Source: an uncultured Bacilli bacterium | GTDB taxonomy: Bacteria > Bacillota_I > Bacilli_A > RF39 > UBA660 | Reading direction: 5' to 3' | Assembly (NCBI GenBank): GCA_947625635.1 | Contig: CANQPA010000001.1 | Location: 3,199-67,198 of the forward strand | DNA length: 64,000 bases | In this document: positions 1 to 64,000 of the stretch, piece after piece | Layout of the letters: the number at the start of each line of letters is the position of its first letter | Numbering within the stretch: position 1 is the stretch's first letter | Translations under genes and position numbers: made by a program | The notes under the pieces: model-generated | Seen by the model: the letters and a program-made list of their open reading frames with translations, nothing else | Databases searched by the model: none | What the model was told of the DNA's origin: nothing

Positions 1-478
1 TATAATAAGCACACAAGTTATCTTCTTCCGTTTGAGATTTCCCTTCTAATCCCATACATACTAAAGAAACAGTAGAAGGATCTTTCATTTTAATATACTT
101 TGCAATTGCTTTTGCATTAACCAAACTTCCAACTAAAATTTCTGAAGCATTTATAGCATTATCAATACCCTGAGTTCCTGCATTGGTAGTATGTACAACC
201 GTTTTCCCTGAGAAATCTACATTTTTTATTTGAGAAGGAGAATTTCCATAATCAAATCCAGGTAAAATTTTACCGTGTCTTTCTCCTACTAAAATGAAAG
301 AATCATTTTGCTCTTTAAGTTTATATGCCAAATTAACATCTGCTACAGGTATTAATTTTTTTGTTCCATTATTAATTAAATATGATTCCACTGTAAATGC
401 TCGAAATACATCTATTATTACTGTTATCCCTGTAGCTCTTTTAGCACCTTCTATCATGTGTAATATTTTTATTTTCAT
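1..478 (-). CDS. 2-phosphosulfolactate phosphatase (ComB) family protein, C-terminal part cut by window edge
   Basis: Absent from the ORF track because it runs off the window. Minus-strand ATG at 478-476 follows a GGAGGGTG SD. Translation MKIKILHMIEGAKRATGITVIIDVFRAFTVESYL...LVGERHGKILPGFDYGNSPSQ fits the ComB pattern (DVxRAF ... GER.G....GFD.GNSP). Confidence 0.55.
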   Translation of the reverse strand, partial: MKIKILHMIEGAKRATGITVIIDVFRAFTVESYLINNGTKKLIPVADVNLAYKLKEQNDSFILVGERHGKILPGFDYGNSPSQIKNVDFSGKTVVHTTNAGTQGIDNAINASEILVGSLVNAKAIAKYIKMKDPSTVSLVCMGLEGKSQTEEDNLCAYY

Positions 479-516
479 TTTTCACCCTCCTAATAATAGA
501 TTACAAAATTTACAAC

Positions 517-1203
517 TTAATTTTTATTCAGTATAATACTTTCTTTATTATCTATTTTAATTATTGGAATTAAATTTACTTTATTTGCTAAATTAGTAAA
601 TGAACTAATTATTTTTTTAGTAAATTTTTGTTCCATAAATTTTTCTTTAAAATTTTCTTTTCCATTAGTAATTATATCTAATATAAAATAATTATCTTTT
701 AAATCTATTTTAATATCTTCAATATCTTCCCAAACTTTGTAAAGTTCTTTATCTTTACAATCTGTTACTAATCTTTTCTTAGTAAAATCTAATGTATCTG
801 CACATTTGAGTAACAAACAAAATAAAGATTCATCACCAGTACTTTTGTTATCGTGAATTTCTACTGAATGTAATATTTCATTATAATATTTATTTCGTTT
901 TATATCATTAGAAAATAATTTTTCTATAATTTGTTTTGCTTTTAAACCGTGAGCTTCTCTACCATTTGCCTGTCCAACATCGTGAAAAACACAAGCAATA
1001 AGTAAAGCATCTTTCATTTCATCATCTATATTAAGAATTTTACATAACATTTTCATATTATTACAAACATTATTAATATGTTGTAACCCGTGACTAAAAG
1101 CAAATGGATTTATTTTATCTATTTCTGAATATTCATTTACTATATAATCATTCTTTAAAAAATATTCATATTTTAACACTAATTTCACTCTTTCTAATGT
1201 CAT
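517..1203 (-). CDS. HD-superfamily metal-dependent phosphohydrolase
   Basis: 228-aa ORF with H...HD signature (SHGLQHINNV ... IACVFHDVGQ). It has its own extended -10 (TGGTATAAT, about 1223-1231 minus strand). Confidence 0.6.
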   Translation of the reverse strand: MTLERVKLVLKYEYFLKNDYIVNEYSEIDKINPFAFSHGLQHINNVCNNMKMLCKILNIDDEMKDALLIACVFHDVGQANGREAHGLKAKQIIEKLFSNDIKRNKYYNEILHSVEIHDNKSTGDESLFCLLLKCADTLDFTKKRLVTDCKDKELYKVWEDIEDIKIDLKDNYFILDIITNGKENFKEKFMEQKFTKKIISSFTNLANKVNLIPIIKIDNKESIILNKN

Positions 1204-1243
1204 TGTTTCTATTTCTAATTTAATTATACCAAATTTTTTATTG

Positions 1244-1286
1244 ATTTAGTGAAAAAATGGAAAATAAATCCCATTTTTCACTAAAT
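1244..1286 (-). terminator. long hairpin between the 201-aa gene and the HD gene (terminator-like)
   Basis: ATTTAGTGAAAAAATGG / CCATTTTTCACTAAAT stem of about 15 bp directly after the stop at 1292. The U-tract is weak. Confidence 0.45.
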
Positions 1287-1291
1287 ATTAT

Positions 1292-1897
1292 TTAGTTTTT
1301 TAATTTTTTTTGGTATGCATCTTCTTTTTGATAAGTTGAATTAAATGCACCTTGTTCTAGGGTGTTATAATCATTTTGTTCTGCATTGTATGTAACTATA
1401 TAACTACCAGCCAAACATACTGCTTTAGCACCCCAAGATGTCATTATAATTAAGTTTTCATCAACTTGCGTAAGTAATCTTGAATCATAAACTGGAAGAT
1501 ATCTTGCAGATTGGCCGCATGAACATTGTCTAACTGCATAAGGTTCATAAGTTTGAGAGAACTTACTATGTTTTACAACATATTGCTCACCTGAAGTTGA
1601 ATCTAAATTTCTAACTACAACATCTGCATATCCATCTCTTTCTTTTACTATATTTTCTTCTTCGCTTAAAACGTACTCTTTACCTTCTACAACAGTTGTT
1701 AAAGTAGTTGTTATCTTCTCACCTGGTATTCCAATTCTTGCAGATACTAATCCATCTTTATGAGCATAGAATTTTTTATCTTCAGGTATTGTACCAATAT
1801 ACTCTCCTATTTTATCATTTGGTATTACCTTGCACTCTACTGTTAAATCTGGGTATTCTTCTGGATGTGTACTTTTTAAAACTATTTTTTCTTTCAT
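1292..1897 (-). CDS. hypothetical soluble protein (201 aa) downstream of the Mn-riboswitch-like leader
   Basis: Good SD (GGAAAGGTGAG) and no TM or signal peptide. Family not securely recognised. The C-terminal ...IIMTSWGAKAVCLAGSYIVTYN...AFNSTY only faintly recalls PGDYG-type small domains. Confidence 0.6.
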   Translation of the reverse strand: MKEKIVLKSTHPEEYPDLTVECKVIPNDKIGEYIGTIPEDKKFYAHKDGLVSARIGIPGEKITTTLTTVVEGKEYVLSEEENIVKERDGYADVVVRNLDSTSGEQYVVKHSKFSQTYEPYAVRQCSCGQSARYLPVYDSRLLTQVDENLIIMTSWGAKAVCLAGSYIVTYNAEQNDYNTLEQGAFNSTYQKEDAYQKKLKN

Positions 1898-1975
1898 ATT
1901 CTCACCTTTCCTTTAAAAGTCTTTTTTATACTCCTTTCCTTTTAAAATTTTTCAATATGTGAGAATCTTGAAAGA

Positions 1976-2103
1976 CAAAAAAAACAAGACTCACACATAT
2001 TGTGTGAAAGTCTTGTTCAATAAACTTTATCATTTAGTCCGAATGCTTATACATTGAATTGACGAACTAAATCCATATTTATATGGGAACTACTCCCTTT
2101 CAA
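1976..2103 (-). promoter_or_regulatory. yybP-ykoY-like (Mn2+) riboswitch with intrinsic terminator
   Basis: Minus strand reads GAAAGGGAGUAG-UUCCCAUAUAAAUAUGGAU-UUAGU-UCGUCAAUUC-AAUGUAUAAGCAUU-CGG-ACUAAA-UGAUAAAGUUUAU-UGAACAAGACUUUCA. It shares GGGAGUAG, UCGUCAAUUC, CGG, UGAyA and CAAGACyUUUC blocks and the helix order with the L. lactis yybP-ykoY aptamer as I remember it. The 3' P1 strand (CAAGACUUUCA) overlaps the 5' arm of the terminator AACAAGACU-UU-CACAC/GUGUG-AGUCUUGUU plus U8 (1976-2017). Confidence 0.7.
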
Positions 2104-2111
2104 CGGGTTAT

Positions 2112-2140
2112 ATCCTATCATATTTTTTAATTTTTGTCAA
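2112..2140 (-). promoter_or_regulatory. candidate sigma-A promoter of the riboswitch leader
   Basis: TTGACA (2140-2135), 17-nt spacer, TGA-TAGGAT (2117-2112). The predicted TSS falls a few nt before the GAAAGGGAGUAG block. Confidence 0.4.
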
Positions 2141-2176
2141 ATTGACCATTTTTTCGATTGTCAAACTTGGGTTATA

Positions 2177-4321
2177 TCATAAATTTACTCTTATAGAGTT
2201 AACTCCTATATCAAAATAATTAGAAGAATCTACTATCCTTTTAAAGTGATATATATACATTAGATTATCTTTTATTTTAATCTCGTATTTATTTTTAAAT
2301 CTATCTATTAAATAGCCTTCTTTTTTATTATATTTCTTTAACATATTATATTTAGATACCATAACCTCTACATTAGAGTCTACTATAACTTCTAAGTTAG
2401 GATTCTTATTATATCTTTTTTTATAACACTCTACTAAATATTTAATCTGTTTATAGTTTAATTCATAAGATAGAGTTACTTTATTAACTCCTAGGGAGTG
2501 CATTAAAGCAACAGTATATGAATTTGTTATATTAAGAGAAAAATCTGTATCTACATTTTTATATTTATAAACACTACCTAACTCACCAACTAGAAGTTTA
2601 ATATCTAAATTGGGGAGATGTTCTAAAACTCTACTTAGTTTTAATATACATTTTTTATCATTTATTTTATCATATAGTTCTTTACTATCTACATATATAA
2701 TGTCAAAAGAATCTTTAACTTTTAAATACTGTTCATAAGTGTTAATTAATACACTTGTTTCTTCTCTTTTTGGAAAGTTATCCACACATATATCATATTT
2801 TTCTTTTTTATAATTAGATTTATACAATCTTTTACTATCAAGTATGTGCATAACTTCTCTTCTTAAATTATTTAATTTATTTACAGGAACAAATACATTA
2901 TCACTTAAATCTATTTCTAGGTTTTCAAACTCGTATACAGTATCCCCTAATTTTATTAGTTGTTCTTTAACTTTTTTTTCTGTTATGGGTGAAGATATAC
3001 TTTCTTCTGTTATATAATCACTACTTACTGATACTTCAAACTCTCCATCGGTTACGCATAATTTAATAGGACAGTTTTTATGTATAGTACACTTACCCCT
3101 TATTTTAACCTTTCTATTTATATTTATTTTATCCTGTAATTCTTTTAAGTATTTATAATCAGTTGTTTTAACTACAGATGAGTTTTTATTAACTAACTTA
3201 CAAGGAATACTTACTATATCACCAATTTTAGCTTCTTTAATGCTTTTTTTATCTTTAAACATACGAGTAACTATAAAACCTAAATCAGTATTATCTAGGA
3301 TTCTTATTCCATCATTTATATTTAAATCTTCACTTAATTTTATAAATGCTTGTCCATTCTTATAGTCTACTACATTTCCTATTTTAATACCCATATGGTT
3401 AGGCCTAAAAGGATTAGTAAAAGAATCATTATCTTCATTAAATATAAATCCTTTGGTAAACTCTCTATTAAATACCTTCTTTAAATTTTTAATGTCACTA
3501 TCTGTTATTTTAGTTTCCCCAAACTTACTATAATTAGTTATAGCCTTATGATATAAATATGTTACTAAATATACATATTCCTTGCTTTTCATTCTACCTT
3601 CTATTTTTAGGCTATCCACTCCTATTTCAAGTAGTTCACCCAAATAGTTTAGTGTATTTAAATCTTTTGTACTTAATAAATATTTATCCTTATTCACTAT
3701 TTTACCATCTATTTCAAGGTCATATGGTTGTCTACATATTTGTGCGCATGTTCCTCTATTTCCACTTCTATTACCTATTAAAGCACTCATCAAACACTCA
3801 CCAGAATAACTCATGCAAAGTGCTCCATGTACAAATATCTCTATTTCTATATTGGTATTTTCTTTTATATATTTAATAAGTTCTATTGGTGTTTCACGGG
3901 CGAGTATTACTCTTTTAACTCCTAATTTCTCACATAGTTTAACACCTTCTAAATTGTGTATATGCATTTGTGTTGAAGCATGAATTTCTAAATTAGGATA
4001 GGTTTTTCTTACTAAATCTATCATACCTATATCTTGCATAATTACTGCGTCTACATTATTTTTATGAATAAAGTCTATATATTGCATAAATCTTTCTACT
4101 TCAGCATCATATATCAAAGTATTTACAGTTATATATACTTTAATTCCATAAAGATGACATATATTAATCGCATCTATTAATTCATTTTTACTAAAATTTC
4201 CCGCAAAACTTCTAGCGCCAAAATTTGTCCCAGCAAGATATACTGCATCACATCCAGCATTTATCGCAGCCATAAGTGATTTCATATTACCAACAGGAGA
4301 AAGCAATTCTAAGCTTTTCAT
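2177..4321 (-). CDS. peptidase U32 family protein (long fused form)
   Basis: MKSLELLSPVGNMKSLMAAINAGCDAVYLAG..FGAR is the typical U32 N-terminus and the Cys-rich segment GECLMS...GNRGTCAQICR is present. Start moved from the track's TTG (4333) to the ATG at 4321, which follows a GGTGAT SD. Confidence 0.85.
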   Translation of the reverse strand: MKSLELLSPVGNMKSLMAAINAGCDAVYLAGTNFGARSFAGNFSKNELIDAINICHLYGIKVYITVNTLIYDAEVERFMQYIDFIHKNNVDAVIMQDIGMIDLVRKTYPNLEIHASTQMHIHNLEGVKLCEKLGVKRVILARETPIELIKYIKENTNIEIEIFVHGALCMSYSGECLMSALIGNRSGNRGTCAQICRQPYDLEIDGKIVNKDKYLLSTKDLNTLNYLGELLEIGVDSLKIEGRMKSKEYVYLVTYLYHKAITNYSKFGETKITDSDIKNLKKVFNREFTKGFIFNEDNDSFTNPFRPNHMGIKIGNVVDYKNGQAFIKLSEDLNINDGIRILDNTDLGFIVTRMFKDKKSIKEAKIGDIVSIPCKLVNKNSSVVKTTDYKYLKELQDKININRKVKIRGKCTIHKNCPIKLCVTDGEFEVSVSSDYITEESISSPITEKKVKEQLIKLGDTVYEFENLEIDLSDNVFVPVNKLNNLRREVMHILDSKRLYKSNYKKEKYDICVDNFPKREETSVLINTYEQYLKVKDSFDIIYVDSKELYDKINDKKCILKLSRVLEHLPNLDIKLLVGELGSVYKYKNVDTDFSLNITNSYTVALMHSLGVNKVTLSYELNYKQIKYLVECYKKRYNKNPNLEVIVDSNVEVMVSKYNMLKKYNKKEGYLIDRFKNKYEIKIKDNLMYIYHFKRIVDSSNYFDIGVNSIRVNL

Positions 4322-4560
4322 ACATATCACCAAAAATATTATAACATTTATTTAAAAAATAATATATAAAAAGACGGTTTGTCATAATACTATGTTTTAG
4401 AAAATAATATTCATAATATTACTGATAATTTTAAAACCATTGTGAAATATATAGATCAACTTCTAATACGCCAAAATTAAAGCATTAAAAAAAGAAGAAG
4501 AATCTTTTTCTTTTTTGATACACAATATTTTGAATACATATTAATATGTACTTAGCTTTT

Positions 4561-5400
4561 TTATTCTAATATATGCTCTTCTAAATTTGTTATTTTATAT
4601 CCCTTAGATTTTATATAAATTATTATAGTAGATAATTCTTTTTTTACTCGCTGGTTTACTTTTAAAGATAATAAAGCACCAGATTCTAATTTAGTTTTAA
4701 TATCTTGAAGTGGAGTATTTTCTGAAATAACCGTTGGTCTTATTGTATAATTTCCTTTTACTTTACATGAATTAATATTATCATCATTATCTTCTAAACC
4801 ATAACAAAATCCGTTTTTTTGCTTGTTTATTTTCTTTAAAACCATGTCTATCCAATCAAAATCTGGATCTGTATAATTATTCATAAATATATTTACATTA
4901 TGACCTTTTTTTATCATTTCCTCTATTAAATTATTATTACCAGTAAACCACGTTGTATCAACAAAAAAAGTCGCCTTTATATTATAATTATTTATAATAG
5001 TTAAAATTTCATTTATATCATTATCCGAACTTACCATAAATATTAAACTCACCATTCTTTTAGATGGATTTCCCTTTATGATATATTTATCAAGGTTATC
5101 TGCTAAACTAATATCAGGTAATGTATAATCATATACATATAAATTTTCATCATAATAACCATTATTTTTCATATTTTTATAACTTTTATTTATATTTACC
5201 TTCCTACTACTTATTCCAGGTATTATTGTATTTCCTTCTATCATTGCATTCTTGTTTTCTAATTTATATTCATCTTTTTCCGTTTTTATTCTTATCATTA
5301 TCTCATCCATATTATTTACAACAGTTGCAGTTTTTTCCGTTACAAAAAAACTAAAACATACTAAACTAATTAGGCCTACAATTTGAAATATTTTTTTCAT
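4561..5400 (-). CDS. secreted or membrane-anchored polysaccharide-deacetylase-like protein with degenerate catalytic motifs
   Basis: N-terminal signal/anchor. ...RMVSLIFMVSSDNDINEILTIINNYNIKATFFV...IEEMIKKGHNV... resembles the NodB fold core (KATFFV, GHxV). I cannot find the TFDDG and HxxxH motifs. Confidence 0.4.
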   Translation of the reverse strand: MKKIFQIVGLISLVCFSFFVTEKTATVVNNMDEIMIRIKTEKDEYKLENKNAMIEGNTIIPGISSRKVNINKSYKNMKNNGYYDENLYVYDYTLPDISLADNLDKYIIKGNPSKRMVSLIFMVSSDNDINEILTIINNYNIKATFFVDTTWFTGNNNLIEEMIKKGHNVNIFMNNYTDPDFDWIDMVLKKINKQKNGFCYGLEDNDDNINSCKVKGNYTIRPTVISENTPLQDIKTKLESGALLSLKVNQRVKKELSTIIIYIKSKGYKITNLEEHILE

Positions 5401-5504
5401 AAAGTCACCTAATTAAATATATGAATTTAATTTCAGTTTTTTACCATTATAGTAATTTAATTATTAGCACTAAATTAAAAAGCAAGTTAAACATTTCTAA
5501 CAAA

Positions 5505-5996
5505 TTATTCTATACCTTTTATTTTTGATTTCTTATAAATAAATTTTGTTACTAAATAGATTACAATACCATATATTACATTAGCAATTATTGAACTATA
5601 TATACCTTTAAGCAATATTGATTCATCAAAAGAAGTATAATTAACTATGCATAACAATAAATAACTTATTATTCTATACATAATTAAAATAATGATGTTT
5701 AGAAAACTTGAGTTAAACATATTATTGTTTATATAATTATATATTTTTATAATTATAATGCCACAAATTCCAAAACTTAATGTGTTAATAAAAATAGAAT
5801 TCGTAAAGGAAATATCATAAATTAATCCACAAATTGAAGTTGTTATAATAAAATTTTCTTTTTTGTTATTAAAATATGGATATAAAAAGACTAATGACGT
5901 TAATAAAAATAGTGGAATAAATAAACTAGATTTATTTACAATATTTGTAGCAATAGATTCCAATAGAAAAGATAATATTATTATTAAATATTTCAT
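5505..5996 (-). CDS. mreD: rod shape-determining protein MreD (polytopic membrane protein)
   Basis: 163-aa, about 5-TM protein that overlaps the mreC stop by 4 nt. Assignment rests on position and size. Confidence 0.6.
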   Translation of the reverse strand: MKYLIIILSFLLESIATNIVNKSSLFIPLFLLTSLVFLYPYFNNKKENFIITTSICGLIYDISFTNSIFINTLSFGICGIIIIKIYNYINNNMFNSSFLNIIILIMYRIISYLLLCIVNYTSFDESILLKGIYSSIIANVIYGIVIYLVTKFIYKKSKIKGIE

Positions 5997-6853
5997 TTTT
6001 CATATGCCTTCCTATTTAGTATTGTTACAATGCTTATATCCTCAAAATTTACTGATGGTTTAACTTCTACTATGCTGTTTAAATCGTATTCGTCTTTTAC
6101 AACTTTAGATACGGTTCCAATTAATATTCCACTTGGAAAATAATCAGTTAAACCAGTAGTCGTTACTAAATCACCTTCTTTTATTAAATTTGGTTCTGTT
6201 ATACCGTCTATTTTATACAAATTTGATTTTTCATCATAACCAACCAATAATCCATATAAATATGTATCATTTGCATTCACTTTAACAGATATTTTATTAC
6301 TTATTTCATTCGTGGTTAATAATTTTACCGTACTTGAAAAGTTACTTACATTAATTACCTTACCTATAAGTCCTTCATTGGTAATAACAGCGTCCCCCTC
6401 TTTTACTCCATTTTTACTTCCCTTATCTATATTAAGCGTATTATACCAATATCCAATATTTCTATTAACTACCGTAGCATTTATATATGTATATTCTGAT
6501 AAAGTAGCATTCAATTCTAATACTGATTTTAACTCCGTTATTTCTTTTTGTAATTCTTGTATTTGAGCATAATATAAGTCTGTTTTTTCAACTTTTTCTT
6601 TTAAATCTGTATACTTTTCATATAAGTTTTTTGTTTCATTTGTCATTTCTATTTTATCTTTTATAGTATTTACAGGAGTAGAAAATATATTAACAATAAA
6701 TGTTGTTGTGTCCTTAATTGCTTTTTCAAAAAAATTCAAATCTTTATCTTCATCTAATGTACGTGAAGTTATCCCTAACAAAACTAATATTATTATAATA
6801 AATGAAATTATCATGTATTTTATTGTATTATTTTTTCTTCCCACCTTAATCAC
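5993..6853 (-). CDS. mreC: rod shape-determining protein MreC
   Basis: N-terminal TM, a coiled coil (YAQIQELQKEITELK), then beta-rich domains with GLIGKVINVS..SSTVKLLT and GDLVTTTGL...FPSGILIGTV motifs. Start is GTG (6853), or GTG at 6844 after an AGGTGA SD. Confidence 0.85.
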   Translation of the reverse strand: MIKVGRKNNTIKYMIISFIIIILVLLGITSRTLDEDKDLNFFEKAIKDTTTFIVNIFSTPVNTIKDKIEMTNETKNLYEKYTDLKEKVEKTDLYYAQIQELQKEITELKSVLELNATLSEYTYINATVVNRNIGYWYNTLNIDKGSKNGVKEGDAVITNEGLIGKVINVSNFSSTVKLLTTNEISNKISVKVNANDTYLYGLLVGYDEKSNLYKIDGITEPNLIKEGDLVTTTGLTDYFPSGILIGTVSKVVKDEYDLNSIVEVKPSVNFEDISIVTILNRKAYEK

Positions 6854-6884
6854 CTGTCTTTATTATATTACATATTAAATATTT

Positions 6885-7574
6885 TTAAAAGTCAAGATCA
6901 TCATTTTCTAAAAAACTATAATAATTATTTTTACAAACTATTATATGATCTAGTACTTTTATTCCTAAAATATTTCCTGCCTTTACTAGGTTCCTTGTAA
7001 TTTCATAATCTTGATTACTAGGAATTGAATTTCCACCAGGATGATTATGTACACAAATAATTGCACTAGCACCTAGTAGATAGGCTTCCTTAAAGACTTC
7101 TCTTGGATGCACTAAACTGTAGTTTACTGTTCCTATAAATAATAATTTATCTTCTATTATTTTTTTGTTGTTATCTAAATAAACTGCAAAAAAATATTCT
7201 TGCTTTTTGTCACCTATTTTTTCTTTATAAAATTTATATACTAATTCACAATTAGTCAATTTAATGTCTTTTATTTTGTCTACTTCTTTATTTATTCTCT
7301 TTCCAAGTTCAATAGACGCTAATAAATTACAAGCTTTGCTAATCCCAATACCTTTAAAATGTTTCAAATATTCTAAATTAACATCATTTAATTTTTTTAT
7401 ACTTCCTAATTTACTTAACAGAGTATTACTCAAATCTTTGGCTGAACTTCCAGTAGTACCAGTTTTTAAAACTATTGCTAATAATTCTTCATTACTTAAC
7501 TTTTCTACACCATTAATAATTAATCTTTCACGGGGTCTCTCATCTTTAGGTATATCTTTAATTTTTACTCCCAT
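6885..7574 (-). CDS. radC: RadC-like JAB-domain protein (UPF0758)
   Basis: PRERL...LSNEELLAIVLKTG, an HhH segment and the JAMM motif HNHPGGNSIPSNQD. Confidence 0.85.
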   Translation of the reverse strand: MGVKIKDIPKDERPRERLIINGVEKLSNEELLAIVLKTGTTGSSAKDLSNTLLSKLGSIKKLNDVNLEYLKHFKGIGISKACNLLASIELGKRINKEVDKIKDIKLTNCELVYKFYKEKIGDKKQEYFFAVYLDNNKKIIEDKLLFIGTVNYSLVHPREVFKEAYLLGASAIICVHNHPGGNSIPSNQDYEITRNLVKAGNILGIKVLDHIIVCKNNYYSFLENDDLDF

Positions 7575-8022
7575 TTATTACTACCTCCTCATACTTTATT
7601 AAAATTTGATTAATAATTGAAGAAATAGCCGTTTTATCATTTGTATTACTCAAAACATTATCATAATTGTCTAATGAACTCAAAAAAGCTTCGTTTGTTA
7701 TAGTATAATTTTTTATTACTGTTTCATATCCTAAATTTTTATAGTACTCTTTAATTTTATCAGCGTTAGTTTTTGATTTTGTTATCCCTACGTAAACATA
7801 GTATAAATCATCCTCTATATTGTATACATAACTGGGTAGAGAAATAGTATTTTCTTCCATACTTTCTGCATTTGAAAAAACTCCATATTGTATAAAATAT
7901 AACTCTTCTCCAATGGAAGATACTTTAATACCTTCATAATCTTTATATTGTTTTATAAAATAATTAGCAAGAAAAAAACCAATAATTAAAGCGCTCAAAA
8001 ATGTTATCAAATACTTCTTCAT
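7558..8022 (-). CDS. membrane-anchored SPOR-domain-like protein
   Basis: N-terminal TM, then YFIQYGVFSNAESMEEN...YYVYVGITKSKTNADKIKEYYKNLGYETVIK, which fits the SPOR pattern (Y.vQ.GaF....A...... y.V.vG........l...G). Confidence 0.5.
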   Translation of the reverse strand: MKKYLITFLSALIIGFFLANYFIKQYKDYEGIKVSSIGEELYFIQYGVFSNAESMEENTISLPSYVYNIEDDLYYVYVGITKSKTNADKIKEYYKNLGYETVIKNYTITNEAFLSSLDNYDNVLSNTNDKTAISSIINQILIKYEEVVINGSKN

Positions 8023-8073
8023 ATTATCACCATTTTTATTGTATCTTAATCACCGGTTAAATTTTGTCGAATT

Positions 8074-10260
8074 TTATTGTTCCTTGTCTTGATCTTTAAC
8101 AAGAACTTCACGAGGTTTTGAACCATTTTGAGGACCTACTATACCCCTTTCTTCAAGTAAATCTATGCACCTAGCAGCCCTATTATAGCCTAAACGGAAT
8201 CGCCTTTGCAAAAGAGATGCACTAGCTTTACCTTGTTCAATTACGAACTGTACTATATCATTATATAATGGTTCTTCATAATCATCTTTATTTTCTAACA
8301 TTGTAGTTGCTCCAGCTTCTTCAGTATCCATAAGTATTGTTTCATCATAATGTGCCTTTTGTTGATTACATACATAATCAACAATGGCCTTTGTTTCATC
8401 TTCAGAAATAAATGTGCCTTGAATACGTATAGGAACATTGGTTCCTTGTGGCAAAAATAACATATCACCTTTACCAAGTAACTTCTCAGCACCTACCATA
8501 TCTAAAATAGTTCTAGAGTCTATACCACTAGATACCGCAAAGGATATTCTTGATGGGATATTTGCTTTTACTACACCTGTAATTACGTCAGTAGATGGTC
8601 TTTGAGTTGCTACTATAAGATGTATCCCTGCAGCACGTGCCATTTGAGTAATACGCATGATAGAATCTTCCACTTCTTTAGCTGCAACCAACATAAGATC
8701 TGCAAGTTCGTCTATGATAACAATAATAAACGGCATATGCTTCTCTTGTTGATCGTATGGAAGCTTTTCATTTTTTTTATCTATGTAGGCATTGTAACTT
8801 TCTATATTTTTAGTTTTACTTTCTTCAAATACATCATATCGTCTTTCCATTTCTGCAACAATTCTTTTAAGGGCAACGTTAGCTCGTTTTGGGTCTGTTA
8901 CAACAGGTGCAAGCAAATGAGGTACCCCATTATATATTGAAAGTTCCACTTTTTTGGGATCAACTAAAACTAATTTAACTTCTTCAGGTTTAGCACGCAT
9001 TAATATAGAGGCTAATATACTATTAATGCAGACAGACTTACCACTTCCTGTTGATCCTGCAACCAGTAAATGTGGCGTTTTATTTATTTCCATCCACTGC
9101 GGATTACCCATTATATCTCTTCCAAGAACGGCAAGTAATTTAGAATTAGATTTACTCGATGGTATGCTTGATAAAACTTCTCGTACTGTTACCATAGAAA
9201 TATTTTTATTTGGAAGCTCTATTCCTATAGTATTTTTACCTGGAATCGGAGCTTGGATACGAACATCCTTGGCAGCCAAAGCCAACGCAATCTCCCTATT
9301 TAAACTGAGTATCTTACTTACTTTTGTTCCTGCCTTAATTTCAAGTTCATATTGGGTAACTGCTGGACCTACATGAGTGTCTACAACATGTGCTTCTATC
9401 CCAAAATCTTTTAATACTTGAATTAAAATTGGGATATTATTCTTTATAAGCATTTCATTTTCTTTATTATCTGTCTTTGTAGATTTATTTAATAAAGAAA
9501 TAGGTGGATATGTATATTTCTTATTATTCGTTGTTTCTATCTCGTTATCGCTACTATTAACTAAAACGACATCTTTATCCTCAGGTTCTTTTATATCTAA
9601 TTGCTCTTGCTCTTTAATGTTTTGATTTTTGTCTTTCTTTGGTAGGTGTACACTTTTTGCTACTTTCTTTACCTCAGCACCTGTCTTTGCACACAATTCA
9701 TATACAGAAAGTCCTGTATAAATAATTACTCCACATATAATTAGTGCTACACAAATAAATTTAGCACCATTCAATGTAAGCAAAGCAGTAAATATACTTA
9801 TAAAAATAGCACCAATTACTCCACCACCAGTTTCAGAAATCCAATTATTACCATCAACAATACTCTTTAAAACATTATCAATTGTTGTCTTAAGAACAAG
9901 TACTCCATCTTTTAGAATATTAAATTTATTGGGATTTATTCCTTCAGCACTTATATAAGTAGAATGTAAAAGTGTCAATATCCCTACAGCTATTACAAAT
10001 AAACCCACAGTCTTTCCATTTAATAGTTTTGGCATTTTTCTTCTTACTATTATGTAACTTCCAATAATTCCAATAAATATTAAAAATAACGCCCACAAAC
10101 TTCCAAACAAAAAACACGAAAAACCCTTAATAAAATCGGCAACTGGACCAAATGGGCATAAACCAATTATAGCAATTAAAACAAGAGCGATTCCCTTCAA
10201 TTCTATTATATATCCACTTTGTTCTGTATTCTCTTCTTTTCTCTTTTTCTTTTTTGCCAT
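8074..10260 (-). CDS. ftsK: DNA translocase FtsK/SpoIIIE family
   Basis: N-terminal TM helices, linker, motor domain (LLVAGSTGSGKSVCIN Walker A, IIVIIDELADL Walker B, VATQRPS) and a gamma wHTH (SASLLQRRFRLGYNRAARCIDLLE). Start placed at the ATG at 10260 (MAKKKKRK) after GGAGGTATTT. A TGATATAAT -10 lies at about 10292-10300. Confidence 0.9.
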   Translation of the reverse strand: MAKKKKRKEENTEQSGYIIELKGIALVLIAIIGLCPFGPVADFIKGFSCFLFGSLWALFLIFIGIIGSYIIVRRKMPKLLNGKTVGLFVIAVGILTLLHSTYISAEGINPNKFNILKDGVLVLKTTIDNVLKSIVDGNNWISETGGGVIGAIFISIFTALLTLNGAKFICVALIICGVIIYTGLSVYELCAKTGAEVKKVAKSVHLPKKDKNQNIKEQEQLDIKEPEDKDVVLVNSSDNEIETTNNKKYTYPPISLLNKSTKTDNKENEMLIKNNIPILIQVLKDFGIEAHVVDTHVGPAVTQYELEIKAGTKVSKILSLNREIALALAAKDVRIQAPIPGKNTIGIELPNKNISMVTVREVLSSIPSSKSNSKLLAVLGRDIMGNPQWMEINKTPHLLVAGSTGSGKSVCINSILASILMRAKPEEVKLVLVDPKKVELSIYNGVPHLLAPVVTDPKRANVALKRIVAEMERRYDVFEESKTKNIESYNAYIDKKNEKLPYDQQEKHMPFIIVIIDELADLMLVAAKEVEDSIMRITQMARAAGIHLIVATQRPSTDVITGVVKANIPSRISFAVSSGIDSRTILDMVGAEKLLGKGDMLFLPQGTNVPIRIQGTFISEDETKAIVDYVCNQQKAHYDETILMDTEEAGATTMLENKDDYEEPLYNDIVQFVIEQGKASASLLQRRFRLGYNRAARCIDLLEERGIVGPQNGSKPREVLVKDQDKEQ

Positions 10261-10661
10261 AAATACCTCCACAGCTTCTATAACTATCAATATTATATCA
10301 TACAATTTAGAAGAAAAAATAATATTTTATAATTTTTACTATAAAATTTTTGTAACTTTACTTATTAAGATTTTAATACATTAACTTATTTTACTTTATT
10401 CATAATAATTAATTTACATCTCTTATATTACTTATTAATATAAGACAAATTGACATAAAAATAACTTAAAAATTCTTAATAAATCTTTGCAAATTTAATT
10501 ATAATTAAAATTAATAATAATTTATTTTTATAATTATAGTATATAAACTTTAATTACCCATATATATATACTACTATTTTAAATTGGAAAATCCTTTTTA
10601 AATTTAAATATTTAATATTATATACATCAGGAAAATTATAAATATTATAATATTTTGAATA

Positions 10662-10688
10662 TAAAAAATTGCAATATTTGATGCAATT
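10662..10688 (-). terminator. intrinsic terminator after eno
   Basis: AATTGCA-N8-TGCAATT hairpin starting 1 nt after the stop, followed by a U-run on the minus strand. Confidence 0.6.
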
Positions 10689-11933
<1,245 letters not shown>

Positions 11934-12024
11934 TTATTTTTTTCAATAATGTGTTTATGATTCTTATAATTAATATATAATGTTTTTTTTACTCATTTTT
12001 AATCAAATTTTTACTAATACAAAA

Positions 12025-13371
12025 TTATTTTTCATTCATTAACTGGCTAACTACCTTTTTAAATGTATTGCCACGTTGTTCAAAATTGTCAAATTGATCC
12101 CAAGAAGCACATGCAGGACTCAATAAAATAGTATCTCCTTCATTCGATATGTTAAATGCGTATTTTGTCGCCTCTATTAAATCATTTAATACAGTACACT
12201 CAACATTATTTTTTAAAGCAAAATCTTTAATCCTATCTTTTGTTTCACCATAACATACTATATGAATTACATTTGTTAAATCATCACTCAATTCATCGAA
12301 TGAATGCCCCCTATCTAATCCTCCCATAATAAGTATTGTAGGCGTATTAAAAGCATTCAATGCTATTTCAGTTGATTTAACATTTGTTGCCTTTGAATCA
12401 TTATAAAATTCTCTTCCCATAATTTTATCAACAAACTCTATTCTATGTTCCACTCCAGCAAACTTATTTAATACAGATTTTATTTGCTCATTTGTTATTC
12501 CTATTTCTTTAGTCGCAATTATCGCACACATTATATTTTCATAATTATGCATACCCTTTACTCTTATATCATCTAAATCTATTATCTTTTCATCATTATA
12601 ATAAATTGCAGAATCACTTATATAAGCTTTAGAATCTTTATCTTCAATGTTGGAAAAATATAATTTATTGGATTTAATGTTTTTTGTAGCTTCGTACACA
12701 TCATTATTTGTTTTATTTAAAATAGCTATATCATTTTTTGTATGATTCATAAATATTCTTAATTTATTGTTTATATAATTTTTATAATCGCCAAAAAAAT
12801 CTATATGAACTGGAGTAAGATTAGTTAAAATGCTTATATTAGGTTTAAAATCATAACAGTCATGTAACTGCTGAGCAGAAATTTCAAGCACTATTATATC
12901 ATTTGGATTTATATCGTTAACAATTTGTGAGAAAGGATACCCTATATTGCCTCCCAAATGAGTTCTTTTTCCTGTAGCTTTAGCAAATTCATAACATAAA
13001 GTTGTAGTTGTTGTTTTACCATTAGAACCAGTTACCGCTATTATATATACATCCTTAGGTAAGAAATGATATGCTACTTCAACTTCATTAACAACTTTTA
13101 TACCTAAATCATTAGCTTTTAAAATCAAAGGATGATCATATCTTATTCCAGGATTTTTAATCACTAAATCAAAACTATCATCTAATAAGTCAATAGGATT
13201 TTCACTTTTTATAAATGATACACCCAAATTTTCTAATTCTTGAATATGATTCAAATCTTGATCTTTTTTGTCTGTAACTATTATTTTATTATTATGGTTA
13301 CTAAGTAATTTTGATACTTCATACCCACTTCTAGCCATGCCTAGCACAAATATTTTTTTATTTTCAAACAT
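12025..13371 (-). CDS. murD: UDP-N-acetylmuramoyl-L-alanine--D-glutamate ligase
   Basis: Rossmann N-terminus (VLGMARSG), Mur ligase P-loop (VTGSNGKTTTTTL), GVEHRIEFV and a C-terminal domain. Confidence 0.9.
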   Translation of the reverse strand: MFENKKIFVLGMARSGYEVSKLLSNHNNKIIVTDKKDQDLNHIQELENLGVSFIKSENPIDLLDDSFDLVIKNPGIRYDHPLILKANDLGIKVVNEVEVAYHFLPKDVYIIAVTGSNGKTTTTTLCYEFAKATGKRTHLGGNIGYPFSQIVNDINPNDIIVLEISAQQLHDCYDFKPNISILTNLTPVHIDFFGDYKNYINNKLRIFMNHTKNDIAILNKTNNDVYEATKNIKSNKLYFSNIEDKDSKAYISDSAIYYNDEKIIDLDDIRVKGMHNYENIMCAIIATKEIGITNEQIKSVLNKFAGVEHRIEFVDKIMGREFYNDSKATNVKSTEIALNAFNTPTILIMGGLDRGHSFDELSDDLTNVIHIVCYGETKDRIKDFALKNNVECTVLNDLIEATKYAFNISNEGDTILLSPACASWDQFDNFEQRGNTFKKVVSQLMNEK

Positions 13372-13391
13372 AATTTAATACCTCCATAAAA

Positions 13392-13850
13392 TTATATGTC
13401 ACACGTAGCACCTTTAGATTTGTAAAAATATTGTATCCCACTGGTTGTCAATTTGCCAGAAACAACATATTCACTGGATAAATACCCATCTAATATCATT
13501 TTTTTTAAATCAACATTTTCTATATTTATAACAGATGATATATTAATACTATCATTTATATATTCAATGTTATAGCTATACCCACCATATAAATCATTCA
13601 AGTTGCTGTACTCTAAATTTTTATATTCATTAAAATAATCTAAAGTAGATTTTTCTTCTGACTTATAAACATCATTCTTTTCTATTCTAGTAACATAATT
13701 ATTTTTATAATAGATTTTATAAACTGAATTTTGAGTATAATCTTCAACATCATTTTTTAAATTTATATTACAGGTAATATATTTTTCTTTTCCACAACCG
13801 GTAATTAAAAATACAACCAATAATAAAGACAAAGTTACTATTTTTTTCAT
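13392..13850 (-). CDS. lipoprotein, function unknown
   Basis: Signal peptide with lipobox (LVVFLITGCGK). No family recognised. Confidence 0.6.
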   Translation of the reverse strand: MKKIVTLSLLLVVFLITGCGKEKYITCNINLKNDVEDYTQNSVYKIYYKNNYVTRIEKNDVYKSEEKSTLDYFNEYKNLEYSNLNDLYGGYSYNIEYINDSINISSVINIENVDLKKMILDGYLSSEYVVSGKLTTSGIQYFYKSKGATCDI

Positions 13851-13965
13851 TTAATCACCCTATTTATTATATCACTTTTTATGTATAAATAAAATATTAG
13901 TTGTTTTTTTAATTAATATGATGTAAAAACTTATACATAATATAAACGTTAAATACAATGAATTG

Positions 13966-14003
13966 TAAAAAAATATTAGTCATACTTAGACTAATATTTT
14001 TTA
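13966..14003 (-). terminator. intrinsic terminator after the surface-protein gene
   Basis: AATATTAGTC-N6-GACTAATATT stem flanked by A-run and T-run, so it could act in both directions. Confidence 0.65.
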
Positions 14004-14045
14004 CTATCTTTACGAATTTTTATTAAACAATTATCTATTTCAATA

Positions 14046-15344
14046 TTATTTATTATAAGCTTTTTTTCTTGATACAACTACTAATACTGATATTAAAGCA
14101 GCTAAACTAACAACACCTAATCCAATATATAATCCTATATTATCAAGTGTATTAGGAGCATCAACAGTATCAGCTTTAACCTCAGATGCTTTAACATATA
14201 TTGTAGCGTTTTCTTCAAGTACTTCCTCTAAATTGAAAGCTTCTTTATATTCGTCATCTTTATAGTATCCTTCTATTTTGATATTATCTTCTAGCATACT
14301 TTCTTCAAATGTTTTTAATGCTGCTTTTAATATTTCATTTGCATTTTCTTTTGGTATAGTGAAAGTAACATCTCCACTTTCAGATCCATCATCTAAAACA
14401 AGTGTTACATATAAAATTTCTTCTGATGCAGGATAAACATCACCTTTTATAGTATTACCCGTAGACATTATAGTATTAGAAGCTTCAGTGTCTTCTCCAA
14501 GATTAAATACTACACTATTTGCATTTGTATTATCAAGTGTTGAATTTGAAATAATAAATGTGTTTGATGTTGATTTAGTATATTCACTTCCAATTAAAAT
14601 CAAATCTTCTTTATTATTACTTGTTGCATTAGTTACTATAGAATTTTCCTCAATAACTAAACTTGATTCAGTTTGATCTCCAAATACTACTGTTCCATAA
14701 TCATTATCAGCATTTGCTGGATATATATTATGTCCTGTAAGTGTTGATGATTTAACAGTTACACTATTTTCTCTAGCTGCAACTTTACCATTTGATACAT
14801 CTATTGCAGAATATCCGTGTATATCACTTCCAGTAACTCTTAAAGTATTGTTTGATCCTTTTACCCAAATACCATATTTAGCATTTATTGTTGTTCCAGT
14901 TACATCAATAGTTGTATTTCCATTAGCAAGAATTCCTACAGTAGAGTCTCCAAAATCAACGTTACTTTTATCGTTAAAGTAAATTTCACTATCACTAATA
15001 TCTAATGTTGCTCCATCTTCAACTGTTACTATAGTAGCCTCTCCATCAGTTGATTTTATTGTTACTCCTCTAATAGTTAGTTTTTTTCCAGCTGCAACAG
15101 TAATAGTACCTTCTATAATTGATCCGCCTTCTTCTGCACCTATAATCTTTACATCTTTATCGATTGTAATATCTTCAGTATATGTTCCTGCAGCAAGGTT
15201 TAGTGTAGAATCACCATCCCCTAGTTCACCTAGTTTAGTAGCTATACTATCACCACTATTAAGATCTAAAGCCTTAACATTAGTAAATGTAAGAGCTAAT
15301 AAAAGTGATAAAAACGCAAAAACCCCTAATTTAATTTTTTTCAT
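14046..15344 (-). CDS. cell-surface protein with parallel beta-helix-type repeats and a C-terminal anchor
   Basis: Start moved to the ATG at 15344 (GGAGGATTGTT SD). Signal peptide MKKIKLGVFAFLSLLLALTFTNVKA. Repetitive short beta-strand units follow (TIRGVTIKS, LDISDSEIYF, TIDVTGTTINA, LRVTGSDIHG, VTVKSSTLTG). C-terminus is DAPNT + hydrophobic helix + RKKAYNK tail. Confidence 0.7.
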   Translation of the reverse strand: MKKIKLGVFAFLSLLLALTFTNVKALDLNSGDSIATKLGELGDGDSTLNLAAGTYTEDITIDKDVKIIGAEEGGSIIEGTITVAAGKKLTIRGVTIKSTDGEATIVTVEDGATLDISDSEIYFNDKSNVDFGDSTVGILANGNTTIDVTGTTINAKYGIWVKGSNNTLRVTGSDIHGYSAIDVSNGKVAARENSVTVKSSTLTGHNIYPANADNDYGTVVFGDQTESSLVIEENSIVTNATSNNKEDLILIGSEYTKSTSNTFIISNSTLDNTNANSVVFNLGEDTEASNTIMSTGNTIKGDVYPASEEILYVTLVLDDGSESGDVTFTIPKENANEILKAALKTFEESMLEDNIKIEGYYKDDEYKEAFNLEEVLEENATIYVKASEVKADTVDAPNTLDNIGLYIGLGVVSLAALISVLVVVSRKKAYNK

Positions 15345-15371
15345 AACAATCCTCCTTATCATTACAATTAA

Positions 15372-15401
15372 ATTGTACCATACCCCCCCCCAGTCTGTCA
15401 A
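15372..15401 (-). promoter_or_regulatory. promoter P1: TTGACA - 18 nt (contains G9) - TGG-TACAAT
   Basis: Minus strand reads TTGACA GACT GGGGGGGGG TATGG TACAAT. The C9 run on the plus strand is at 15383-15391. The promoter is 27 nt upstream of the ATG at 15344. Confidence 0.65.
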
Positions 15402-15432
15402 TAGAAAAAATTTTTAAAAATTTTAGTTTACA

Positions 15433-15813
15433 CTAAAATTCACATATATTACCTCTTTGATAGTCTATTTTAAATTTACTAAATAAGAAACTTTCTTCTA
15501 TACTATAATTTTCTATAGTTATATTTTTTAATCTATCATAATAATATACACTACCATTACAAGATATTTTTTCATATTTATTCATAATATCGTCAAGTTC
15601 TTTTTTTACAATTTTTGCACCTCTTAATGTTTTAAATGTTGCAGAGTATGTGCAACACTCGCTTTCTACAACTGACATTTTTGGTACCTCAAGTTCTATA
15701 AGTGATGCTCCCATAAAAATTTTTTTACTTCCCATAGGAGCTAATTTTATAACTAATAAAGAAATTATTAGAACAAACAAAATTGAAATAACTATTATTA
15801 AATTCTTTTTCAT
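15433..15813 (-). CDS. small membrane-anchored or secreted protein, unknown function
   Basis: 126 aa with an N-terminal hydrophobic helix and several Cys. No family recognised. Confidence 0.45.
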   Translation of the reverse strand: MKKNLIIVISILFVLIISLLVIKLAPMGSKKIFMGASLIELEVPKMSVVESECCTYSATFKTLRGAKIVKKELDDIMNKYEKISCNGSVYYYDRLKNITIENYSIEESFLFSKFKIDYQRGNICEF

Positions 15814-15859
15814 ATCATCACCATATTTATTATATATCTATTTATAAAATTATACAATA

Positions 15860-16747
15860 TCATTTCCTTCTTGTTATTACATCATCACTTAAAATTTCAC
15901 CTATTAATAATGAACTTTCAGGATTGTGATTTTTATAATTGATATTTACTTTATCCTCATCGAAATTGGCATAACAATATCTGCAGAAGTGCTTGCAGGT
16001 GTTGTATGCTCCAATATCTACCATAGCTACACAATTGCAGTTTTTGTTATTTCTAGATGCCCACTTTTTAAAATCAGTTTTGCCTGTTAATTTAAAAGCT
16101 TGTTGTGCGCTCATACAATCCTCTTTTATAAATCCATACTCACTCAAATTTTCTTCTTCACTGCAAGTTTGAACTGTCATATTATTTTCTTTAGCGCTTT
16201 TACTAAAATTAATTCCAATCTTTTTGTAATCACCTTTTGATAATTTTTTAAGTTTTAAAATCTTTTCATTCTTTTTAACATTTTTATATTCATCTATAAA
16301 AGAAACTATTATATGTTTAACATAACCATTTAATTTTTTAGTCATACTGTCAAAAGCTTTTATGTGATAATCTATATTATATCTATCATTTAATAAAATT
16401 GGATCATATCTAACATATACATTTTCACTTCCTATTATATTAGATATTTTTTTTATTGCTTCAATTATATCTCCTTTAGGTGGTACAAAAGGCTCTATAT
16501 CTTTTTTATATGGAGTAAGAGTTATATGAAAAACTATTTTTTTATCTATATCTTTTAAATATGGAATTATAGGTATAGGATTTTTAGTACAGAATAAAAT
16601 TAAATCTACATCTTCAAAATATATTCTACTTACATTTTTAGGATAAAAAGGATTTCTTACATCTATGAAGCCATCTTTTAATCTATTTAAAAACCATGGC
16701 GTATAAAAAGCTACAATATCAGTTCTACCGCTAACGTTTAAAATCAT
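15860..16747 (-). CDS. DUF1848-family protein (Cys-cluster, probable Fe-S)
   Basis: N-terminus MILNVSGRTDIVAFYTPWFLNRLKDGFIDVRNPFYPKNVSRI...FCTKNP matches my recollection of DUF1848. C-terminus has CNCVAMVDIGAYNTCKHFCRYCYAN (CxC ... Cx3Cx2C). Confidence 0.65.
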   Translation of the reverse strand: MILNVSGRTDIVAFYTPWFLNRLKDGFIDVRNPFYPKNVSRIYFEDVDLILFCTKNPIPIIPYLKDIDKKIVFHITLTPYKKDIEPFVPPKGDIIEAIKKISNIIGSENVYVRYDPILLNDRYNIDYHIKAFDSMTKKLNGYVKHIIVSFIDEYKNVKKNEKILKLKKLSKGDYKKIGINFSKSAKENNMTVQTCSEEENLSEYGFIKEDCMSAQQAFKLTGKTDFKKWASRNNKNCNCVAMVDIGAYNTCKHFCRYCYANFDEDKVNINYKNHNPESSLLIGEILSDDVITRRK

Positions 16748-17096
16748 GGTACTCCCTTTCTATCCAAGTCATTATTATTTTGACTATATACTTAATCTCT
16801 TCATCTTTAAGTTCTTTATCTTTAGGTATTTTATGCCACTTAAATAAACACCCACGGCAACAAGTAGCTGTTGCATGCTCTGCTTTAAATACAGGATGTC
16901 CTTTGATAGGCGTTTGTTTTCCATCATTTTCTATATATTTAGGAGCTAATCTATCATTTATAAATTTTAAAGCGTGAGTTTTAATTTCATTTAATCCTTT
17001 TTTATCAATATAATCTATATCTTTTTTATCTAGATGAAAGCTACTTCTAAATTTTGATTTAGATAATCTATCCAACACTTTATTTACATAGTCCAC
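16731..17096 (-). CDS. DUF4186-family protein
   Basis: 121 aa with ...HPVFKAEHATATCCRGCLFKWHKIP..., the motif I associate with DUF4186. It overlaps the DUF1848 gene by 17 nt. Confidence 0.6.
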   Translation of the reverse strand: MDYVNKVLDRLSKSKFRSSFHLDKKDIDYIDKKGLNEIKTHALKFINDRLAPKYIENDGKQTPIKGHPVFKAEHATATCCRGCLFKWHKIPKDKELKDEEIKYIVKIIMTWIEREYHDFKR

Positions 17097-17170
17097 ATTA
17101 TCACCAAATTTATTATATCAGATATCTTTATTTAACAAAAGAAAAATGATATAATTATTAAGGTGATGGT

Positions 17171-17917
17171 ATGAAATTTAGTGAAATTTTAAAAGAAAAA
17201 CGTGATAATTTTGAGGTTATATTAGGATATAACGATAACGATAATTTAAAAATAAATATAAAGGATAATCCAAGTATTTTAATTACTGGATCTACTGGTA
17301 CAAGTAAATCTATTATGATGCATGAAATACTACTTGAATTGATAAATAAAAATCCTTGTGAAAAATTAAAAATAATACCAATCTCTCCAACTAGAGTTGA
17401 GTTAAAATGTTACGCAGAATCTAATTATAGTTATTGTAATGTTATGAGTAATAAAGATATAGCTATGAAAGTTATAGATGATTTAGTTGAAAAAAGAGAA
17501 AATTTGTTGATAGAAAATTATGCAAAAGATTTTGATTCATATAATAATATAGAAGGAATAGAAAAAATACCTTTTATCGTTATTGCTATTGATGAGGCTA
17601 GTGATATTTTATCTAGTGAGGAAGGAGATAAATTTTTAAATCGTCTAATTAGAAAATGTAAAAATTTAGGTATTGCAGTTATCATTAATACAAATAATGT
17701 TTATAATACTTTCTTTGATAATGATGATAATGAATTTGCTAATGTTAGAATTTCTTTTGATTTTACAACAAGAGAAGATGCTTTAATGAATAATATAGAA
17801 GATTCTCAAAATTTAGAATTAAGAAGTTTTTTGATAGAAATAGGTAGTGAAAGAATACCTAATAAATATAAGATTTTTGATTTTGATGATAAAATTATAG
17901 ATAAAATTTTAAATTAA
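17171..17917 (+). CDS. stand-alone FtsK-motor-like P-loop protein with degenerate catalytic motifs
   Basis: PSILITGSTGTSKSIMMHEILLELINKNPCEKLKIIPISPTRVELKCY aligns by eye with the window's own FtsK (PHLLVAGSTGSGKSVCINSILASILMRAKPEEVKLVLVDPKKVELSIY). Walker B is FIVIAIDEASD. There are no TM helices and no gamma domain. Confidence 0.7.
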   Translation: MKFSEILKEKRDNFEVILGYNDNDNLKINIKDNPSILITGSTGTSKSIMMHEILLELINKNPCEKLKIIPISPTRVELKCYAESNYSYCNVMSNKDIAMKVIDDLVEKRENLLIENYAKDFDSYNNIEGIEKIPFIVIAIDEASDILSSEEGDKFLNRLIRKCKNLGIAVIINTNNVYNTFFDNDDNEFANVRISFDFTTREDALMNNIEDSQNLELRSFLIEIGSERIPNKYKIFDFDDKIIDKILN

Positions 17918-17936
17918 AAAGACCATTTGGCCTTTT

Positions 17937-19454
17937 TTAATTATCATCTAAATAAGCTTTTATAGTATCTTCAAGTTCAGATATTCTAATTTCTTTATTT
18001 TCAAGCTCAAATTCAAGTTCATATATCTTTTCTTGCTTTTCTTCTAATTTATCATTTAACTCATCTATTCTATTTTGATAACTTAACTCTTCATTATATC
18101 TTTGATTTTGTAATTCTATAAAATTTCTACGATTTTCTTTTAACTTAGCTATATTTTCTTTAGATGTTTTGATATAAATTTTATATTTTGCATAATCAAT
18201 TATTTTTTTATCAATAAAATCTTTGATACCTTCTCTTAATTGTTCCATAAAATTTTCTTTTTCAAATACGTTAAAATAAATATTTTCACTTTCATTATAA
18301 ATTTTAAAAGTATAAAATTTTGAATGTTTACAAGTTATATCAATATTATTTGTATCACTTTCAACGAATTCTACATTGTGAAAGTCATCTATAAGTAAAT
18401 TGTCATTCATATCTAGTGTATAAGTATCATCAATATAATATTTAGAATTTAAATCACTAATGTAAGTAAAATCTTTAAATGCAACTAAAGTAAGTCCAAT
18501 ACCTACTCCAGCGAATATAATAGAACTTATAAATGATATAAATATTTTAGACTTGTTAATATTCTTATTAAATATAATTTTATACATCATATATAATATA
18601 GTTAAAGTTAAACAAATTGATGAGGCAAGTGCGATTAAACATCCTACAAAAAATAAACCTGATTTAATAATTACAAATGATAATATAAAAGTAATAACTT
18701 CAAGTACAAGTAAAAATAATAAGAAAAATGATGAGAATATTATAACTGCTTTAATTAAGAATAATAATATTTTAAATAAACCTTTTATGAATCCATATTC
18801 GGAATGTTTAGGATCTCTTATAATTATGGTCTCTGGCTTTTTTTCTAAATATACTTTTTCCATTTCTTTATCTTCTACATAATCTAATTCTTTATTTTTT
18901 ACTACTACGTAATAATCTAAATATCTGACTTTAAAAATATGAAAAAATATAACTGATCCAAATATTAAAGCAAATATTACATAAAAAGCTTCTAAAATAT
19001 TATATATAAAATAATATGCACCTATATAATCAAAGCCTCTAAATATTCTACTTACTATAAAACTAAGTACTGAACCAAAAATCAAAAACATTAAAATAAG
19101 TAAAACAATAATTATGATTTGTTCAAATATGCATTTTATTTTTGTTTTTAATTTCATACTTGAAAACATATTGAATGTTTTAGTTATAAATTCTAAAAAA
19201 TCATCTATAAATTTGTTTACTCGTGATTTTGATTCTTTAGTTTCTTTAACCTCACTTATATCTTTATTAAGTAATTCATCCATATTAAGATTAAACATTT
19301 TACATATCTGTATTACCTTATCCATCTCTGGATATGCAAGGCCTGATTCCCATTTAGATACTGATTGTCTTGATACTCCAAGTTTTTCTGCTAGTTGTTC
19401 CTGTGATAAGTTATTATCTTTTCTTATCTTTTTTAAATTATCTGCTAAGTTCAT
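17937..19454 (-). CDS. membrane-embedded XRE-family HTH regulator with a C-terminal coiled coil
   Basis: Start at the ATG at 19454 (AGGAGGAAGT SD). HTH LKKIRKDNNLSQEQLAEKLGVSRQSVSKWESG, about 6 hydrophobic helices, then a C-terminal heptad-rich segment (EKQEKIYELEFELENKEIRISELED). Confidence 0.7.
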   Translation of the reverse strand: MNLADNLKKIRKDNNLSQEQLAEKLGVSRQSVSKWESGLAYPEMDKVIQICKMFNLNMDELLNKDISEVKETKESKSRVNKFIDDFLEFITKTFNMFSSMKLKTKIKCIFEQIIIIVLLILMFLIFGSVLSFIVSRIFRGFDYIGAYYFIYNILEAFYVIFALIFGSVIFFHIFKVRYLDYYVVVKNKELDYVEDKEMEKVYLEKKPETIIIRDPKHSEYGFIKGLFKILLFLIKAVIIFSSFFLLFLLVLEVITFILSFVIIKSGLFFVGCLIALASSICLTLTILYMMYKIIFNKNINKSKIFISFISSIIFAGVGIGLTLVAFKDFTYISDLNSKYYIDDTYTLDMNDNLLIDDFHNVEFVESDTNNIDITCKHSKFYTFKIYNESENIYFNVFEKENFMEQLREGIKDFIDKKIIDYAKYKIYIKTSKENIAKLKENRRNFIELQNQRYNEELSYQNRIDELNDKLEEKQEKIYELEFELENKEIRISELEDTIKAYLDDN

Positions 19455-19592
19455 ACTTCCTCCTTTCTTAGCCAAATTATATTAAATATATAGGTTGCGT
19501 TCTACCAATTTTAAGTTGTTTTTTGTACAGTTTTAGTTGCAATTTAATTTTTTTACTATTATAACACATATCTATATAAAAATAATTAAAAA

Positions 19593-19623
19593 CAAAAAAA
19601 TTGTTATCACGTATGATACAATT
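19593..19623 (-). terminator. intrinsic terminator after the ferritin-like gene
   Basis: TTGTATCA/TGATAACAA hairpin followed by U8 on the minus strand. Confidence 0.6.
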
Positions 19624-19640
19624 TTCATTAATTATTAAAA

Positions 19641-20150
19641 TCAACAATTAAAGCCTATTTTATTAAGCAATCTTTTAAAACACTTTATATGCATTTCTTC
19701 ATCCTCTATGATTCTATATAAAGTTCTCCTTATATATTTATCGTTTATTACATTAATATCATATTGATATCTTGCAATAGTTTCTTCCTCTATTTTTATA
19801 TTGTTAAGTAACATATCAATTATATTAGTTGTATAATCTACAAAACTACTATTCCAATGTTTTATCATGCCATAGTTGTCACTAAATATAAATCTAGGTT
19901 CAATACCAAGTAATTTAATGGTTTCACCTAAAAGTTCTAAATGTTTCATCTCTACCATGGCTATTTCAGATAGAGTATCGCTAAATTCTCTATCTACGTT
20001 AAATTTTTCAAATTTCTGATACACATACTGCGTAATAGCAGAAAGTTCACTCACATCCCCACTATAATCTTCAAATAAGAGTTTTGCATATTCTATATTA
20101 GGTTTTTCTACTTCTACCTTAGGATAAGGTTTATCTACTTTACACTCCAT
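19641..20150 (-). CDS. ferritin-like (Mn-catalase / CotJC-like) family protein
   Basis: YPKVEVEKPNIEYAKLLFEDYSGDVSELSAITQYVYQ ... EMKHLELLGE ... IIEDEEMHIKCF resembles the di-metal four-helix-bundle ExxH pattern of CotJC/Mn-catalase relatives. Confidence 0.5.
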   Translation of the reverse strand: MECKVDKPYPKVEVEKPNIEYAKLLFEDYSGDVSELSAITQYVYQKFEKFNVDREFSDTLSEIAMVEMKHLELLGETIKLLGIEPRFIFSDNYGMIKHWNSSFVDYTTNIIDMLLNNIKIEEETIARYQYDINVINDKYIRRTLYRIIEDEEMHIKCFKRLLNKIGFNC

Positions 20151-20183
20151 AATATCACCTAATTAATATTATTCCAATATCTA

Positions 20184-20681
20184 TCATATATTATTTTTTT
20201 CTAAATCAAGTAATTTTTTCTTTATATCCAATCCATATGCATATCCAGTTAAATCGCCATTTGTTCCAATTACCCTATGACATGGAACTATTATAGCAAT
20301 TGGATTATGCCCTACGGCTCCGCCGATTGCTTGTGCACTCATTTTTTTATTTAATATTTTAGATACCCTATTTGCAAGATATAAATAGGTAGTAGTACCT
20401 CCATATGGTATATCTAATAGTAAATTCCATACTAACTTCCTAAAATTAGTTCCCACAAACTTTAATGGTAATTCTTTTATAGAAGGATTTTCTTTATTAA
20501 AATATCTGTCTAACCATTTACAAGTTTCATTTAAAATAGGAATATTATTTTTTAAAATTACATTTTTTGTTATGATATAGTCAAAATGTTTTTGTTCTTT
20601 AAAAAATAATTCTAAAATTGATTCACCATCACTAACTATTACAATCTCTCCAAATTTAGAGTTATAATTTGTATAATACAT
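20184..20681 (-). CDS. ogt: methylated-DNA--protein-cysteine methyltransferase
   Basis: Active site IIVPCHRVIG and the upstream helix-turn-wing region. Confidence 0.9.
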   Translation of the reverse strand: MYYTNYNSKFGEIVIVSDGESILELFFKEQKHFDYIITKNVILKNNIPILNETCKWLDRYFNKENPSIKELPLKFVGTNFRKLVWNLLLDIPYGGTTTYLYLANRVSKILNKKMSAQAIGGAVGHNPIAIIVPCHRVIGTNGDLTGYAYGLDIKKKLLDLEKNNI

Positions 20682-21010
20682 TAACCTATCCTATCTCCAT
20701 TAGATACTTGTTTTTCTGGAATAACTAATACTACTCCATTTTTACTATAGGTTCCAAGTACCAATACCTCTGAGATAAAATTTGCAATCTGCTTAGGTGG
20801 AAAATTAACAACTGCGAGTATTTGTTTTCCTATTAAGTCGTTGACATTATAAATATTTGTTATTTGAGCGGATGATCTTTTTATGCCTATTACGCTACCA
20901 AAATCAATTTCTAATTTATAAGCAGGCTTTTTTGCTTTATCGAATATTTTAGCACTTATAATAGTCCCTACTCTAATATCTAATTTTAAAAAATCTTCAA
21001 AATTTGCCAT
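20681..21010 (-). CDS. csaA: tRNA-binding OB-fold protein CsaA
   Basis: Near-colinear with B. subtilis CsaA as remembered (FEKLDIRxGTI...IDFG..IGIKxSSAQIT...AVVNFPP..IA.F.SEVLVLG). Confidence 0.9.
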   Translation of the reverse strand: MANFEDFLKLDIRVGTIISAKIFDKAKKPAYKLEIDFGSVIGIKRSSAQITNIYNVNDLIGKQILAVVNFPPKQIANFISEVLVLGTYSKNGVVLVIPEKQVSNGDRIG

Positions 21011-21033
21011 ATAATCACCATCCCTTTATTTTT

Positions 21034-21909
21034 TTACTTATTATCTATTTCAATAGGATTGACGTGTATAACTGTTAAATATATTTCATCTAATTTTTTA
21101 GCTATTTCTTTTTCTAGGTTATCAGCTATTTTATGGCTATCAAATGTGGATAAGTTACCATCTACGTATATAGTAAATGATATTTGATATCTATAACCTA
21201 CTGGAGTTGAATTAAAATGGGTAATTTTTTTTATCTCTTTATGTCCTTCTATTATTTCATAAACTCTTTTTTTTGTTTGTTCTGATATAGATGTATCCAT
21301 AAGTACATCATAACTTTCCTTAAATATTTTCATTGATGTTACTATCATCCAAAATGCAATTAATGAACCTATAACGCCATCAAAACAAGGCACCTTAAAA
21401 TAAGTAAGGATTGATGAAATAAGTGTGAAAAAAGTTATAAAGCAATCATTTCTATGATCTTTAGAATTAGCCTTAACAAGTAAGTTATTATACTTTTTAG
21501 CTAAATTATCAGTATATATAAACAGATTAAATTTAACTATTATAGTTATAATACAAACAACAACCAACCATATAGAAAAATGCAATGAAGCGTGATAAAA
21601 AATAGAATTGAATGCGTCTTTAAAAACAGATAACCCCATCAGTATCATAATTATACTTATTAACATAGAATAAATATATTCAGCCTTACCATGTCCTAAA
21701 TTATGATCATTATCAGATGGAATACTAGCAATTCTGTTACCTATAAACGTCATTAAACTAGCTATGATATCGCCAGCACTATTAAATGCATCAGCAATCA
21801 TAGCATGGCTACTAGTCATAAAACCTATTGTAGATTTTATTATAAGTAGAAATAGATTACCAATTATCCCGATTATACTCGCCATTTTAACCTGTTTAAA
21901 TCTTTCCAT
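21034..21909 (-). CDS. cation diffusion facilitator (CDF) family transporter
   Basis: Six TM helices with the SHAMIADAFNSAGD and HxxxD-type (KDHRNDCF) motifs and a C-terminal cytoplasmic domain. ATG at 21909 preferred over TTG at 21918. Confidence 0.8.
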   Translation of the reverse strand: MERFKQVKMASIIGIIGNLFLLIIKSTIGFMTSSHAMIADAFNSAGDIIASLMTFIGNRIASIPSDNDHNLGHGKAEYIYSMLISIIMILMGLSVFKDAFNSIFYHASLHFSIWLVVVCIITIIVKFNLFIYTDNLAKKYNNLLVKANSKDHRNDCFITFFTLISSILTYFKVPCFDGVIGSLIAFWMIVTSMKIFKESYDVLMDTSISEQTKKRVYEIIEGHKEIKKITHFNSTPVGYRYQISFTIYVDGNLSTFDSHKIADNLEKEIAKKLDEIYLTVIHVNPIEIDNK

Positions 21910-22007
21910 AAACACCAACCATCTAAAAAATGTTTTTTTATTTTCTAAAATAAATCATTAAAATTGTAACTTAAAAAATTTTTGATTTATATACTTATAT
22001 ATAGTCA

Positions 22008-22859
22008 TTACAAATTAATTAAAAATACTCCCAACAATATAAATACACTTGCAATTATCTTTTTTATCAAATTGTTTTTTTCATTTAAAAATAAAAATCC
22101 AAAAATTATACTTAGTATAACTGATAAACTAGAGATGGGAGCAACTACACTTGCATTTCCAAGATTATAGGATTTAATTTTAACTACCATCATAAGTGAA
22201 AAACAGATTCCCGTTATAAACAAGCTTAATTTATCTTGATATTGGTATTCTAAAATTATATCTTTTAACCTGACACGTTCTACCAAGAACATAATAATAA
22301 CTGGCACAAATATTATAAAAAATACATAAATTGCAATATTAAACTCATTAGAATAATTAACATCTATAATCATACCGATACTCATACATATATTAGCAAT
22401 TATTCCAAGCAATACATACTTATCTATTTTAAATGAGCCCTTCTTATAAAATATTAATATATTACTAAATATAATCAAAAACGCTCCTATTATTTTAGTA
22501 ATTATAAATGGTTCCTTAAAAAATAATATGCCAATTAATATCATAAAGACTGAAGGTAATTGTTTTATAATTATATATGTGGATGATTCGAGTCCACTTC
22601 TTGATACTGTGGAAAGTCTATTATGCAATGTATAAAAAATAATGGCAATAAAAATGAAAATGTATACACTTATATTTTTAGAAAATCTAAATTTGAATAA
22701 CGGTATTAACACTATACAAACAATTGATGCAATAAGTTCTAAAAGTATTGTTAAGGACACACTACTCTTCATATATTTAGTGCATATTTTATAATTTTGA
22801 TTAAACAATATAGTAAAAACAATATACAAAATAACATAAAATTTCCAATCACTAAGCAT
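22008..22859 (-). CDS. EamA/DMT-family permease
   Basis: 283 aa with about 10 TM helices in two similar halves. Confidence 0.6.
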   Translation of the reverse strand: MLSDWKFYVILYIVFTILFNQNYKICTKYMKSSVSLTILLELIASIVCIVLIPLFKFRFSKNISVYIFIFIAIIFYTLHNRLSTVSRSGLESSTYIIIKQLPSVFMILIGILFFKEPFIITKIIGAFLIIFSNILIFYKKGSFKIDKYVLLGIIANICMSIGMIIDVNYSNEFNIAIYVFFIIFVPVIIMFLVERVRLKDIILEYQYQDKLSLFITGICFSLMMVVKIKSYNLGNASVVAPISSLSVILSIIFGFLFLNEKNNLIKKIIASVFILLGVFLINL

Positions 22860-22998
22860 ATTACAACCACCTGTTATATTATATTAATTAGAAAAATATA
22901 GTTGATCTATATATTATTTTCAAACCTCCTAAATTAATATTTTTTACAAACCTATTAGATTGTTTAATTTGTTATGCACATTTTTTTAGAAAAATAAA

Positions 22999-23820
22999 TT
23001 AATTGTTATCATAATTATCTTTAAAACTTTTGTAAATACCATTTTCCTTTACGCCAAGTACACAGTTAAGGTTTACATTATCAAGAGCTTTAAAAATGTT
23101 ATTATCCACATTTTTGTTTATTTTTCTTAAGTTTTTAATTAGATTTTTCATTTCTATTCTTTTACTAACTTCCTCTTTATTTGAACATTCTTTGGTAAAC
23201 TTGCAAGCACAGTTTAAAAATTTTAAATTGTTAAAGTTTACCCAAGATAATATATCTTGCTCTTTTATTAGATAAAGCGGTCTAATAAGCTCTAAGCCTT
23301 CAAAATTAGTACTATGAAGTTTCGGCATCATAGTTTTAACTTCTGATCCATAAAACATAGAAAGAAGTGTTGTTTCTATTACATCGTCAAAATGATGTCC
23401 CAAAGCAATTTTGTTACACCCAAGCTCACAGGCTTTACTATAAAGGTAACCTCTCCTCATTCTAGCACATAAATAACAAGGATTATCTAAATTATATACT
23501 ATATTAAATATATCACTTTCAAACATTTCTATTTTAATATTTAATTTTTTAGCATTTTCAAGTATTAAATTTTTATTTTCTGCAGTATATCCTGGATTCA
23601 TAACTACATAATAAGCATCAAAAGGAATTTTTCCATGACGCTTTAATTCTTGAATACATTTAGCAAGTAAAAATGAATCCTTACCACCACTAATACATAC
23701 CATAATTTTATCATTTTCACAAATCAATTCATACTCTTTTATTGCTTTTATAAATTTTGCCCATATTTCTTTTCTATATTTTTTAATAATACTTCTTTCT
23801 ATATTTTTATATTCTTCCAT
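22999..23820 (-). CDS. ttcA: tRNA 2-thiocytidine synthetase TtcA-family PP-loop ATPase
   Basis: PP-loop CISGGKDS plus CYLCARMRRGYLY and CNKIALGHHFDD motifs. Start at the ATG at 23820 after a GGAGGATTT SD. Confidence 0.75.
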   Translation of the reverse strand: MEEYKNIERSIIKKYRKEIWAKFIKAIKEYELICENDKIMVCISGGKDSFLLAKCIQELKRHGKIPFDAYYVVMNPGYTAENKNLILENAKKLNIKIEMFESDIFNIVYNLDNPCYLCARMRRGYLYSKACELGCNKIALGHHFDDVIETTLLSMFYGSEVKTMMPKLHSTNFEGLELIRPLYLIKEQDILSWVNFNNLKFLNCACKFTKECSNKEEVSKRIEMKNLIKNLRKINKNVDNNIFKALDNVNLNCVLGVKENGIYKSFKDNYDNN

Positions 23821-23878
23821 AAATCCTCCAGGTAACAATATTATAACACACGACAAAATAAAAAGGAACAAAAGTTCC

Positions 23879-24538
23879 TTACTTTAATATTCTTTTAAAT
23901 TCATTATATGTTTCTTCAATCATTTCATCTGTTAATTTCATATAAGCATCGCTTTGGAGTTTGCTTACCCCAGTAGCTATTTTGACTCCCTCACCTTTTT
24001 CTACCTTTACGATATTAGGTGCGTATATCCTGGCCTCACCTGTTTTCAATGTTTCCCCATCATCAGTTAATTCATAATCCTTTAAAACATTTTTAAGTTT
24101 ATCTATTAATTTATAATATCCATCTGTCCCCTTTTTAGTAGTTTTTAACTTATCATCCTTTATTTCGATTACATCACGTATATCTTTAACATCTACGTAA
24201 TATACTTCATCTATATCTAGATCTTTTAAAACATCTATTAAAGTTGGTAAAACACTTCTACACCAAGGACAAGAATTGAACCCAAAATATACTATAAAAG
24301 ATTCTTTTTTATCCATCATATCAACTATATCTTCCGCTGTTTTATATACGAATGGATTGTCTTTTGCTATAGTTATATTTCTATATTTTTTACCACTATC
24401 ATTAACTTTATTATTTAATGATTCATACTCTTGCTTAAATTTAACACTATCAGTATTAATTTGATTTAGAGAAAGTATAACAAAAATTGAACTTAAAATT
24501 AAAACTATTGTTGGAATTATTACATATAATTTCTTCAT
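23879..24538 (-). CDS. membrane-anchored thioredoxin-fold protein (CPWC)
   Basis: N-terminal TM and FIVYFGFNSCPWCRSVLP (CxxC in a thioredoxin-like context). Confidence 0.6.
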   Translation of the reverse strand: MKKLYVIIPTIVLILSSIFVILSLNQINTDSVKFKQEYESLNNKVNDSGKKYRNITIAKDNPFVYKTAEDIVDMMDKKESFIVYFGFNSCPWCRSVLPTLIDVLKDLDIDEVYYVDVKDIRDVIEIKDDKLKTTKKGTDGYYKLIDKLKNVLKDYELTDDGETLKTGEARIYAPNIVKVEKGEGVKIATGVSKLQSDAYMKLTDEMIEETYNEFKRILK

Positions 24539-24620
24539 CTTCTACCTCCAGTTAAATCATATAATAAATCATGGGTAAAATCAATAAAATAATGGTTGAG
24601 TTTCTCAACTTATGGTTGAA

Positions 24621-25298
24621 TTAATTACAATCATCTAAAGTTAAAGGAATTTTATAGAATACATCTTTATTATCTATTGTTTTGGCTTCTATTTCTAGAT
24701 ATAATGAGTTTTCTAAATACATTTTACAAGATTTAGAAAAATGTTCAACATTAAAACTTACTTTTTTTAAGAATTGTTTAAGCGTTATTTCACCATTATA
24801 CGAAAAACTATCTATCTTTGTTTTAATATCTTTTTGATCTTCATATAAAGTACAGTTTATTTTTTTATATGTTGCATTATTGTTTTCTCCACAATATGTA
24901 ATATTTGATATATAAATAGATGTTTTGGAATTATTGTAGGCAATAGATCCAAAAAGATTAAAATCATCACAGGTCGTTGATAATGCCTTAAAACTAAAAT
25001 CATCAGATTTATAATTAAACATTACAATTAATGAAAGTACTAATAAACAAACTACTGAAATTAATATTACTAAAGTTTTATTAATTTTATTTTTTTTAAT
25101 TTCTAAAAGACTATTCATATCTATATTATAATCATTACATATCTGTTTTAATATTGATATATCTGGAATATTTTTACCATTTTCCCACTTACTTACTGCT
25201 TGATATGTAACTTTATATCTGTTTGCGAACTCTTGTTGCGTTAAACCATTTTTCTTTCTTATTTCTTTGATTAATTTACCAATATTTTCTTGATTCAT
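24621..25298 (-). CDS. single-pass membrane-tethered XRE-family HTH regulator
   Basis: HTH IRKKNGLTQQEFANRYKVTYQAVSKWENG, one TM (aa about 75-95) and a Cys-containing extracytoplasmic domain. Confidence 0.7.
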   Translation of the reverse strand: MNQENIGKLIKEIRKKNGLTQQEFANRYKVTYQAVSKWENGKNIPDISILKQICNDYNIDMNSLLEIKKNKINKTLVILISVVCLLVLSLIVMFNYKSDDFSFKALSTTCDDFNLFGSIAYNNSKTSIYISNITYCGENNNATYKKINCTLYEDQKDIKTKIDSFSYNGEITLKQFLKKVSFNVEHFSKSCKMYLENSLYLEIEAKTIDNKDVFYKIPLTLDDCN

Positions 25299-25382
25299 AA
25301 TACACCTTCTAATTTTATGTCGACATATTTTTTAGATATATAATCTTTATTATTAAATAATACTGTATTCTTTGATGGTTTC

Positions 25383-25411
25383 ATTATATTCCAAAAATAA
25401 TTAATTGTCAA
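25383..25411 (-). promoter_or_regulatory. consensus sigma-A promoter for the 24621-25298 regulator
   Basis: TTGACA (25411-25406), 17 nt, TATAAT (25388-25383). Confidence 0.55.
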
Positions 25412-25459
25412 TTAAATTATTTATAGGTATTTCTATAAACCAAGAAACCAATCATTAAA

Positions 25460-25491
25460 ATATAATAAAGGAGAGCTAATTTTAGCCCTCC
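25460..25491 (-). terminator. intrinsic terminator after the 551-aa/66-aa operon
   Basis: GGAGGGCTAA-AA-TTAGCTCTCC hairpin followed by a U-rich stretch on the minus strand. Confidence 0.55.
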
Positions 25492-25536
25492 ATCTTTAAT
25501 TTTTGATTTTGCCAAATCTATTGTATATTTAATGCA

Positions 25537-25737
25537 TTAATCTTTAAATATTTTCATCAATCTATCTTTAGCATCTGCTACTAGTAACCTTTGCTGATCC
25601 AAATAATCGCTTTCATTTAAAGTACCCTCTTCATAATTGGGATAATCATATGATATACCATCAATCATGTCTATAATCGCTAATAAACTTCGTATTTCTA
25701 AATTTAATTCATTTTTTTTAGACTCTATATCATTCAT
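25537..25737 (-). CDS. small acidic protein (66 aa), unknown function
   Basis: ATG overlaps the stop of the upstream gene (TAATG). Helical and acidic. No family recognised. Confidence 0.5.
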   Translation of the reverse strand: MNDIESKKNELNLEIRSLLAIIDMIDGISYDYPNYEEGTLNESDYLDQQRLLVADAKDRLMKIFKD

Positions 25738-27392
25738 TATATCTGTCTTCCTTTTTCTTCATCCATAGTATATTCAATTGGTATATCTATATCAGATATT
25801 CCATATTTTTTCGAGGCAAAATCTGAAAATTTCATCGCATAACTTTTATCTTTTAATGAAGCAAAATATTTTAAATATTCTTTATACACCGTGTGTGCTT
25901 GTTGTTCTCTCTTTTTTTCTATTTTTATTAAATCTTTAGCATATGGTGCTACTTTTTCTATATAATTAGAAAACGGAATTTTACCTAGCTCAGTTTTCTT
26001 TAATTTTTCTATTAAATATTTTTGATATAATGAACTTCTAACTATTTGAATATCCTCTGGTATTTCGATTTGTCCTATACTCTCAATTTCTACTTCCTTA
26101 TCAGCTTCATCGTATGATGGAGTATCTACTTCAGGTTTTGAATATTCATTTGTTTCTTCTGTTGATTGTATACCGGTTTTAAGTGTAGATTGTTGTAAAC
26201 CGTCAGCACTATATTTTTCTTGAACTTCTTTACTTGTTTTTTCTATATATTTATAATATTCAGGCTTATTTAATTCTGGATATTGTTTTAATATTTCATT
26301 CATCTCATATTTTATTTTAAAAATTCTTTTACTATCAATATTAGGATTTAACTCTTCTATCTCCTTGTACAAGGACCTTAACCTTTTTTCATTCATCATT
26401 ATATTTTCAATTCCTAAACTTTGATAATTTTTATCAGCTTTTTCTTGCAGTTTATATAAATCCGCTTCTTTTTTTTCTGCCAGTTCTTGTAAGCCTTGAT
26501 ACATTTCAGAATTAGATATATATGTACTTTTAAAGCTCTCTAAAACTTCTTTAATATACCATATATGTCTTGATAAAAAGAAAATATCTTTATATTGCTT
26601 TTCTAATTGTAAAAATTCACTTGATTTTTTTGAATTATAATTTTTATTGAAATATTCTAAATATTGGTATCTGCTATTTATTTCAGCTTCTTCACAAAAA
26701 ACAATACCTATTTCTAATTTATTACTATTAATCTTTTTTCGAGCTTCTTTTATTCTTTCAACATCAACGCCCAATCCACCTAAATGATGTCTATACTCAT
26801 CTTTTAATTCAATTGATAAATTAGAATACAAATTATCAATGTCATAACCAGTATCTGATAAATAAAAATCAATATCTGCAGATCCTTTAACGATTGTTTT
26901 AGCTTTTGACATTTTTAAAAGTGTTTTTTTCATAGAACTTTGTATTTTTAAAGATTTATCTCTTAATAATTCATTTGATTTAAAATATGATTTTTTATAA
27001 TGATTATTATATAAATCTATTACTTGTGATTCTTTACTAGAGTCATTATTAAGAACAGATATAAAATAATCAAGACTGCTATATAATAATGCTTCTTCAG
27101 TTATTTCCTCTAATTCATGCAATCCATCTTTCAATTGTTCAATTACGTCCCTTACTTCTATATATTGTCTTCTCTTTATTTTAAGTTCTTTTTCTACTTC
27201 ACTAATTCTTTTTTTTCTTTCTCTATCAGTTAATATTTTATTAGACTTGAATGAATAAATTCCATGATATTCGTCAATTCCAGATTCTAGATTATCTAAA
27301 CGTTTCTCTAATTTTATAACTTCGTCTTCATAATACTTAGTATTAAATCCAGTTATTATTTCTTTAGCGTTTCGTTTTTTTTCATAGTTCAT
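25737..27392 (-). CDS. large cytoplasmic coiled-coil-rich protein (551 aa), unknown function
   Basis: Strong SD (ATGGAGGTATAAA). No signal peptide or TM. Long heptad-like K/E-rich stretches. No family recognised. Confidence 0.6.
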   Translation of the reverse strand: MNYEKKRNAKEIITGFNTKYYEDEVIKLEKRLDNLESGIDEYHGIYSFKSNKILTDRERKKRISEVEKELKIKRRQYIEVRDVIEQLKDGLHELEEITEEALLYSSLDYFISVLNNDSSKESQVIDLYNNHYKKSYFKSNELLRDKSLKIQSSMKKTLLKMSKAKTIVKGSADIDFYLSDTGYDIDNLYSNLSIELKDEYRHHLGGLGVDVERIKEARKKINSNKLEIGIVFCEEAEINSRYQYLEYFNKNYNSKKSSEFLQLEKQYKDIFFLSRHIWYIKEVLESFKSTYISNSEMYQGLQELAEKKEADLYKLQEKADKNYQSLGIENIMMNEKRLRSLYKEIEELNPNIDSKRIFKIKYEMNEILKQYPELNKPEYYKYIEKTSKEVQEKYSADGLQQSTLKTGIQSTEETNEYSKPEVDTPSYDEADKEVEIESIGQIEIPEDIQIVRSSLYQKYLIEKLKKTELGKIPFSNYIEKVAPYAKDLIKIEKKREQQAHTVYKEYLKYFASLKDKSYAMKFSDFASKKYGISDIDIPIEYTMDEEKGRQI

Positions 27393-27515
27393 TTTATACC
27401 TCCATTAACTCACTATTTAAAAAGGAAAATACATAATTTAATTTTTCTTCAGTTTCTATCTCTATAAATTATATTTTATCATTATCTATAAAACCCTCCA
27501 TTTTATAACAATTTT

Positions 27516-27546
27516 ATTATATCATTACCCCCCCCCTACCTGTCAA
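27516..27546 (-). promoter_or_regulatory. promoter P2: TTGACA - 19 nt (contains G9) - TGA-TATAAT
   Basis: Minus strand reads TTGACA GGTA GGGGGGGGG TAATGA TATAAT. The C9 run on the plus strand is at 27528-27536. It lies about 120 nt upstream of the ATG at 27392. Confidence 0.65.
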
Positions 27547-27573
27547 GCTTTTTATAAAAAAAGAATAGATAAA

Positions 27574-28494
27574 CTATCCCATTATTTCGCCACCATTATT
27601 ATGTATAACTTGACCTGTCAAATAACTTGAATCATCGCTTGCCAAAAAAACAAATGTACTTCCAAGTTCATATGGCATAGCTCCCCTTGCCATAGCTGCA
27701 TTAGCACCAAGCGAAGGAATTTTTTCACTTACCCAACAAGCAGGTTGAAGTGGTGTCCAAAAAAATCCAGGTGCTATTGCATTTACTCTTATGTTTTTTA
27801 AAGCTAGGTTCCTAGCTAGTGCTCGTGTAAATCCAACTATTGCTCCTTTAGTAGTTACATAATCAATAAGTTGGGGATCCCCATAAAATGTAGTTACTGA
27901 AGATAAATTTATTATAGAATCTCCACTATGCATAAAAGGCAAAACTTCTTTAGTTAAATAAAACATTCCATATACATTTACTTTCATAGTCCAATCGAAC
28001 TGTTCATCACAAATATCTTCTAACGTATCTTGTTGATACTGTACTCCTGCATTATTTACTAAAATATTTATTTTACCAAATCTATCTAGTGTGGCTTTTA
28101 CTATTTCTTTAGAAAAATTTTTATCAGTTATATCTCCAGATAAAAGTAAGCATTCTCCACCTAAAGATTCTATATACTCTTTAGTTTCCATCGCATCTAC
28201 ATGTTCGTTATAATAAGGTATTACTACTTTGGCTCCTTCCTTTGCAAAATATACAGCGCATGTTCTACCAAGTCCACTATCACCGCCTGTTATAATAGCC
28301 ACTTTATCTTTAAGTTTACCTGACCCTACATAATTCGGATTATCAAATATTGGCCTTGGATCCATTATATATTCAAGCCCTGGCTGTTCAGGTTGTGATT
28401 GTGGCGGTGCCATTATTTTGTATTCCTTACTTTCTATACCAAATGGATCATAATAATTATAAAATGTATTCCCAAATTTATAGTCGTAATTCAA
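27574..28494 (-). CDS. SDR-family NAD(P)-dependent oxidoreductase (YdaD/YhdF-like)
   Basis: TGGDSGLG dinucleotide motif, NNAG, and a catalytic Y(VTT)K. TTG start after a GGAGG SD. Confidence 0.85.
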   Translation of the reverse strand: MNYDYKFGNTFYNYYDPFGIESKEYKIMAPPQSQPEQPGLEYIMDPRPIFDNPNYVGSGKLKDKVAIITGGDSGLGRTCAVYFAKEGAKVVIPYYNEHVDAMETKEYIESLGGECLLLSGDITDKNFSKEIVKATLDRFGKINILVNNAGVQYQQDTLEDICDEQFDWTMKVNVYGMFYLTKEVLPFMHSGDSIINLSSVTTFYGDPQLIDYVTTKGAIVGFTRALARNLALKNIRVNAIAPGFFWTPLQPACWVSEKIPSLGANAAMARGAMPYELGSTFVFLASDDSSYLTGQVIHNNGGEIMG

Positions 28495-28525
28495 AATTAT
28501 AACCTCCTAATATATTATATGATAT

Positions 28526-29365
28526 TTATATTAATAAGTTATTTATAGTTATAATTAGACTATCAATTAGAAAACTTATTGGAATTATACACGACAAAAT
28601 AAATAAAATGTACTTTGTACTATCTTTTAATTTAAAATCTTTATAAAACATTTTTTTAAGCTTTCCTGCAATATCAAATTTTGTGATTATAATCGTGAAT
28701 ATTATAGATCCTGAAACATTTAAAATTATATCATCTATATCAAATGATCCAGTAGATGAAAATACCTGTAATAGTTCTATTATAAATGTAAAAGGCAATA
28801 TCACTTTTATTTGATTTAATATATTTTTATATTTATCATTGTTTAAAATTAATAAAAATGAAAGAGGCATTAACATAACTAAATTACCACCTATATGATA
28901 TATTTTTGTTTTAAATGTTGAATGAATTATAAATTTTTTTATGCTATCAAACGGAATTATATTGTTAAAAACTGTAAAATTTTCAAAATTTTTAAAATCA
29001 AATTTTATTACGCCCCTTCCCATGAACATCGTAATACTTATAAGTAATATTAAATATAAAACTATATAATATTTAGTATTTTTTGTATATATTTTTATTT
29101 TATTTTTTATCAATCCATAAATAAATATTAAAATTGCTAAAGATATCATTAATATTATCGCTTTCAAATAAGTCATATGGTAACGATATTCTCCCATGTA
29201 ACTTAAAAATATATAAATGAAAGTTATTAGGTTTGATATTAATATTAAATCTTTTAATGATGTTATTTTGTTATTAAAGAATTCTTTTTTTATAAACTTA
29301 TATATTGTATAAATAATGAGTAACGCTAACAAAATTGTTAAATAAATTATATATCTATTTTTCAT
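28526..29365 (-). CDS. VanZ-like family membrane protein
   Basis: The C-terminal half has IPFDSIKKF...GGNLVMLMPLSF...ELLQVFSSTGSFDIDDIILNVSGS, the VanZ pattern. Confidence 0.7.
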   Translation of the reverse strand: MKNRYIIYLTILLALLIIYTIYKFIKKEFFNNKITSLKDLILISNLITFIYIFLSYMGEYRYHMTYLKAIILMISLAILIFIYGLIKNKIKIYTKNTKYYIVLYLILLISITMFMGRGVIKFDFKNFENFTVFNNIIPFDSIKKFIIHSTFKTKIYHIGGNLVMLMPLSFLLILNNDKYKNILNQIKVILPFTFIIELLQVFSSTGSFDIDDIILNVSGSIIFTIIITKFDIAGKLKKMFYKDFKLKDSTKYILFILSCIIPISFLIDSLIITINNLLI

Positions 29366-29664
29366 AAATCAACACTATCCCGATTTAAATATATACTATT
29401 TTTATATTTTTATCAAGTATTATGATAAATAATACAGGCTTTTTTCTATTTGAACAAATGCTTTTTAATTTATTTACTTATTTAATTAATTTTACATTTT
29501 TATTTAATATTTTTAAATTACTAATTTATAACCATAACAAATTCATGTACATTATAGTTAATTTATTACCTAATATTACTGGCTCACCTAATTTTATTCA
29601 AATAGATTGTTTATTGTATTTAGTCATTATTTTTATTATTTTAATATAAAAGCATAGAAATTTA

Positions 29665-32600
29665 TTATTTTCTATGCTTCCTATTTCTCACAATAAATCT
29701 ATCACAAGATGCTATAACTGCAGGAAGTAATATTAAAATTAGGAGTGCTGAAATAAGGGTACCTTGTGAAAGTGTCATGCATATTTTAGCAGCTACTTCA
29801 CTTGAGAATTTACCTACTATAAACGTAACAATGATAAGTACAAGTGCACTTGTAAGTATTGTATTAATTGAATTATTATAAGCTTTTATAATAGATGATT
29901 TGATATCATTATTTTCTCTTGCCTCAAGGTAGTATGATGTATATAGTATAGCATAATCAATAGTAGCGCCCATTAAAATACTTTGAACTATTAATATAGA
30001 TATAAAATACACAGTCCCCATAAATGACAATATACCCATAGTTAAAAATACTGCGCACTCTATTAGTAATACAAGTATTACTGGTATTAGAATTGATTTA
30101 AATGTAATAGCTACTACAACAAATATGAATATCATTGTAAGTATAGTTATTAAGTTAAGTTCTGAATTAAATGTTTTACTCATCTCATATGCCATTGGTG
30201 AATCACCTACAACATAGAATTCATCTAAAGTTTTTAAATTATCTTTTGTATTTTGAATAAATTTAAATGTCTCTTTTGATTCAGGTAGTAAGTTTGTATT
30301 TATAACAACTCTCGAATACTTGTCGCCCACTAATAGTTTTTTAGAATCCTGTATACTTTCTTTAGAATCTATTATATTCTTTTTCATACTATCATCTATA
30401 TAAGTATCAAACCTAGAGTCTGTTAATATCTCTTCATTTAGATACCTTGAAAATTCTTCTATAGTTAACGTCCAATCATCATTATATTCCATCTTGCTTC
30501 CATAATATATGTATATCAAATCTATTAATTGCTTATCTAGATTATTTGATAATTCTTTTAATAAATTATATACTTCATCTTTTGTATACTTTTTATTGTT
30601 AATTGAATCCTCAATTATAGTGTTTACTAACATAAGCTTGTTTTTTGAAGAATCATCAAAATTATCTTTATACATATCGTTTTTTAAAATGTCACTAGTA
30701 AGTAAATTTATAAAATCTTGATATGATATAGTCAATTCATTATCACTTGTACTATATAGTGAATATATTAATTTTAAGTTATCTTCTTTTACATTTAAAA
30801 TATCGGATAATTCTTTTGCTGTATACTTTGTATCATTTAATACACCGCTTATAATAATTTTTAGTTGATTAAGTAGATTTAATGTACTTTCATCTATACT
30901 GCGTAACTCTTCGCTATTTTTATTAGAAAGAATAAAATCTACAAATTCATAAGGCGTTAGTTTTAAATTAACTGATAAATAAAAACTATATATTTTTTTT
31001 ATTTCGGGTTCATCTATTTTAGAACCCAAAGTACTAAGGTAAATACTTAATTCTTGATAATTATATTTAATATCATTATTGGTACTATTCATAATAGAAT
31101 ATACCGTTTGTAAAGATTCCTTTTTATCACCTAATAAATTATATATTGAACTATTTATAACTGCTTGGGCAAAATCATATGGAGAAAGCTCTATATCAGT
31201 TTTACCAAACAATATTTGATATAACATTTTTAAAGTATTTTCATCTTGATTAAATATCCTAGCTATATCTTGTATACTCATTTCGGTATTTATAAATTCT
31301 TCATTACTAAAAATTTTAAGTATATTTATACTTTCTTTCAAACTTTCATCGAATAAAGATCCATACTCGCTATCAAACAACGTACTTGTAAAATTTGCGA
31401 ATTCATATAAAGAAAGTTTATCTTCTATCTCATTATTAATTAAATAGTATGTGTACAAACTATTAACAGTATTTTCATCTATTCCAAACAAATTTGCCAT
31501 TTCAATTGATGTATACTTTGTGTTTAGAGTATCTTTATTAGTAAATTTAGATATGTTATTTAAATTGTTTTGTGTATTTTTATCTATACTATTTTTATAT
31601 TTATCATGGGTTAACACATAGTTATTCATAAAAATTATAAATTCTTTTATTGTAAGCTTATTTGTTATGTTTTTAGAATTATTATAAATTAATAGATCTG
31701 TTACATTCTCTTCGCTAATATCTAATGCAGTAGCAATTTCTTTTATAGTTCGTGCACTTTTTAATTTATTTAAATCAGTAAAATTGTTAAGTAGTTCTAT
31801 GTTATCTTTAATAGAATTATCTATATTCTTATTCATTCTATCATCGTTATATATATCACTTTTAATAAAGTTAAGCAAATCATTAAGTTTTATTTTATTA
31901 TTTTCAAGGTTGTTATTATAATGATAATAAACAACTTTTAAAAGATAATCCTCTACTTGAATATCTTTACCTAATTGTTTAAACTTATTATTTAGTTCAT
32001 TATATTTTAAAGGCATATTTATAGTATTTCCATAGCACATCACACTATTTATATTTTTATTTTTATCTAAATTTTGACAATATTTAGATATAGTATCTTC
32101 ATGTTTATTTGAATATATAATTGCCATTTGATTATTTAATGTGAATACATCCTCTATTTCATCAGTACCCGATTGTGTATAAACGATTTGCAAATTACCT
32201 TTCAAAAAATAACTAGCTATAAATATTAATATGAATAATACAAGTGCGATATATCTACATTTATAAGATATTCTACCTACTATATTTAATTTTATAATTG
32301 GACTTTTCTTTTTAGTTTTATATATTAATTTATCACACATAAGTATTAAGCATGGAAGTACTGTAAATATACTAAGTAAACTAAGCAACACACCCTTAGC
32401 AAGCACAAAACCTAAATCTTTTCCTATTGTAAAACTCATAAACACTAGGGCTAAAAGGCCTACTATTGTAGTTACTGAACTACTTGATATAGCTTTAAAT
32501 GAATTATATAAAGCCTCTTTCATAGCCTCAATTTTATTATTTTCTTTTGTTCTTTCTTGTCTATATCTATTCATAAGCATAATAGAATAATCCATCGAAA

Positions 32601-33225
32601 GTGCCATTTGAAGTATTGCAGATATTGAACTCGTTATATTTGATACACTTGAAAACATTATATTAGAGCCATAATTTAAAACGACAGCAATTAAAATAGA
32701 TAGTAGAAATAAAAATGGTTCTATATATGATTCACACATTATAACAAGTATTACAAGTGCGCTTAAAACCGCAAGTAAAATAATATAAAAAGGTAATACG
32801 GCTTTATTATAACTTGATACATCTCCACTTGTATCTACTAAATTATCACCAAAATACTCTTTTATTTCATCATATACCATACTAGCCTGTTTAGAATCTT
32901 TAGCTACATCTAAAGTTAATACATAAAGAGTATATTCATCTTTATTTTTTGTTTCTACTTTATTTACATGATCGAGTTTTTCTAAATATTTTTTATCATC
33001 TTTTGAATTTTTTACCATTACATTAAGTGTACTCAAATTATTATCAAATTCCATGTCCATAATATTAATACCTATTTTTGTTTCCGAATTATTAGGTAAA
33101 TATTTTGATATTTCATAATTTATATTTACTTTACTTGATAATACTATTGATATCGCTGTTAAAATTATAAAAAATATAAGTATAAAATATTTTTTATTTA
33201 CTATAAAATCTGTTATTTTTTTCAT
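29665..33225 (-). CDS. MMPL/RND-superfamily transporter with a greatly expanded second extracytoplasmic loop
   Basis: 1+5 / 1+5 TM layout (TM1 aa about 12-30, TM2-6 aa about 145-300, TM7 aa about 322-340, TM8-12 aa about 1010-1180). MMPL-like TM segments (SSVTTIVGLLALVFMSF...). The stop codon lies in the loop of a terminator hairpin (29651-29680). Confidence 0.7.
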   Translation of the reverse strand: MKKITDFIVNKKYFILIFFIILTAISIVLSSKVNINYEISKYLPNNSETKIGINIMDMEFDNNLSTLNVMVKNSKDDKKYLEKLDHVNKVETKNKDEYTLYVLTLDVAKDSKQASMVYDEIKEYFGDNLVDTSGDVSSYNKAVLPFYIILLAVLSALVILVIMCESYIEPFLFLLSILIAVVLNYGSNIMFSSVSNITSSISAILQMALSMDYSIMLMNRYRQERTKENNKIEAMKEALYNSFKAISSSSVTTIVGLLALVFMSFTIGKDLGFVLAKGVLLSLLSIFTVLPCLILMCDKLIYKTKKKSPIIKLNIVGRISYKCRYIALVLFILIFIASYFLKGNLQIVYTQSGTDEIEDVFTLNNQMAIIYSNKHEDTISKYCQNLDKNKNINSVMCYGNTINMPLKYNELNNKFKQLGKDIQVEDYLLKVVYYHYNNNLENNKIKLNDLLNFIKSDIYNDDRMNKNIDNSIKDNIELLNNFTDLNKLKSARTIKEIATALDISEENVTDLLIYNNSKNITNKLTIKEFIIFMNNYVLTHDKYKNSIDKNTQNNLNNISKFTNKDTLNTKYTSIEMANLFGIDENTVNSLYTYYLINNEIEDKLSLYEFANFTSTLFDSEYGSLFDESLKESINILKIFSNEEFINTEMSIQDIARIFNQDENTLKMLYQILFGKTDIELSPYDFAQAVINSSIYNLLGDKKESLQTVYSIMNSTNNDIKYNYQELSIYLSTLGSKIDEPEIKKIYSFYLSVNLKLTPYEFVDFILSNKNSEELRSIDESTLNLLNQLKIIISGVLNDTKYTAKELSDILNVKEDNLKLIYSLYSTSDNELTISYQDFINLLTSDILKNDMYKDNFDDSSKNKLMLVNTIIEDSINNKKYTKDEVYNLLKELSNNLDKQLIDLIYIYYGSKMEYNDDWTLTIEEFSRYLNEEILTDSRFDTYIDDSMKKNIIDSKESIQDSKKLLVGDKYSRVVINTNLLPESKETFKFIQNTKDNLKTLDEFYVVGDSPMAYEMSKTFNSELNLITILTMIFIFVVVAITFKSILIPVILVLLIECAVFLTMGILSFMGTVYFISILIVQSILMGATIDYAILYTSYYLEARENNDIKSSIIKAYNNSINTILTSALVLIIVTFIVGKFSSEVAAKICMTLSQGTLISALLILILLPAVIASCDRFIVRNRKHRK
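30331..32016 (-). repeat. about seven tandem 72-84-aa protein repeats inside the MMPL loop
   Basis: Recurring pattern (Y)T..E(I/L)A..(F/L).(I/V)(D/S)E(N/D).(V/L)..LY..Y ... (K/E)L(T/S).(Y/K)(E/D)F..F starting near aa 407, 491, 571, 649, 721, 801 and 880. Confidence 0.6.
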
Positions 33226-33295
33226 AAAACCACCCTAAAACATATTATTCAATTAAAAATTTAATACAATCAATTGTTAAATTTAAAATAATATT

Positions 33296-34237
33296 TTATG
33301 ATCCTAACGTTTTTATTTTATATTCAATTAAATTTATAGTATCCTGATCTTCAATACTATTCTTTATTTCATTTAACGTTATTATCTTGTTCCGTAATAA
33401 CTCATCAGCATTTTTACCATATATATTATATATAGAATCATTAAATCTTAGTGTTGACACATGATAATTTTCTTCTACTTTATATGATTTATAACTAAAT
33501 TTTTTCAACAATTGCGACAATTCTTTTTTATTTTTTAGTGATGCTTCTATACAAGAATAAATTTTAATTTGCTTTCCTTTTTTATTAAAAATTCTAATAT
33601 CATTCTTATCAACTCTTATTATTATAAGATCATTGTTAAAATCTCTGTTTTCAATATTATAATAAGGTATTATTTTTTCTCCTTTATCATTGTGGTAAGA
33701 GTAAGTCTTTAGGTTCATTAATGGCATTAAATTAACTTTTTTTATTACATCACTTTTTTGCTCAACAAGCTTATTATTAAAAGATTCTTTGTATTGTTTT
33801 TTTGTTATAAGTTTATTTTCATACAATATTTTTGATATATTTTGAAAGTTTATATCATCTTCGATACTTTTTATAATTTGACCATTTTTATTTATAATTA
33901 AGTTTAAAAATTGATTTTTAACCACAGTATATTCATACTTAAAATTAATGGCAAATAAATACTCACAGGGAATTACTTCTTTTAATTTTCTATTTATGAA
34001 ACCATATAAACCTTGTCTATTCTGCACTAATGCCATTCCATTTTGAAAATCTCCAACAACGTTATATTTTGTTAATAAAGTTTCATATCCATTTTCATCT
34101 ATATAACCACAAACTCCATTATTATGTTTCGTAGCAGCAAGTCCCTCATGATAATCCTCAATAAATTTATAATCATCACTATCTATATTAATGTAAATCT
34201 TATAATTTATATAATCATCAAATTCTAAACAATACAT
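33296..34237 (-). CDS. WG-repeat (KWG-like) protein
   Basis: GLAATKHNNGVCGYIDENGYETL and NGMALVQNRQGLYGFINRKLKEVIPCEY fit WG-containing repeats. Start at the ATG at 34237 after an AGGTGA SD. Confidence 0.6.
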   Translation of the reverse strand: MYCLEFDDYINYKIYINIDSDDYKFIEDYHEGLAATKHNNGVCGYIDENGYETLLTKYNVVGDFQNGMALVQNRQGLYGFINRKLKEVIPCEYLFAINFKYEYTVVKNQFLNLIINKNGQIIKSIEDDINFQNISKILYENKLITKKQYKESFNNKLVEQKSDVIKKVNLMPLMNLKTYSYHNDKGEKIIPYYNIENRDFNNDLIIIRVDKNDIRIFNKKGKQIKIYSCIEASLKNKKELSQLLKKFSYKSYKVEENYHVSTLRFNDSIYNIYGKNADELLRNKIITLNEIKNSIEDQDTINLIEYKIKTLGS

Positions 34238-34324
34238 TGTATCACCTAATGTTTTATTATAGCACAATAAATATTTCTGAACAATATTTGTACTAAAAAA
34301 AGATAAAATTTATTATCTTTTTAT

Positions 34325-35347
34325 TTATATCTCATCTTTCTTTAAACTTTTTATAATCAAAATAGCACCACCTATGACAAGTAAAAATGCAATTGAATAT
34401 AATATTATTTTTGGCATTTTGCCTGTGTCAGGAGCATTAACGTTTTCAACATCATTATTAAAATGAATATCACTACCAGTCAGATTTGACTCACTACAAA
34501 CGTTAAATTCACTAGAAGTAGGTTCAATTTTATGTGCATAATATTGCAAAATAAGTACAGCATCTTCGGAGTTTATTTCACCATCATTATTTACATCAGC
34601 ATTAGAACAATTATCATCATCACAAGTTAAATCCTCTTTTTGTTTTGAGCCACTATAATACTGCAAAATAAGCACAGCATCCTCGGAATCTACATTATCA
34701 TCTCCATTAACGTCTCCACGACCTTCTACAAATTTGTCATTTGATTGATTCCCATTAATATAATCTATTATTTGTAAAACAAGTATAGAATCGTCTGAAT
34801 CTACTTTTCCATCTTTATTTACATCTGCTCTTGCTTTTTCATTTTCATTTGGAGTTATACTACCAGAATAATACTTTAAAATTAATTCTGAATCCTCAAC
34901 TGTTACTTTACCATCGCCATTAACATCACCTAACAATGTCGTATCATAACAACTTTTTTCAGACTTCAAAGCTATTTGTAAATTATTTTCAGAAACGTTT
35001 TCTAATCTTGTAATTTTACATTGGACTAAATTCAAATTATTTACTTTAGATGGATATACCGAATTAATAATAATTTTTCCTGATTCAGCTTTTAAACTAA
35101 AATTGTTATTCAATGAAACAAAATTATCTATTTTTAATCCATTAGAAATATTAATACTTCCCTGATATTGTGTTAAATATCCATTAGTGTTAATATTTAT
35201 AAAACAATTTGTCGATTCTCCAACTTTTAAGGACGTTTTATCGCATAATATATTTGCCTCTGTAAATAGATCATCAACAGCAGAAACATTTAAAATTAAT
35301 ACATTAAATATAAGTAACAAAAATAACACTAAAAAACCTTTTTTCAT
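34325..35347 (-). CDS. surface-anchored protein: cohesin-like N-domain plus two dockerin modules plus C-terminal anchor
   Basis: Signal peptide. About 110-aa beta-rich N-domain. Four EF-hand-like dockerin segments (GDVNGDGKVTVEDSELILKYY, ADVNKDGKVDSDDSILVLQ, GDVNGDDNVDSEDAVLILQYY, ADVNNDGEINSEDAVLILQYY). C-terminus is NAPDTG + hydrophobic helix + KSLKKDEI. Confidence 0.7.
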   Translation of the reverse strand: MKKGFLVLFLLLIFNVLILNVSAVDDLFTEANILCDKTSLKVGESTNCFININTNGYLTQYQGSINISNGLKIDNFVSLNNNFSLKAESGKIIINSVYPSKVNNLNLVQCKITRLENVSENNLQIALKSEKSCYDTTLLGDVNGDGKVTVEDSELILKYYSGSITPNENEKARADVNKDGKVDSDDSILVLQIIDYINGNQSNDKFVEGRGDVNGDDNVDSEDAVLILQYYSGSKQKEDLTCDDDNCSNADVNNDGEINSEDAVLILQYYAHKIEPTSSEFNVCSESNLTGSDIHFNNDVENVNAPDTGKMPKIILYSIAFLLVIGGAILIIKSLKKDEI

Positions 35348-35370
35348 TAACTTTCCTACCTTTCACATTC

Positions 35371-35399
35371 ATTATATCATTAAATCCCCTAATGGTCAA
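35371..35399 (-). promoter_or_regulatory. promoter P3: TTGACC - 17 nt (contains G4) - TGA-TATAAT
   Basis: Minus strand reads TTGACC ATTA GGGG ATT TAATGA TATAAT. It shares the TA-G(n)...TAATGATATAAT layout with P2. Confidence 0.55.
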
Positions 35400-35400
35400 T

Positions 35401-35424
35401 AAAAAAAATCGACACTCCGCCGAT
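35401..35424 (-). terminator. intrinsic terminator after ileS
   Basis: ATCGGC-GGAGT-GTCGAT hairpin plus U8 on the minus strand. Confidence 0.65.
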
Positions 35425-35425
35425 T

Positions 35426-38400
35426 TTATTTAATTTGTTCAACATCTATATAAGTAGTATGCCCATTTAAATCCACTTCTTCATGCAAATTAAATTTAAC
35501 CACTATATCTATAGAAAGTGTCTCATTTTTTATGAATTCATCAAATTTAGTTACAGCCTCAGTTACTTCATCATCACCATTATAGTATAGAATTATTCTA
35601 TCAGCTATATTAAAATCCTTATTTTTTCTCAAATTTTGTACCTTAGATACTAATTCACGTGCAATGCCCTCCATAACTAAATCATTGGTAAGTTCAGTAT
35701 TTAATATTATAAAATTATCTGTATCTGTTGCTACATCAAATCCTTCTTTAGAATTTGTTTTTATATCAACCATAGTTGAATTAATATCGTATTCTTTATC
35801 TCCTATAATCATCTTGATAATTTCGCCATTTTGAAGTTTATTTATATCGTTAGAAGATAAGTTAAGCAATTTTTCTTGAAACTCTTTCATTAACGATCCA
35901 AATACTTTTCCTACTTCTTTAAAGTTAGGTTTAACTGTAAAATTCATATAATTTTCAACATCTTTGATGAACTTAACATTTTTAACATTCAACTCTTCTT
36001 TAATTAAATCAGATAAATCGCTAATTAAAGATTCATTTTTTGCATCTAACAATGCCTCACTTAAAGGTTGTCTAACTTTTATCTTAACATCCTCTCTTAT
36101 ATTTCTACCAAGGCTTATTAAATCTCTTACTAAATCCATTCTAGATTCTATTTTCTCATTTATCAATTTTTCATCATAAATTGGATAATCTTCTAAGTGA
36201 ACAGATTCTTTTCCTGTTAATTTTGTATAAATTTCTTCACTTGTAAATGGCGCAATAGGTGCGATAAGTTTACAAATGCCAACTAATATATCGTATGTAA
36301 CTTTATATACTGCAAGCTTGGATATATCATTTTCACTAGCCCAAAATCTTCTTCTATTGCGTCTTATATACCAGTTAGACAAGTCTTCAACAACAAAATT
36401 TTGTATCTCTCTGGTTGTTGAAGTTAGGTCATATTTATCCATAGCTAAAGTTACATTTTTAACTAATTTGTTATATTTAGATATTAGCCACTTATCTATT
36501 TCATCATAATCTTTATACTTTATTTCATACTCTTTTGGATCTATGTTATCAATATTTGCATACATCATAAAAAATGTATATGTATTTTTAAGAGTACCGA
36601 AAAATTTAGATTGTACTTCTTTAATTCCTTCTTCATCAAATCTAAGTGGAGTCCATACTGGAGATGCATATAGCATATACCATCTAATAGGATCTGCACC
36701 ATATTTGCTTAAAACAGTAAATGGCTCAACTGCATTTCCTTTACTTTTATGCATTTTTTGACCATGTTTGTCAGTTATTAAATCGTTTACAAGTACATTT
36801 TTATATGGGCTTTTACCTGTTATAAATGTTGATATTACAAGCAATGAATAAAACCATCCCCTAGTTTGATCTATACCTTCACTTATAAAATCTGCAGGAA
36901 ATTGAGTTTCAAAAAGTTCTTTATTTTCAAATGGATAGTGATACTGAGCAAAAGGCATAGAACCCGAATCAAACCAACAATCAATAACTTCCTTGACTCT
37001 AGACATAGTTTTTCCACATTTTGGACACTTAATATGTATCTCATCTACATAAGGCCTATGAAGTTCTATGGATTCATCTATATCTTCAATTGAATTTTTG
37101 ACAAGTTCCTCCCTTGAACCTATCATCATTTTTTCTCCACAAGAACATTCCCACAAAGGTATTGGTGTTCCCCAATATCTATTCCTAGAAATTGCCCAAT
37201 CATTTAAATTTTCCAACCAATTACCAAATCTTTTTTCTCCTACGTAATCCGGATACCAATTTACAGTTTTATTTGCTTCAATTATCTTATCTTTAAAATC
37301 CGTTACTTTAATATATAAACTAGGCTTAGAATAATATACAAGAGGAGTCTTACATCTCCAACAATGTGGATAATTATGAATCATTTTTTGCTTTTTGAAT
37401 ATCTTATCTTGTTTTTGTAAATATTTAATTATTTCTATTTCAAGTTCACTATCAACAACCAATCTTCCCTTCCAAGGTCCTTCTGTATAACATCCATTTT
37501 CATCAACTGGATTAAGTACTGGTAAATCATACTTAAGTCCTACTTCATAATCATCCTGCCCAAATGCAGGAGCTATATGTACTATTCCTGTACCGTCTTC
37601 CATGGTAACATATTCATCACAAGTAACATAAAATGCTTTTTTATTTACTTTTAAAATAGGCATATATTGTTCATACTCTAAATACTCTAAATCTTTACCA
37701 GTATATTCTTCTACAACTTCGAACTCATCACCAAGTACTTTATGAGCAAGTTGTTTTGCAACTATAAAGTTATATCCTTTTGACAAACATTTTACATATT
37801 TTTCATGCGGATTTACGCAGGCTGCAACATTAGAAATTAACGTCCAAGGAGTTGTTGTCCAAATTAATAAATATGTATTATCTTGATTCTTTACTTTAAA
37901 CGGAACTGTAACAGTATTTACCGTTATCTCTTTATATCCTTGGGCTACTTCATGACTCGCAAGACCTGTACCACATCTAGGACAATATGGTAATATTTTA
38001 AGTCCATTATAAATCAATCCTTCATCAAAGAATTTTTTAAGTATCCACCATTCTGTTTCGATATAATTGTTATCATAAGTTATATATGGATTTTTTAAAT
38101 CTATAAATTGTCCCATCTTATTTGTAAAATCTTTAAAAGCAGCCTCGTTATTCCATACACTTTCTTTACACTTTTTATTAAATTCTTTTATACCATATTT
38201 TTCAATATCACCTTTACCATTAAATCCAAGCTCTTTTTCAACTTGTACTTCAACAGGTAATCCGTGTGTATCCCATCCTACTTTTCTAAGTACACGATAT
38301 CCTTTCATAGTCTTATATTTACAGAAAGTATCTTTCAAAAGTTTGGCAAGCATATGATGAATACCTGGCATTCCATTTGCTGTAGCAGGGCCATCATAGA

Positions 38401-38527
38401 ATACAAAATTTTCACTATTTTTTCTATTTTCTATTGTTTTTTCAAGTAAATTTTCTTTTAAAAATTTTTCAGTCAAACTACCTTCCACTTCACTGTTTTT
38501 TCTTTTATCTAATTCTTCAAATTTCAT
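35426..38527 (-). CDS. ileS: isoleucine--tRNA ligase, type 2 (eukaryote-like IleRS2)
   Basis: 1033 aa. [51 protein letters not shown] has the IleRS2-type N-terminus. KMHKSKGN is the KMSKS loop, and CP1 editing and Zn-finger-like CxxC pairs are present. Confidence 0.95.
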   Translation of the reverse strand: [1033 protein letters not shown]

Positions 38528-38545
38528 ATTTACCTCCTATTTATT

Positions 38546-39229
38546 TTAATTATGATATCCTTTGATTGCTCTTTTTATTAATTTTTCTCTATGCTTATTT
38601 TTTTCTTCTAACTCTTTGTCCTCTTTTATTTTTGTTTCAAATTTAACAATATCATAATATTTTTCTATATCATCTATGTGACTATATATAAATTCATTTT
38701 TTATATTTTCTAATTCTCCTTTAGACATTTCTGTTCTAATATTTTTTGCTATTTTATAAGATATTACAAAATCTATAAATTCTTTTAAGTAAGGAAATTT
38801 ATTAAGTTTTACTTTTCTGGTTAAATCATTAGAATCATTTAAATAATAAAATAATACATTATCATCAGAAATCATATCCCAATTTAAAACTATCAAATTC
38901 CCTTCTTTAACTAATATATTAAGTTTTGAAATATTGTTTTCACGGTTAATTTTAACTTTATTATTTATTAATACCCTAGCAAAACTTTCTTTAGATTTAT
39001 CATATTCATTGTATACTAAAGCTCTATGATGAAAATTTTCACCTTCATAAATTCTTATAAGGTAAATTAACATATCACCTATTATAGGATCGAAAACTGA
39101 TGCATCTACTATCTGATTTTTAAGATTTTCTAATTTTTCTTTTTGATTTTCAATTCTTTCATCAGTTTTATTTATTTTAGCATTATAGCTTGATTCTATC
39201 AATTTTTTAGTAGATTTTAGTTCTTTCAA
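38546..39229 (-). CDS. hypothetical protein between the Ile T-box and ileS (start unresolved)
   Basis: The frame is open from 39340 (264 codons) in stop-rich AT-rich DNA, so it is very likely coding. The first canonical start is a TTG at 39229 without an SD. The stop lies 18 nt before the ileS ATG. Confidence 0.55.
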   Translation of the reverse strand: MKELKSTKKLIESSYNAKINKTDERIENQKEKLENLKNQIVDASVFDPIIGDMLIYLIRIYEGENFHHRALVYNEYDKSKESFARVLINNKVKINRENNISKLNILVKEGNLIVLNWDMISDDNVLFYYLNDSNDLTRKVKLNKFPYLKEFIDFVISYKIAKNIRTEMSKGELENIKNEFIYSHIDDIEKYYDIVKFETKIKEDKELEEKNKHREKLIKRAIKGYHN

Positions 39230-39383
39230 TTTTGACGATTTTAAACTATCCCTATAAACAACTAGTTCTTTTCTCTTATTAACTAAATTTTTAAGTTTTC
39301 TATTAAAATCTATACTATTATAATCCGTATCAAATTCCCCCTAACTATAATTATATATATATGTTTAATAATTGCATAATAAC

Positions 39384-39583
39384 AAAAAAAACTCAAATCC
39401 CTAAGGACGAGTTTTACCCGCGGTACCACCTTATTTTATTAAAAATACACTCAATACTATAACGCGTTACCGAAAATATTTTCATATCCACATCTAGAGT
39501 GATCTATATATAACTTCGGCATTCGTTTCCATCAACCACGAACTTTCTATAGCCTAATTTACATACCGTCTCTATCATTTGTT
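39384..39583 (-). promoter_or_regulatory. T-box leader, Ile specifier (AUC)
   Basis: Minus strand has the stem I AGAGA box (AUGAUAGAGACGG) and a distal GGUUGAUGGAAAC loop. The specifier context is AUAGAUCACUCUAGA (AUC + A). T-box AAGGUGGUACCGCGGG is followed by terminator AAACUCGUCCUUAGGGAUUUGAGUUU + U8. Confidence 0.8.
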
Positions 39584-40072
39584 TTAAAAATCTACTTTTT
39601 CAATGTCATCAACCATATCAAGTTGAGCTTGTATTAAACCTCTGAGTTTACGTTTAAAAATATTTATATTTCTCTTAAGCATTTCTGCTTCCATTTCTGT
39701 TTTCTCTGCTTTAAGTAAAGATTCGTTTACAATACGGCTGGCATTTCGTTTAGCATCTTCTAAAATTATTTCACTTTCCCTATGGGCTGTTGATTTAATT
39801 TGATCAGAAGTTTTCTGGGCCATCATAATAGCTCTATTTAAAGTTCCTTCCATACGTTCATAATGAGCAAGTTTCTCATGCACATTACGTGTATTAGCTA
39901 AAGCTTTTTCCAACTCTTCTATCCTTTTATCCTTTAGAATAATCTCCTTATTTTTATTCTTATTATCTTCAATCATTCTTTCAACCTGTTTGATAATTTG
40001 ATCTAAAAATCTATCGACCTCTTCGGGACTATAATTTTTAAAAGTCCTATTATTATCCATATTCATAAACAT
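39584..40072 (-). CDS. divIVA: cell-division protein DivIVA
   Basis: FKNYSPEEVDRFLDQIIKQVE N-terminal domain plus coiled coil. Conserved sepF-divIVA-ileS synteny. Confidence 0.8.
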   Translation of the reverse strand: MFMNMDNNRTFKNYSPEEVDRFLDQIIKQVERMIEDNKNKNKEIILKDKRIEELEKALANTRNVHEKLAHYERMEGTLNRAIMMAQKTSDQIKSTAHRESEIILEDAKRNASRIVNESLLKAEKTEMEAEMLKRNINIFKRKLRGLIQAQLDMVDDIEKVDF

Positions 40073-40132
40073 CCGTTCCTCAAAAGTTGTGCTTTATATT
40101 CTAGCACAATTAAATTCATTTTTCAAGTATTT

Positions 40133-40531
40133 TTACCACTCATAATTTATATTATCGTCATCTTTTTCTTTATCTTTTTCTGAATCATCAGTTATTTTAC
40201 CTTGAACATTGATATTATTAGGTGTACAAAGAAAAATACCACTACCTATTTTTTGAATATTACCTTTTATAGCATATATTGTTCCACTCAAAAAATCCAT
40301 GATACGTTTAGCTTGATCACTCGTTACTCTTTTTAGATTTACTACAACAGTGTTTCTTTTTTTCAAATGGTCTGCTATTTGCTGAGCCTCAGAATATGCC
40401 CTTGGTTCCAAAAGTATCATTTTTGCACCACCATCTTCTGTTACAGCATCTTCTGCTTTGATATCATAGTATTCGTTACCATTTACTTGTGATTCTTCCT
40501 TATCATTAAATAAACCTTTAATAAAACCCAT
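40133..40531 (-). CDS. sepF: cell-division protein SepF
   Basis: Start at the ATG at 40531 (GGAGGAATAAAC SD). [69 protein letters not shown] is the SepF core. Confidence 0.85.
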
Positions 40532-40656
40532 GTTTATTCCTCCAATTCTAACGTCTACTATAATCATTTTAACACATAATTTATAAAAATGAAATATATT
40601 TTATCTATTTTTTTTGACAAAGTATGTAATAAAAAAGACAATTTATAATATTACAT

Positions 40657-42954
40657 TCATAAATTATCTCTTTTTACCAAATATTCATATATTTCAATAT
40701 ATTTTTTTACAGGAATAATTTTTATTTTTTGCATTATTTCTTTTGGTATTTCATCTATATCCATTAGATTGGAATATGGTATAAATATTGTATCTATTCC
40801 ATTAATATAAGCACCTAATATTTTTTCTTTTAATCCTCCTATTTTGACAACATTTCCTCTAAGAGTTATTTCACCAGTCATTGCTATTTTATTACTAATT
40901 TTCAAATTTGAAATAGCGCTTATAATACTTGTTACAATTGCAACTCCAGCAGAAGGGCCATCTTTTTTAGTTGATATATCAGGAATATTAATATGTATAT
41001 CATTTTTAAATATATTATAATCTATATTAAAGTATTTATAACTTGCTTTAATATAACTTAATGCTATTTTAGAACTTTCAATCATATCACTACCCATTGA
41101 TCCTGTTAAAATTAAATCACCATTACCTTCATAATAATTTACTTCTATTTTCAAAACCTCTCCGCCATAACTAGTACAGGCTAAAGCATTAACTATTCCT
41201 ATTTCGTCACATATTATATCGTTTCCATATATTTTTTTACCCAAATACGTATCTAAACTTTTTACTGTCAATAACATTTTCTTTTCATTCAAAATTTTAT
41301 TTGTTATTATTTTTCTAACTATTTTGGAAATCATTCTTTCTAACTCTCTAATTCCAGATTCCCTTGTATAAAAGTTTATTATATCTAATATTTCTCCATC
41401 ACTTATTTTTATTTTATTTATTTTATGATTATCACATATTGTAGGAATTAAATAATTTTTAGCAATTTCTAATTTTTCTAATTGAGTATACCCCTCTATT
41501 TTAATAATTTCTAATCTATCTTTCAACTCAGTCGGTATCAAATTAATATCATTGGCAGTAGCAATAAATAATACTCTAGATAAATCATATTCCTCTTCCA
41601 AATAATTATCTTTAAAGTACTTATTTTGATTATTATCTAAAACTTCCAATAAAGCACTTGCAGGATCTCCTTTATAATTACTTCCCATCTTGTCTATTTC
41701 ATCTATCAAAAATACCGGATTTGAACTTTTAGCCCTTTTTATCCCATCTATAATTTTTCCAGGAAGAGCCCCTATATAAGTTCTAATATGACCTTTAATA
41801 ATAGATTCATCGTCAACACCACCCATAGAAATTTTAACAAAATTCCTACCTATGCTTTCTGCGATTGATTTAGCAAGTGTGGTTTTCCCAACTCCTGGTG
41901 GTCCGACTAAACATATTATAGGAGCATTTAGGTCACTAGATTGTTTTTTTACGGCTAAATATTCTACTATTCTTTGCTTTACTTGATATAATCCAAAATG
42001 ATCCTTATCGAGATTAGAAGAAATTAATTTCAAGTCCTCTATATCAGTAGTGTATGTATTCCAAGGTAGAGATAACATCAAATCAATATAATTTCTAATA
42101 ATTCCCTTCTCAGGTGATAAGCTTGACATGTTTTCATATCTATCTATTTCATATGAAATTTTAGTTTTTATTGCTTCATTTGAATTCAAATTTTTTACTT
42201 TATTTCTTAATTCAATTATTTCATTTTCTTCAGTTGAAATATCACCAAGCTCATCTTTTAGTAATTTTATTTTTTCTTTTATATAAGCATTTTTTTGCTC
42301 TTCATCTAACTCCTTTTTTAATTTATCCTCAATACTATTTTCTATGTTAAATAATCGCTCTTCTTTATATATATCTTCTAAAATCATTTTAACTCTATTC
42401 GTTGAGTTTTCTTCCATCAAATAATCTAACAATCTTTTATTATCCACTGATATATTATTTATTATAATATCTGTAATTTTGCTCAAATTATCAGTATCAG
42501 AAATTAAAGAAAATAAACTATCACTAATGTATGGGACTTTATTTACATAATTATTTAACTCAGACGTTAGTTTTCTTATAAAAGCATTGTTTGTATATTC
42601 GTCTAATTTAACATCAGGAATAACAGCTACTATTGATTCAATTGAGTCCTTACTAGGATTAAGATACGATAAAACATTAGCCCTTTTTAATCCCTTTAAT
42701 GCAACACGTACCTTACCATTAGGTAATAACAATTTTTTAGATATTTCAGTAATTGTTCCTATTTTTGGTAAATCGCTTATTATAATATTTTCATCTATTG
42801 ACATTTTTGTAACTATGAGTATCTTATTACCATGAAAAAGTTCAGCTTCATCCAATATATTTTTACTTATTTCATCAGCAAACTCAAGCTTAATTTGTGC
42901 TTCTGGTAAAAGGACTGTGCCATTTAATATTATAACTGGTAAATTAAATTTCAT
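40657..42954 (-). CDS. lon: ATP-dependent Lon protease (LonA type)
   Basis: LON N-domain, AAA+ (LVGPPGVGKTTLAKSIA, FLIDEIDK), protease domain (KDGPSAGVAIVTSIIS). Start at the ATG at 42954 after an AGGAGGTG SD. Confidence 0.95.
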   Translation of the reverse strand: MKFNLPVIILNGTVLLPEAQIKLEFADEISKNILDEAELFHGNKILIVTKMSIDENIIISDLPKIGTITEISKKLLLPNGKVRVALKGLKRANVLSYLNPSKDSIESIVAVIPDVKLDEYTNNAFIRKLTSELNNYVNKVPYISDSLFSLISDTDNLSKITDIIINNISVDNKRLLDYLMEENSTNRVKMILEDIYKEERLFNIENSIEDKLKKELDEEQKNAYIKEKIKLLKDELGDISTEENEIIELRNKVKNLNSNEAIKTKISYEIDRYENMSSLSPEKGIIRNYIDLMLSLPWNTYTTDIEDLKLISSNLDKDHFGLYQVKQRIVEYLAVKKQSSDLNAPIICLVGPPGVGKTTLAKSIAESIGRNFVKISMGGVDDESIIKGHIRTYIGALPGKIIDGIKRAKSSNPVFLIDEIDKMGSNYKGDPASALLEVLDNNQNKYFKDNYLEEEYDLSRVLFIATANDINLIPTELKDRLEIIKIEGYTQLEKLEIAKNYLIPTICDNHKINKIKISDGEILDIINFYTRESGIRELERMISKIVRKIITNKILNEKKMLLTVKSLDTYLGKKIYGNDIICDEIGIVNALACTSYGGEVLKIEVNYYEGNGDLILTGSMGSDMIESSKIALSYIKASYKYFNIDYNIFKNDIHINIPDISTKKDGPSAGVAIVTSIISAISNLKISNKIAMTGEITLRGNVVKIGGLKEKILGAYINGIDTIFIPYSNLMDIDEIPKEIMQKIKIIPVKKYIEIYEYLVKRDNL

Positions 42955-42979
42955 GTTGGCACCTCCTAAATTGATTTTT

Positions 42980-43008
42980 ATTATAGATAATTGAAATACA
43001 AAAGTCAA
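42980..43008 (-). promoter_or_regulatory. sigma-A promoter of lon
   Basis: TTGACT (43008-43003), 17 nt, TATAAT (42985-42980). Confidence 0.5.
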
Positions 43009-43075
43009 TAAAATTTTAGTTTTTCTGAATAAGTTTTTTAAGATTTCATATATTTAACTAGAAAGTAGGTAAATT

Positions 43076-44551
43076 ATGGAAAAAACAGAAATCATTAAAA
43101 GTATTACTGAACGTACAGGTGGAGATCTATACTTAGGTGTAGTCGGAGCAGTACGTACTGGTAAATCAACTTTTATAAAAAAATTTATTGAAAATTTAGT
43201 TGTGCCTAATATAGAGGATGAATACGAAAAAAAAAGATGTTTAGACGAAATTCCACAATCTGCACAAGGTAAAATGATTATGACCACAGAGCCTAAATTT
43301 GTACCAAGTAATGCAGCAAATATAGCTATAGATAATTTTAGTTGTAATGTAAGATTAGTTGATTGTGTTGGATATGTTATTGATGGGGCAAAAGGATATG
43401 AGGATGAAAATGGGCCAAGAATGGTAAAAACGCCTTGGTATGATGAAGAAATTCCATTTATAGAAGCTGCTGAAATTGGTACTGAAAAAGTTATTAGAGA
43501 TCATTCTAGTATTGGTATTGTAATTACTACTGATGGCTCTTTTGGGGAAATATCGAGAAGTAATTATGTGGATGCAGAAGAACGTGTAGTAAATGAACTT
43601 AAAGAAATTGGAAAACCATTTATAGTTGTTTTAAATTCTGCTCACCCTACACTTCCAGAAACGGAAAGAATGGCAGAAAAATTATCTAGTGATTACAAAG
43701 TCCCCGTATTGCCATTATCTGTTGAAACATTGAATGAAAAAGATGTTTATAGTGTACTTAGAGAATCATTATATGAATTCCCTGTTACTGAAGTTAAAGT
43801 CAACATGCCAGATTGGATAGCCTGCTTAAACCCAAACAATTCTTTAAAAGCCGAATATATCGAAAAAATAAAAGAAAGTGTTATTGAAGTTGACAAATTA
43901 AGAGACATTAATAATATTACCTCACACTTTGAAAACTGCGAACATATAAATAAGGCATATATATCCAACGTTGACACATCTACTGGCATCGTAACAATAA
44001 ACTTAGAAGCACCTAGTTATTTATATGATGAAGTTCTAAAAGAAACTATGGGTATAAGTGTTAAAAGTAAAGCTGACTTGCTTATGCTATTTCAAGATTA
44101 TAATGAGGCTAAAACAGAATATGATCAAATTAAATCAGCCCTTCAAATGGTCAGGACAACTGGGTATGGAGTTGCTAATCCTACACTTAATGATATGAAA
44201 CTTGAAACACCAGAAATTATTAAACAAGGTTCTCGCTATGGAATTAAACTTAAGGCAGTTGCCCCATCAATTCATATGTTCCGTGTCGATGTAGAATCTA
44301 CTTTTGAACCTATTATAGGCTCTGAACTTCAAAGTAAACAATTAATAGATTACCTTATGAAAGATAAAGATACTGATCCTACAGCTATATGGAAAAGTGA
44401 AATATTTGGAAGAAGTATAGATAATATAGTCAAAGAAGGTATTCAAGCAAAACTATCTTTAACCCCTGAAAATGCTAGATACAAACTAGGTCAAACATTA
44501 ACTAAACTTGTTAATAAAGGATCTGGCAATTTATTTGCCATTGTAATATAA
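43076..44551 (+). CDS. spoIVA: stage IV sporulation protein A (spore coat morphogenetic ATPase)
   Basis: ITERTGGDLYLGVVGAVRTGKSTFIKKF Walker A N-terminus and full-length colinearity with SpoIVA as remembered. Confidence 0.95.
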   Translation: MEKTEIIKSITERTGGDLYLGVVGAVRTGKSTFIKKFIENLVVPNIEDEYEKKRCLDEIPQSAQGKMIMTTEPKFVPSNAANIAIDNFSCNVRLVDCVGYVIDGAKGYEDENGPRMVKTPWYDEEIPFIEAAEIGTEKVIRDHSSIGIVITTDGSFGEISRSNYVDAEERVVNELKEIGKPFIVVLNSAHPTLPETERMAEKLSSDYKVPVLPLSVETLNEKDVYSVLRESLYEFPVTEVKVNMPDWIACLNPNNSLKAEYIEKIKESVIEVDKLRDINNITSHFENCEHINKAYISNVDTSTGIVTINLEAPSYLYDEVLKETMGISVKSKADLLMLFQDYNEAKTEYDQIKSALQMVRTTGYGVANPTLNDMKLETPEIIKQGSRYGIKLKAVAPSIHMFRVDVESTFEPIIGSELQSKQLIDYLMKDKDTDPTAIWKSEIFGRSIDNIVKEGIQAKLSLTPENARYKLGQTLTKLVNKGSGNLFAIVI

Positions 44552-44576
44552 AAACTGATAAATTATCAGTTTTTTC
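44551..44576 (+). terminator. intrinsic terminator after spoIVA
   Basis: AAAACTGATAA-AT-TTATCAGTTTT hairpin running into a T-run. Confidence 0.7.
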
Positions 44577-44712
44577 TATCATTTCCAGTCTAAATTCGAA
44601 TTTTTTACTCTTATGCTTGAAGGTTACAAGGTAAATCAAAAAATAAAATGGAGTATCAATCTCTAATTAAATCCTTATTAAATATATTAATATTAGAAGT
44701 AATTAATATTTT

Positions 44713-45153
44713 TTATTTATTAAAGATAAGTTTACTATTTTCTATCAAATTCATCATTTCTAAATTGGTTAGTTTATCTTTTATTTTTAAATAAATGTCG
44801 TTATCTATAATGCATACTTTAATCTTATTTAATATATCAAACGGTATGTCTTCTACTTGGTACATAAATTCTGTATCAACAGTAACTATTCTCATGTCTA
44901 CCTGATTTTTAAAATAATCATAGTAGTCTAAATCTTCCTTTTCAAGGTGGAACACTACTCCGTAATATTTATCAATATATACAGTTATATCATAAAAACC
45001 TTCAACGATTATATCATACTTGTTTTTAAGCGTTTTAAATAACTTCTTTAAATATTGTTCTAAATCATCTTTATTATTAAAGTCTATATTATTAATTAAT
45101 TCTTTTTTCAAATATATATCAAAAATAAGATTATCAGTAAATTTGATACTCAT
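44713..45153 (-). CDS. hypothetical cytoplasmic protein (146 aa)
   Basis: Good SD (AGGTGAGAAG). No family recognised; a faint MecA-adaptor-like flavour is not supportable. Confidence 0.45.
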   Translation of the reverse strand: MSIKFTDNLIFDIYLKKELINNIDFNNKDDLEQYLKKLFKTLKNKYDIIVEGFYDITVYIDKYYGVVFHLEKEDLDYYDYFKNQVDMRIVTVDTEFMYQVEDIPFDILNKIKVCIIDNDIYLKIKDKLTNLEMMNLIENSKLIFNK

Positions 45154-45186
45154 CTTCTCACCTACTTTATAATATGAAAAAAAGAA

Positions 45187-45768
45187 CTACATTGTTCTTT
45201 CTATCTTATCATATATCTCTTTTTTGCCTAATTTAGTAATATTAGAAAACATAACGAAATCATCTCCCACTACTAAATCTAATTCCTCGAGTATCATATT
45301 TCTCTGTTTTTGTTGCAATGTTATACCTATTTTATCAGTTTTAGTTGCAACAATTGTAACTGGTATTTTATAATATTTTAAGTAATTATACATCATAATA
45401 TCATCGTTAGTTGGTTTATGTCTAAAATCTATTAACATAAAAACTTGTTTTAAATTTGGCCTATTTTGCAAATAGTCTTCCATCATTAACCCAAATTTCT
45501 TTTGCTTTTTCTTACTTAACATAGCAAATCCATACCCAGGAGCATCTACTAAATAAAATTTATCATTTACATGGTAAAAATTTATTGTTTGTGTCTTACC
45601 TGGAGTAGCTGATGTTCTAGCAAAATTTTTCCTATTTATTAAAGTATTTATAAAACTACTTTTACCAACATTACTTTTGCCAACAAGTAAATATTCAGAT
45701 TCTCCATCAGTTGGATATTGACTACGTCTTACCGCACTAATTTTTAAATCCACACTTGTAATTTTCAA
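45187..45768 (-). CDS. engB: ribosome-biogenesis GTPase EngB/YsxC
   Basis: G1 GKSNVGKSS, G3 DAPGYG, G4 TKTDK. lon-ysxC synteny as in Bacillus. Confidence 0.9.
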   Translation of the reverse strand: MKITSVDLKISAVRRSQYPTDGESEYLLVGKSNVGKSSFINTLINRKNFARTSATPGKTQTINFYHVNDKFYLVDAPGYGFAMLSKKKQKKFGLMMEDYLQNRPNLKQVFMLIDFRHKPTNDDIMMYNYLKYYKIPVTIVATKTDKIGITLQQKQRNMILEELDLVVGDDFVMFSNITKLGKKEIYDKIERTM

Positions 45769-45943
45769 ATTACTTCACTTCCTTTAAAAGATGAACTAAT
45801 TATAACATTTTATGATTTATTTGTCAAAAGTGTTAATATTTTAGATTTTCTAAACATAATTCCTATTTACTTGTTAATACATAATTTAAATATAATATTT
45901 ATTTTTAAATTTATAATTTTGTAAATATCAGAATCAAATACAA

Positions 45944-46465
45944 CTAAAACAAAGAACTGCTTTTTTTATATTTATTTATTATACAAACAAATAGAAATAC
46001 ATAATAAACAATATATATGATGTTTCCAAATTTAATCATAGGAAATATATTACCAATTACAATTATATCTATATTATTCAAATAATAAGTCATAAATAAA
46101 GAAAATAATATATTTATTAGTGACATTCCATAAAATACATTATTTATTACAGTTTTATTAAATTTAAAATTAATTATACTTACTATAAACAAATAAATAA
46201 CTGAATTAAAAAAGTAAAAGTATATATTGTTTATAGGATTTTCAAATTTAAAACTAAGTATATGTTTTAAATAATAATAAAGGATTAAAAATATTAAAAT
46301 AACATTCAAAATACCTACTAAATATTTTACTATTTTACTTTTCTTATTTAGTGTAATAATTATTATAAAAATAATAGAACCTATCACAATTGATATAAAT
46401 ATATTATACTTAAATGAATTTAATAATAATTTTAATGTATCTATTGTATTATAATTCAAACTCAT
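45944..46465 (-). CDS. polytopic membrane protein, unknown function
   Basis: 173 aa with about 5 TM helices. Overlaps the gpmI stop by 4 nt. Confidence 0.45.
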   Translation of the reverse strand: MSLNYNTIDTLKLLLNSFKYNIFISIVIGSIIFIIIITLNKKSKIVKYLVGILNVILIFLILYYYLKHILSFKFENPINNIYFYFFNSVIYLFIVSIINFKFNKTVINNVFYGMSLINILFSLFMTYYLNNIDIIVIGNIFPMIKFGNIIYIVYYVFLFVCIINKYKKSSSLF

Positions 46466-47958
46466 CTAACTAAACTATTCCCTGTCATTTCTTTAGGAAT
46501 TTCTATACCCATTATATCTAGTATTGTAGGAGCGATATCTGCAAGTTTTCCATTTCTTAATTTATAATTTGAATCCGTAATAATAAGTGGCACTTTACTT
46601 GTTGAATGACTAGTAATAACATTATTTTCATCATCCAGCATATAATCACTGTTACCATGATCTGCAGTTATAACCATTGTATAACCTAATTCCATAGCTT
46701 TATTATATAATTTACCTATACACTCACTTACTACACTAACCGCTTTAACAGTAGCATCAAACACTCCAGTATGTCCTACCATATCACCATTTGCATAATT
46801 TAAAACTATAAAATCATACTCATCCATCACATCAAGTAATTTATCTGTTATTTCGTACGCACTCATTTCCGGTTTTAAATCATAAGTTGCAACTTTAGGT
46901 GATGGTATTAGAATTCTATTTTCTAGAGGTAGGTCTTTTTCTAACCCACCATCGAAAAAATATGTTACGTGTGCATATTTTTCTGTTTCTGCTATTCTAA
47001 GTTGTTTTAATCCCTTCCTTGATAAATATTCACCTAAAGTATTGTCAAGGATTTGATTCTTATAAGCATTTTTACACTTAACTTCTTCGCTTACAGGCAT
47101 CATAGTAACAAGTTTTATATTTCTAAATCTTTTACGTGGAAATTCATTAAATTTACCATTAGTTATAGCTTTAAATAATTCTCTCAATCTATCAGGTCTA
47201 AAGTTAAATACTAAAAGTCCATCATTACTACTAATAATTCCATTTTTATCTATAAGCATAGGTTTAATAAACTCATCTGTTATATCTTTATTGTAGCTTT
47301 TATTCATATATTCTTCTATATCAGGAGTAGTTCTACCTAGTCCATTTACTATAACATCATATGCTTTTCTTACTCTATTCCAATTATTATCTCTATCCAT
47401 AGCATAATATCTACCACTTACACTGGCTATTTTACCAAATCCAAGTTCATTTAATCTGCTTTGTAATAATTTAATAAAATTAATTCCTGATGTAGGGAGC
47501 GTATCTCTTCCATCTGTAAATACGTGTATATAGACATTTGTAACACCTTTTTCTTTACACATATCAAGTATTCCAAACAAATGATTTATGTGCGAGTGTA
47601 TTCCTCCATCAGAAAGTAAACCCAAAAGATGTAATTTAGAATTATTCATTTTTACATGATTTAATACTTCATTTATATTTTCATTGTCATATATTTTTCT
47701 ACTTTTAATTTCTTTAGATATAAATTCAAGTGGTTGATACACTATTCTTCCTGCACCTATATTAGTATGTCCTACTTCGCTATTTCCCATTTGACCTTTA
47801 GGTAACCCTACTTCTTCTCCACTAGCTTCAAGCAAACTATGTGGATAATACTTAAGCATATTATCAAGTATACAAGTATTTGCAGCTCTAACTGCATTAC
47901 CGTGATCTTCTTTTCTTATACCTATTCCATCCATTATACATAGTAATACTTTCTTCAT
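46462..47958 (-). CDS. gpmI: 2,3-bisphosphoglycerate-independent phosphoglycerate mutase
   Basis: LCIMDGIG, MGNSEVGHTNIGAGR, HVFTDGRDT, ITADHGN motifs. Confidence 0.95.
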   Translation of the reverse strand: MKKVLLCIMDGIGIRKEDHGNAVRAANTCILDNMLKYYPHSLLEASGEEVGLPKGQMGNSEVGHTNIGAGRIVYQPLEFISKEIKSRKIYDNENINEVLNHVKMNNSKLHLLGLLSDGGIHSHINHLFGILDMCKEKGVTNVYIHVFTDGRDTLPTSGINFIKLLQSRLNELGFGKIASVSGRYYAMDRDNNWNRVRKAYDVIVNGLGRTTPDIEEYMNKSYNKDITDEFIKPMLIDKNGIISSNDGLLVFNFRPDRLRELFKAITNGKFNEFPRKRFRNIKLVTMMPVSEEVKCKNAYKNQILDNTLGEYLSRKGLKQLRIAETEKYAHVTYFFDGGLEKDLPLENRILIPSPKVATYDLKPEMSAYEITDKLLDVMDEYDFIVLNYANGDMVGHTGVFDATVKAVSVVSECIGKLYNKAMELGYTMVITADHGNSDYMLDDENNVITSHSTSKVPLIITDSNYKLRNGKLADIAPTILDIMGIEIPKEMTGNSLVR

Positions 47959-48227
47959 TTTATCACCTATTAGATTATATCATAAATGATGAATGGTTTC
48001 AATTATGTATAAAAAAAATTATAAGTGGTAGTCAATAAATTTTGATAAACAATTGTTATAAATTTATTATTTTCACTATTATTAAATTCAGTTTTGAATA
48101 TTGATGCTTAATAAAGTACAATGATTTATAAAATTAATACGGTACAATTAAATTAGATAATGCATTTACCAAAAATATAATAATTTATATAAATTTTTAA
48201 AATTTTATTTTGAATTCTCTTCAAATA

Positions 48228-48506
48228 TTATTTATCTGTATCATATTTTTTCTCATCATCAAATATTCCTTCACAAAGTTGGTCCATACTTATACCAAGT
48301 ATTTTTGCAATTTTATACATAGAATAAAAAGATAATGATTTTTGACCTCCAATACTAACTATATGTCTTAAATATTCATATGAGATATCAATTTCTTCTG
48401 CAAATTCCATTAAATTAACATGTTTATCTTTACAAACTTTTCTAACATTAGTCCCAACAATGTATTGAACGTCATCCTTTGATTTAAAAACACTTACCTT
48501 TTGCAT
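48228..48506 (-). CDS. small XRE-family HTH protein
   Basis: 92 aa. NVRKVCKDKHVNLMEFAEEIDISYEYLRHIVS has an HTH_3-like layout. Confidence 0.55.
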   Translation of the reverse strand: MQKVSVFKSKDDVQYIVGTNVRKVCKDKHVNLMEFAEEIDISYEYLRHIVSIGGQKSLSFYSMYKIAKILGISMDQLCEGIFDDEKKYDTDK

Positions 48507-48631
48507 AGCACCATCCCACGATATTATCTCACATGCAAAAATCCAAAGTCTGCAAACGAGTAGTTCGCAAAAAAATAAGAATATTTATAATTTTTTTTAA
48601 TATAATCTATTAGATAAGACAGGAGGATATT

Positions 48632-49144
48632 ATGATTAATAAAAGAAGTTTATGGTTTCTAACATTATTTAGTTTAATTTTAGTTTTAAGTATTTATTAT
48701 ATAACAATGCCAAGTGAATTATTACTTACAACAGATAAATCTCAAGTTAATAATAATGATAATTATACAAATTCTGAACCAACAATATCTGTAGAAGAAA
48801 GCGACCTACTCGTGGCTTTAAGAGTTGAATCAGATGAGGAAATGACTAAAGAAATAGAAGATTTACAATTAGTTCTCACAAATACAGAATCTTCTGTTGA
48901 TGAAAAAAACAAAGCATATGAAAAAATAAAACAGCTTAATGATAATAGAGGAGAAGAAGAAAAATTAGAAACTCAAATAAAAGAAAATTATAAATTAGAT
49001 TCTTTCGTAAAAATAACAAACGGTCAAATAAATGTTACTGTCAATAGTTCTGAACATTCAGAATCACTAGCGAACAACATAATGAGAACTATTCAATCAA
49101 ATTATGACGATTCAAAATATATTACTGTTAAATTTCAAAAATAA
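48632..49144 (+). CDS. spoIIIAH: SpoIIIAH-like sporulation protein (stand-alone)
   Basis: KRSLWFLTLFSLILVLSIYYI anchor and C-terminal EKNKAYEKIKQLNDNRGEEEKLETQIKENYKLDSFVKITNGQINVTVNSSEHSES...ITVKF are colinear with B. subtilis SpoIIIAH as remembered. Confidence 0.7.
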   Translation: MINKRSLWFLTLFSLILVLSIYYITMPSELLLTTDKSQVNNNDNYTNSEPTISVEESDLLVALRVESDEEMTKEIEDLQLVLTNTESSVDEKNKAYEKIKQLNDNRGEEEKLETQIKENYKLDSFVKITNGQINVTVNSSEHSESLANNIMRTIQSNYDDSKYITVKFQK

Positions 49145-49165
49145 CTAAATCAGTTATTTTTTTTA
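49139..49165 (+). terminator. intrinsic terminator after spoIIIAH-like gene
   Basis: ATAACT-AAATC-AGTTAT hairpin plus T8. Confidence 0.6.
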
Positions 49166-49178
49166 GGCACATACAATC

Positions 49179-49205
49179 ACTTATATTATAGAGCAACATA
49201 AAATA
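49179..49205 (+). promoter_or_regulatory. candidate sigma-K-type promoter of gerE
   Basis: AC (49179-49180), 16 nt, CATAAAATA (49197-49205) fits the AC-N16/17-CATAnnnTA consensus. Confidence 0.4.
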
Positions 49206-49248
49206 ATATGAGAAAATATAAACCACTCTATTAGGAAGTGAGGTAAAA

Positions 49249-49455
49249 ATGAAAAAAAGCATTTTAACTAAGAGAGAAAAGCAAGTATTTGAAATGCTGA
49301 TTATAAATAAAACAACTAAAGAAATAGCAGAAAATTTAAATATTAGTGAAAAGACTGTTAGAAATCACATTTCAAATTCTATGCAAAAATTGGGTGTCAA
49401 AGGAAGAGCTAGTGCTGTTGTTGAGTTGTTAAGGCTTGGAGAAATTTCATTATAA
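49249..49455 (+). CDS. gerE: LuxR-type sporulation regulator GerE
   Basis: LTKREKQVFEMLIINKTTKEIAENLNISEKTVRNHISNSMQKLGVKGRASAVVELLRLGE is near-identical in pattern to B. subtilis GerE. Confidence 0.85.
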   Translation: MKKSILTKREKQVFEMLIINKTTKEIAENLNISEKTVRNHISNSMQKLGVKGRASAVVELLRLGEISL

Positions 49456-49477
49456 AACGTATTTTATACGTTTTTTT
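49455..49477 (+). terminator. intrinsic terminator after gerE
   Basis: AAACGTAT-TTT-ATACGTTT hairpin running into T7. Confidence 0.6.
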
Positions 49478-49502
49478 ACATATATTTTTATAGGTGATTA
49501 TT

Positions 49503-50459
49503 ATGTTAAGAAGAATATATACAAAAAAATTGATTGTATGTTTTGTAGCTTTATTTGCTATATTATTAATTTATATAATTCCTAACAATGAAGAAAAATT
49601 CCAGCCAAAACAAGAATTAAATTATGTGGATAAAAATGTACAATACTCTACCATATTTTTACTAGATTCTAACAATTATTTATCTTGTACAAAGGTAATA
49701 ACAAAAAGTAAAAATACACAAGATATAGCAAAAGAATTACTTCAAACATTAATAATAGATTCAAATAAGCAAGACTCCATACCAAACGGATTTAAAGCCG
49801 TTATTCCAAGTAATACAGAAATAAAAAGTTTGACATTCAATGATGGTGTTATTAAAGTAGATTTTTCTTCTGAACTCATGAATACAAATATAGAAAATGA
49901 AGAAAAAATCATTGAAGCGATTGTCTATACATTAACTGGTATAGAAGATGTTGATTATGTAATAATATATATGGATGGTAATCTTTTAACAAAACTTCCT
50001 CAATCAAAAATAACGCTACCATCTACATTGAATAGAAATTTTGGTATAAATAAAGAATATAATATAAATAACACTAAAAATATAAATAAAACTACAATTT
50101 ATTATGTAAGTGAATTTAATGATAAAGAATATTATGTTCCTGTCACTAAGGTAAATAATGACGAAAGAAGTAAAATAGAAATAATAATTGATGAACTTAG
50201 TAGCAATAATGTTTATAAAACAAATTTAATGAGTTTTTTAAATAGTAACACAGAACTTATATCAGTTAATGAAACTTTAGATGAATTAGTAATAAATTTC
50301 AATAGTGCAATATTTAATGACATTAATGATAAAGAAATACTAGAAGAAGTTATTTACACAATTTCTATGTCTGTAAATGACAATTATGATGTAAATACAG
50401 TAGTTTTTAATGTAGAAGATGAAGAAATTTACAAAAGTGTTTTGAAAAGTATTGAATAA
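49503..50459 (+). CDS. gerM: GerM-like germination protein (two GerMN-type domains)
   Basis: N-terminal anchor, then two similar modules (...IPNGFKAVIPSNTEIKSLTFNDGVIKVDFSSEL... and ...LMSFLNSNTELISVNETLDELVINFNSAI...). ATG at 49503 after an AGGTGA SD. Confidence 0.65.
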   Translation: MLRRIYTKKLIVCFVALFAILLIYIIPNNEEKFQPKQELNYVDKNVQYSTIFLLDSNNYLSCTKVITKSKNTQDIAKELLQTLIIDSNKQDSIPNGFKAVIPSNTEIKSLTFNDGVIKVDFSSELMNTNIENEEKIIEAIVYTLTGIEDVDYVIIYMDGNLLTKLPQSKITLPSTLNRNFGINKEYNINNTKNINKTTIYYVSEFNDKEYYVPVTKVNNDERSKIEIIIDELSSNNVYKTNLMSFLNSNTELISVNETLDELVINFNSAIFNDINDKEILEEVIYTISMSVNDNYDVNTVVFNVEDEEIYKSVLKSIE

Positions 50460-50503
50460 TTTATATTTTTATTATATAATTATTTTGTTCGTTGGAACAG
50501 GAT

Positions 50504-50580
50504 GTCTCAGTAGCTCAGCTGGATAGAGCATCGCCCTTCTAAGGCGAGTGTCAGGGGTTCGAATCCCTTCTGGGACACCA
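50504..50580 (+). tRNA. tRNA-Arg (anticodon TCT) with encoded CCA
   Basis: Cloverleaf: acceptor GTCTCAG/CTGGGAC, D arm GCTC-AGCTGGATA-GAGC, anticodon stem TCGCC/GGCGA with loop CTTCTAA, T arm AGGGG-TTCGAAT-CCCTT, ACCA end. Confidence 0.9.
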
Positions 50581-50590
50581 TTAAGATAAT

Positions 50591-50613
50591 AACTTGCTTA
50601 TGCAAGTTTTTTT
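50591..50613 (+). terminator. intrinsic terminator after tRNA-Arg
   Basis: AACTTGC-TTAT-GCAAGTT hairpin plus T7. Confidence 0.7.
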
Positions 50614-50798
50614 ATGCTTTTTAGAGAATTTGCAAACTTTAAAAATTTGTTCAACTTTTAATTTAGTCCCCACTTTTCTTAAAATAGTTTAAAATGAATT
50701 AAAATAATATATAATTTAATTATCTGAAAAAGCATTATTTTTAAAGGAGCTTTAATGTATTATATTTTTGCACATAAATCAAGTCAAAATATTTTTGA

Positions 50799-50836
50799 AG
50801 CGAGTGTCTGAGATTCTAATCCCCTCTGGGACACTA
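50799..50836 (+). pseudogene. degenerate direct copy of the 3' half of tRNA-Arg
   Basis: AGCGAGTGTCTGAGATTCTAATCCCCTCTGGGACACTA versus tRNA 50543-50580 GGCGAGTGTCAGGGGTTCGAATCCCTTCTGGGACACCA. 31 of 38 positions are identical by my count. Confidence 0.6.
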
Positions 50837-50878
50837 TTTTTAACAAATAAAGCCTTGTTGAAAGGCTTTTTATTTATA

Positions 50879-50912
50879 TAAAAAAGAAATTATCATTTTA
50901 TCTGATAATTTC
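50879..50912 (-). terminator. intrinsic terminator after the ABC transporter gene
   Basis: GAAATTATCA-N7-TGATAATTTC hairpin plus U-run on the minus strand. A second hairpin, AAAGCCTT/AAGGCTTT at 50849-50872, can serve the plus strand. Confidence 0.65.
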
Positions 50913-50921
50913 CAAATATTT

Positions 50922-53420
50922 TTATTTATTCAAAATAGCATCTATTGGTCTAATTTTTGTTACTTTGCTAGTAGATATAAATGTTATTAAAAATGAAATT
51001 ATAATAGTATAAACGAACATTATAACAGGTATAAATGGATTCATAACTATTCCATTTAATATGTAATACATACTTCCAAATATAGAACTATTAAGTAAAT
51101 TACAAACAACAATAAATCCTATAACAGATAATAGCCAAGAGATAATTCCAATTATTAACGTTTCAAAACTAAATATCTTATTAACATCTTTACTACTTGC
51201 ACCAAGTGCTCTTAAAATACCTATTTGTTTTTTAGAGTATGATATTGTAACTGCTATAAAATTTGAAAATAATAATATATTAAATAATACAAATACTAAA
51301 CTAACTATTAAAATATACTTTGATAAATACTTATATATACTAATTATAGAACTAATATCATCATGGTGGTCAAGGGTAAACGTATAAAAAGTGCCTACAT
51401 CATCCAAATCAAAATTATCTCTAAATATTAATTTATTAAATGTACTTTTTAAATTATTTATATCATCATCATATACTCTTGCGCTTATAATCTCTTTTGT
51501 TTTAGGATTAGAATCATTAATATAACCATAACTTACATAGTTAGTATTATCTAGTGTAATACCACGCACAACAACACTATAATCTTTTTCTTCTGCATAA
51601 TTGTGTAATGTAAGAGTGATATTTGGATGTTCTTTTAAATAATCACTTACAAATTTTACTAGTGCTTCATCATAGGTTAAATTAGCATTATTTTGTATAA
51701 ATTCAAGTAGATTATTATCAAACGTTCCGTTTCTTTCTCCATATATCTCTTTTAATGAATCTAAAGAGACTAAGACCTCCTCTTTTTTTAGTGTTGATAC
51801 ACTACTATTTCCGTTTTCATTAATTACATTAATTTCATTTTCTAATACTTTAAATGGGGTTCTACCCGAAACATATATTTCACTAAGTCCAATTCTAGTT
51901 GTAAGAGATGTAGAATCTAAAATTGATAATTTATCTTCATTTAATATTATATTATCGATTAATCCGATTCCGTATACATATTCTCCCTTTCCATAATAAT
52001 TTTCACTAAAATGGTGCTCTAAACTCTTGCTTTTAAATTGCCCAGTTTCTTTGACATCTTTATATAAAGTATCATCATCATCAATAATACCTGTTATTAT
52101 AATAGAATTACTCCCCAGTTTAATCTCTTTTCTAGAAGTTAGTAAATCATTATAATCTTTTGGAAAATATAAAGTATCATCTACCAATTTTATTCCAAAT
52201 TTTATTACATAATCTGCAAAATATTTATGTACTACAATTTCGTTATTATTAACAGGAATACTACCTATTATGTTGTTTAAAAGTCTCGTATCTTTTACAT
52301 CGACAAAACTAGATGAAGATGGTAGCTTATAAAAATCATTTTTAATTTCATTAGGTCCAAATTCAAACTGTAATAACTTATTATTATCATATAAAGAATA
52401 TATAGCATTCACCTTAGATTTAGTTATTGGTTCTATGTTTTTTAAATCCTCTAAAGTAAGTTTTAAATCCATAGAATCGATCATTCCAAAACTATAAAAG
52501 AATTTTGTGTTTTTAACATCATAAACATAATTATTGTTATCACGCATAGTATTTGTAATAAATAGATTTCTATCAAACATATAAAAATTAATAGTAATTC
52601 CCATAAATATTAATGAAAATGTTGTTAAAATAATTGTCATAACAAGTTTAAACGGTTTATATTTAAAATTAGCAAGTGCCATTTTCAGAGCAAAAAGATT
52701 AGGCAATTTAGATTTCCTTAATTTGAATAAATTTATATTAGTTTCAATTAAAGTATTTGAATCATTTTTTATTTTACCATCTTCTATTTCTATTATTCTA
52801 TCTGCATATACTCTAGCAGATTCTACATCGTGTGATACTACTATCACTAACTTTTCCTTACTTATTTCTTTTAATAATTCAAATATTTGGGCACTTGAAT
52901 TTTTATCCAAGTTTCCTGTTGGCTCATCTGCTAAAATTATCTCAGGATTTTTAATTAAAGCACGAGCAAGTGCAACTCTTTGTTTTTGACCACCTGATAA
53001 TTCATTTACTTTCCTATTCCCAAGCCCATTTATTCCAAGTTTATCTAAAAGTTTATCCACATTATTTTTATTTGATTTTAAATTTTGAAGTTCTAAAGAA
53101 AGACTAATATTTTCATATACATTATAATCTTCTAATATATTAAATTCTTGAAATACAAAGCCTATATATGTATTTCTATATGAATCGTATTCTTTACTTG
53201 AGAAATTACTAATATCTTTACCATTAATAAGTATTTTACCACTAGTGACTCCATCTAGTCCTCCAAGTAAGTTAAGTAATGTTGATTTACCACTACCACT
53301 TTTACCTACTATAAATACCATACCTTTATTTCCAAACTTTAAATTTATATCATTTAAAGCAGTTGTAGAAGCGCCTTTTTTTGATTTGTATATTTTTTTT
53401 AAAGATTTTAATTCTATCAT
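50922..53420 (-). CDS. fused ABC ATPase / FtsX-MacB-type permease with a large extracytoplasmic domain
   Basis: Start at the ATG at 53420 (AGAGGGAATTTAT SD). Walker A GKSGSGKST, signature LSGGQKQR, Walker B ILADEPT. One TM, an approximately 420-aa external domain, then three C-terminal TM helices (FtsX-like). Confidence 0.8.
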   Translation of the reverse strand: MIELKSLKKIYKSKKGASTTALNDINLKFGNKGMVFIVGKSGSGKSTLLNLLGGLDGVTSGKILINGKDISNFSSKEYDSYRNTYIGFVFQEFNILEDYNVYENISLSLELQNLKSNKNNVDKLLDKLGINGLGNRKVNELSGGQKQRVALARALIKNPEIILADEPTGNLDKNSSAQIFELLKEISKEKLVIVVSHDVESARVYADRIIEIEDGKIKNDSNTLIETNINLFKLRKSKLPNLFALKMALANFKYKPFKLVMTIILTTFSLIFMGITINFYMFDRNLFITNTMRDNNNYVYDVKNTKFFYSFGMIDSMDLKLTLEDLKNIEPITKSKVNAIYSLYDNNKLLQFEFGPNEIKNDFYKLPSSSSFVDVKDTRLLNNIIGSIPVNNNEIVVHKYFADYVIKFGIKLVDDTLYFPKDYNDLLTSRKEIKLGSNSIIITGIIDDDDTLYKDVKETGQFKSKSLEHHFSENYYGKGEYVYGIGLIDNIILNEDKLSILDSTSLTTRIGLSEIYVSGRTPFKVLENEINVINENGNSSVSTLKKEEVLVSLDSLKEIYGERNGTFDNNLLEFIQNNANLTYDEALVKFVSDYLKEHPNITLTLHNYAEEKDYSVVVRGITLDNTNYVSYGYINDSNPKTKEIISARVYDDDINNLKSTFNKLIFRDNFDLDDVGTFYTFTLDHHDDISSIISIYKYLSKYILIVSLVFVLFNILLFSNFIAVTISYSKKQIGILRALGASSKDVNKIFSFETLIIGIISWLLSVIGFIVVCNLLNSSIFGSMYYILNGIVMNPFIPVIMFVYTIIISFLITFISTSKVTKIRPIDAILNK

Positions 53421-53647
53421 ATAAATTCCCTCTAAATTTATTACATTTTTTAAATACATATCTTTATTTTTATTTACATAGTCATTATACCAAATAAAAA
53501 GGAAAAAATATACTATATTAAGCAATTATTTTTAAAGGAATTTTAAAAACTTGTATACTTATCTACTAAGGCAAGTTCTTTTATTTATAAATGACATATT
53601 GATTATTATTTATTAAATTGATATACTATAATTGATAGAGGTGACTT

Positions 53648-54547
53648 ATGAAAAAATTTTTTAATAATCTAGCTACAGCTATTTTAATTATTGTTTTATT
53701 TATTTCAACTACCCTACTACTTTTATTAATTCCCTTGAAAAATACTATTAGTGGTGGCTCAGTTAAAAAGATGATTTCAAATTTAGAAATTGAGAAAATG
53801 GTTAATGAAAATCCTACTTTTAAACAATCTGTAGATGAAGCACTTGAACCTATCTTAACTGAAACAAATAAACTAGGTATCGACGATGAAGTTATTATAA
53901 AGATAGTCGATTCTGATGAAGTAAAAGATTTAATGGGTGATGTTACTGAAAATCTTATAGATTATGCTATTACGGGTAAAAATCAAAAAATTATTAATAT
54001 TGAAGATATTAATAAATTGGTCAATGATGCAATTGATGAAATAAATAAAAGTGGATATTATGAAATAAATGAAACGCAAAAAAAAGAAATCTTAAATATA
54101 GCGCAAAATAAGGTTGAGGAATACGAAGAATTAATACCAGATGCAAACATAATTGATGAGAAACTTAATAAAGAGTTAACTAAAGAAGAAAAAAATTCTT
54201 TAAACTCAATTAGATTTGTCTTAGGAAATAAACTTTTAACCTATATAATTATAAGTATCATAGTTTCTATTTTACTTATTGCCCTACTCAAATTTAAAAA
54301 AGCTAAATTTATAAAATATGCCTCAATTACAATATTAATTTCTTCGATATGTACATCTTTAATCACACTTGTTTTAGTTGCTGCAAATAATGTTTTATTT
54401 AAATTTGATTATCCTTATATATTTGATATCATAAAAAAAGGAATTAATTTTAGCTTCGCATTATCATTAAGTGTATTTGCAATTTCAATTATTGTGCTTA
54501 TAATTTATAAAATCATAAATAGTAAATTTGAAAAAGAAGTTGCTTAA
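53648..54547 (+). CDS. membrane protein, unknown function
   Basis: N-terminal TM, acidic helical middle and about 3 C-terminal TM helices. SD GATAGAGGTGA. Confidence 0.5.
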   Translation: MKKFFNNLATAILIIVLFISTTLLLLLIPLKNTISGGSVKKMISNLEIEKMVNENPTFKQSVDEALEPILTETNKLGIDDEVIIKIVDSDEVKDLMGDVTENLIDYAITGKNQKIINIEDINKLVNDAIDEINKSGYYEINETQKKEILNIAQNKVEEYEELIPDANIIDEKLNKELTKEEKNSLNSIRFVLGNKLLTYIIISIIVSILLIALLKFKKAKFIKYASITILISSICTSLITLVLVAANNVLFKFDYPYIFDIIKKGINFSFALSLSVFAISIIVLIIYKIINSKFEKEVA

Positions 54548-54631
54548 ATATCGGTTACCCGATATTTTTTTTAATTATTTAAAGCAAAAATAGCATTTAA
54601 TACATAAAATTAGACATTTGAAACATTTATA

Positions 54632-54659
54632 TTGACAAATTTCACCTTAACATTATAAA
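54632..54659 (+). promoter_or_regulatory. candidate sigma-A promoter for the small-ORF cluster
   Basis: TTGACA (54632-54637), 16 nt, TATAAA (54654-54659). Confidence 0.4.
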
Positions 54660-54701
54660 ATCTAAACTGTAATATTTAATTGGAAAGAAAGGAGTGGTAG
54701 C

Positions 54702-54893
54702 ATGGTTTATATAAAAATATTACAAACTAAAAATTCATTTATAAATTTTATATATACCGTGTTTATACACTTATATAAGATTTATATTTGGATAGTCCAA
54801 ATCATTGGTAGAAAGAAAGGAAGTGTAGAAATGATCTTGGATAAAAATTTAAAAAGGCAAGATAATTTATACACTTATTTTGCTATAATGTAA
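54702..54893 (+). CDS. small hydrophobic/aromatic peptide ORF (63 aa; possibly 42 aa + 20 aa units)
   Basis: SD GAAAGAAAGGAG 8 nt before the ATG, with a promoter upstream. An internal second SD-like GAAAGAAAGGAAG precedes the ATG at 54831. Confidence 0.35.
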   Translation: MVYIKILQTKNSFINFIYTVFIHLYKIYIWIVQIIGRKKGSVEMILDKNLKRQDNLYTYFAIM

Positions 54894-54927
54894 TTTTTAT
54901 CTTGCCTATATAAGAAAGGTGAGAATT

Positions 54928-55074
54928 ATGAAATTAAGAAATTTTTTAAAAATACATCATAATCTCATTATTTCTTTTATAGACTTTATTCAAATTATTA
55001 ATATTTTTGTAAATTCGAATATTATATCAATTTTAATAGTAATATTAAGAAATATAATGAGAGAAAGAAAGTGA
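54928..55074 (+). CDS. small hydrophobic peptide ORF (48 aa), not in ORF track
   Basis: AAGAAAGGTGAG SD, then ATG. Translation MKLRNFLKIHHNLIISFIDFIQIINIFVNSNIISILIVILRNIMRERK has a hydrophobic helix with a basic C-terminus. Confidence 0.35.
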   Translation: MKLRNFLKIHHNLIISFIDFIQIINIFVNSNIISILIVILRNIMRERK

Positions 55075-55077
55075 TGT

Positions 55078-55111
55078 ATAAAAAACTCTTAAAGCGCGTA
55101 CTTTAAGAGTT
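55078..55111 (-). terminator. intrinsic (bidirectional) terminator after serS
   Basis: AACTCTTAAAG-CGCGTA-CTTTAAGAGTT hairpin flanked by A6 and T-rich runs. Confidence 0.75.
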
Positions 55112-56395
55112 TTATTTTACATCTATTTTTTCTTTTCCACCCATATAAGGTCTTAATACTTTTGGAATTTTTATGCTACCGTCTTTTTCGTAATTGTTTT
55201 CAATTAATGCAATTAATCCCCTTGGTGATGCTACCACAGTATTATTTAATGTATGTACATAATATGTCCCATTTTCTCCCTTTGCTCTTATCCCAAGACG
55301 CCTTGATTGTGCATCACCCAAAGTAGAGCAACTACCAACTTCAAAATATTTTTTTTGTCTTGGACTCCAAGCCTCAATATCACATGATTTAACTTTAAGG
55401 TCAGCTAAATCTCCACTGCAACATTCAAGTTGTCTTACTGGTATATCCATATTTCTAAATATTTCAACTGTGTATTTCCACATTTTATTGTACCATTCCA
55501 TAGAATCCTCTGGTTTACAAAGTACTATCATTTCTTGTTTTTCAAATTGATGTACACGATATAATCCTCTTTCTTCAAGTCCATGGGATCCTCCTTCTTT
55601 TCTAAAACAAGGAGAATACGATGTCATAGTTATCGGAAGACTTGATTCTTTAACCATTTGATCTTTAAACCTACCAATCATAGAATGTTCACTGGTACCT
55701 ATTAAAAATAAATCTTCCCCTTCTATTTTATACATCATAGCCTGCATTTCAGGAAAAGACATAACGCCTTCTACTACTGATGAGTGTATCATAAACGGAG
55801 GTATTGCATAAATAAAACCTTTGTCTATCATAAAATCCCTTGCATAAGCAAGCATTGCTTCATGAAGTCTTGCAATATCACCCATTAGATAATAAAATCC
55901 CTCTCCACTCGTTCTTCCAGCTGATTCTTTATCTAATCCATTTAAATTTTCTAATATATCTGCATGATATGGTATTTCATAATCAGGAACTATTGGTTCT
56001 CCAAATTTTTCAACTTCAACATTAAATGTATCGTCTTTTCCAATTGGAACACTATCATCAATTATATTAGGTATATTCATCATTTTGATTTTAATTTCAT
56101 GTGAAAGAACTTCTTCTCTTTCTTTCAACTCTTCCAATTCATTACTGTATTGAGAAATTTCTTCTTTAACTTTTTCTGCTTGATCTTTTTTTCCTTCTCT
56201 CATTAAAGCTCCTATTTCGCTACTTTTGGAATTTTTCAAAGCTCTAAGATCATCACCCTTTTTTTTACAATCACGATATTCTATATCAAGTTTCTCAATT
56301 TCATCTACAATAGGTAATTTTTCATCTTGAAATTTTTTCTTTATATTTTCTTTAACTAACTCTTTATTTTCTCTTATTAATTTAATATCTATCAT
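55112..56395 (-). CDS. serS: serine--tRNA ligase
   Basis: N-terminal coiled-coil arm and class II motifs (FRKEGGSHG, TLNNTVVASPRGLIALIEN). Confidence 0.95.
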   Translation of the reverse strand: MIDIKLIRENKELVKENIKKKFQDEKLPIVDEIEKLDIEYRDCKKKGDDLRALKNSKSSEIGALMREGKKDQAEKVKEEISQYSNELEELKEREEVLSHEIKIKMMNIPNIIDDSVPIGKDDTFNVEVEKFGEPIVPDYEIPYHADILENLNGLDKESAGRTSGEGFYYLMGDIARLHEAMLAYARDFMIDKGFIYAIPPFMIHSSVVEGVMSFPEMQAMMYKIEGEDLFLIGTSEHSMIGRFKDQMVKESSLPITMTSYSPCFRKEGGSHGLEERGLYRVHQFEKQEMIVLCKPEDSMEWYNKMWKYTVEIFRNMDIPVRQLECCSGDLADLKVKSCDIEAWSPRQKKYFEVGSCSTLGDAQSRRLGIRAKGENGTYYVHTLNNTVVASPRGLIALIENNYEKDGSIKIPKVLRPYMGGKEKIDVK

Positions 56396-56396
56396 A

Positions 56397-56897
56397 TCAA
56401 TTCTCCATTTCTTTTATTCTATTTAATATTTTCTCATAAGATGGAGTATACTTTTTTTCTACTCTTTCCCAATCTTTTAATGTAGGATTTTTAATCCTAG
56501 TCATATCCATATTATTTTCTAAATCAGCTATTTTAACCATAAGTGAATCAAACGATGCCTCATTTACTAATTTGTCTATGTATTTTCTATAATCCATCGA
56601 TTTAGGTTTACTTAATATTAAAACTTCATCAACTATACTTTTAGGAAAACCGATCTCTAAAAGTTCATCATAAGTAATATTTTTATCTTCTATAACATCA
56701 TGAAGCAAAGCAATTATTTTTTGATTTTCTGTACAAACATTTCTATAAACATAAATTAAGTGAAGAATATAAGGATGTCCGCCTTTGTCTATATCATTTT
56801 TAAAAATATTAGAAACTATTTCAAGGGCTTTATATATCAAATTACCACTGTTTTTTATTTCTTCATATTTTTCATCACTAAAATATTCTTTTAACAT
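56397..56897 (-). CDS. small RelA/SpoT-type HD hydrolase (small alarmone hydrolase-like)
   Basis: DKGGHPYILHLIYV ... IIALLHDVIEDKNITYDELLEIGFP ... VKIADLENNMD follows the (p)ppGpp-hydrolase HD pattern (G.PY..H ... LLHDv.ED ... KlAD..hN). Stop TGA is 1 nt before the serS ATG. Confidence 0.6.
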   Translation of the reverse strand: MLKEYFSDEKYEEIKNSGNLIYKALEIVSNIFKNDIDKGGHPYILHLIYVYRNVCTENQKIIALLHDVIEDKNITYDELLEIGFPKSIVDEVLILSKPKSMDYRKYIDKLVNEASFDSLMVKIADLENNMDMTRIKNPTLKDWERVEKKYTPSYEKILNRIKEMEN

Positions 56898-56913
56898 AAA
56901 TGGCCTCCTAACA

Positions 56914-57105
56914 AATAAAAGACCACCATTAGGAGTAACTAATACGGTACCATCCTAATAATAGTCTTAATTAGCATAACGGCATTACCGGAAATGTTTA
57001 CATCTCACTCTAGAGTAGATTCATAAAATACAAATGTTAATTCACACCAACCATTAACTCTCTTAAAAATAATATTTTATTACTATTCTCTTTCATCGAT
57101 TTATG
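56914..57105 (-). promoter_or_regulatory. T-box leader, Ser specifier (UCU)
   Basis: Minus strand has AUCGAUGAAAGAGAAUAG (AGAGA box) and a distal GGUUGGUGUGAA loop. The specifier context is AUGAAUCUACUCUAGAG (UCU + A). T-box UUAGGAUGGUACCGUA is followed by terminator CCGUAUUAG-UUACUC-CUAAUGGUGG + UCUUUUAUUU. Confidence 0.75.
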
Positions 57106-57110
57106 TATTA

Positions 57111-57139
57111 ATTCTACCACTTAATAAGACATAAGTCAA
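57111..57139 (-). promoter_or_regulatory. sigma-A promoter of the Ser T-box operon
   Basis: TTGACT (57139-57134), 17 nt, TGG-TAGAAT (57116-57111). Confidence 0.55.
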
Positions 57140-57142
57140 TAA

Positions 57143-57940
57143 TTAAATCTTTATTTTTTGTACACCTTTTTGCATATTATTTGACAAAGTACGTTCTTTT
57201 CTTTTTGTTCTAGCTATAAATTTTACCACAAATCTTAAATGTTTTTTTTCTTTTCTATTATTTGAACTTTTTAATGAATTAGTTAAATTAACTGCTACTT
57301 CAGATGACGTTAAACCATTATTTAAAGCACTTTTTATTTTTCCACTATTTTCTCTAACTAAAGTAGAAGAATATTCTTCACTATTACTATCAGCTTCTTT
57401 TTCACCGCTTTTCATCTCAGCTACAACTTCAACTGCTTCTTTTAATTGTGTGGGTGTTTGCCCTGTTTGTCCTACTTTTTCTACTATGCCTTCTAAAGTA
57501 GAACTTATAGCTTCACCGCTTATTCCACTATTTATAGCATCGGTTAAATATTTTTCATTATCGAAAACAGTTCTAGATTGAATAGAATTAGAACTTTTTT
57601 TGTATTTCCATACAGCCTCTAACAGTTGTTGTTTATACATAAATAAATTTTTTTTATATTGTTCAATATTTTCAGATTTTACATTTTTATCTTCGTTTAA
57701 ATCTTTCAAAAATTGTGTGTTTTTATCCATGATATTTTCTAATATATGTTCAAGTTCATTTTCCATAACGGTATATATTTCTTTTCTTTTAGAAGTATTG
57801 TAAGAGTTTTCCCCATTTGCCAAAATACGCATATCTTCTTGTGTTAAAGGAAAATTATTATTAACAAATTTATTTATATAATTTTTAAGATCTAAGTAAT
57901 AATCCATGGCTCCTAATTGTTCTATCTTTTTCAAATCCAT
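57143..57940 (-). CDS. hypothetical protein with a basic C-terminus
   Basis: ATG at 57940 after an AGGTGA SD. Helical with a Ser/Gly-rich middle and a KRKERT-rich tail. No family recognised. Confidence 0.5.
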   Translation of the reverse strand: MDLKKIEQLGAMDYYLDLKNYINKFVNNNFPLTQEDMRILANGENSYNTSKRKEIYTVMENELEHILENIMDKNTQFLKDLNEDKNVKSENIEQYKKNLFMYKQQLLEAVWKYKKSSNSIQSRTVFDNEKYLTDAINSGISGEAISSTLEGIVEKVGQTGQTPTQLKEAVEVVAEMKSGEKEADSNSEEYSSTLVRENSGKIKSALNNGLTSSEVAVNLTNSLKSSNNRKEKKHLRFVVKFIARTKRKERTLSNNMQKGVQKIKI

Positions 57941-58064
57941 ACTATCACCTATAGTTATTTTATCCAACACTGTTATCTTATACAATAATTTTTTTTAAAA
58001 TGTTTTGAATATTTACACTGTATAGGACAAAATATGTAAAGCATATATTATTTTGAGGTGTTTT

Positions 58065-58760
58065 ATGTTTAATTTTATAAAAAATTTATTCAAAGATTTC
58101 TACATATTTGCAGCTGCATACTCAAATAATTCGTTTCCGGATCCATTATCTAAAGAAAAAGAAGATTTATATGTAGAAAAGGCTAAATTAGGAGATAAAG
58201 AAGCGCGTAATAAACTTATAGAACACAATTTAAGATTAGTTGCACATATAGTAAAAAAATATGATAATAAGAATGAAGACACAGATGATCTTATAAGTAT
58301 TGGTACAATAGGGCTTATCAAAGGAGTTGATAGTTACTCAAAAAAGAAAAATACCCGACTTACTACATATGCGGCTCGTTGTATAGAAAATGAAATATTA
58401 ATGTACTTTAGAAATAATAAAAAAAGAAATAAAGATATAAGTATAAATGAATCAGTTGGATTTGATAAAGAAGGTAATGAGATAACGATTCTTGATATAC
58501 TAAAAACGCCTACTCCAGATTATGCCTTAGATATTCATAAGGAAAATAACATAGAAGATTTAAAAAAATATTTAGAAGTTTTAACTCCTAGGGAAAAAGA
58601 AATAATTATGGAAAGATATGGACTCAATGATAATGATGAAATAACTCAAAAAGAAATAGCTAAAAAATTGGGAATATCAAGAAGTTATGTATCAAGAATA
58701 GAAAAAAGGGCTTTGACCAAAATCTTAAGAGAATTTTTAAAAAATAATAAAGATGTCTAG
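58065..58760 (+). CDS. sigK: RNA polymerase sporulation sigma factor SigK (pro-form, uninterrupted)
   Basis: MFNFIKNLFKDFYIFAAAYSNNSFPDPLS pro-sequence, then ARNKLIEHNLRLVAHIVKKY, DLISIGTIGLIKGV, YAARCIENEILMY, GISRSYVSRIEKRAL. This is closer to B. subtilis SigK than to SigE as remembered. ATG at 58065 after a GAGGTG SD. Confidence 0.85.
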   Translation: MFNFIKNLFKDFYIFAAAYSNNSFPDPLSKEKEDLYVEKAKLGDKEARNKLIEHNLRLVAHIVKKYDNKNEDTDDLISIGTIGLIKGVDSYSKKKNTRLTTYAARCIENEILMYFRNNKKRNKDISINESVGFDKEGNEITILDILKTPTPDYALDIHKENNIEDLKKYLEVLTPREKEIIMERYGLNDNDEITQKEIAKKLGISRSYVSRIEKRALTKILREFLKNNKDV

Positions 58761-58766
58761 TCTTTA

Positions 58767-59666
58767 TTATTTTTGAATACTTTCTTCCTTATATAATACC
58801 CCACCCTTTTTATACATATCAATATCAGTTGGTACTTTTAAAACAAAACTAGATATTTCTAAAGGCAATCTTTCTTTTGTTGTTTCAAACACTCCAACAG
58901 CATATATAGAATTCTTAGTAACTTTATTTACCCCTTTTAAATCATTAACCATATCTACATTACATATTTTGGGAATATAATATCTTACATAATATTTATC
59001 ATTTTCTTTTTCTATTTCAATACTTAACGCATGCCCAACATCTCTTACCATCATAATTACTTTATCATTATTTAAAGACATAATATAAACATAATCAGTT
59101 TTTAAATCTTCTGGAAACGCGGCAAATATTTGACTCGATATTTCATTTAAAGTTCCATATAAAGTTATATTATTTCCTTCAATATTTTTTTTCTGAGCAA
59201 GTACTTGTAAGTTTCTAAAATTATTTTCGTCATTTATAATTGTTTGATGTACTATGTGCAATACTTCATTTAATGATTTAGCTTCTTTTAAAGGTACACC
59301 AAAACTTCCGTCTCCAAAACAGTTACAACCTACTTTATTTACTAACTCTTTACTCATATCAGCAAAACAAACTCTATAGAATTGTTTTAATTTACTAAAA
59401 TCATATCCGTTTTTAATTAATTCATCTTTATATATTTTTATAAGATTATTGAAATATTTTTTATCTGTATCTAGAAAGTTAAAATTATTTAATATATTTT
59501 CTATATAATATTCTATATCGTTAAGTGCTTGAAAAAGACAATCACTATATTCCATAATTGTTTCTTTGTTATATTTATATTCTTCTTTTGGCACCACTTT
59601 ATTAATTATCTTTTTGATTTCTATATCATATTTGAAAAATTTCTCCATATTTTCTAAACTATCCAT
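58767..59666 (-). CDS. hypothetical cytoplasmic protein (299 aa)
   Basis: Good SD (AGGTGATTAT). No family recognised. Confidence 0.5.
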   Translation of the reverse strand: MDSLENMEKFFKYDIEIKKIINKVVPKEEYKYNKETIMEYSDCLFQALNDIEYYIENILNNFNFLDTDKKYFNNLIKIYKDELIKNGYDFSKLKQFYRVCFADMSKELVNKVGCNCFGDGSFGVPLKEAKSLNEVLHIVHQTIINDENNFRNLQVLAQKKNIEGNNITLYGTLNEISSQIFAAFPEDLKTDYVYIMSLNNDKVIMMVRDVGHALSIEIEKENDKYYVRYYIPKICNVDMVNDLKGVNKVTKNSIYAVGVFETTKERLPLEISSFVLKVPTDIDMYKKGGVLYKEESIQK

Positions 59667-59688
59667 ATAATCACCTATATTATCTATA

Positions 59689-60669
59689 TCATAGTTTATT
59701 TTGATCTGTCAAATAATCATCAAGTAATTTAATAAAATCTTCTTTATCTGACGTTTTAAATATTGCCTCTTTTAATTCTTTAGCATTTTTTAATCCTTTT
59801 AAATACCAGGCAGCATGACTTCTTATTTCTAACATGGCTATTTTATAAGATTTAGTTTTAAGTAATAATTCTAAATGTTTTTTTATCATATTTATTTTAT
59901 CAGTAACACTAACCTCTTTAGGAAGTATTCCATACTCAAGGTAATCAACGCACTCTTTTATAATCCAAGGATTTCCTAATGCTGCTCTACCTATCATAAC
60001 AGCATCACAAAGAGTTTCATCAATCATTCTTTTAGCATCAAAACAAGATTTTATGTCCCCATTACCTATCACGGGAATATTAACAGAATCTTTTACTTGT
60101 TTGATTATATTCCAATCAGCCTTTCCACTATAACCCTGTTTTCTAGTTCTAGGATGAACTGTAATCGCACTTGCTCCTGCTTTTTCAACAATTTTAGCTA
60201 TCTCAACTGCATTAATACTTTCGGAATCCCAACCACTACGTATTTTAACTGTAACAGGTACTGTAACTGCCTTTACAACTGCACTTACTATATCGTAAAC
60301 TTTATTGGGATCCTTTAGTAACGCACTTCCGGCTTGTGATGATATAGCAACCTTAGGCACAGGACATCCCATATTTATATCTATAATATCTGGATGCATA
60401 TTGTTCTCTATATATTTTGCAGCAATAACAAATGAATTTTTATCATTTCCAAATATCTGTTGTGAGATGGGTCTTTCAAAATCGGTCATATAAAGCATGT
60501 CATAGGTTTTTTCACTTCCATACATTATCGCTTTATCACTAACCATTTCTGCAACTACTAATCCAGCTCCCATTTCTTTTACTATTTGCCTATAAGCACT
60601 ATTACATATTCCTGCCATTGGAGCGAGGACGACTTTGTTTTTTATTTTTACATTTCCTATTTTAAACAT
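59689..60669 (-). CDS. dusB: tRNA-dihydrouridine synthase
   Basis: VVLAPMAGICNSAYRQI, QIFG, DINMGCPVPKV and VTVKIRSGWD motifs. ATG at 60669 after an AAAGGTGA SD. Confidence 0.85.
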   Translation of the reverse strand: MFKIGNVKIKNKVVLAPMAGICNSAYRQIVKEMGAGLVVAEMVSDKAIMYGSEKTYDMLYMTDFERPISQQIFGNDKNSFVIAAKYIENNMHPDIIDINMGCPVPKVAISSQAGSALLKDPNKVYDIVSAVVKAVTVPVTVKIRSGWDSESINAVEIAKIVEKAGASAITVHPRTRKQGYSGKADWNIIKQVKDSVNIPVIGNGDIKSCFDAKRMIDETLCDAVMIGRAALGNPWIIKECVDYLEYGILPKEVSVTDKINMIKKHLELLLKTKSYKIAMLEIRSHAAWYLKGLKNAKELKEAIFKTSDKEDFIKLLDDYLTDQNKL

Positions 60670-60679
60670 AAAATCACCT

Positions 60680-63600
60680 TTAGTCAAATAAACTAAGTTG
60701 ATTAGATTCACTCATGCCGTTGAAAATACCCATAAGTTTCATCCTATCAATTAATGTTTGAGAAATTTTTGATCTGTACTGAACTTCTTCAATGCTCAAA
60801 AATGGTCTTTTTTTTCTTTCTTCTACTATATTGTTAGCTACAGTATCTCCAAGTCCATCTATACTAGAAAATGGTGGATAAATACTGTTATCATCTTTTA
60901 CTCCCCAAACAGTAGCATTACTTTTTTCTAAATCAATAGGCAAAAATTTTATTCCTCGAGCAGTTGCTTCTAAGCAAACTTTTAAACTTTCAAGTTGCCC
61001 AAGTTCCTTGTTTGTTGCCTCAAATCCTTTATTTTGAATTTCTATTATCTTATTTTTAATAGCATCATAACCCTTTATCATTGCATCTACATCAACATCA
61101 GTAGCCTTACTTGTAAGCCATGATGCATAAAAGTAAACAGGCATATGTACTTTATACCAAGCAATTCTAAATGCACTTATAACATACGCAGCAGCGTGTG
61201 CTTTCGGGAACATGTACTTAATTTTTCCGCAAGAATCAATAAACCATTTTTCAATTCCAGCATCTTCCATGGTCTTTTTATGTACTTCCCAGGTTTCTGG
61301 ATCCTTTGAAGCTCTACCTTTACGTACAAATTCCATTATTTTAAAAGCTTTGATAGGTTCTACCCCTTTATACATTAAATATACCATTATATCATCTCTA
61401 CAACCAATGACATCTTTAAATGGAACTATTTTATTTTTTATTAATTCCTGCGCATTACCTAACCAAACATCAGTTCCATGCGATAAACCAGATATTTTAA
61501 TCAATTCAGCAAATGTTGTAGGCTTAGTTTCAGCCACCATGCTTATTGTAAAGTTTGTTCCAAATTCAGGTATACCCAAAGTACCTGTATCATTCATAAT
61601 TTGTTCGTTTGTTACACCTAAAGCTTTAGTTGATGTGAATATACTCATTGTCTCTTTATCATCCATTGGCACCTTCAATATATCTGTCCCTGTTAAATCC
61701 TGTATCATACGTAATTGAGTTGGATCAGAATGACCTAATATATCTAGTTTAAGCAAATCTTGATCAATTGCATGATAGTCAAAATGAGTTGTTCTCCAAG
61801 GACTAGTTATATCATCTGCAGGAAACTGAAATGGTGTAAAATCAGACACATCCATATAATCTGGTACAACTACTATTCCGCCAGGATGCTGACCTGTTGT
61901 TCTCTTAACCCCCGTACATCCTAAAGCTAATCTTTCTATTTCTGCACTTCGCATAATTATATTTTTATCTTCACAATAGCCCTTGACAAATCCATAAGCA
62001 GTTTTGTCTGCAACTGTACCTATAGTTCCAGCTCTGTAAACATTATCTACGCCAAATAATACTTTAGTATATTCATGTGCGCTTGCTTGATTGAGATCAG
62101 AAAAGTTAAGATCTATATCGGGTACTTTATCAGCATTAAATCCAAGAAATGTAGCAAATGGCATATCTTGACCATCCTTGTACATAAGCTCACCACATTT
62201 TGGACATTTCTTATCTGGTAAATCAAATCCACTCGAATAAATAGCACCTAAATCATTGCCATCATCATCTTTAAATAAACTATTTTTACATTTAAGACAT
62301 CTATAATGTGCAGGCAAGGGATTAACTTCTGTTATTCCCATCATAGTAGCAACGAAACTGGAACCAACTGAACCACGGGAACCTACTAAATAGCCATCAT
62401 CATTCGAATGCTTAACAAGTCTTTGAGCTATCAAATATATAGGATCAAATCCACCTCCTATAATTCCGCCTAAAGATTTCTTTAATTTTTTATCCAACGA
62501 CTCATCATTTAATTCACCATCATCCTCAGTCCATTCCTGCTTAATATATTCTTTAAGCATTTCCTTTATACTATCAAATCCTTCCAAAATCCTTTTATGC
62601 ATATATGAATATATTTGCTCATCGTCAGTATTACCTTTTTCCCTAATTAATTTATCTTTGCAACACTTATAAACTATATCACCATATAATTCAGTAGATA
62701 TTCTGGATTCTATATTAAACGGAAGTGGATCTCCATACCAATCTGATGCTTTTTCATATACTAAATCCGTAACAACTCTTGGACAATCTAAATAACTTTT
62801 ACCATCATCACTTTTTACCCTTGGAGAAAATGGTATACCACCTGTATCTATTATAACTTCTATCTCTTCTACCATATCAAGGATTTTGTTAGTGTTAGTA
62901 ACTACTATTTCATAGGCCAAATCGCTACCTAAAAATTCAAAATCATTAAGCATCTCACGAGTAGTACGAAAATGTTGTGATGGAATTTTAGTTATATTGC
63001 TTTTAGCAAGTGGATGTCTTCCTCCTCCAGGCACTTTTTGATTTATAATAATCTCTCTATATATTTTATCTTCACGTGTAAAATGGTGTACATCACCTGT
63101 TGCAACCATTAGTTTTCCTGCATCTCGAGTGGCATCCACTATTTTTCTTATATGATTTTTTAGTTCAATTTCATCTTTAAAATCACTAGTTTGAATCAAA
63201 TGATTATACACTTCTGGTGGTTGAACTTCCACATAATCATAAAAATTAATAATATTCGTTAATTCTTGCCCTTCTTTGCTTCGAGATTCAATAAATACTT
63301 CAGATTCATAGCAACCACTTCCAATTATTAAACCTTCTCTTAATTCTTCAAGTTTACTTCTTAAAATTCTTGGCGTTTTATATAAATATACAGTGTTTGC
63401 AAGTGAAATTATTTTAAATAAATTCTTTAAGCCTGTTTTGTTCAAAGCAATTGCATTAAAATGAAATGTTCTACCAAATTTATGTATTTCATCTTTTTTT
63501 ATAAGCTTATCAAGATCACTTATCTTATTAAAATTTTGAACAATCAACTTTTGTAACATTTTACTAAATACTAAGGCAGTACCTTCAGCGTCATAATCAG

Positions 63601-64000
63601 CCCTGTGATGTGCATCCTCTTCCCATGGTACATTATACCTTTTAACAAGCGCTGAAAGATTATGTCTTGCAAATCCTTGGTCTAAAGCTCTTGATAATTC
63701 AAGTGTATCTATAACAGTATTTTTAAATTCACCTAACTTATATTTTTTCATTGCCATTTCAATAAAGGAAATATCAAATTTTGCATTATGGGCAACCATA
63801 GGTAAATCTGATACCCAATCTAAAAAACGCTTAGTCACTACATCTTCAGTATCTTTACCCTGAACCATTTCATCAGTAATTTGTGTCAAATTTGTTATCT
63901 TTTCAGGGATATGTCTTTTTGGATCAATCAATTCGTCAAATCTATCTATAATATTACCGTCACGTATTTTTACTGCACCTATTTCTATCATTTGATCATC
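60680..64000 (-). CDS. polC: DNA polymerase III PolC-type, N-terminal part beyond window
   Basis: The frame is open to the window edge. It contains the 3'-5' exonuclease segment (AHNAKFDISFI, HRADYDAEG), PHP/polymerase core (GSRGSVGSSFVA, PDIDLNFS), a Zn-finger insert (CLKCKN...CPKCG) and a C-terminal HhH. Confidence 0.95.
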   Translation of the reverse strand, partial: DDQMIEIGAVKIRDGNIIDRFDELIDPKRHIPEKITNLTQITDEMVQGKDTEDVVTKRFLDWVSDLPMVAHNAKFDISFIEMAMKKYKLGEFKNTVIDTLELSRALDQGFARHNLSALVKRYNVPWEEDAHHRADYDAEGTALVFSKMLQKLIVQNFNKISDLDKLIKKDEIHKFGRTFHFNAIALNKTGLKNLFKIISLANTVYLYKTPRILRSKLEELREGLIIGSGCYESEVFIESRSKEGQELTNIINFYDYVEVQPPEVYNHLIQTSDFKDEIELKNHIRKIVDATRDAGKLMVATGDVHHFTREDKIYREIIINQKVPGGGRHPLAKSNITKIPSQHFRTTREMLNDFEFLGSDLAYEIVVTNTNKILDMVEEIEVIIDTGGIPFSPRVKSDDGKSYLDCPRVVTDLVYEKASDWYGDPLPFNIESRISTELYGDIVYKCCKDKLIREKGNTDDEQIYSYMHKRILEGFDSIKEMLKEYIKQEWTEDDGELNDESLDKKLKKSLGGIIGGGFDPIYLIAQRLVKHSNDDGYLVGSRGSVGSSFVATMMGITEVNPLPAHYRCLKCKNSLFKDDDGNDLGAIYSSGFDLPDKKCPKCGELMYKDGQDMPFATFLGFNADKVPDIDLNFSDLNQASAHEYTKVLFGVDNVYRAGTIGTVADKTAYGFVKGYCEDKNIIMRSAEIERLALGCTGVKRTTGQHPGGIVVVPDYMDVSDFTPFQFPADDITSPWRTTHFDYHAIDQDLLKLDILGHSDPTQLRMIQDLTGTDILKVPMDDKETMSIFTSTKALGVTNEQIMNDTGTLGIPEFGTNFTISMVAETKPTTFAELIKISGLSHGTDVWLGNAQELIKNKIVPFKDVIGCRDDIMVYLMYKGVEPIKAFKIMEFVRKGRASKDPETWEVHKKTMEDAGIEKWFIDSCGKIKYMFPKAHAAAYVISAFRIAWYKVHMPVYFYASWLTSKATDVDVDAMIKGYDAIKNKIIEIQNKGFEATNKELGQLESLKVCLEATARGIKFLPIDLEKSNATVWGVKDDNSIYPPFSSIDGLGDTVANNIVEERKKRPFLSIEEVQYRSKISQTLIDRMKLMGIFNGMSESNQLSLFD

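Follow-up and report, generated by a model that had tools for sequence, protein, structure and literature searches.

The window analysed in this study, a stretch of 64,000 nucleotides from an uncultured Bacilli bacterium, carries two G9 homopolymers on the minus strand, and at the sequence level each of them lies between the -35 and -10 hexamers of a promoter of the sigma-70/sigma-A type. Direct reading of the minus strand from 15401 to 15372 gave TTGACA-GACT-GGGGGGGGG-TATGG-TACAAT, in which GGGGGGGGG is G9. The -35 hexamer of this promoter (promoter 1; TTGACA, 15396..15401) is perfect and is followed by GACT (15395-15392), by the G9 tract (15383..15391, C9 on the plus strand), which lies 4 nt past the -35 and 5 nt ahead of the -10, and by TATGG (15382-15378). 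The -10 hexamer, TACAAT (15377-15372), matches the consensus at five of six positions, and the TG in front of it (15380-15379) makes it a TGn-extended element (TGG-TACAAT, 15372..15380). The spacer is 18 nt long. In a consensus scan with spacers of 16-18 nt, which returned the same -35 and extended -10 elements, promoter 1 scored 11/12 with the TG and was the second best in the 16-kb region. The Shine-Dalgarno sequence and the ATG codon (15344) of gene 1 come 27 nt past the -10 hexamer, with the Shine-Dalgarno sequence itself (AAGGAGG, 15351..15357, minus strand) 6 nt ahead of the ATG, and gene 1 (14046..15344, minus strand) encodes a protein of 432 aa.

The second promoter reads TTGACA-GGTA-GGGGGGGGG-TAATGA-TATAAT on the minus strand from 27546 to 27516, with both hexamers perfect and a TGn ahead of the -10. 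It consists of the -35 hexamer TTGACA (27541..27546), the G9 tract (27528..27536), which is separated from the -35 by 4 nt (GGTA) and from the -10 by 6 nt (TAATGA), and the extended -10 element TGA-TATAAT (27516..27524, hexamer TATAAT at 27521-27516). The spacer of promoter 2 is 19 nt, and for this reason it was missing from the list of the consensus scan. An earlier sequence-only reading of the window had given promoter 1 with exactly this sequence and these coordinates; it had also described a second promoter of the same kind, and the perfect -35, the extended -10 and the tract 4 nt past the -35 agree with that description, while the spacer is 19 nt and not 18 nt as had been implied. At both promoters, transcription would be expected to start just 3' of the -10 element. 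The predicted 5' leader of promoter 2 is about 117 nt long (27393..27509, minus strand) and holds a Shine-Dalgarno sequence (GGAGGG, 27499-27494) and a mini-ORF of six codons (MIKYNL and a stop codon, 27482-27462). A riboswitch or other leader structure 3' of promoter 2 was considered and rejected, since no Rfam family matched and no significant stable fold was found in the leader (RNA fold z-score +1.04).

In the product of gene 1, a signal-like segment stands at the N-terminus and a transmembrane helix (residues 405-425, Kyte-Doolittle value 2.6) at the C-terminus. The protein had no match in Pfam, PHROG or PADLOC, and only five homologues were found among 5.8 billion proteins. In the AF2 model (pLDDT 80, pTM 0.79), residues 24-330 form a beta-solenoid; a small alpha/beta domain comes next, and a disordered linker leads on to the transmembrane helix. 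Moreover, the top Foldseek matches of this model were all right-handed parallel beta-helix proteins, including pectin methylesterases, PL6 lyases and phage tailspikes, with a best E-value of 4e-4 and TM-scores of 0.3-0.4. The description of gene 1 as encoding a beta-helix surface protein, with a signal peptide and a C-terminal anchor, had been proposed from the letters alone; judged by the hydrophobic segments, the model and the structural matches, it is a reasonable label at the level of fold class. The closest relatives lack gene 1 between the flanking genes for a 126-aa protein and a lipoprotein; the gene is an addition specific to the species of the window.

Promoter 2 is followed by two genes on the minus strand, one for a soluble, all-helical protein of 551 aa (25737..27392) and one for a protein of 66 aa (25537..25737), which overlaps the first and is the second gene of a presumed operon. 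A terminator-like hairpin was located past the 66-aa gene by a terminator scan (25491-25470). Neither protein contains a transmembrane, signal or other hydrophobic segment, and no reliable result for either of them came from searches of Pfam, PHROGs and PADLOC, from a sequence search of the PDB or from a family profile; the sole match for the pair was a weak coiled-coil one to DUF3732 (E = 1.3e-3). The family of the 551-aa protein is small (59 representatives) and unannotated, and the AF2 model of the protein was poor (pLDDT 55). From their sequences, the two proteins look cytoplasmic rather than surface-exposed.

The GC content of the window is 25.8 %, and a homopolymer census of it found, among G/C runs of at least 5 nt, four C5 and two C9 runs on the plus strand, so that tracts 1 and 2 are indeed, as had been noticed before, the only G/C homopolymers longer than 5 nt. 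With a frequency of G of 0.136-0.157 per base, the number of G9 runs expected by chance in 64 kb is far below 0.01. The census was extended to a pooled set of 912 kb, composed of the window and 80 loci of related genomes, and was compared with a geometric expectation. G/C runs of 4-8 nt followed this expectation (observed/expected 584/466 for length 4, 83/63 for length 5, 9/8.6 for length 6, 1/1.2 for length 7 and 1/0.16 for length 8), whereas five runs of 9-10 nt were observed against 0.025 expected, an excess of about 200-fold. Furthermore, all five of these long runs are in the G orientation and lie between a TTGAC(A/T/G) hexamer and a -10 element beginning with TAT. These data demonstrated that the long G runs are a distinct, selected sequence class and not the tail of a compositional distribution. 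Repeats of about 7-8 units or more are long enough for slippage, and both tracts of the window, at G9, are within this range.

The identity of the host was approached through the MurD gene, which lies 2 kb downstream of promoter 1. The best MurD relatives (75-80 % identity) came from gut MAGs of rabbit, roe deer, sheep and goat. Those at a greater distance are deposited as uncultured Bacilli, uncultured Tenericutes, Mollicutes bacterium, Candidatus Coprosoma, Candidatus Pelethosoma and Clostridium sp. CAG:1000. We take these taxa to belong to the GTDB order RF39. The window also carries MreC/D and a translocase of the FtsK/SpoIIIE type, together with a match, below the threshold, to a sporulation-type deacetylase. 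In the literature, RF39 is an uncultured lineage of the gut whose genomes are small (1.5-1.9 Mb) and which is a neighbour of the Mycoplasmatales (PMC7301438, PMC10868615). It mostly keeps peptidoglycan and may keep some sporulation genes (PMC7301438; PMC10868615), and some sporulation capacity is predicted to persist in it (PMC10868615). The frame of spore-forming Bacillota, in which the sequence-only reading had set the novelty of the switch, is imprecise for this host. In the mycoplasmas, switches by repeats in the promoter spacer are a classical phenomenon.

In three other species, homologues of gene 1 (38-40 % identity) are preceded at the equivalent place by ordinary promoters, which lie 20-30 nt upstream of the Shine-Dalgarno sequence. 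These promoters read TTGAAA-17-TGT-TACAAT (L002) and TTGACA-17-TATAAT (L111), and the third is AT-rich and sigma-70-like (L004); a G tract is present in none of the three. The equivalent placement of these promoters indicates that the -35 and -10 elements of promoter 1 were assigned correctly, and the 17-nt spacers of the tract-free promoters show that the G9 of promoter 1 is a derived insertion which lengthened a spacer of 17 nt.

The tract of promoter 1 could be compared within the species of the window in three independent sequences (the window, L008 and L001), of which L008 and L001 were reached via the neighbouring genes; all lie on contigs of about 2x coverage. The window and L008 read GACT-G9, and L001 reads GAT-G9, so that the length of tract 1 was G9 throughout, and no variation of it was seen in the three samples. 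L001 lacks the C at 15393, adjoining the tract, and this gives it a spacer of 17 nt. The spacer of promoter 1 hence varies in length within the species, with the tract itself constant at G9 in the three samples. Upstream of promoter 1 and close to it, L001 does not match the window over its first 40 nt. For promoter 2, two further contigs with the 66-aa gene end short of the promoter. A protein (P0143) encoded on a 933-nt ENA contig matches the 551-aa protein over residues 1-257 with 99 % identity, and this contig probably contains tract 2. Exact-protein look-ups gave no record for either of the two downstream proteins; the records for the proteins of the window come solely from one NCBI contig (79,879 bp) and a few short, low-coverage ENA contigs.

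Promoters with G tracts of the same kind were found in related species. Their sequences are TTGACT-9 nt-G10-TATGAT (L057), TTGACA-9 nt-G10-TA up to the end of the contig (L068) and TTGAC-G10-TATTATAG-TATAAT (L074). The genes downstream of L057 and L074 encode signal-peptide proteins, and indeed all genes downstream of tract promoters do so except those of promoter 2. Signal-peptide proteins are typical cargo of contingency loci, which as a rule are surface or host/phage-interaction determinants; gene 1 is of this type, and the operon of promoter 2 is not. A cargo with neither signal peptide nor transmembrane segment, as at promoter 2, is atypical for phase-variable loci. With 128 matches, the family of the L057 protein is large; its members are small secreted proteins and occur in several copies per genome. 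In this family, the signal peptide and the N-terminal 55 residues are nearly invariant and the C-terminal parts are unrelated, and the G tract was present in every member whose upstream DNA was read. The window contains no member of this family, and the genes under its two tract promoters are single-copy and unrelated. Scans of JGI metagenomes with the gapped pattern of promoter 1 and with the family-wide promoter pattern gave no match, and a scan of viral contigs for TTGACA-N4-G9-TA gave five matches, which were unrelated. An origin from a prophage or mobile element was also considered and was rejected, as there were no PHROG matches and the neighbours of the related loci are mraY, murD and ileS. 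One locus of the family, P0040, adjoins transposase genes.

Tract length was compared among samples at two loci of the L057 family (P0049 and P0040) in related human-gut species, with 10 samples for each locus from several independent studies. At the P0049 locus, TTGATT-TTTACGCCT-Gn-TATAAT, the tract was G9 in one sample, G10 in four, G11 in four and G12 in one. Elsewhere in the 2,352 aligned columns of this locus there were just two SNPs and noise at one contig end, and an A8 run, which served as a control, was invariant. At the P0040 locus, TTGACT-TTTACGTCT-Gn-TATGAT, the tract was G9 in one sample, G10 in seven and G11 in two. At both loci the flanks were conserved, and the tract was the sole indel-variable site across the samples. 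Moreover, a third paralogue, immediately upstream of P0049, had G9 in one sample and G10 in another, and its tract varied independently of the neighbouring P0049 tract. Such polymorphism, confined to the tract, is the signature of simple-sequence contingency loci. The spacers in the related species are 18-21 nt long with a mode of 19 nt, and 17 nt was never seen. The polymorphic contigs have low coverage, about 2-6x as read from the contig names, and long G runs attract an excess of Illumina indel errors; part of the variation of one nucleotide either way may for these reasons be technical.

Taken together, the two G9 runs are, in our judgement, probably hypermutable switches driven by slippage in the spacers of promoters read by the housekeeping sigma factor. 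Each homopolymer would gain or lose one G by slipped-strand mispairing at replication, and the distance between -35 and -10 would then be reset to 17, 18 or 19 nt at promoter 1, the values given by the sequence-only reading and reproduced by the spacer arithmetic, or to 18, 19 or 20 nt at promoter 2. The altered distance would alter the strength of the promoter, so that expression would depend on tract length, and a clonal population would always contain a mixture of cells in which transcription of the downstream genes is on, off or graded. Promoter 1 would in this way switch a membrane-anchored, surface-exposed beta-helix protein, and promoter 2 a two-gene, apparently cytoplasmic operon. The sequence-only reading had proposed a slipped-strand spacing switch ahead of a surface protein, with the tract lengths of other samples and relatives as the check. 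The slippage part of that proposal gained from the comparison, because G tracts recur in related genomes and range from G9 to G12 at their loci; in the window's own species the comparison returned only G9 at tract 1. The surface part holds for locus 1, with its signal peptide, beta-helix and transmembrane anchor, and does not extend to locus 2, whose proteins are soluble and helical. The window's own tracts would nevertheless be expected to vary as those of the related species do.

The constancy of tract 1 in the three samples would also agree with a static element, in which the G run is a rigid GC-rich spacer or a regulator site and the length differences are sequencing or assembly noise. The low coverage of the variable contigs and the lack of 17-nt spacers in the related species point the same way, as does the TA found directly past all tracts, a weak hint of a motif. 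However, the tract stands 0, 4 or 9 nt past the -35 and 0 to 8 nt ahead of the -10, depending on the promoter, which fits a pure length module and is difficult to square with an operator of fixed geometry or a structural role, and orthologous promoters do without any G tract. The variation, furthermore, was found at three loci and in several independent studies and was confined to the tract, with the A8 run and 2.3 kb of flanking sequence stable, and runs of G9-G12 are intrinsically prone to slippage, as is established for simple sequence repeats. A static element was thus considered unlikely, though it is the rival to which we gave the most weight. That the tracts are artefacts of two-colour Illumina poly-G, of mis-assembly or of compositional coincidence is a far weaker proposition, with hardly any probability left to it. 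Two contigs (L068 and L098) do end at or beside a tract, and the mismatching start of L001 was noted above; yet the tracts are internal, with unique sequence to either side, they recur in independent samples and studies, their orientation and promoter context never change, and about 0.025 such runs were expected by chance against the five observed. Contig breaks at the tract would themselves be caused by a repeat of heterogeneous length.

Slippage at tract 1 might instead act on translation, since the frame of gene 1 is open from the TTG of TTGACA and the ORF listing contains an in-frame ORF of 451 aa that starts at this TTG and spans the tract (15401-14046); a gained or lost G would then frameshift an N-terminal extension. 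In contrast to this reading, the strong AAGGAGG stands 6 nt ahead of the ATG at 15344, exactly where the signal-like sequence begins, and 19 residues would precede the signal peptide if the TTG were used. All five homologues begin at the equivalent MKK, with M1, K2 and K3 invariant, and L001 carries a deletion of 1 nt within the putative extension, with the gene still called from that ATG. In addition, tract 2 lies outside every ORF in the list of its region. The 451-aa, TTG-start form of gene 1 was accordingly rejected on the Shine-Dalgarno sequence and ATG, the invariant MKK and the L001 deletion, and a translational switch is very improbable. The transcriptional spacing switch is retained as the preferred explanation of both tracts.

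To our knowledge, phase variation driven by repeats has been worked out almost wholly in cultured pathogens. In the searched literature, no paper was found that links RF39 or related uncultured Bacilli to phase variation. The mechanism belongs to the known promoter-spacer class of repeat-mediated phase variation, and it is the lineage and the gene families that are new for this class. What appears to be the classical spacer switch recurs, and is length-polymorphic among samples, in small-genome gut Bacilli of rabbit, ruminant, chicken and human. The density of G9-G10 tracts was about 5 per Mb in the sampled loci, and the 64-kb window has two. On balance, we lean towards the wider view that RF39-like gut Bacilli carry a genome-wide set of phase-variable genes under poly-G promoter spacers, comprising the secreted family, surface proteins and non-surface operons. 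If this is true, each genome would hold many G9-G12 promoters that control a large secreted family with hypervariable C-termini, species-specific surface proteins such as that of gene 1 would be phase-variable as well, and the 551-aa/66-aa pair may be a phase-variable intracellular system. It would also place a multi-locus simple-sequence contingency system in non-pathogenic, uncultured commensals, and would bear on the suggestion of a recent review that multi-locus phase variation appears to be restricted to pathogens, possibly through database bias (PMC11868660). The signature TTGAC...G(9 or more)...TAnnnT, at about 26 % GC, could be used to list phase-variable surface proteins from metagenomes. 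MAG consensus sequences and gene calls at such tracts hide the heterogeneity of the population, and the spurious TTG-start ORF of gene 1 is an example.

The promoters described here share features with several known systems, of which the poly-G promoters of Treponema pallidum (tp0126 and tpr) and porA/opc of Neisseria come nearest in base and position. In Neisseria meningitidis, a spacer tract of poly-G (porA) or poly-C (opc, fetA) gives high, intermediate or no expression of outer-surface proteins. The homopolymeric G/C tract between -35 and -10 is common to these genes and to the present promoters; unlike the latter, the Neisseria genes belong to a Gram-negative pathogen and have known optimal states, whereas the consensus promoters of the window have spacers of 18-19 nt, as read from the sequence. 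Within the Bacillota, a one-nucleotide indel in an intergenic homopolymer alters the transcript levels of Spy1336/R28-Spy1337 in Streptococcus pyogenes (PMC7098570). The likeness lies in the phylum and in the homopolymer indel within a regulatory region; the difference is that a single locus of a pathogen is concerned there and not a multi-locus system, and the abstract of that report does not describe the homopolymer as a G tract in a -35/-10 spacer.

Repeats in the spacer are also found in the mycoplasmas, as poly-A in the vlp genes of Mycoplasma hyorhinis and as TA repeats in Vmm of M. mycoides and Vmc of M. capricolum. These share the position of the repeat between -35 and -10 with the present promoters, and they are the closest system in phylogeny and in the logic of the gene family, RF39 being a neighbour of the Mycoplasmatales (PMC7301438). 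They differ from the present tracts, which are poly-G and not poly-A or TA. A multigene family organised like that of Vlp was found in the related species (L057, L089-L110) and not in the window; like Vlp, the family of the related human-gut species has a shared promoter, signal peptide and N-terminus, a variable C-terminus and a tract for each gene, and this arrangement allows combinatorial expression. The combinatorial phase variation of Vlp is cited in the same recent review (PMC11868660). A lipobox cysteine past the signal segment is absent from the gene 1 protein and from the L057 family; the signal-like segments of these proteins end ...VKA/LD or ...LYA/A. With no lipobox, with poly-G as the repeat and with unrelated single-copy genes in the window, the system does not strictly count as Vlp-type.

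Treponema pallidum is a spirochaete pathogen with a genome of roughly 53 % GC. Its promoter poly-G tracts of 7-11 nt control transcription; at tp0126 transcription is highest when the tract gives a distance of 17 nt between -35 and -10, and at tprL, where most fragments were G9, the reporter signal was higher with G8 and near background with G10 (PMC7864442). Unlike Treponema, the host here is an uncultured gut Bacilli of 26 % GC, described from sequence only, in which G9 is a far stronger compositional outlier. The tracts nevertheless resemble those of tprE/G/J, tprL and tp0126 in the base G, in lengths of 7-11 or 12 (mostly 9-10) and in the promoter of sigma-70 type; the poly-G promoters of T. 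pallidum likewise serve genes of surface-exposed proteins, and the tp0126 tract also lies between -35 and -10. In T. pallidum the tract length found in most cases often gives low expression (PMC7864442), and the spacers of mostly 18-21 nt in the present lineage may similarly mean that most cells are in a low-expression state, or that the G tract shifts the optimal distance.

The beta-helix gene and its G9 promoter (13851-15432) are missing from the closest relatives (L009, L010, L011 and L021), in which the lipoprotein gene is only ~450-620 nt away from the 126-aa gene. Judged by this comparison of gene order, the candidate phase-variable cassette adjoining murD is a gain or loss specific to the window species. 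Upstream of promoter 1 lies the 126-aa gene (15433-15813), in which two low-coverage metagenome contigs carried distinct in-frame deletions relative to the window, namely 27 nt at L008:330-350 and ~21 nt at L007:690-700. The deletions may reflect genuine variation between strains or may be errors made in assembly across short direct repeats.

The leader that separates promoter 2 from the 551-aa gene was ~117 nt in length and contained, on the minus strand at 27462-27499, a GGAGGG Shine-Dalgarno sequence followed after an 11-nt gap by a 6-codon mini-ORF (ATG ATA AAA TAT AAT TTA TAG, MIKYNL*). The predicted RNA fold of this leader was not significant (z = +1.04), and no match to the leader was found in Rfam; across the window, the only Rfam or tRNA features found were a T-box leader (39400-39587, minus strand, 96.5 bits) and a tRNA-Arg(TCT) (50504-50580). 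The 551-aa protein (25737-27392) belongs to a small family that carries no annotation and numbers 59 representatives at 50 % identity. The family is best conserved in the C-terminal ~100 residues, where Y456, Y506, Y509, K516 and F522 are invariant. A 933-nt ENA contig that encodes the fragment P0143 should contain tract 2 of another sample. Immediately 3' of the promoter-2 operon terminator lies a perfect consensus promoter (TTGACA-17-TATAAT, 12/12; 25383-25411, minus strand), which precedes a gene (24621-25298) whose 225-aa HTH_3 (XRE-type) product has a membrane segment.

Contigs were prone to break or to become unreliable at the G tracts or immediately upstream of them. The initial 40-45 nt of L001, another sample carrying promoter 1, mismatched the window (L001:1-45); in the related genome L068, the contig ended 2 nt past a G10 tract (L068:1714-1725); and the contig of the human-gut sample L098 started with garbled bases and then G12 (L098:1-20). 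This pattern fits either heterogeneous tract lengths or poor-quality reads at these sites.

Among the related loci, the sole other G runs of at least 7 nt were a G7 (L088:465-471, minus strand) and a G8 (L064:2141-2148), which lay 5-7 nt upstream of an ATG, outside promoter spacers, and resembled oversized Shine-Dalgarno sequences. Two IMG/VR viral contigs (37 % GC) shared TTGACA-GGCT-G9-TAGCA-AATAAT (L113:3615-3635; L114:2219-2239), which has the layout of the window promoters with an 18-nt spacer; the viral sequence was otherwise unrelated.

In relatives, G-tract promoters also precede the genes for small secreted proteins that form one large family, with 128 database matches. This family was found at L057:4390-4959 and in samples of related human-gut species (L089-L110), with the conserved promoter cassette AACAAAATTTCT..CTTGA..TTTACGYCT-Gn-TAT. 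The signal peptide and the N-terminal 55 residues (…YKA(S/T)DV(V/I)YNASDGTSMNV..ALNELY) are near-identical among members, whereas the C-terminal parts differ and are unrelated. There are multiple copies per genome, and neighbouring copies each have a separate G tract (at 169 and 1501 in L089). This family is reminiscent of the variable surface protein families of mycoplasmas, but its members have no lipobox.

Follow-up and report, generated by a model that had tools for sequence, protein, structure and literature searches.

The minus-strand promoter at 27516-27546, which we refer to as P2, carries an uninterrupted tract of nine G residues within its spacer, and the same arrangement is found a second time in the window (the whole 64-kb stretch of DNA analysed here) at 15.4 kb, in a sister promoter which we refer to as P1. 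We consider it fairly probable that P2 is a length-switched G-tract promoter, that it belongs to a stereotyped class of poly-G promoters in low-GC gut Bacilli, and that it has been captured in front of an operon encoding a 551-aa and a 66-aa protein. The coordinates of both promoters and of the features around them are collected in the table.

Table. Features of the P2 operon, its leader and promoter, and of the sister promoter P1, in window coordinates.
Feature	Position	Strand	Remark
P2 -35 hexamer TTGACA	27541-27546	-	perfect; A/T-rich UP-like stretch on its upstream side
P2 ggta between -35 and G tract	27540-27537	-	
P2 G9 tract	27528-27536	-	C run on the plus strand; putative slippage site
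P2 taatga between G9 and -10	27527-27522	-	
P2 full spacer	27522-27540	-	19 nt, 10 of them non-G
P2 extended -10 TGATATAAT	27516-27524	-	TG at 27524-27523
P2 -10 hexamer TATAAT	27521-27516	-	perfect
P2 leader segment with SD-like GGAGG	27495-27515	-	homologous to P1 leader 15351-15371 (minus strand)
DUF1292 relic in the 551-aa leader	27394-27501	-	C-terminal third kept, in-frame TAA
551-aa ORF	25737-27392	-	GGAGG Shine-Dalgarno at 27403-27399
66-aa partner ORF	25537-25737	-	start overlaps the 551-aa stop by 1 nt
Intrinsic-terminator-like hairpin at operon end	25470-25491	-	
P1 TTGACA-gact-G9-taTGG-TACAAT	15372-15401	-	18-nt spacer
P1 G9 tract	15383-15391	-	
P1 target, 432-aa protein	14046-15344	-	signal peptide and C-terminal anchor

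Read letter by letter, the minus strand from 27546 to 27516 is TTGACA-ggta-G9 (GGGGGGGGG)-taaTGA-TATAAT, in agreement with the anatomy given earlier from the letters alone (perfect hexamers, a TGA-extended -10 and a C run at 27528-27536). By its elements P2 is a sigma-A-type promoter, with an UP-like A/T stretch and two perfect hexamers, the -10 being extended, and its uninterrupted tract of at least eight residues lies wholly between -35 and -10, as in phase-variable promoters of the homopolymer-spacer type. Tracts of this kind are exceptional in the window, which is 25% GC: G runs of eight or more occur at two places against 0.06 matches expected, a count reached in none of 100 shuffles, and there are zero other G or C runs of six or more besides the P1 and P2 tracts. 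Exact TTGACA...TAnAAT pairs with a 15-20 nt spacer number just five in the window, both G9 runs lie inside such pairs, and the three pairs without a G tract have spacers of 17, 17 and 18 nt; G-tract-free examples of TTGACA-17-TATAAT stand at 25411-25383 and at 45827. The coincidence of both G9 runs with promoter pairs is far beyond chance (~1e-7, by our own rough estimate).

The transcription unit proposed in the sequence-only reading, with the 551-aa ORF followed at a 1-nt overlap by the 66-aa ORF and then by a terminator-like hairpin, was borne out. On the upstream side, a co-directional SDR gene has its stop at 27574, 27 nt upstream of the P2 -35, and no terminator was predicted between the two; read-through from the SDR gene is therefore possible and could blunt any switch, such that expression of the 551/66 pair may not rest on P2 alone. 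P1 and P2 each lie ~30 nt past the stop codon of a co-directional gene (15402-15433 and 27547-27574, respectively); the P1 side was judged for a terminator by eye, and read-through into the P1- and P2-controlled genes is possible. Downstream of the pair lies a gene for a 225-aa HTH_3 protein with a membrane segment, whose own perfect TTGACA-17-TATAAT promoter is the one at 25411-25383. Both in the window (23879-25411, minus strand) and in a related locus (L001, 12147-13246), a ~220-aa protein and then a PedC/thioredoxin-like CxxC protein are encoded downstream of the 551/66 pair, the first of these having 218 aa and no Pfam hit on record in L001.

The 551-aa protein is a conserved orphan and, as predicted from its sequence, a cytoplasmic target: it is all-helical, with a disordered acidic linker (residues 393-436) and a conserved C-terminal domain of ~100 aa, and neither it nor the 66-aa product has a signal peptide or membrane segment. 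An AF2 model built from the family alignment reached pLDDT 80, whilst the single-sequence model was poor (pLDDT 51). Foldseek of the AF2 model against the PDB gave no fold match (best E 0.17), and a profile search of the PDB with the 551-aa family returned coiled-coil noise only. Searches of Pfam, NCBIfam, PADLOC and PHROGs gave zero matches for either protein, as did Pfam for all 35 family members, and since tblastn of the pair against phage and plasmid collections was also empty, there is no obvious sign that these genes are viral or mobile. The sequence-only reading had described both products as lacking a signal peptide and a recognisable family; the first part stands, and so does the absence of a database family, yet the 551-aa protein does have a family of its own. 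A set of 1.84 billion representative proteins contains 59 relatives (520-640 aa, 20-37% identical), full-length homologue hits reach down to E = 4e-59, and Y459, I489, E492, E496, Y506 and F522 are invariant in the alignment of this protein and its homologues, which we refer to as X. The family also sits in a conserved module: in three related loci (L001, L123/L124 and L125) X is the middle gene of a triplet, preceded by a DUF1292 gene (84-89 aa) and followed by a 63-66-aa gene, and the small partners in L001, L123 and L125 share 52-58% identity with the 66-aa protein of the window. The DUF1292 homologue of L123 exceeds the Pfam cut-off for that family. Surroundings of the triplet in these relatives are housekeeping-like (ffh, topA, Band_7), and in L125 its promoter is TTGACA-17-TATAAT. 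A G tract as a conserved trait of the homologous operons was considered and rejected, as L001, L123 and L125 have none.

The window module differs from the triplet in its upstream part, where the X homologue and the 66-aa gene are present and the intact DUF1292 gene is missing. Its place is taken by the 123-nt P2 leader, which translates MEGFIDNDKI*FIEIETEEKLNYVFSFLNSELMEV* and contains a relic that aligns with the last, C-terminal third of the DUF1292 proteins encoded by the relatives; the ancestral promoter has been lost together with ~52 codons at the N-terminal end, and it is at this junction that the G9 promoter stands. Directly behind P2, 15 of 21 leader positions are identical to the P1 leader, and a likeness of at least 15/21 is seen at a frequency of 1-2e-4 when every 21-mer in the window is considered. 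The SD-like GGAGG in this segment lies 16 nt past the P2 -10, with no real ORF after it. A riboswitch or attenuator in the 123-nt leader was considered and set aside (no match in Rfam, fold z-score +1.1). It is because of the DUF1292 relic, the likeness of the P1 and P2 leaders and the G-tract-free promoters of the relatives that we propose cassette capture: together these suggest that a P1-like promoter-plus-leader cassette was duplicated or captured at a rearrangement junction, with 27495-27515 as the putative 3' end of the cassette. A promoter and leader of the type otherwise used for surface genes would have been fused by rearrangement to a truncated DUF1292 gene, and the captured cassette would have taken the place of the ordinary promoter that serves the DUF1292 + X + 66-aa module in the relatives.

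The earlier argument that two like tracts point to a dedicated mechanism is supported by the recurrence of the same architecture many times per genome, in ~30 related MAGs among the matches listed. Scanning one genome per species with TTGACA-N4-G8-N(1-8)-TGnTAnAAT matched at least 119 stretches, where we estimate a chance expectation of order 1-2 for uniform-composition sequence. The matches listed concentrate in ~30 gut MAGs of <36% GC, frequently in many copies per MAG: the motif occurs at least 9 times in Lapin-016 bin53 and at least 10 times in the Hadza MAG CAKOHH (4 of them within 8 kb in locus L053), and CANRAT has at least 11 loci among the matches listed. Labels of the MAGs among the matches listed are uncultured Bacilli, Mollicutes, Tenericutes and Clostridium, and their sources are rabbit, Hadza and other human, mouse, goat and chicken; the source genome of the window is absent among the matches listed and, over conserved genes, is ~71% identical to some of them. 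The low-GC loci from the scan yielded 72 G-tract promoters. Across 486 kb of sequence from these loci there are 74 G runs of seven or more, of which 69 are accompanied by both a -35 and an extended -10, and 2 further runs (L014) directly follow a TTGAC -35 and precede a -10-like hexamer. The class can be defined as TTGACA, up to 4 nt, G8-19, 2-6 nt and TGnTAnAAT, with 9-10 non-G spacer positions, and P2 fits this sequence definition (ggta + G9 + taa + TGA, 10 non-G positions).

In its target, P2 departs from the class. Class leaders are typically 14-35 nt with a Shine-Dalgarno sequence, followed by a secreted, anchored or pilin-like gene, and nearly all downstream genes encode N-terminal signal or anchor sequences; the target groups are prepilin-type GFTLIELL proteins, the NVINGTVEDPGDIYF family (very large and in tandem arrays, with at least 5967 relatives at E<=1e-20) and a YAYW-type signal family. 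The 551-aa gene, in contrast, begins 123 nt downstream of P2 and encodes no signal peptide, nor is it the surface or host-interaction gene expected behind a homopolymer-spacer promoter, a trait which is typical of such promoters and not strictly defining.

Several further features were observed across the loci from the scan. Prepilin-type N-termini (GFTLIELLAV) follow class promoters at L003, L007, L015, L032, L042, L047, L088, L099 and L115, and these targets would represent pilins or pseudopilins of uncultured gut Bacilli that are subject to phase variation. Tandem ~450-aa, N-terminally anchored paralogues, each with its own poly-G promoter, occur in L053 (1-8000), L046 and L036, the first tandem copy of L053 being split in two ORFs (479-1222 and 1128-1829). 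A run of C4-5 often abuts the -35 on its upstream side and forms an inverted repeat with the G tract (CCCCC-TTGACA-GGGG; L015, L080, L099, L036, L045, L071 and L077), and is absent at P1 and P2. Four loci of CAZFXQ (L009, L040, L051 and L085) are labelled Muribaculaceae yet have 22-27% GC and the Bacilli-type motif, and the label is doubtful. Candidatus Ancillula glyptotermitis, an independent lineage, has at least 7 TTGACA-AGC(A/G)-G11-12-TGnTATAAT promoters with 17-19 nt spacers (L012, L035, L048, L069, L075, L102 and L117), in which the G tract fills nearly the whole spacer; 16-19 nt spacers are also seen in the other lineages caught by the class pattern.

The canonical spacer of sigma-A-type promoters is 17±1 nt. 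That 19 nt is suboptimal at P2, as the sequence-only reading had held, agrees with the G-tract-free promoters of the window and related loci, which have 16-18 nt spacers overall and, for the same hexamers at the same loci, 16-17 nt in six of seven. This makes sigma-A look canonical in these organisms, and the 17±1 rule predicts that the 19-nt spacer of P2 is weak. Within the class, the spacer mode is sharp at 20 nt (41/72) and lengths of 17-18 nt make up 6/72 (8%); spacer positions outside the G run nearly always number 9-10, and the true run is mostly G10-G11. Since the seven Ca. Ancillula loci sit at 17-19 nt, the 20-nt mode belongs to the clade and not to the scan pattern, and with a class consensus of 20 nt and 6/72 at 17-18 nt, the canonical ON length is only putative for this clade.

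In the mechanism we propose, the P2 spacer would hold a hypermutable G9 tract whose slippage changes the spacer length. Tracts of G7 (17 nt) and G8 (18 nt) are predicted to be strong, the sequenced G9 state (19 nt) to be weak, with extended -10 activity only, and G10 or longer (20 nt or more) to be weaker; the outcome would be a heritable, reversible and stochastic volume control of the 551-aa/66-aa operon. For the class we prefer a view in which the repertoire would be OFF by default, with lengths drifting round G10-11, the ON state (G7-8) a minority allele at each locus, and one or few loci ON per cell, a model which fits the 8% of class loci at 17-18 nt. As every class member has TGn, a change in length may act as a dimmer and not as a strict ON/OFF switch.

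Tracts of different length were found before genes for 100%-identical proteins (the length-variant loci are L136-L143), which shows the class to be polymorphic in tract length in nature. For example, upstream of genes for the 100%-identical protein P0113 the sequence is gtc-G10-tatc in three samples and has G9 in two, with identical flanks, whilst the P0145 locus (100%-identical proteins) has G10 in one sample and an interrupted GGCGGGGGG tract in two. Interrupted tracts are those of L141 and L143, and the interrupted form is presumably a locked, stabilised allele. Paralogues inside one MAG have common flanks and a different G count, and the P0180 match is an in-operon copy without a G tract. 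For P2 we infer slippage of the tract, its ON and OFF lengths and the ON/OFF behaviour of the promoter. At the P2 locus itself, two possibly non-independent sequences cover the tract, the window and L122, and both have G9. L122 is a 933-nt contig at 1.6x coverage (ENA ERZ27249386) whose first letters are exactly A-G9-TAATGATATAAT; over its final ~30 nt it departs from the window sequence, and its start at the tract could reflect low coverage or tract heterogeneity. The species of the window was found solely in ENA ERZ27249386, at ~1.6x coverage (L002 and L122). Exact-protein look-ups with the 551-aa protein, enolase, SDR and P1 surface protein returned nothing on record, and scans of JGI metagenomes gave 0 hits with a length-tolerant P2 pattern and, with the 551-aa protein, 139 pattern matches and zero relatives.

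Several of these observations weigh against a switch at P2: the tract is G9 in both P2 sequences and neither JGI scan found the species, the products have no signal peptide and the contexts of their relatives are housekeeping-like, unlike typical contingency genes and the class, and the extended -10 may sustain transcription at any spacer length. In one alternative explanation, with which G9 in both P2 sequences agrees, the tract is a passenger, the cassette having come with the rearrangement that truncated DUF1292 and P2 being a constitutive, weak-to-moderate extended -10 promoter whose tract may slip but without a selected regulatory role for the 551/66 operon. TGn extended -10 promoters can function without a well-placed -35, the target is cytoplasmic and conserved and has ordinary promoters in the relatives, and the junction-like anatomy, with its DUF1292 relic and P1-like leader, fits a rearrangement of this kind. 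What makes this explanation unlikely to us is the scarcity of such tracts, as G or C runs of six or more occur nowhere else in the window and are hardly ever met outside promoters in the related loci, and with G/C runs so rare outside promoters an uninterrupted G9 is unlikely to persist without selection. Moreover, interrupted and stabilised tracts do exist elsewhere in the class (L141 and L143), but not at P2.

The sharp 20-nt mode raises another explanation, in which the G run is itself a recognition or structural element, for instance by way of an accessory factor or of a changed contact with RNA polymerase, such that spacers of 19-21 nt would be functional and G9 would be ON or near ON. 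Class promoters with a mode of 20 nt stand beside G-tract-free promoters of 16-17 nt at the same loci, other lineages matched by the same pattern keep canonical lengths of 16-19 nt (the seven Ca. Ancillula loci, for example), and the natural alleles alternate between 19 and 20 nt, with 17 or 18 nt not seen amongst them. We nevertheless regard it as improbable: no such factor is known, and by our reasoning the physics of poly(dG) does not make up for 3 bp. A repertoire with few loci ON equally predicts an OFF majority allele at nearly every locus, which the 6/72 at 17-18 nt fit, and families with 10 non-G positions are under-sampled for their short-tract (ON) alleles because the scan demanded at least G8 after N4. 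Sequencing or assembly error, in the form of an instrument poly-G or a mis-called tract length, is a general concern with error-prone homopolymers, and L122 does break exactly at the tract; we give it almost no weight, since the same G9 and flanks are present in L122, a separate contig, the tract lies in register inside two perfect promoters, and the architecture recurs in MAGs of many unrelated studies and assemblers. Length switching of a captured class promoter is the reading we favour. A bolder one, in which the class is a clade-wide, semi-mobile contingency cassette with a 20-nt consensus and its capture here has placed a cytoplasmic module under stochastic control, is possible but doubtful; on this view either dozens of pilin and surface-protein loci would be OFF by default, one or a few being turned on when the G tract contracts, or the transcription machinery would read G-tract spacers in a new way.

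Phase variation through simple sequence repeats is known in detail from a small number of pathogens, and our literature search found no report of it in RF39-like lineages, uncultured low-GC Bacilli or Mollicutes-like gut lineages. If the class behaves as predicted, gut commensals would hold many pilin and surface-protein genes, most of them OFF, under a single stereotyped promoter, which would bear on IgA and phage evasion and on the interpretation of MAG consensus sequences. P2 adds a case in which a contingency-type promoter stands before a conserved non-surface module, and hints at how such promoters are acquired; were the capture reading true, contingency promoters would spread to new genes by recombination. 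P2 also offers a starting point for linking an orphan family of 59 representatives to a phenotype.

Judged by its architecture, P2 is a member of a known mechanism, that of porA, tp0126 and vlp. The vlp genes of Mycoplasma hyorhinis (work of Citti and Wise and of Rosengarten and Wise, the latter cited in PMC11868660) are reportedly tandem surface-protein genes, each with a promoter of its own that has a poly-A spacer, which gives combinatorial ON/OFF expression. They resemble the P2 class in their low-GC Mollicutes/Bacilli lineage and in their tandem arrays, as in L053 and L046, and differ from P2 in having a poly-A tract and lipoprotein products, whereas P2 drives a non-surface protein. In the accounts of Neisseria meningitidis porA given in two papers, a poly-G tract lies between -35 and -10 and its length sets the spacer and hence the level of transcription (PMC7864442; PMC3639595). 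For porA, as for tp0126, the best spacer is given as 17 nt (PMC7864442). Like P2, porA has a sigma-70-type promoter whose spacer holds a homopolymeric G tract; it differs in being the gene for an outer-membrane porin in a Gram-negative pathogen, with working spacers of ~16-18 nt; P2 belongs to a low-GC, Bacilli-type gut host and has a 19-nt spacer (class mode 20), an extended -10 and a cytoplasmic target. In Treponema pallidum, the poly-G of tp0126 also lies between -35 and -10 and works best when the spacer is 17 nt, and across tp0126 and tprE/G/J/L the promoter poly-G is ~7-12 long, G9 being the majority in vivo and shorter tracts active (PMC7864442). There are several such loci per genome (PMC7864442), as in the class of P2, whilst the host is a spirochaete, the targets are outer-membrane proteins and the variation has been shown by experiment; unlike the P2 class, the T. 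pallidum tracts are without a stereotyped TTGACA-N4-Gn-N-TGnTAnAAT cassette. Campylobacter jejuni, according to two papers, has many contingency loci per genome with mutable G8-G11 tracts (PMC6321876; PMC8437040). Most Campylobacter tracts are intragenic and act by frameshift and not by promoter spacing as at P2. One C. jejuni locus (L041) matched the class scan pattern. Against these systems, the new parts are the breadth of the class, its stereotypy, the 20-nt mode and the putative capture of a cassette in front of a cytoplasmic orphan module.

Follow-up and report, generated by a model that had tools for sequence, protein, structure and literature searches.

On the minus strand of the window (the whole stretch of 64,000 nucleotides that was analysed), a T-box leader, a gene for a small HD protein, and serS form a predicted two-gene operon under a putative serine-tRNA-sensing switch. 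The features of this operon are the following.

57139-57111, minus strand: sigma-70-type promoter, with TTGACT (57139-57134), a 17-nt spacer, and a TG-extended TAGAAT (57116-57111)
57105-56928, minus strand: T-box leader with Stem I, Stem II, IIA/B with the F-box CCGUUA, and the T-box sequence; Stem III absent
57019-57017, minus strand: specifier codon UCU (Ser), in the loop context GAA-UCU-A
56968-56919, minus strand: nested terminator hairpin, 5' arm AAGACUAUU (56968-56960) pairing with 3' arm GGUGGUCUU (56927-56919)
56959-56953 with 56934-56928, minus strand: helix A1 inside the nested hairpin, AUUAGGA pairing with UCCUAAU; the bulge and helix A2 are also enclosed
56952-56946, minus strand: T-box bulge UGGUACC, from the sequence and the RF00230 alignment
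56920-56911, minus strand: U-rich tract UUUUAUUUGU, directly 3' of the nested hairpin
56909-56904, minus strand: Shine-Dalgarno sequence AGGAGG of the HD gene
56897-56397, minus strand: aph-like gene, a 166-aa stand-alone HD hydrolase assigned to the Aph1 family by profile, predicted fold, and conserved residues
56406-56403, minus strand: GGAG ribosome-binding site of serS, within the last codons of the HD gene (..KEMEN) and 7 nt 5' of the serS ATG
56395-55112, minus strand: serS (TIGR00414, 405 bits against a cut-off of 301.65, positions 1-418 of 418)
55113-55082, minus strand: operon terminator, a 13-bp palindromic hairpin AAAACUCUUAAAG-UACGCG-CUUUAAGAGUUUU followed by UUAUAC, overlapping the serS stop codon

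The original prediction had laid out a promoter, a T-box leader with a UCU specifier, a 166-aa HD reading frame, and serS beginning 1 nt after its stop, and each of these was recovered at its place on the minus strand. The promoter is a strong one, with 10 of 12 matches and the TG extension, which makes it the joint best (with one other 10/12 site) among 30 promoter-like sites in the 3.3 kb between 54900 and 58200, and the T-box match starts 6 nt 3' of its -10 element. In the same promoter and terminator scan, no promoter-like site was found from the T-box match to the start of the HD gene, and no terminator-like site from the leader to the end of serS, except for a weak 5-bp match inside serS (55852-55839). 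The hairpin of the operon terminator was listed by the scan on the plus strand and was read on the minus strand from the sequence. The two genes are tightly packed: the TGA of the HD gene (56399-56397) is separated by a single nucleotide from the serS ATG at 56395, and the C-terminal KEME or KEIE motif that embeds the serS ribosome-binding site is kept across the HD family. serS is the only match to a seryl-tRNA synthetase above the TIGR00414 cut-off in the whole assembly.

The leader is a genuine T-box and specific for serine. The Rfam covariance model RF00230 matches it over the full model (positions 1-219) with 85.1 bits (E 3.7e-19), which is below the curated gathering cut-off of 93, so that a default Rfam search misses it and a permissive one finds it; the low score is due to the deletion of Stem III. 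In an alignment of 44 leaders, changes on both sides maintain 26 of the 32 consensus pairs, and Stems I, II, and IIA as well as A2 show such compensatory changes. The specifier column reads UCU in most of these leaders and UCA in seven, both of them serine codons. The bulge of a T-box binds the 3'-NCCA end of the tRNA, and the fourth base of the bulge is U or C across the leaders (UGGU or UGGC), either of which pairs with the discriminator base G73 of the tRNA-Ser(UGA) that the genome encodes. The UCU specifier and the UGGU bulge of the window thus fit this tRNA. The ileS leader in the same window has the canonical terminator build.

Turning to the protein, the HD reading frame carries the motifs GGHPYILH, LLHDVIEDKNITYDEL, and KIADLENNMD. 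By profile, predicted fold, and specificity residues it is a member of the Aph1 family and hence a predicted (p)ppApp hydrolase. In a PDB search with the family profile, Aph1 (7SMG, '(p)ppApp hydrolase') comes out at E 3e-29, and no Rel, SpoT, or Mesh1 entry does better than 1e-7. The AF2 model (pLDDT 95.6) is built of ten helical segments, one of them an additional helix near the N-terminus (8-15), and Foldseek places the four 7SMG chains A-D at ranks 1-4 (TM 0.88-0.92, rmsd 1.7-2.2 Å, 38% identity; best TM 0.92 at rmsd 1.7 Å), the first other match being Mesh1 (3NQW, TMt 0.66). The catalytic residues H66, D67, E70, D71, D125, and N129 are found in 64 of 64 proteins that occupy this slot, and H46 in 63. 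Five of the six Aph1 specificity residues are kept, as D37, D131, R134, K148, and Y150 of the window protein correspond to D24, D116, R119, K133, and Y134 of Aph1. In the slot proteins D37, R134, and Y150 are invariant (64/64), D131 occurs in 56 (with N in the other eight), and K148 in 45. The sixth residue, R96, which lies away from the active site of Aph1 (PMC10083569), is replaced by K109 here and is variable in the family (N 32, R 20, K 5). The family also carries a conserved extension at the N-terminus, about 15 residues long and with no counterpart in Aph1.

The same leader-HD-serS order recurs in 64 further genomes (at least 65 related uncultured gut bacteria in all), a survey of synteny having been proposed as a check, and this recurrence makes the arrangement more than chance. 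serS lies 3' of the HD gene in all 46 loci compared and the leader was found in 44 of them. Even among 20 divergent HD homologues, 18 are still in this slot, and the HD proteins share only 29-88% identity (down to about 29%) against 68-84% for SerRS. In other relatives the space between leader and serS is differently used: two genomes of the same genus lack the HD gene and have this leader immediately before serS, and elsewhere DUF1653 or GNAT genes occupy the slot. Within the genome of the window, three of the nine T-box operons carry an inserted gene, namely the HD gene before serS, a dUTPase before metG, and an unknown reading frame before ileS. Distances of HD proteins and SerRS correlate modestly (Mantel test, r = 0.265), and vertical descent with losses and repeated capture may both be reconciled with these data.

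The explanation that we consider probable is that a single transcript joins the serine T-box, the Aph1-family hydrolase, and serS by hitch-hiking rather than as a dedicated circuit. Transcription would start at the promoter, cross the T-box, the HD gene, and serS, and end at the hairpin after serS. When charging of tRNA-Ser falls, uncharged tRNA-Ser would bind the leader, read-through of the terminator would rise, and the hydrolase and SerRS would be made together. The hydrolase, if its family assignment is a guide to its chemistry, would act on (p)ppApp by taking off its 3'-pyrophosphate but would spare (p)ppGpp, the latter probably being left to the two long Rel-type enzymes of the genome. 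It counts against this that no (p)ppApp synthetase was identified in the genome. The gene of the hydrolase would be one of the various small genes with which this lineage fills the slot between leader and synthetase gene. The original prediction had wired tRNA-Ser charging directly to alarmone decay, and this idea loses ground to the leaders without an HD gene in the same genus and to the unrelated genes in the slot. Together with the inserted genes in three of the nine T-box operons, they make a purpose-built circuit doubtful, and hitch-hiking with growth- and starvation-coupled expression is the more likely form of the serine-sensing link. On the other hand, pure hitch-hiking does not predict that the slot is kept down to about 29% HD identity while SerRS stays above 68%, and this could reflect a real functional tie to serS.

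Of the other explanations, the one that survives best is that the Aph-like protein serves mainly as immunity to (p)ppApp-synthesizing toxins from phages or neighbours and that its place behind a T-box has no regulatory meaning. We regard this as unlikely, though it overlaps with our preferred explanation because only the source of the substrate is concerned. Aph1 itself first came to light as the immunity partner of Apk1, a phage-associated toxin (PMC10083569), and an immunity role would suit the fast evolution of the HD proteins relative to SerRS, their patchy presence (about 36 of 200 sampled genomes, with the two genomes of the same genus lacking the gene), and the frequency of homologues in phages (phrog_990, E 2.4e-37; 252 phage records). 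Against it, no toxin gene is adjacent to the HD gene at this locus and the protein matches none of the PADLOC defence families. The GC3 of the HD gene equals that of serS, from which it follows that the gene is not a recent import, and retention of the slot in 18 of 20 divergent cases would be unusual for a mobile immunity gene.

A more remote alternative, to which we give little credence, makes the operon a module for tRNA-end repair and recharging, with the tRNA 3'-terminal adenosine pyrophosphorylated by toxSAS-type toxins (from phage defence or competitors) as the main substrate. Some small alarmone hydrolases, namely MESH1 and ATfaRel, remove this pyrophosphate, so that the tRNA can again be aminoacylated (Kurata et al. 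2021), and the chemistry is that of ppApp, namely an adenosine 3'-pyrophosphate. The linkage to an aminoacyl-tRNA synthetase gene, kept in 65 genomes despite the fast divergence of the HD protein, would make sense, and so would the homologues common in phages, for which countering a tRNA-targeting defence would be fitting. However, the genome holds no small or toxic RelA_SpoT synthetase, its only two matches being the long RSH enzymes, and the slot proteins have an acidic median pI of 5.6 and a net charge of -4. Moreover, under the steric-sieve model (review PMC7583486) a T-box should reject a 3'-pyrophosphate as it does an aminoacyl group, and in that case the leader would not sense the damage.

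Still less probable is the substrate named at the outset. The original prediction had taken the HD protein for a small (p)ppGpp hydrolase, with uncharged tRNA-Ser directly raising (p)ppGpp degradation. Its placing of the protein, as a stand-alone hydrolase, among the relatives of the RelA/SpoT hydrolase domain holds, since the fold and the HD and ED catalytic motifs are common to both and a weak likeness to Rel/SpoT remains (TIGR00691, E 8.9e-8; 1VJ7, E 1.3e-7), but by family the protein is not a (p)ppGpp hydrolase. The match to Aph1 is better by at least 21 orders of magnitude, a different HD subfamily thus fitting better, and Aph1 is also the best fold match. The Pfam HD_4 profile (PF13328), proposed as a check, gives 11.7 bits (E 0.22) against a cut-off of 27.2. 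At the positions where Rel contacts guanine (R43, R44, and S45 in TtRel), the window protein has D37, K38, and G39 and Aph1 has D24, K25, and A26. In Aph1, D24 and R119 exclude ppGpp, the D24R+R119A variant gains ppGpp activity, and turnover of ppApp is about 478 per min with essentially none for ppGpp (Ahmad et al. 2023, PMC10083569); R134, the counterpart of R119, is invariant here. All 12 Aph homologues tested hydrolyse ppApp and two of the 12 show modest ppGpp activity (Ahmad et al. 2023, PMC10083569), which leaves some room for this substrate. The two RSH enzymes already in the genome, however, have full HD_4 hydrolase domains of their own.

The leader differs from its class in its 3' half. 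A Stem III hairpin with 5'-RRRxG ... AA-3' purine flanks has been called universal (PMC11404447). Here the Stem III columns are deleted in the RF00230 alignment and in the 47 serS leaders examined A1 follows AAGAC after only 5-8 nt, with the purine string AAGA kept. A local Stem III formed by CUAAU/AUUAG pairing in the window was considered and rejected, as it overlaps helix A1 and does not occur in orthologues. Minimum free energy folds instead give a nested hairpin (about -18 to -22 kcal/mol) whose outer helix encloses the antiterminator. Across 44 leaders, the own arms pair at -7.97 kcal/mol against -4.76 +/- 0.31 kcal/mol for swapped arms (none of 5000 permutations was as low), pairing and compensatory changes at the individual positions support the outer helix, and the leaders examined have a U-run after the hairpin. 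From the MAFFT alignment of the leaders, RNAalifold recovered neither A1 nor the outer helix, since indels put the 3' arm out of register; the nested terminator is therefore based on per-sequence folds, the arm-swapping permutation test, and per-position pair counts.

In these folds helix A1 is present in both states, and thermodynamics does not account for the ON state of the leader. We propose that the terminator uses as its 5' arm the purine string (AAGAC...), which in canonical T-boxes borders Stem III and docks on the tRNA/T-box duplex, a role taken from the review PMC7583486. Sharing of this string would make docking (ON) and completion of the terminator (OFF) mutually exclusive. It counts against this proposal that tRNA hardly binds to an antiterminator when Stem III is missing, according to the same review (PMC7583486). 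A stable outer helix acting as a long-range Stem III in both states was rejected as the whole answer, as the hairpin and its U-run would then always terminate.

Control of translation, as in actinobacterial ileS T-boxes, with the A1 3' strand CUCCUAA (56935-56929) pairing in the absence of uncharged tRNA with the ribosome-binding site UUAGGAG (56911-56905), is highly improbable, since this 7-nt complementarity in the window (picked by the minimum free energy fold of leader L004) shrinks to 4-5 bp in many orthologues (e.g., L003 and L012), is far weaker than the nested hairpin, and involves a CUCC and a GGAG that helix A1 and any Shine-Dalgarno sequence would supply in any case. The outer helix shows covariation and always has a U-run after it, as is typical of an intrinsic terminator. 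Sequestration of the Shine-Dalgarno sequence was accordingly discarded as the main mechanism, being too weak and not conserved.

The Aph1 family is not known to have a physiological role outside toxin-immunity pairs. In at least 65 gut-bacterial genomes, the serS operon puts one of its subfamilies under the predicted control of tRNA-Ser charging, a defined and experimentally tractable signal, and gives a concrete condition under which to seek an endogenous (p)ppApp or tRNA-end substrate. Should the tRNA-repair explanation prove true, this would be the first housekeeping, synthetase-linked use of RSH-type tRNA de-pyrophosphorylation. At the same time, the small genes that this lineage inserts between T-box and synthetase gene warn against reading regulatory intent into every pairing. 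The T-box class was already known, and so were the Aph1-family (p)ppApp hydrolases, defined in 2023 (PMC10083569); what appears to be new is a synthetase T-box operon with an Aph1-family gene and a nested-terminator T-box without Stem III. The original prediction had regarded its regulatory logic as not known from described systems, and our literature search agrees, as among the papers searched it returned none with both a T-box riboswitch and an alarmone hydrolase; the main text of the Aph1 paper (PMC10083569) makes no mention of serS, seryl, tRNA, or T-box.

Among known systems, the closest to the protein is Aph1 (adenosine 3'-pyrophosphohydrolase 1, Bacteroides caccae, 7SMG; PMC10083569), also a stand-alone HD fold of similar size, which forms a tetramer of compact eight-helix protomers (Ahmad et al. 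2023). The catalytic H, HD, ED, D, and N are common to both, as are the counterparts of D24, D116, R119, K133, and Y134. The window protein differs in lacking R96 and in having the N-terminal extension and a longer C-terminal helix, and its gene sits in a T-box-controlled serS operon, not beside a toxin or a MuF/phage module. With the (p)ppGpp or dual-substrate small alarmone hydrolases (Mesh1, C. glutamicum RelH, and P. aeruginosa SAH) and the Rel/SpoT hydrolase domain it shares the HD fold and the metal-binding motifs (Foldseek TM 0.6-0.7). Identity to them is only 19-24%, the guanine-contacting residues are replaced, HD_4 stays below its cut-off, and there is no counterpart of the additional helix at the C-terminus described for these hydrolases (Ahmad et al. 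2023). The de-pyrophosphorylation of tRNA 3'-CCA ends by MESH1 and ATfaRel (Kurata et al. 2021) resembles the present case in its RSH-type HD hydrolase, its adenosine 3'-pyrophosphate, and its tie to aminoacylation; with no toxSAS partner here, the likeness of the Aph subfamily serves as a lead only.

With canonical transcriptional T-boxes (RF00230; B. subtilis tyrS and glyQS), the serS leader shares a Stem I with GA motif, AG bulge, and distal loop, a specifier loop of the type GAA-codon-purine, Stem II, IIA/B with the F-box, a UGGNACC bulge between A1 and A2, and a U-tract terminator before the synthetase gene. It departs from them in having no Stem III hairpin (the purine string leads to A1 over 5-8 nt only), in a terminator whose 5' arm is not the 3' half of the antiterminator but encloses the whole of it by pairing AAGAC with GUCUU, and in the extra enzyme gene between leader and synthetase gene. 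The nearest counterparts to this build are the pheS-pheT leaders of the same bacterial family (G000:C15:8232-8424, L103, L114, L117, and L122), compared in PheS-anchored windows. Their terminator is nested as well, with a 3' arm that pairs 5' of helix A1, encloses the antiterminator, and is followed by a U-run. Unlike the serS leaders, they keep a local Stem III (CAUAAU-loop-AUUAUG), and their ON and OFF states are clearly exclusive because the terminator arm invades this hairpin. Together, the serS and pheS leaders suggest a second T-box build, in which Stem III with its purine flank, and not A1/A2, is what the terminator competes for.

The operon reads along the minus strand of the window and comprises the following elements.

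57139-57111, minus strand: promoter TTGACT-17 nt-TG-TAGAAT, 10 of 12 matches, TG-extended
between promoter and HD ORF, minus strand: leader of ~205 nt
56897-56397, minus strand: HD ORF of 166 aa with AGGAGG ahead
56395-55112, minus strand: serS (TIGR00414, 405 bits)
overlapping the serS stop, minus strand: terminator (13-bp hairpin and U-run)

The promoter, the 166-aa HD ORF, and a serS beginning 1 nt after its stop, as described in the original prediction, are thus all present on this strand; a single base separates the TGA of the HD ORF from the ATG of serS, whose ribosome-binding site (GGAG) lies inside the final HD codons. Among the promoter-like sites in 54900-58200, the operon promoter (10/12 plus TG) is tied at the top with one other 10-of-12 site. 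In the site scan, the stretch from the T-box match to the HD start is free of promoter-like sites, and from the leader to the end of serS the sole terminator-like site is a weak 5-bp match within serS (55852-55839). No second seryl-tRNA synthetase gene accompanies serS in the 1.3-Mb, ~90% complete assembly. Directly upstream, a 280-aa ORF without a Pfam or NCBIfam family (57143-57985, minus strand) ends 4 nt ahead of the promoter, and since no terminator lies between this ORF and the leader, transcriptional read-through into the T-box is possible.

In general libraries, the HD protein appears as a weak Rel/SpoT relative (TIGR00691, E 8.9e-8), and the proposed check against Pfam HD_4 gave 11.7 bits, below the cut-off of 27.2. 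A large protein search retrieved 272 relatives of ~165 aa, named 'GTP pyrophosphokinase' by NCBI; none of the 120 listed carries a precomputed Pfam HD-family match, and two longer ones carry unrelated domains. A profile built from 20 relatives found 7SMG in the PDB, the '(p)ppApp hydrolase' Aph1 of Bacteroides caccae, at E 3e-29, versus 1e-7 or worse for all (p)ppGpp hydrolases. The AlphaFold model (pLDDT 95.6) is likewise closest to the four 7SMG chains (TM 0.88-0.92, rmsd 1.7-2.2 A, 38% identity); the best match outside 7SMG is Mesh1 (3NQW, TMt 0.66), and other small alarmone hydrolases reach a query-normalised TM of ~0.6-0.7.

The Aph signature consists of D24, R96, D116, R119, K133, and Y134, and all 12 homologues assayed hydrolysed ppApp (Ahmad et al. 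2023, PMC10083569); the D24R+R119A variant of Aph1 is able to hydrolyse ppGpp (PMC10083569). Profile alignment places D37, K109, D131, R134, K148, and Y150 at these positions in the window protein. Across 64 proteins occupying the slot between a T-box leader and a synthetase gene, D37, R134, and Y150 are invariant, position 131 holds D in 56 proteins and N in the other 8, K148 is kept in 45, and the R96-equivalent position is variable. The catalytic H66, D67, E70, D71, D125, and N129 are also invariant in these 64, with H46 present in 63, and active-site conservation holds down to ~29% identity. We conclude that the HD protein belongs to the Aph family, with (p)ppApp-specific hydrolysis as its predicted activity.

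As to the substrate, the assembly encodes no small synthetase but two long Rel-type (RSH) proteins, both having complete HD_4 and RelA_SpoT domains. The second RSH (~480-495 aa, HD_4 and RelA_SpoT), seen at G000:C23:10686-11651 in this assembly (loci L065, L066) and in many genomes of the family, is common there beside the ~730-aa Rel and appears to be without the regulatory C-terminal half; it may make ppGpp or ppApp and could supply the Aph substrate. Alternatively, the HD protein may confer immunity against imported (p)ppApp toxins, which agrees with the Aph assignment and departs from the preferred reading, an Aph enzyme acting on (p)ppApp, solely in where the substrate comes from; we regard it as rather unlikely. 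Removal of pyrophosphate from the tRNA 3' end, which has a basis in Kurata et al. and fits the frequency of homologues in phages, is improbable, as no toxSAS was found in the assembly, the slot proteins are acidic, and 3'-pyrophosphorylated tRNA should escape T-box sensing. The originally predicted (p)ppGpp hydrolase is contradicted by family, fold, and specificity residues and is most unlikely. Our literature search found no paper combining a T-box riboswitch with an alarmone hydrolase, and serS, tRNA, and T-box all go unmentioned in the main text of the Aph1 paper (PMC10083569).

The predicted T-box holds up against the Rfam covariance model, though below its cut-off: in a permissive search, repeated on the whole window, the leader covers all of RF00230 at 85.1 bits (E 3.7e-19; cut-off 93 bits), and no match is reported there at the default threshold. 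The score falls short because the alignment has a deletion in place of the Stem III columns. The serine specifier UCU is borne out as well, the specifier loop reading GAA-UCU-A; the 44 aligned homologous leaders mostly carry UCU and in seven cases UCA, both Ser codons, and their UGGNACC bulge has U or C as its fourth base. A tRNA-Ser(UGA) with G73 is encoded in the genome. The anticodon UGA reads UCA and, through wobble, UCU, and G73 pairs with U and C. About 1 kb ahead of the normal tRNA-Ser(UGA) gene (C17:1286-1373), ARAGORN also reports a tRNA-Ser of 81 nt whose anticodon, ACU, is unusual (G000:C17:160-240). From the 44 leaders, RNAalifold recovered Stem I, Stem II, Stem IIA, and helix A2, with 26 of 32 predicted pairs conserved via double-sided changes, so that the aligned sequences point to a tRNA-sensing core under selection.

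The synteny of leader, HD gene, and serS extends well beyond the window. A scan of species-representative genomes yielded 46 loci whose HD protein has 41% identity or more; in all of them serS follows the HD gene (within a few bases in 44), and a same-strand match to the leader profile precedes the HD gene in 44, the remaining two being without upstream sequence. Among 20 divergent homologues (29-48% identity to the window protein; SerRS identity 70-75%), 18 still sit between a Ser leader and serS. A stand-alone Aph-like gene occurs in ~36 of 200 sampled genomes of the same family (uncultured gut Bacilli, 0.8-1.6 Mb). Two genomes of the window's genus and one other have no HD gene and carry the same nested leader directly ahead of serS; two further genomes are without leader. 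Pairwise HD and SerRS distances correlate modestly (Mantel r = 0.265, 0/2000 permutations as high), and the GC3 of the HD gene (0.150) is on par with that of serS (0.159).

The slot also admits other genes. In 13 loci, the interval between leader and HD gene holds DUF1653 (PF07866, E 3.5e-25), a GNAT acetyltransferase (PF13302), or both, and in two (L030, L035) GNAT lies between the HD gene and serS. Such genes ahead of the HD gene were noted at L007, L009, L011, L013, L017, L019, L022, L024, L025, L039, L040, and L048; the DUF1653 proteins are ~80 aa, and GNAT genes number one or two. P0062, a metagenomic protein of 242 aa, fuses DUF1653 in frame to the HD domain, a hint that the two are functionally linked. 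Within the window's own assembly, leader and synthetase gene are separated by an additional gene in three of the nine T-box operons.

38546-39587, minus strand: Ile leader (39587-39400, 96.5 bits, canonical terminator), 227-aa ORF without a Pfam family (39229-38546), ileS
G000:C9:30666-32877 (L100:1501-3179): T-box leader (80.2 bits, below cut-off), dUTPase (PF00692, E 5.9e-15), MetRS-type class I synthetase (PF09334)
serS locus: Ser leader, Aph-like gene, serS

Two of the three inserts (dUTPase, Aph-like) are nucleotide pyrophosphohydrolases. Given this pattern, serine sensing and alarmone hydrolysis may have come together by operon hitch-hiking and not as a designed circuit; on the other side, that the HD gene has stayed in the slot despite deep divergence would be compatible with a true functional tie. 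Between the gatCAB T-box leader (G000:C20:10098-10567, 128 bits) and gatC lies a stretch resembling the start of a tRNA gene (GCUCAAUUAGCUCAGUCGGUA).

The expression platform of the serS leaders is unusual. A conserved AAGAC lies only 5-8 nt from helix A1, so a Stem III hairpin cannot form. On the minus strand, AAGACUAUU (56968-56960) pairs with GGUGGUCUU (56927-56919) in a long helix adjoining the U-run and surrounding A1, the bulge, and A2, a nested terminator that is the MFE fold in nearly all of the 44 leaders. The 5' arms pair better with their own 3' arm than with arms swapped between genomes (-7.97 vs -4.76 +/- 0.31 kcal/mol, 44 leaders), with 0/5000 permutations as low, a test inflated by kinship among leaders, yet the leaders contain several different arm pairs (CUAUU/GGUGG, CCAAA/UUUGG, CUAUCAAG/CUUGAUGG, AAUAAGC/GCUUAUU). 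In the MFE structures of 38-43 of 47 leaders, the RAGR purines are paired with the nucleotides that directly precede the U-run, and outer helix positions 5-10 show many compensatory pair types in these 47; the nested helix covaries. Translational control by Shine-Dalgarno sequestration is very doubtful, its pairing being weak and without conservation.

Of the nine T-box matches in the assembly, the pheS-pheT leader (C15:8232-8424) likewise has a nested terminator, with a local Stem III (CAUAAU-ACU-AUUAUG) complementary to the terminator 3' arm. PheS-anchored leaders from relatives display three platform types for one gene in one bacterial family.

L104, L109, L120, L127: canonical terminator
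L113: terminator pairs with T-box sequence, like serS leaders L010, L042, L046
L103, L114, L117, L122: nested, each with a Stem III open to invasion by the 3' arm

The nested pheS leaders represent an intermediate form. Nested terminators may switch OFF by capturing Stem III or a purine flank and not by unzipping A1/A2; in serS leaders, competition would be for the purine string, AAGAC with GUCUU. In known T-boxes, the discriminator depends on Stem III and its 5'-RRRxG...AA-3' purine flanks for holding the tRNA 3' end (review PMC7583486). The capture model would cover the OFF state and not the holding of the tRNA 3' end by a leader devoid of Stem III. Unlike the atypical platform of serS, that of the ileS T-box in this window (39587-39400, 96.5 bits) follows the canonical design.
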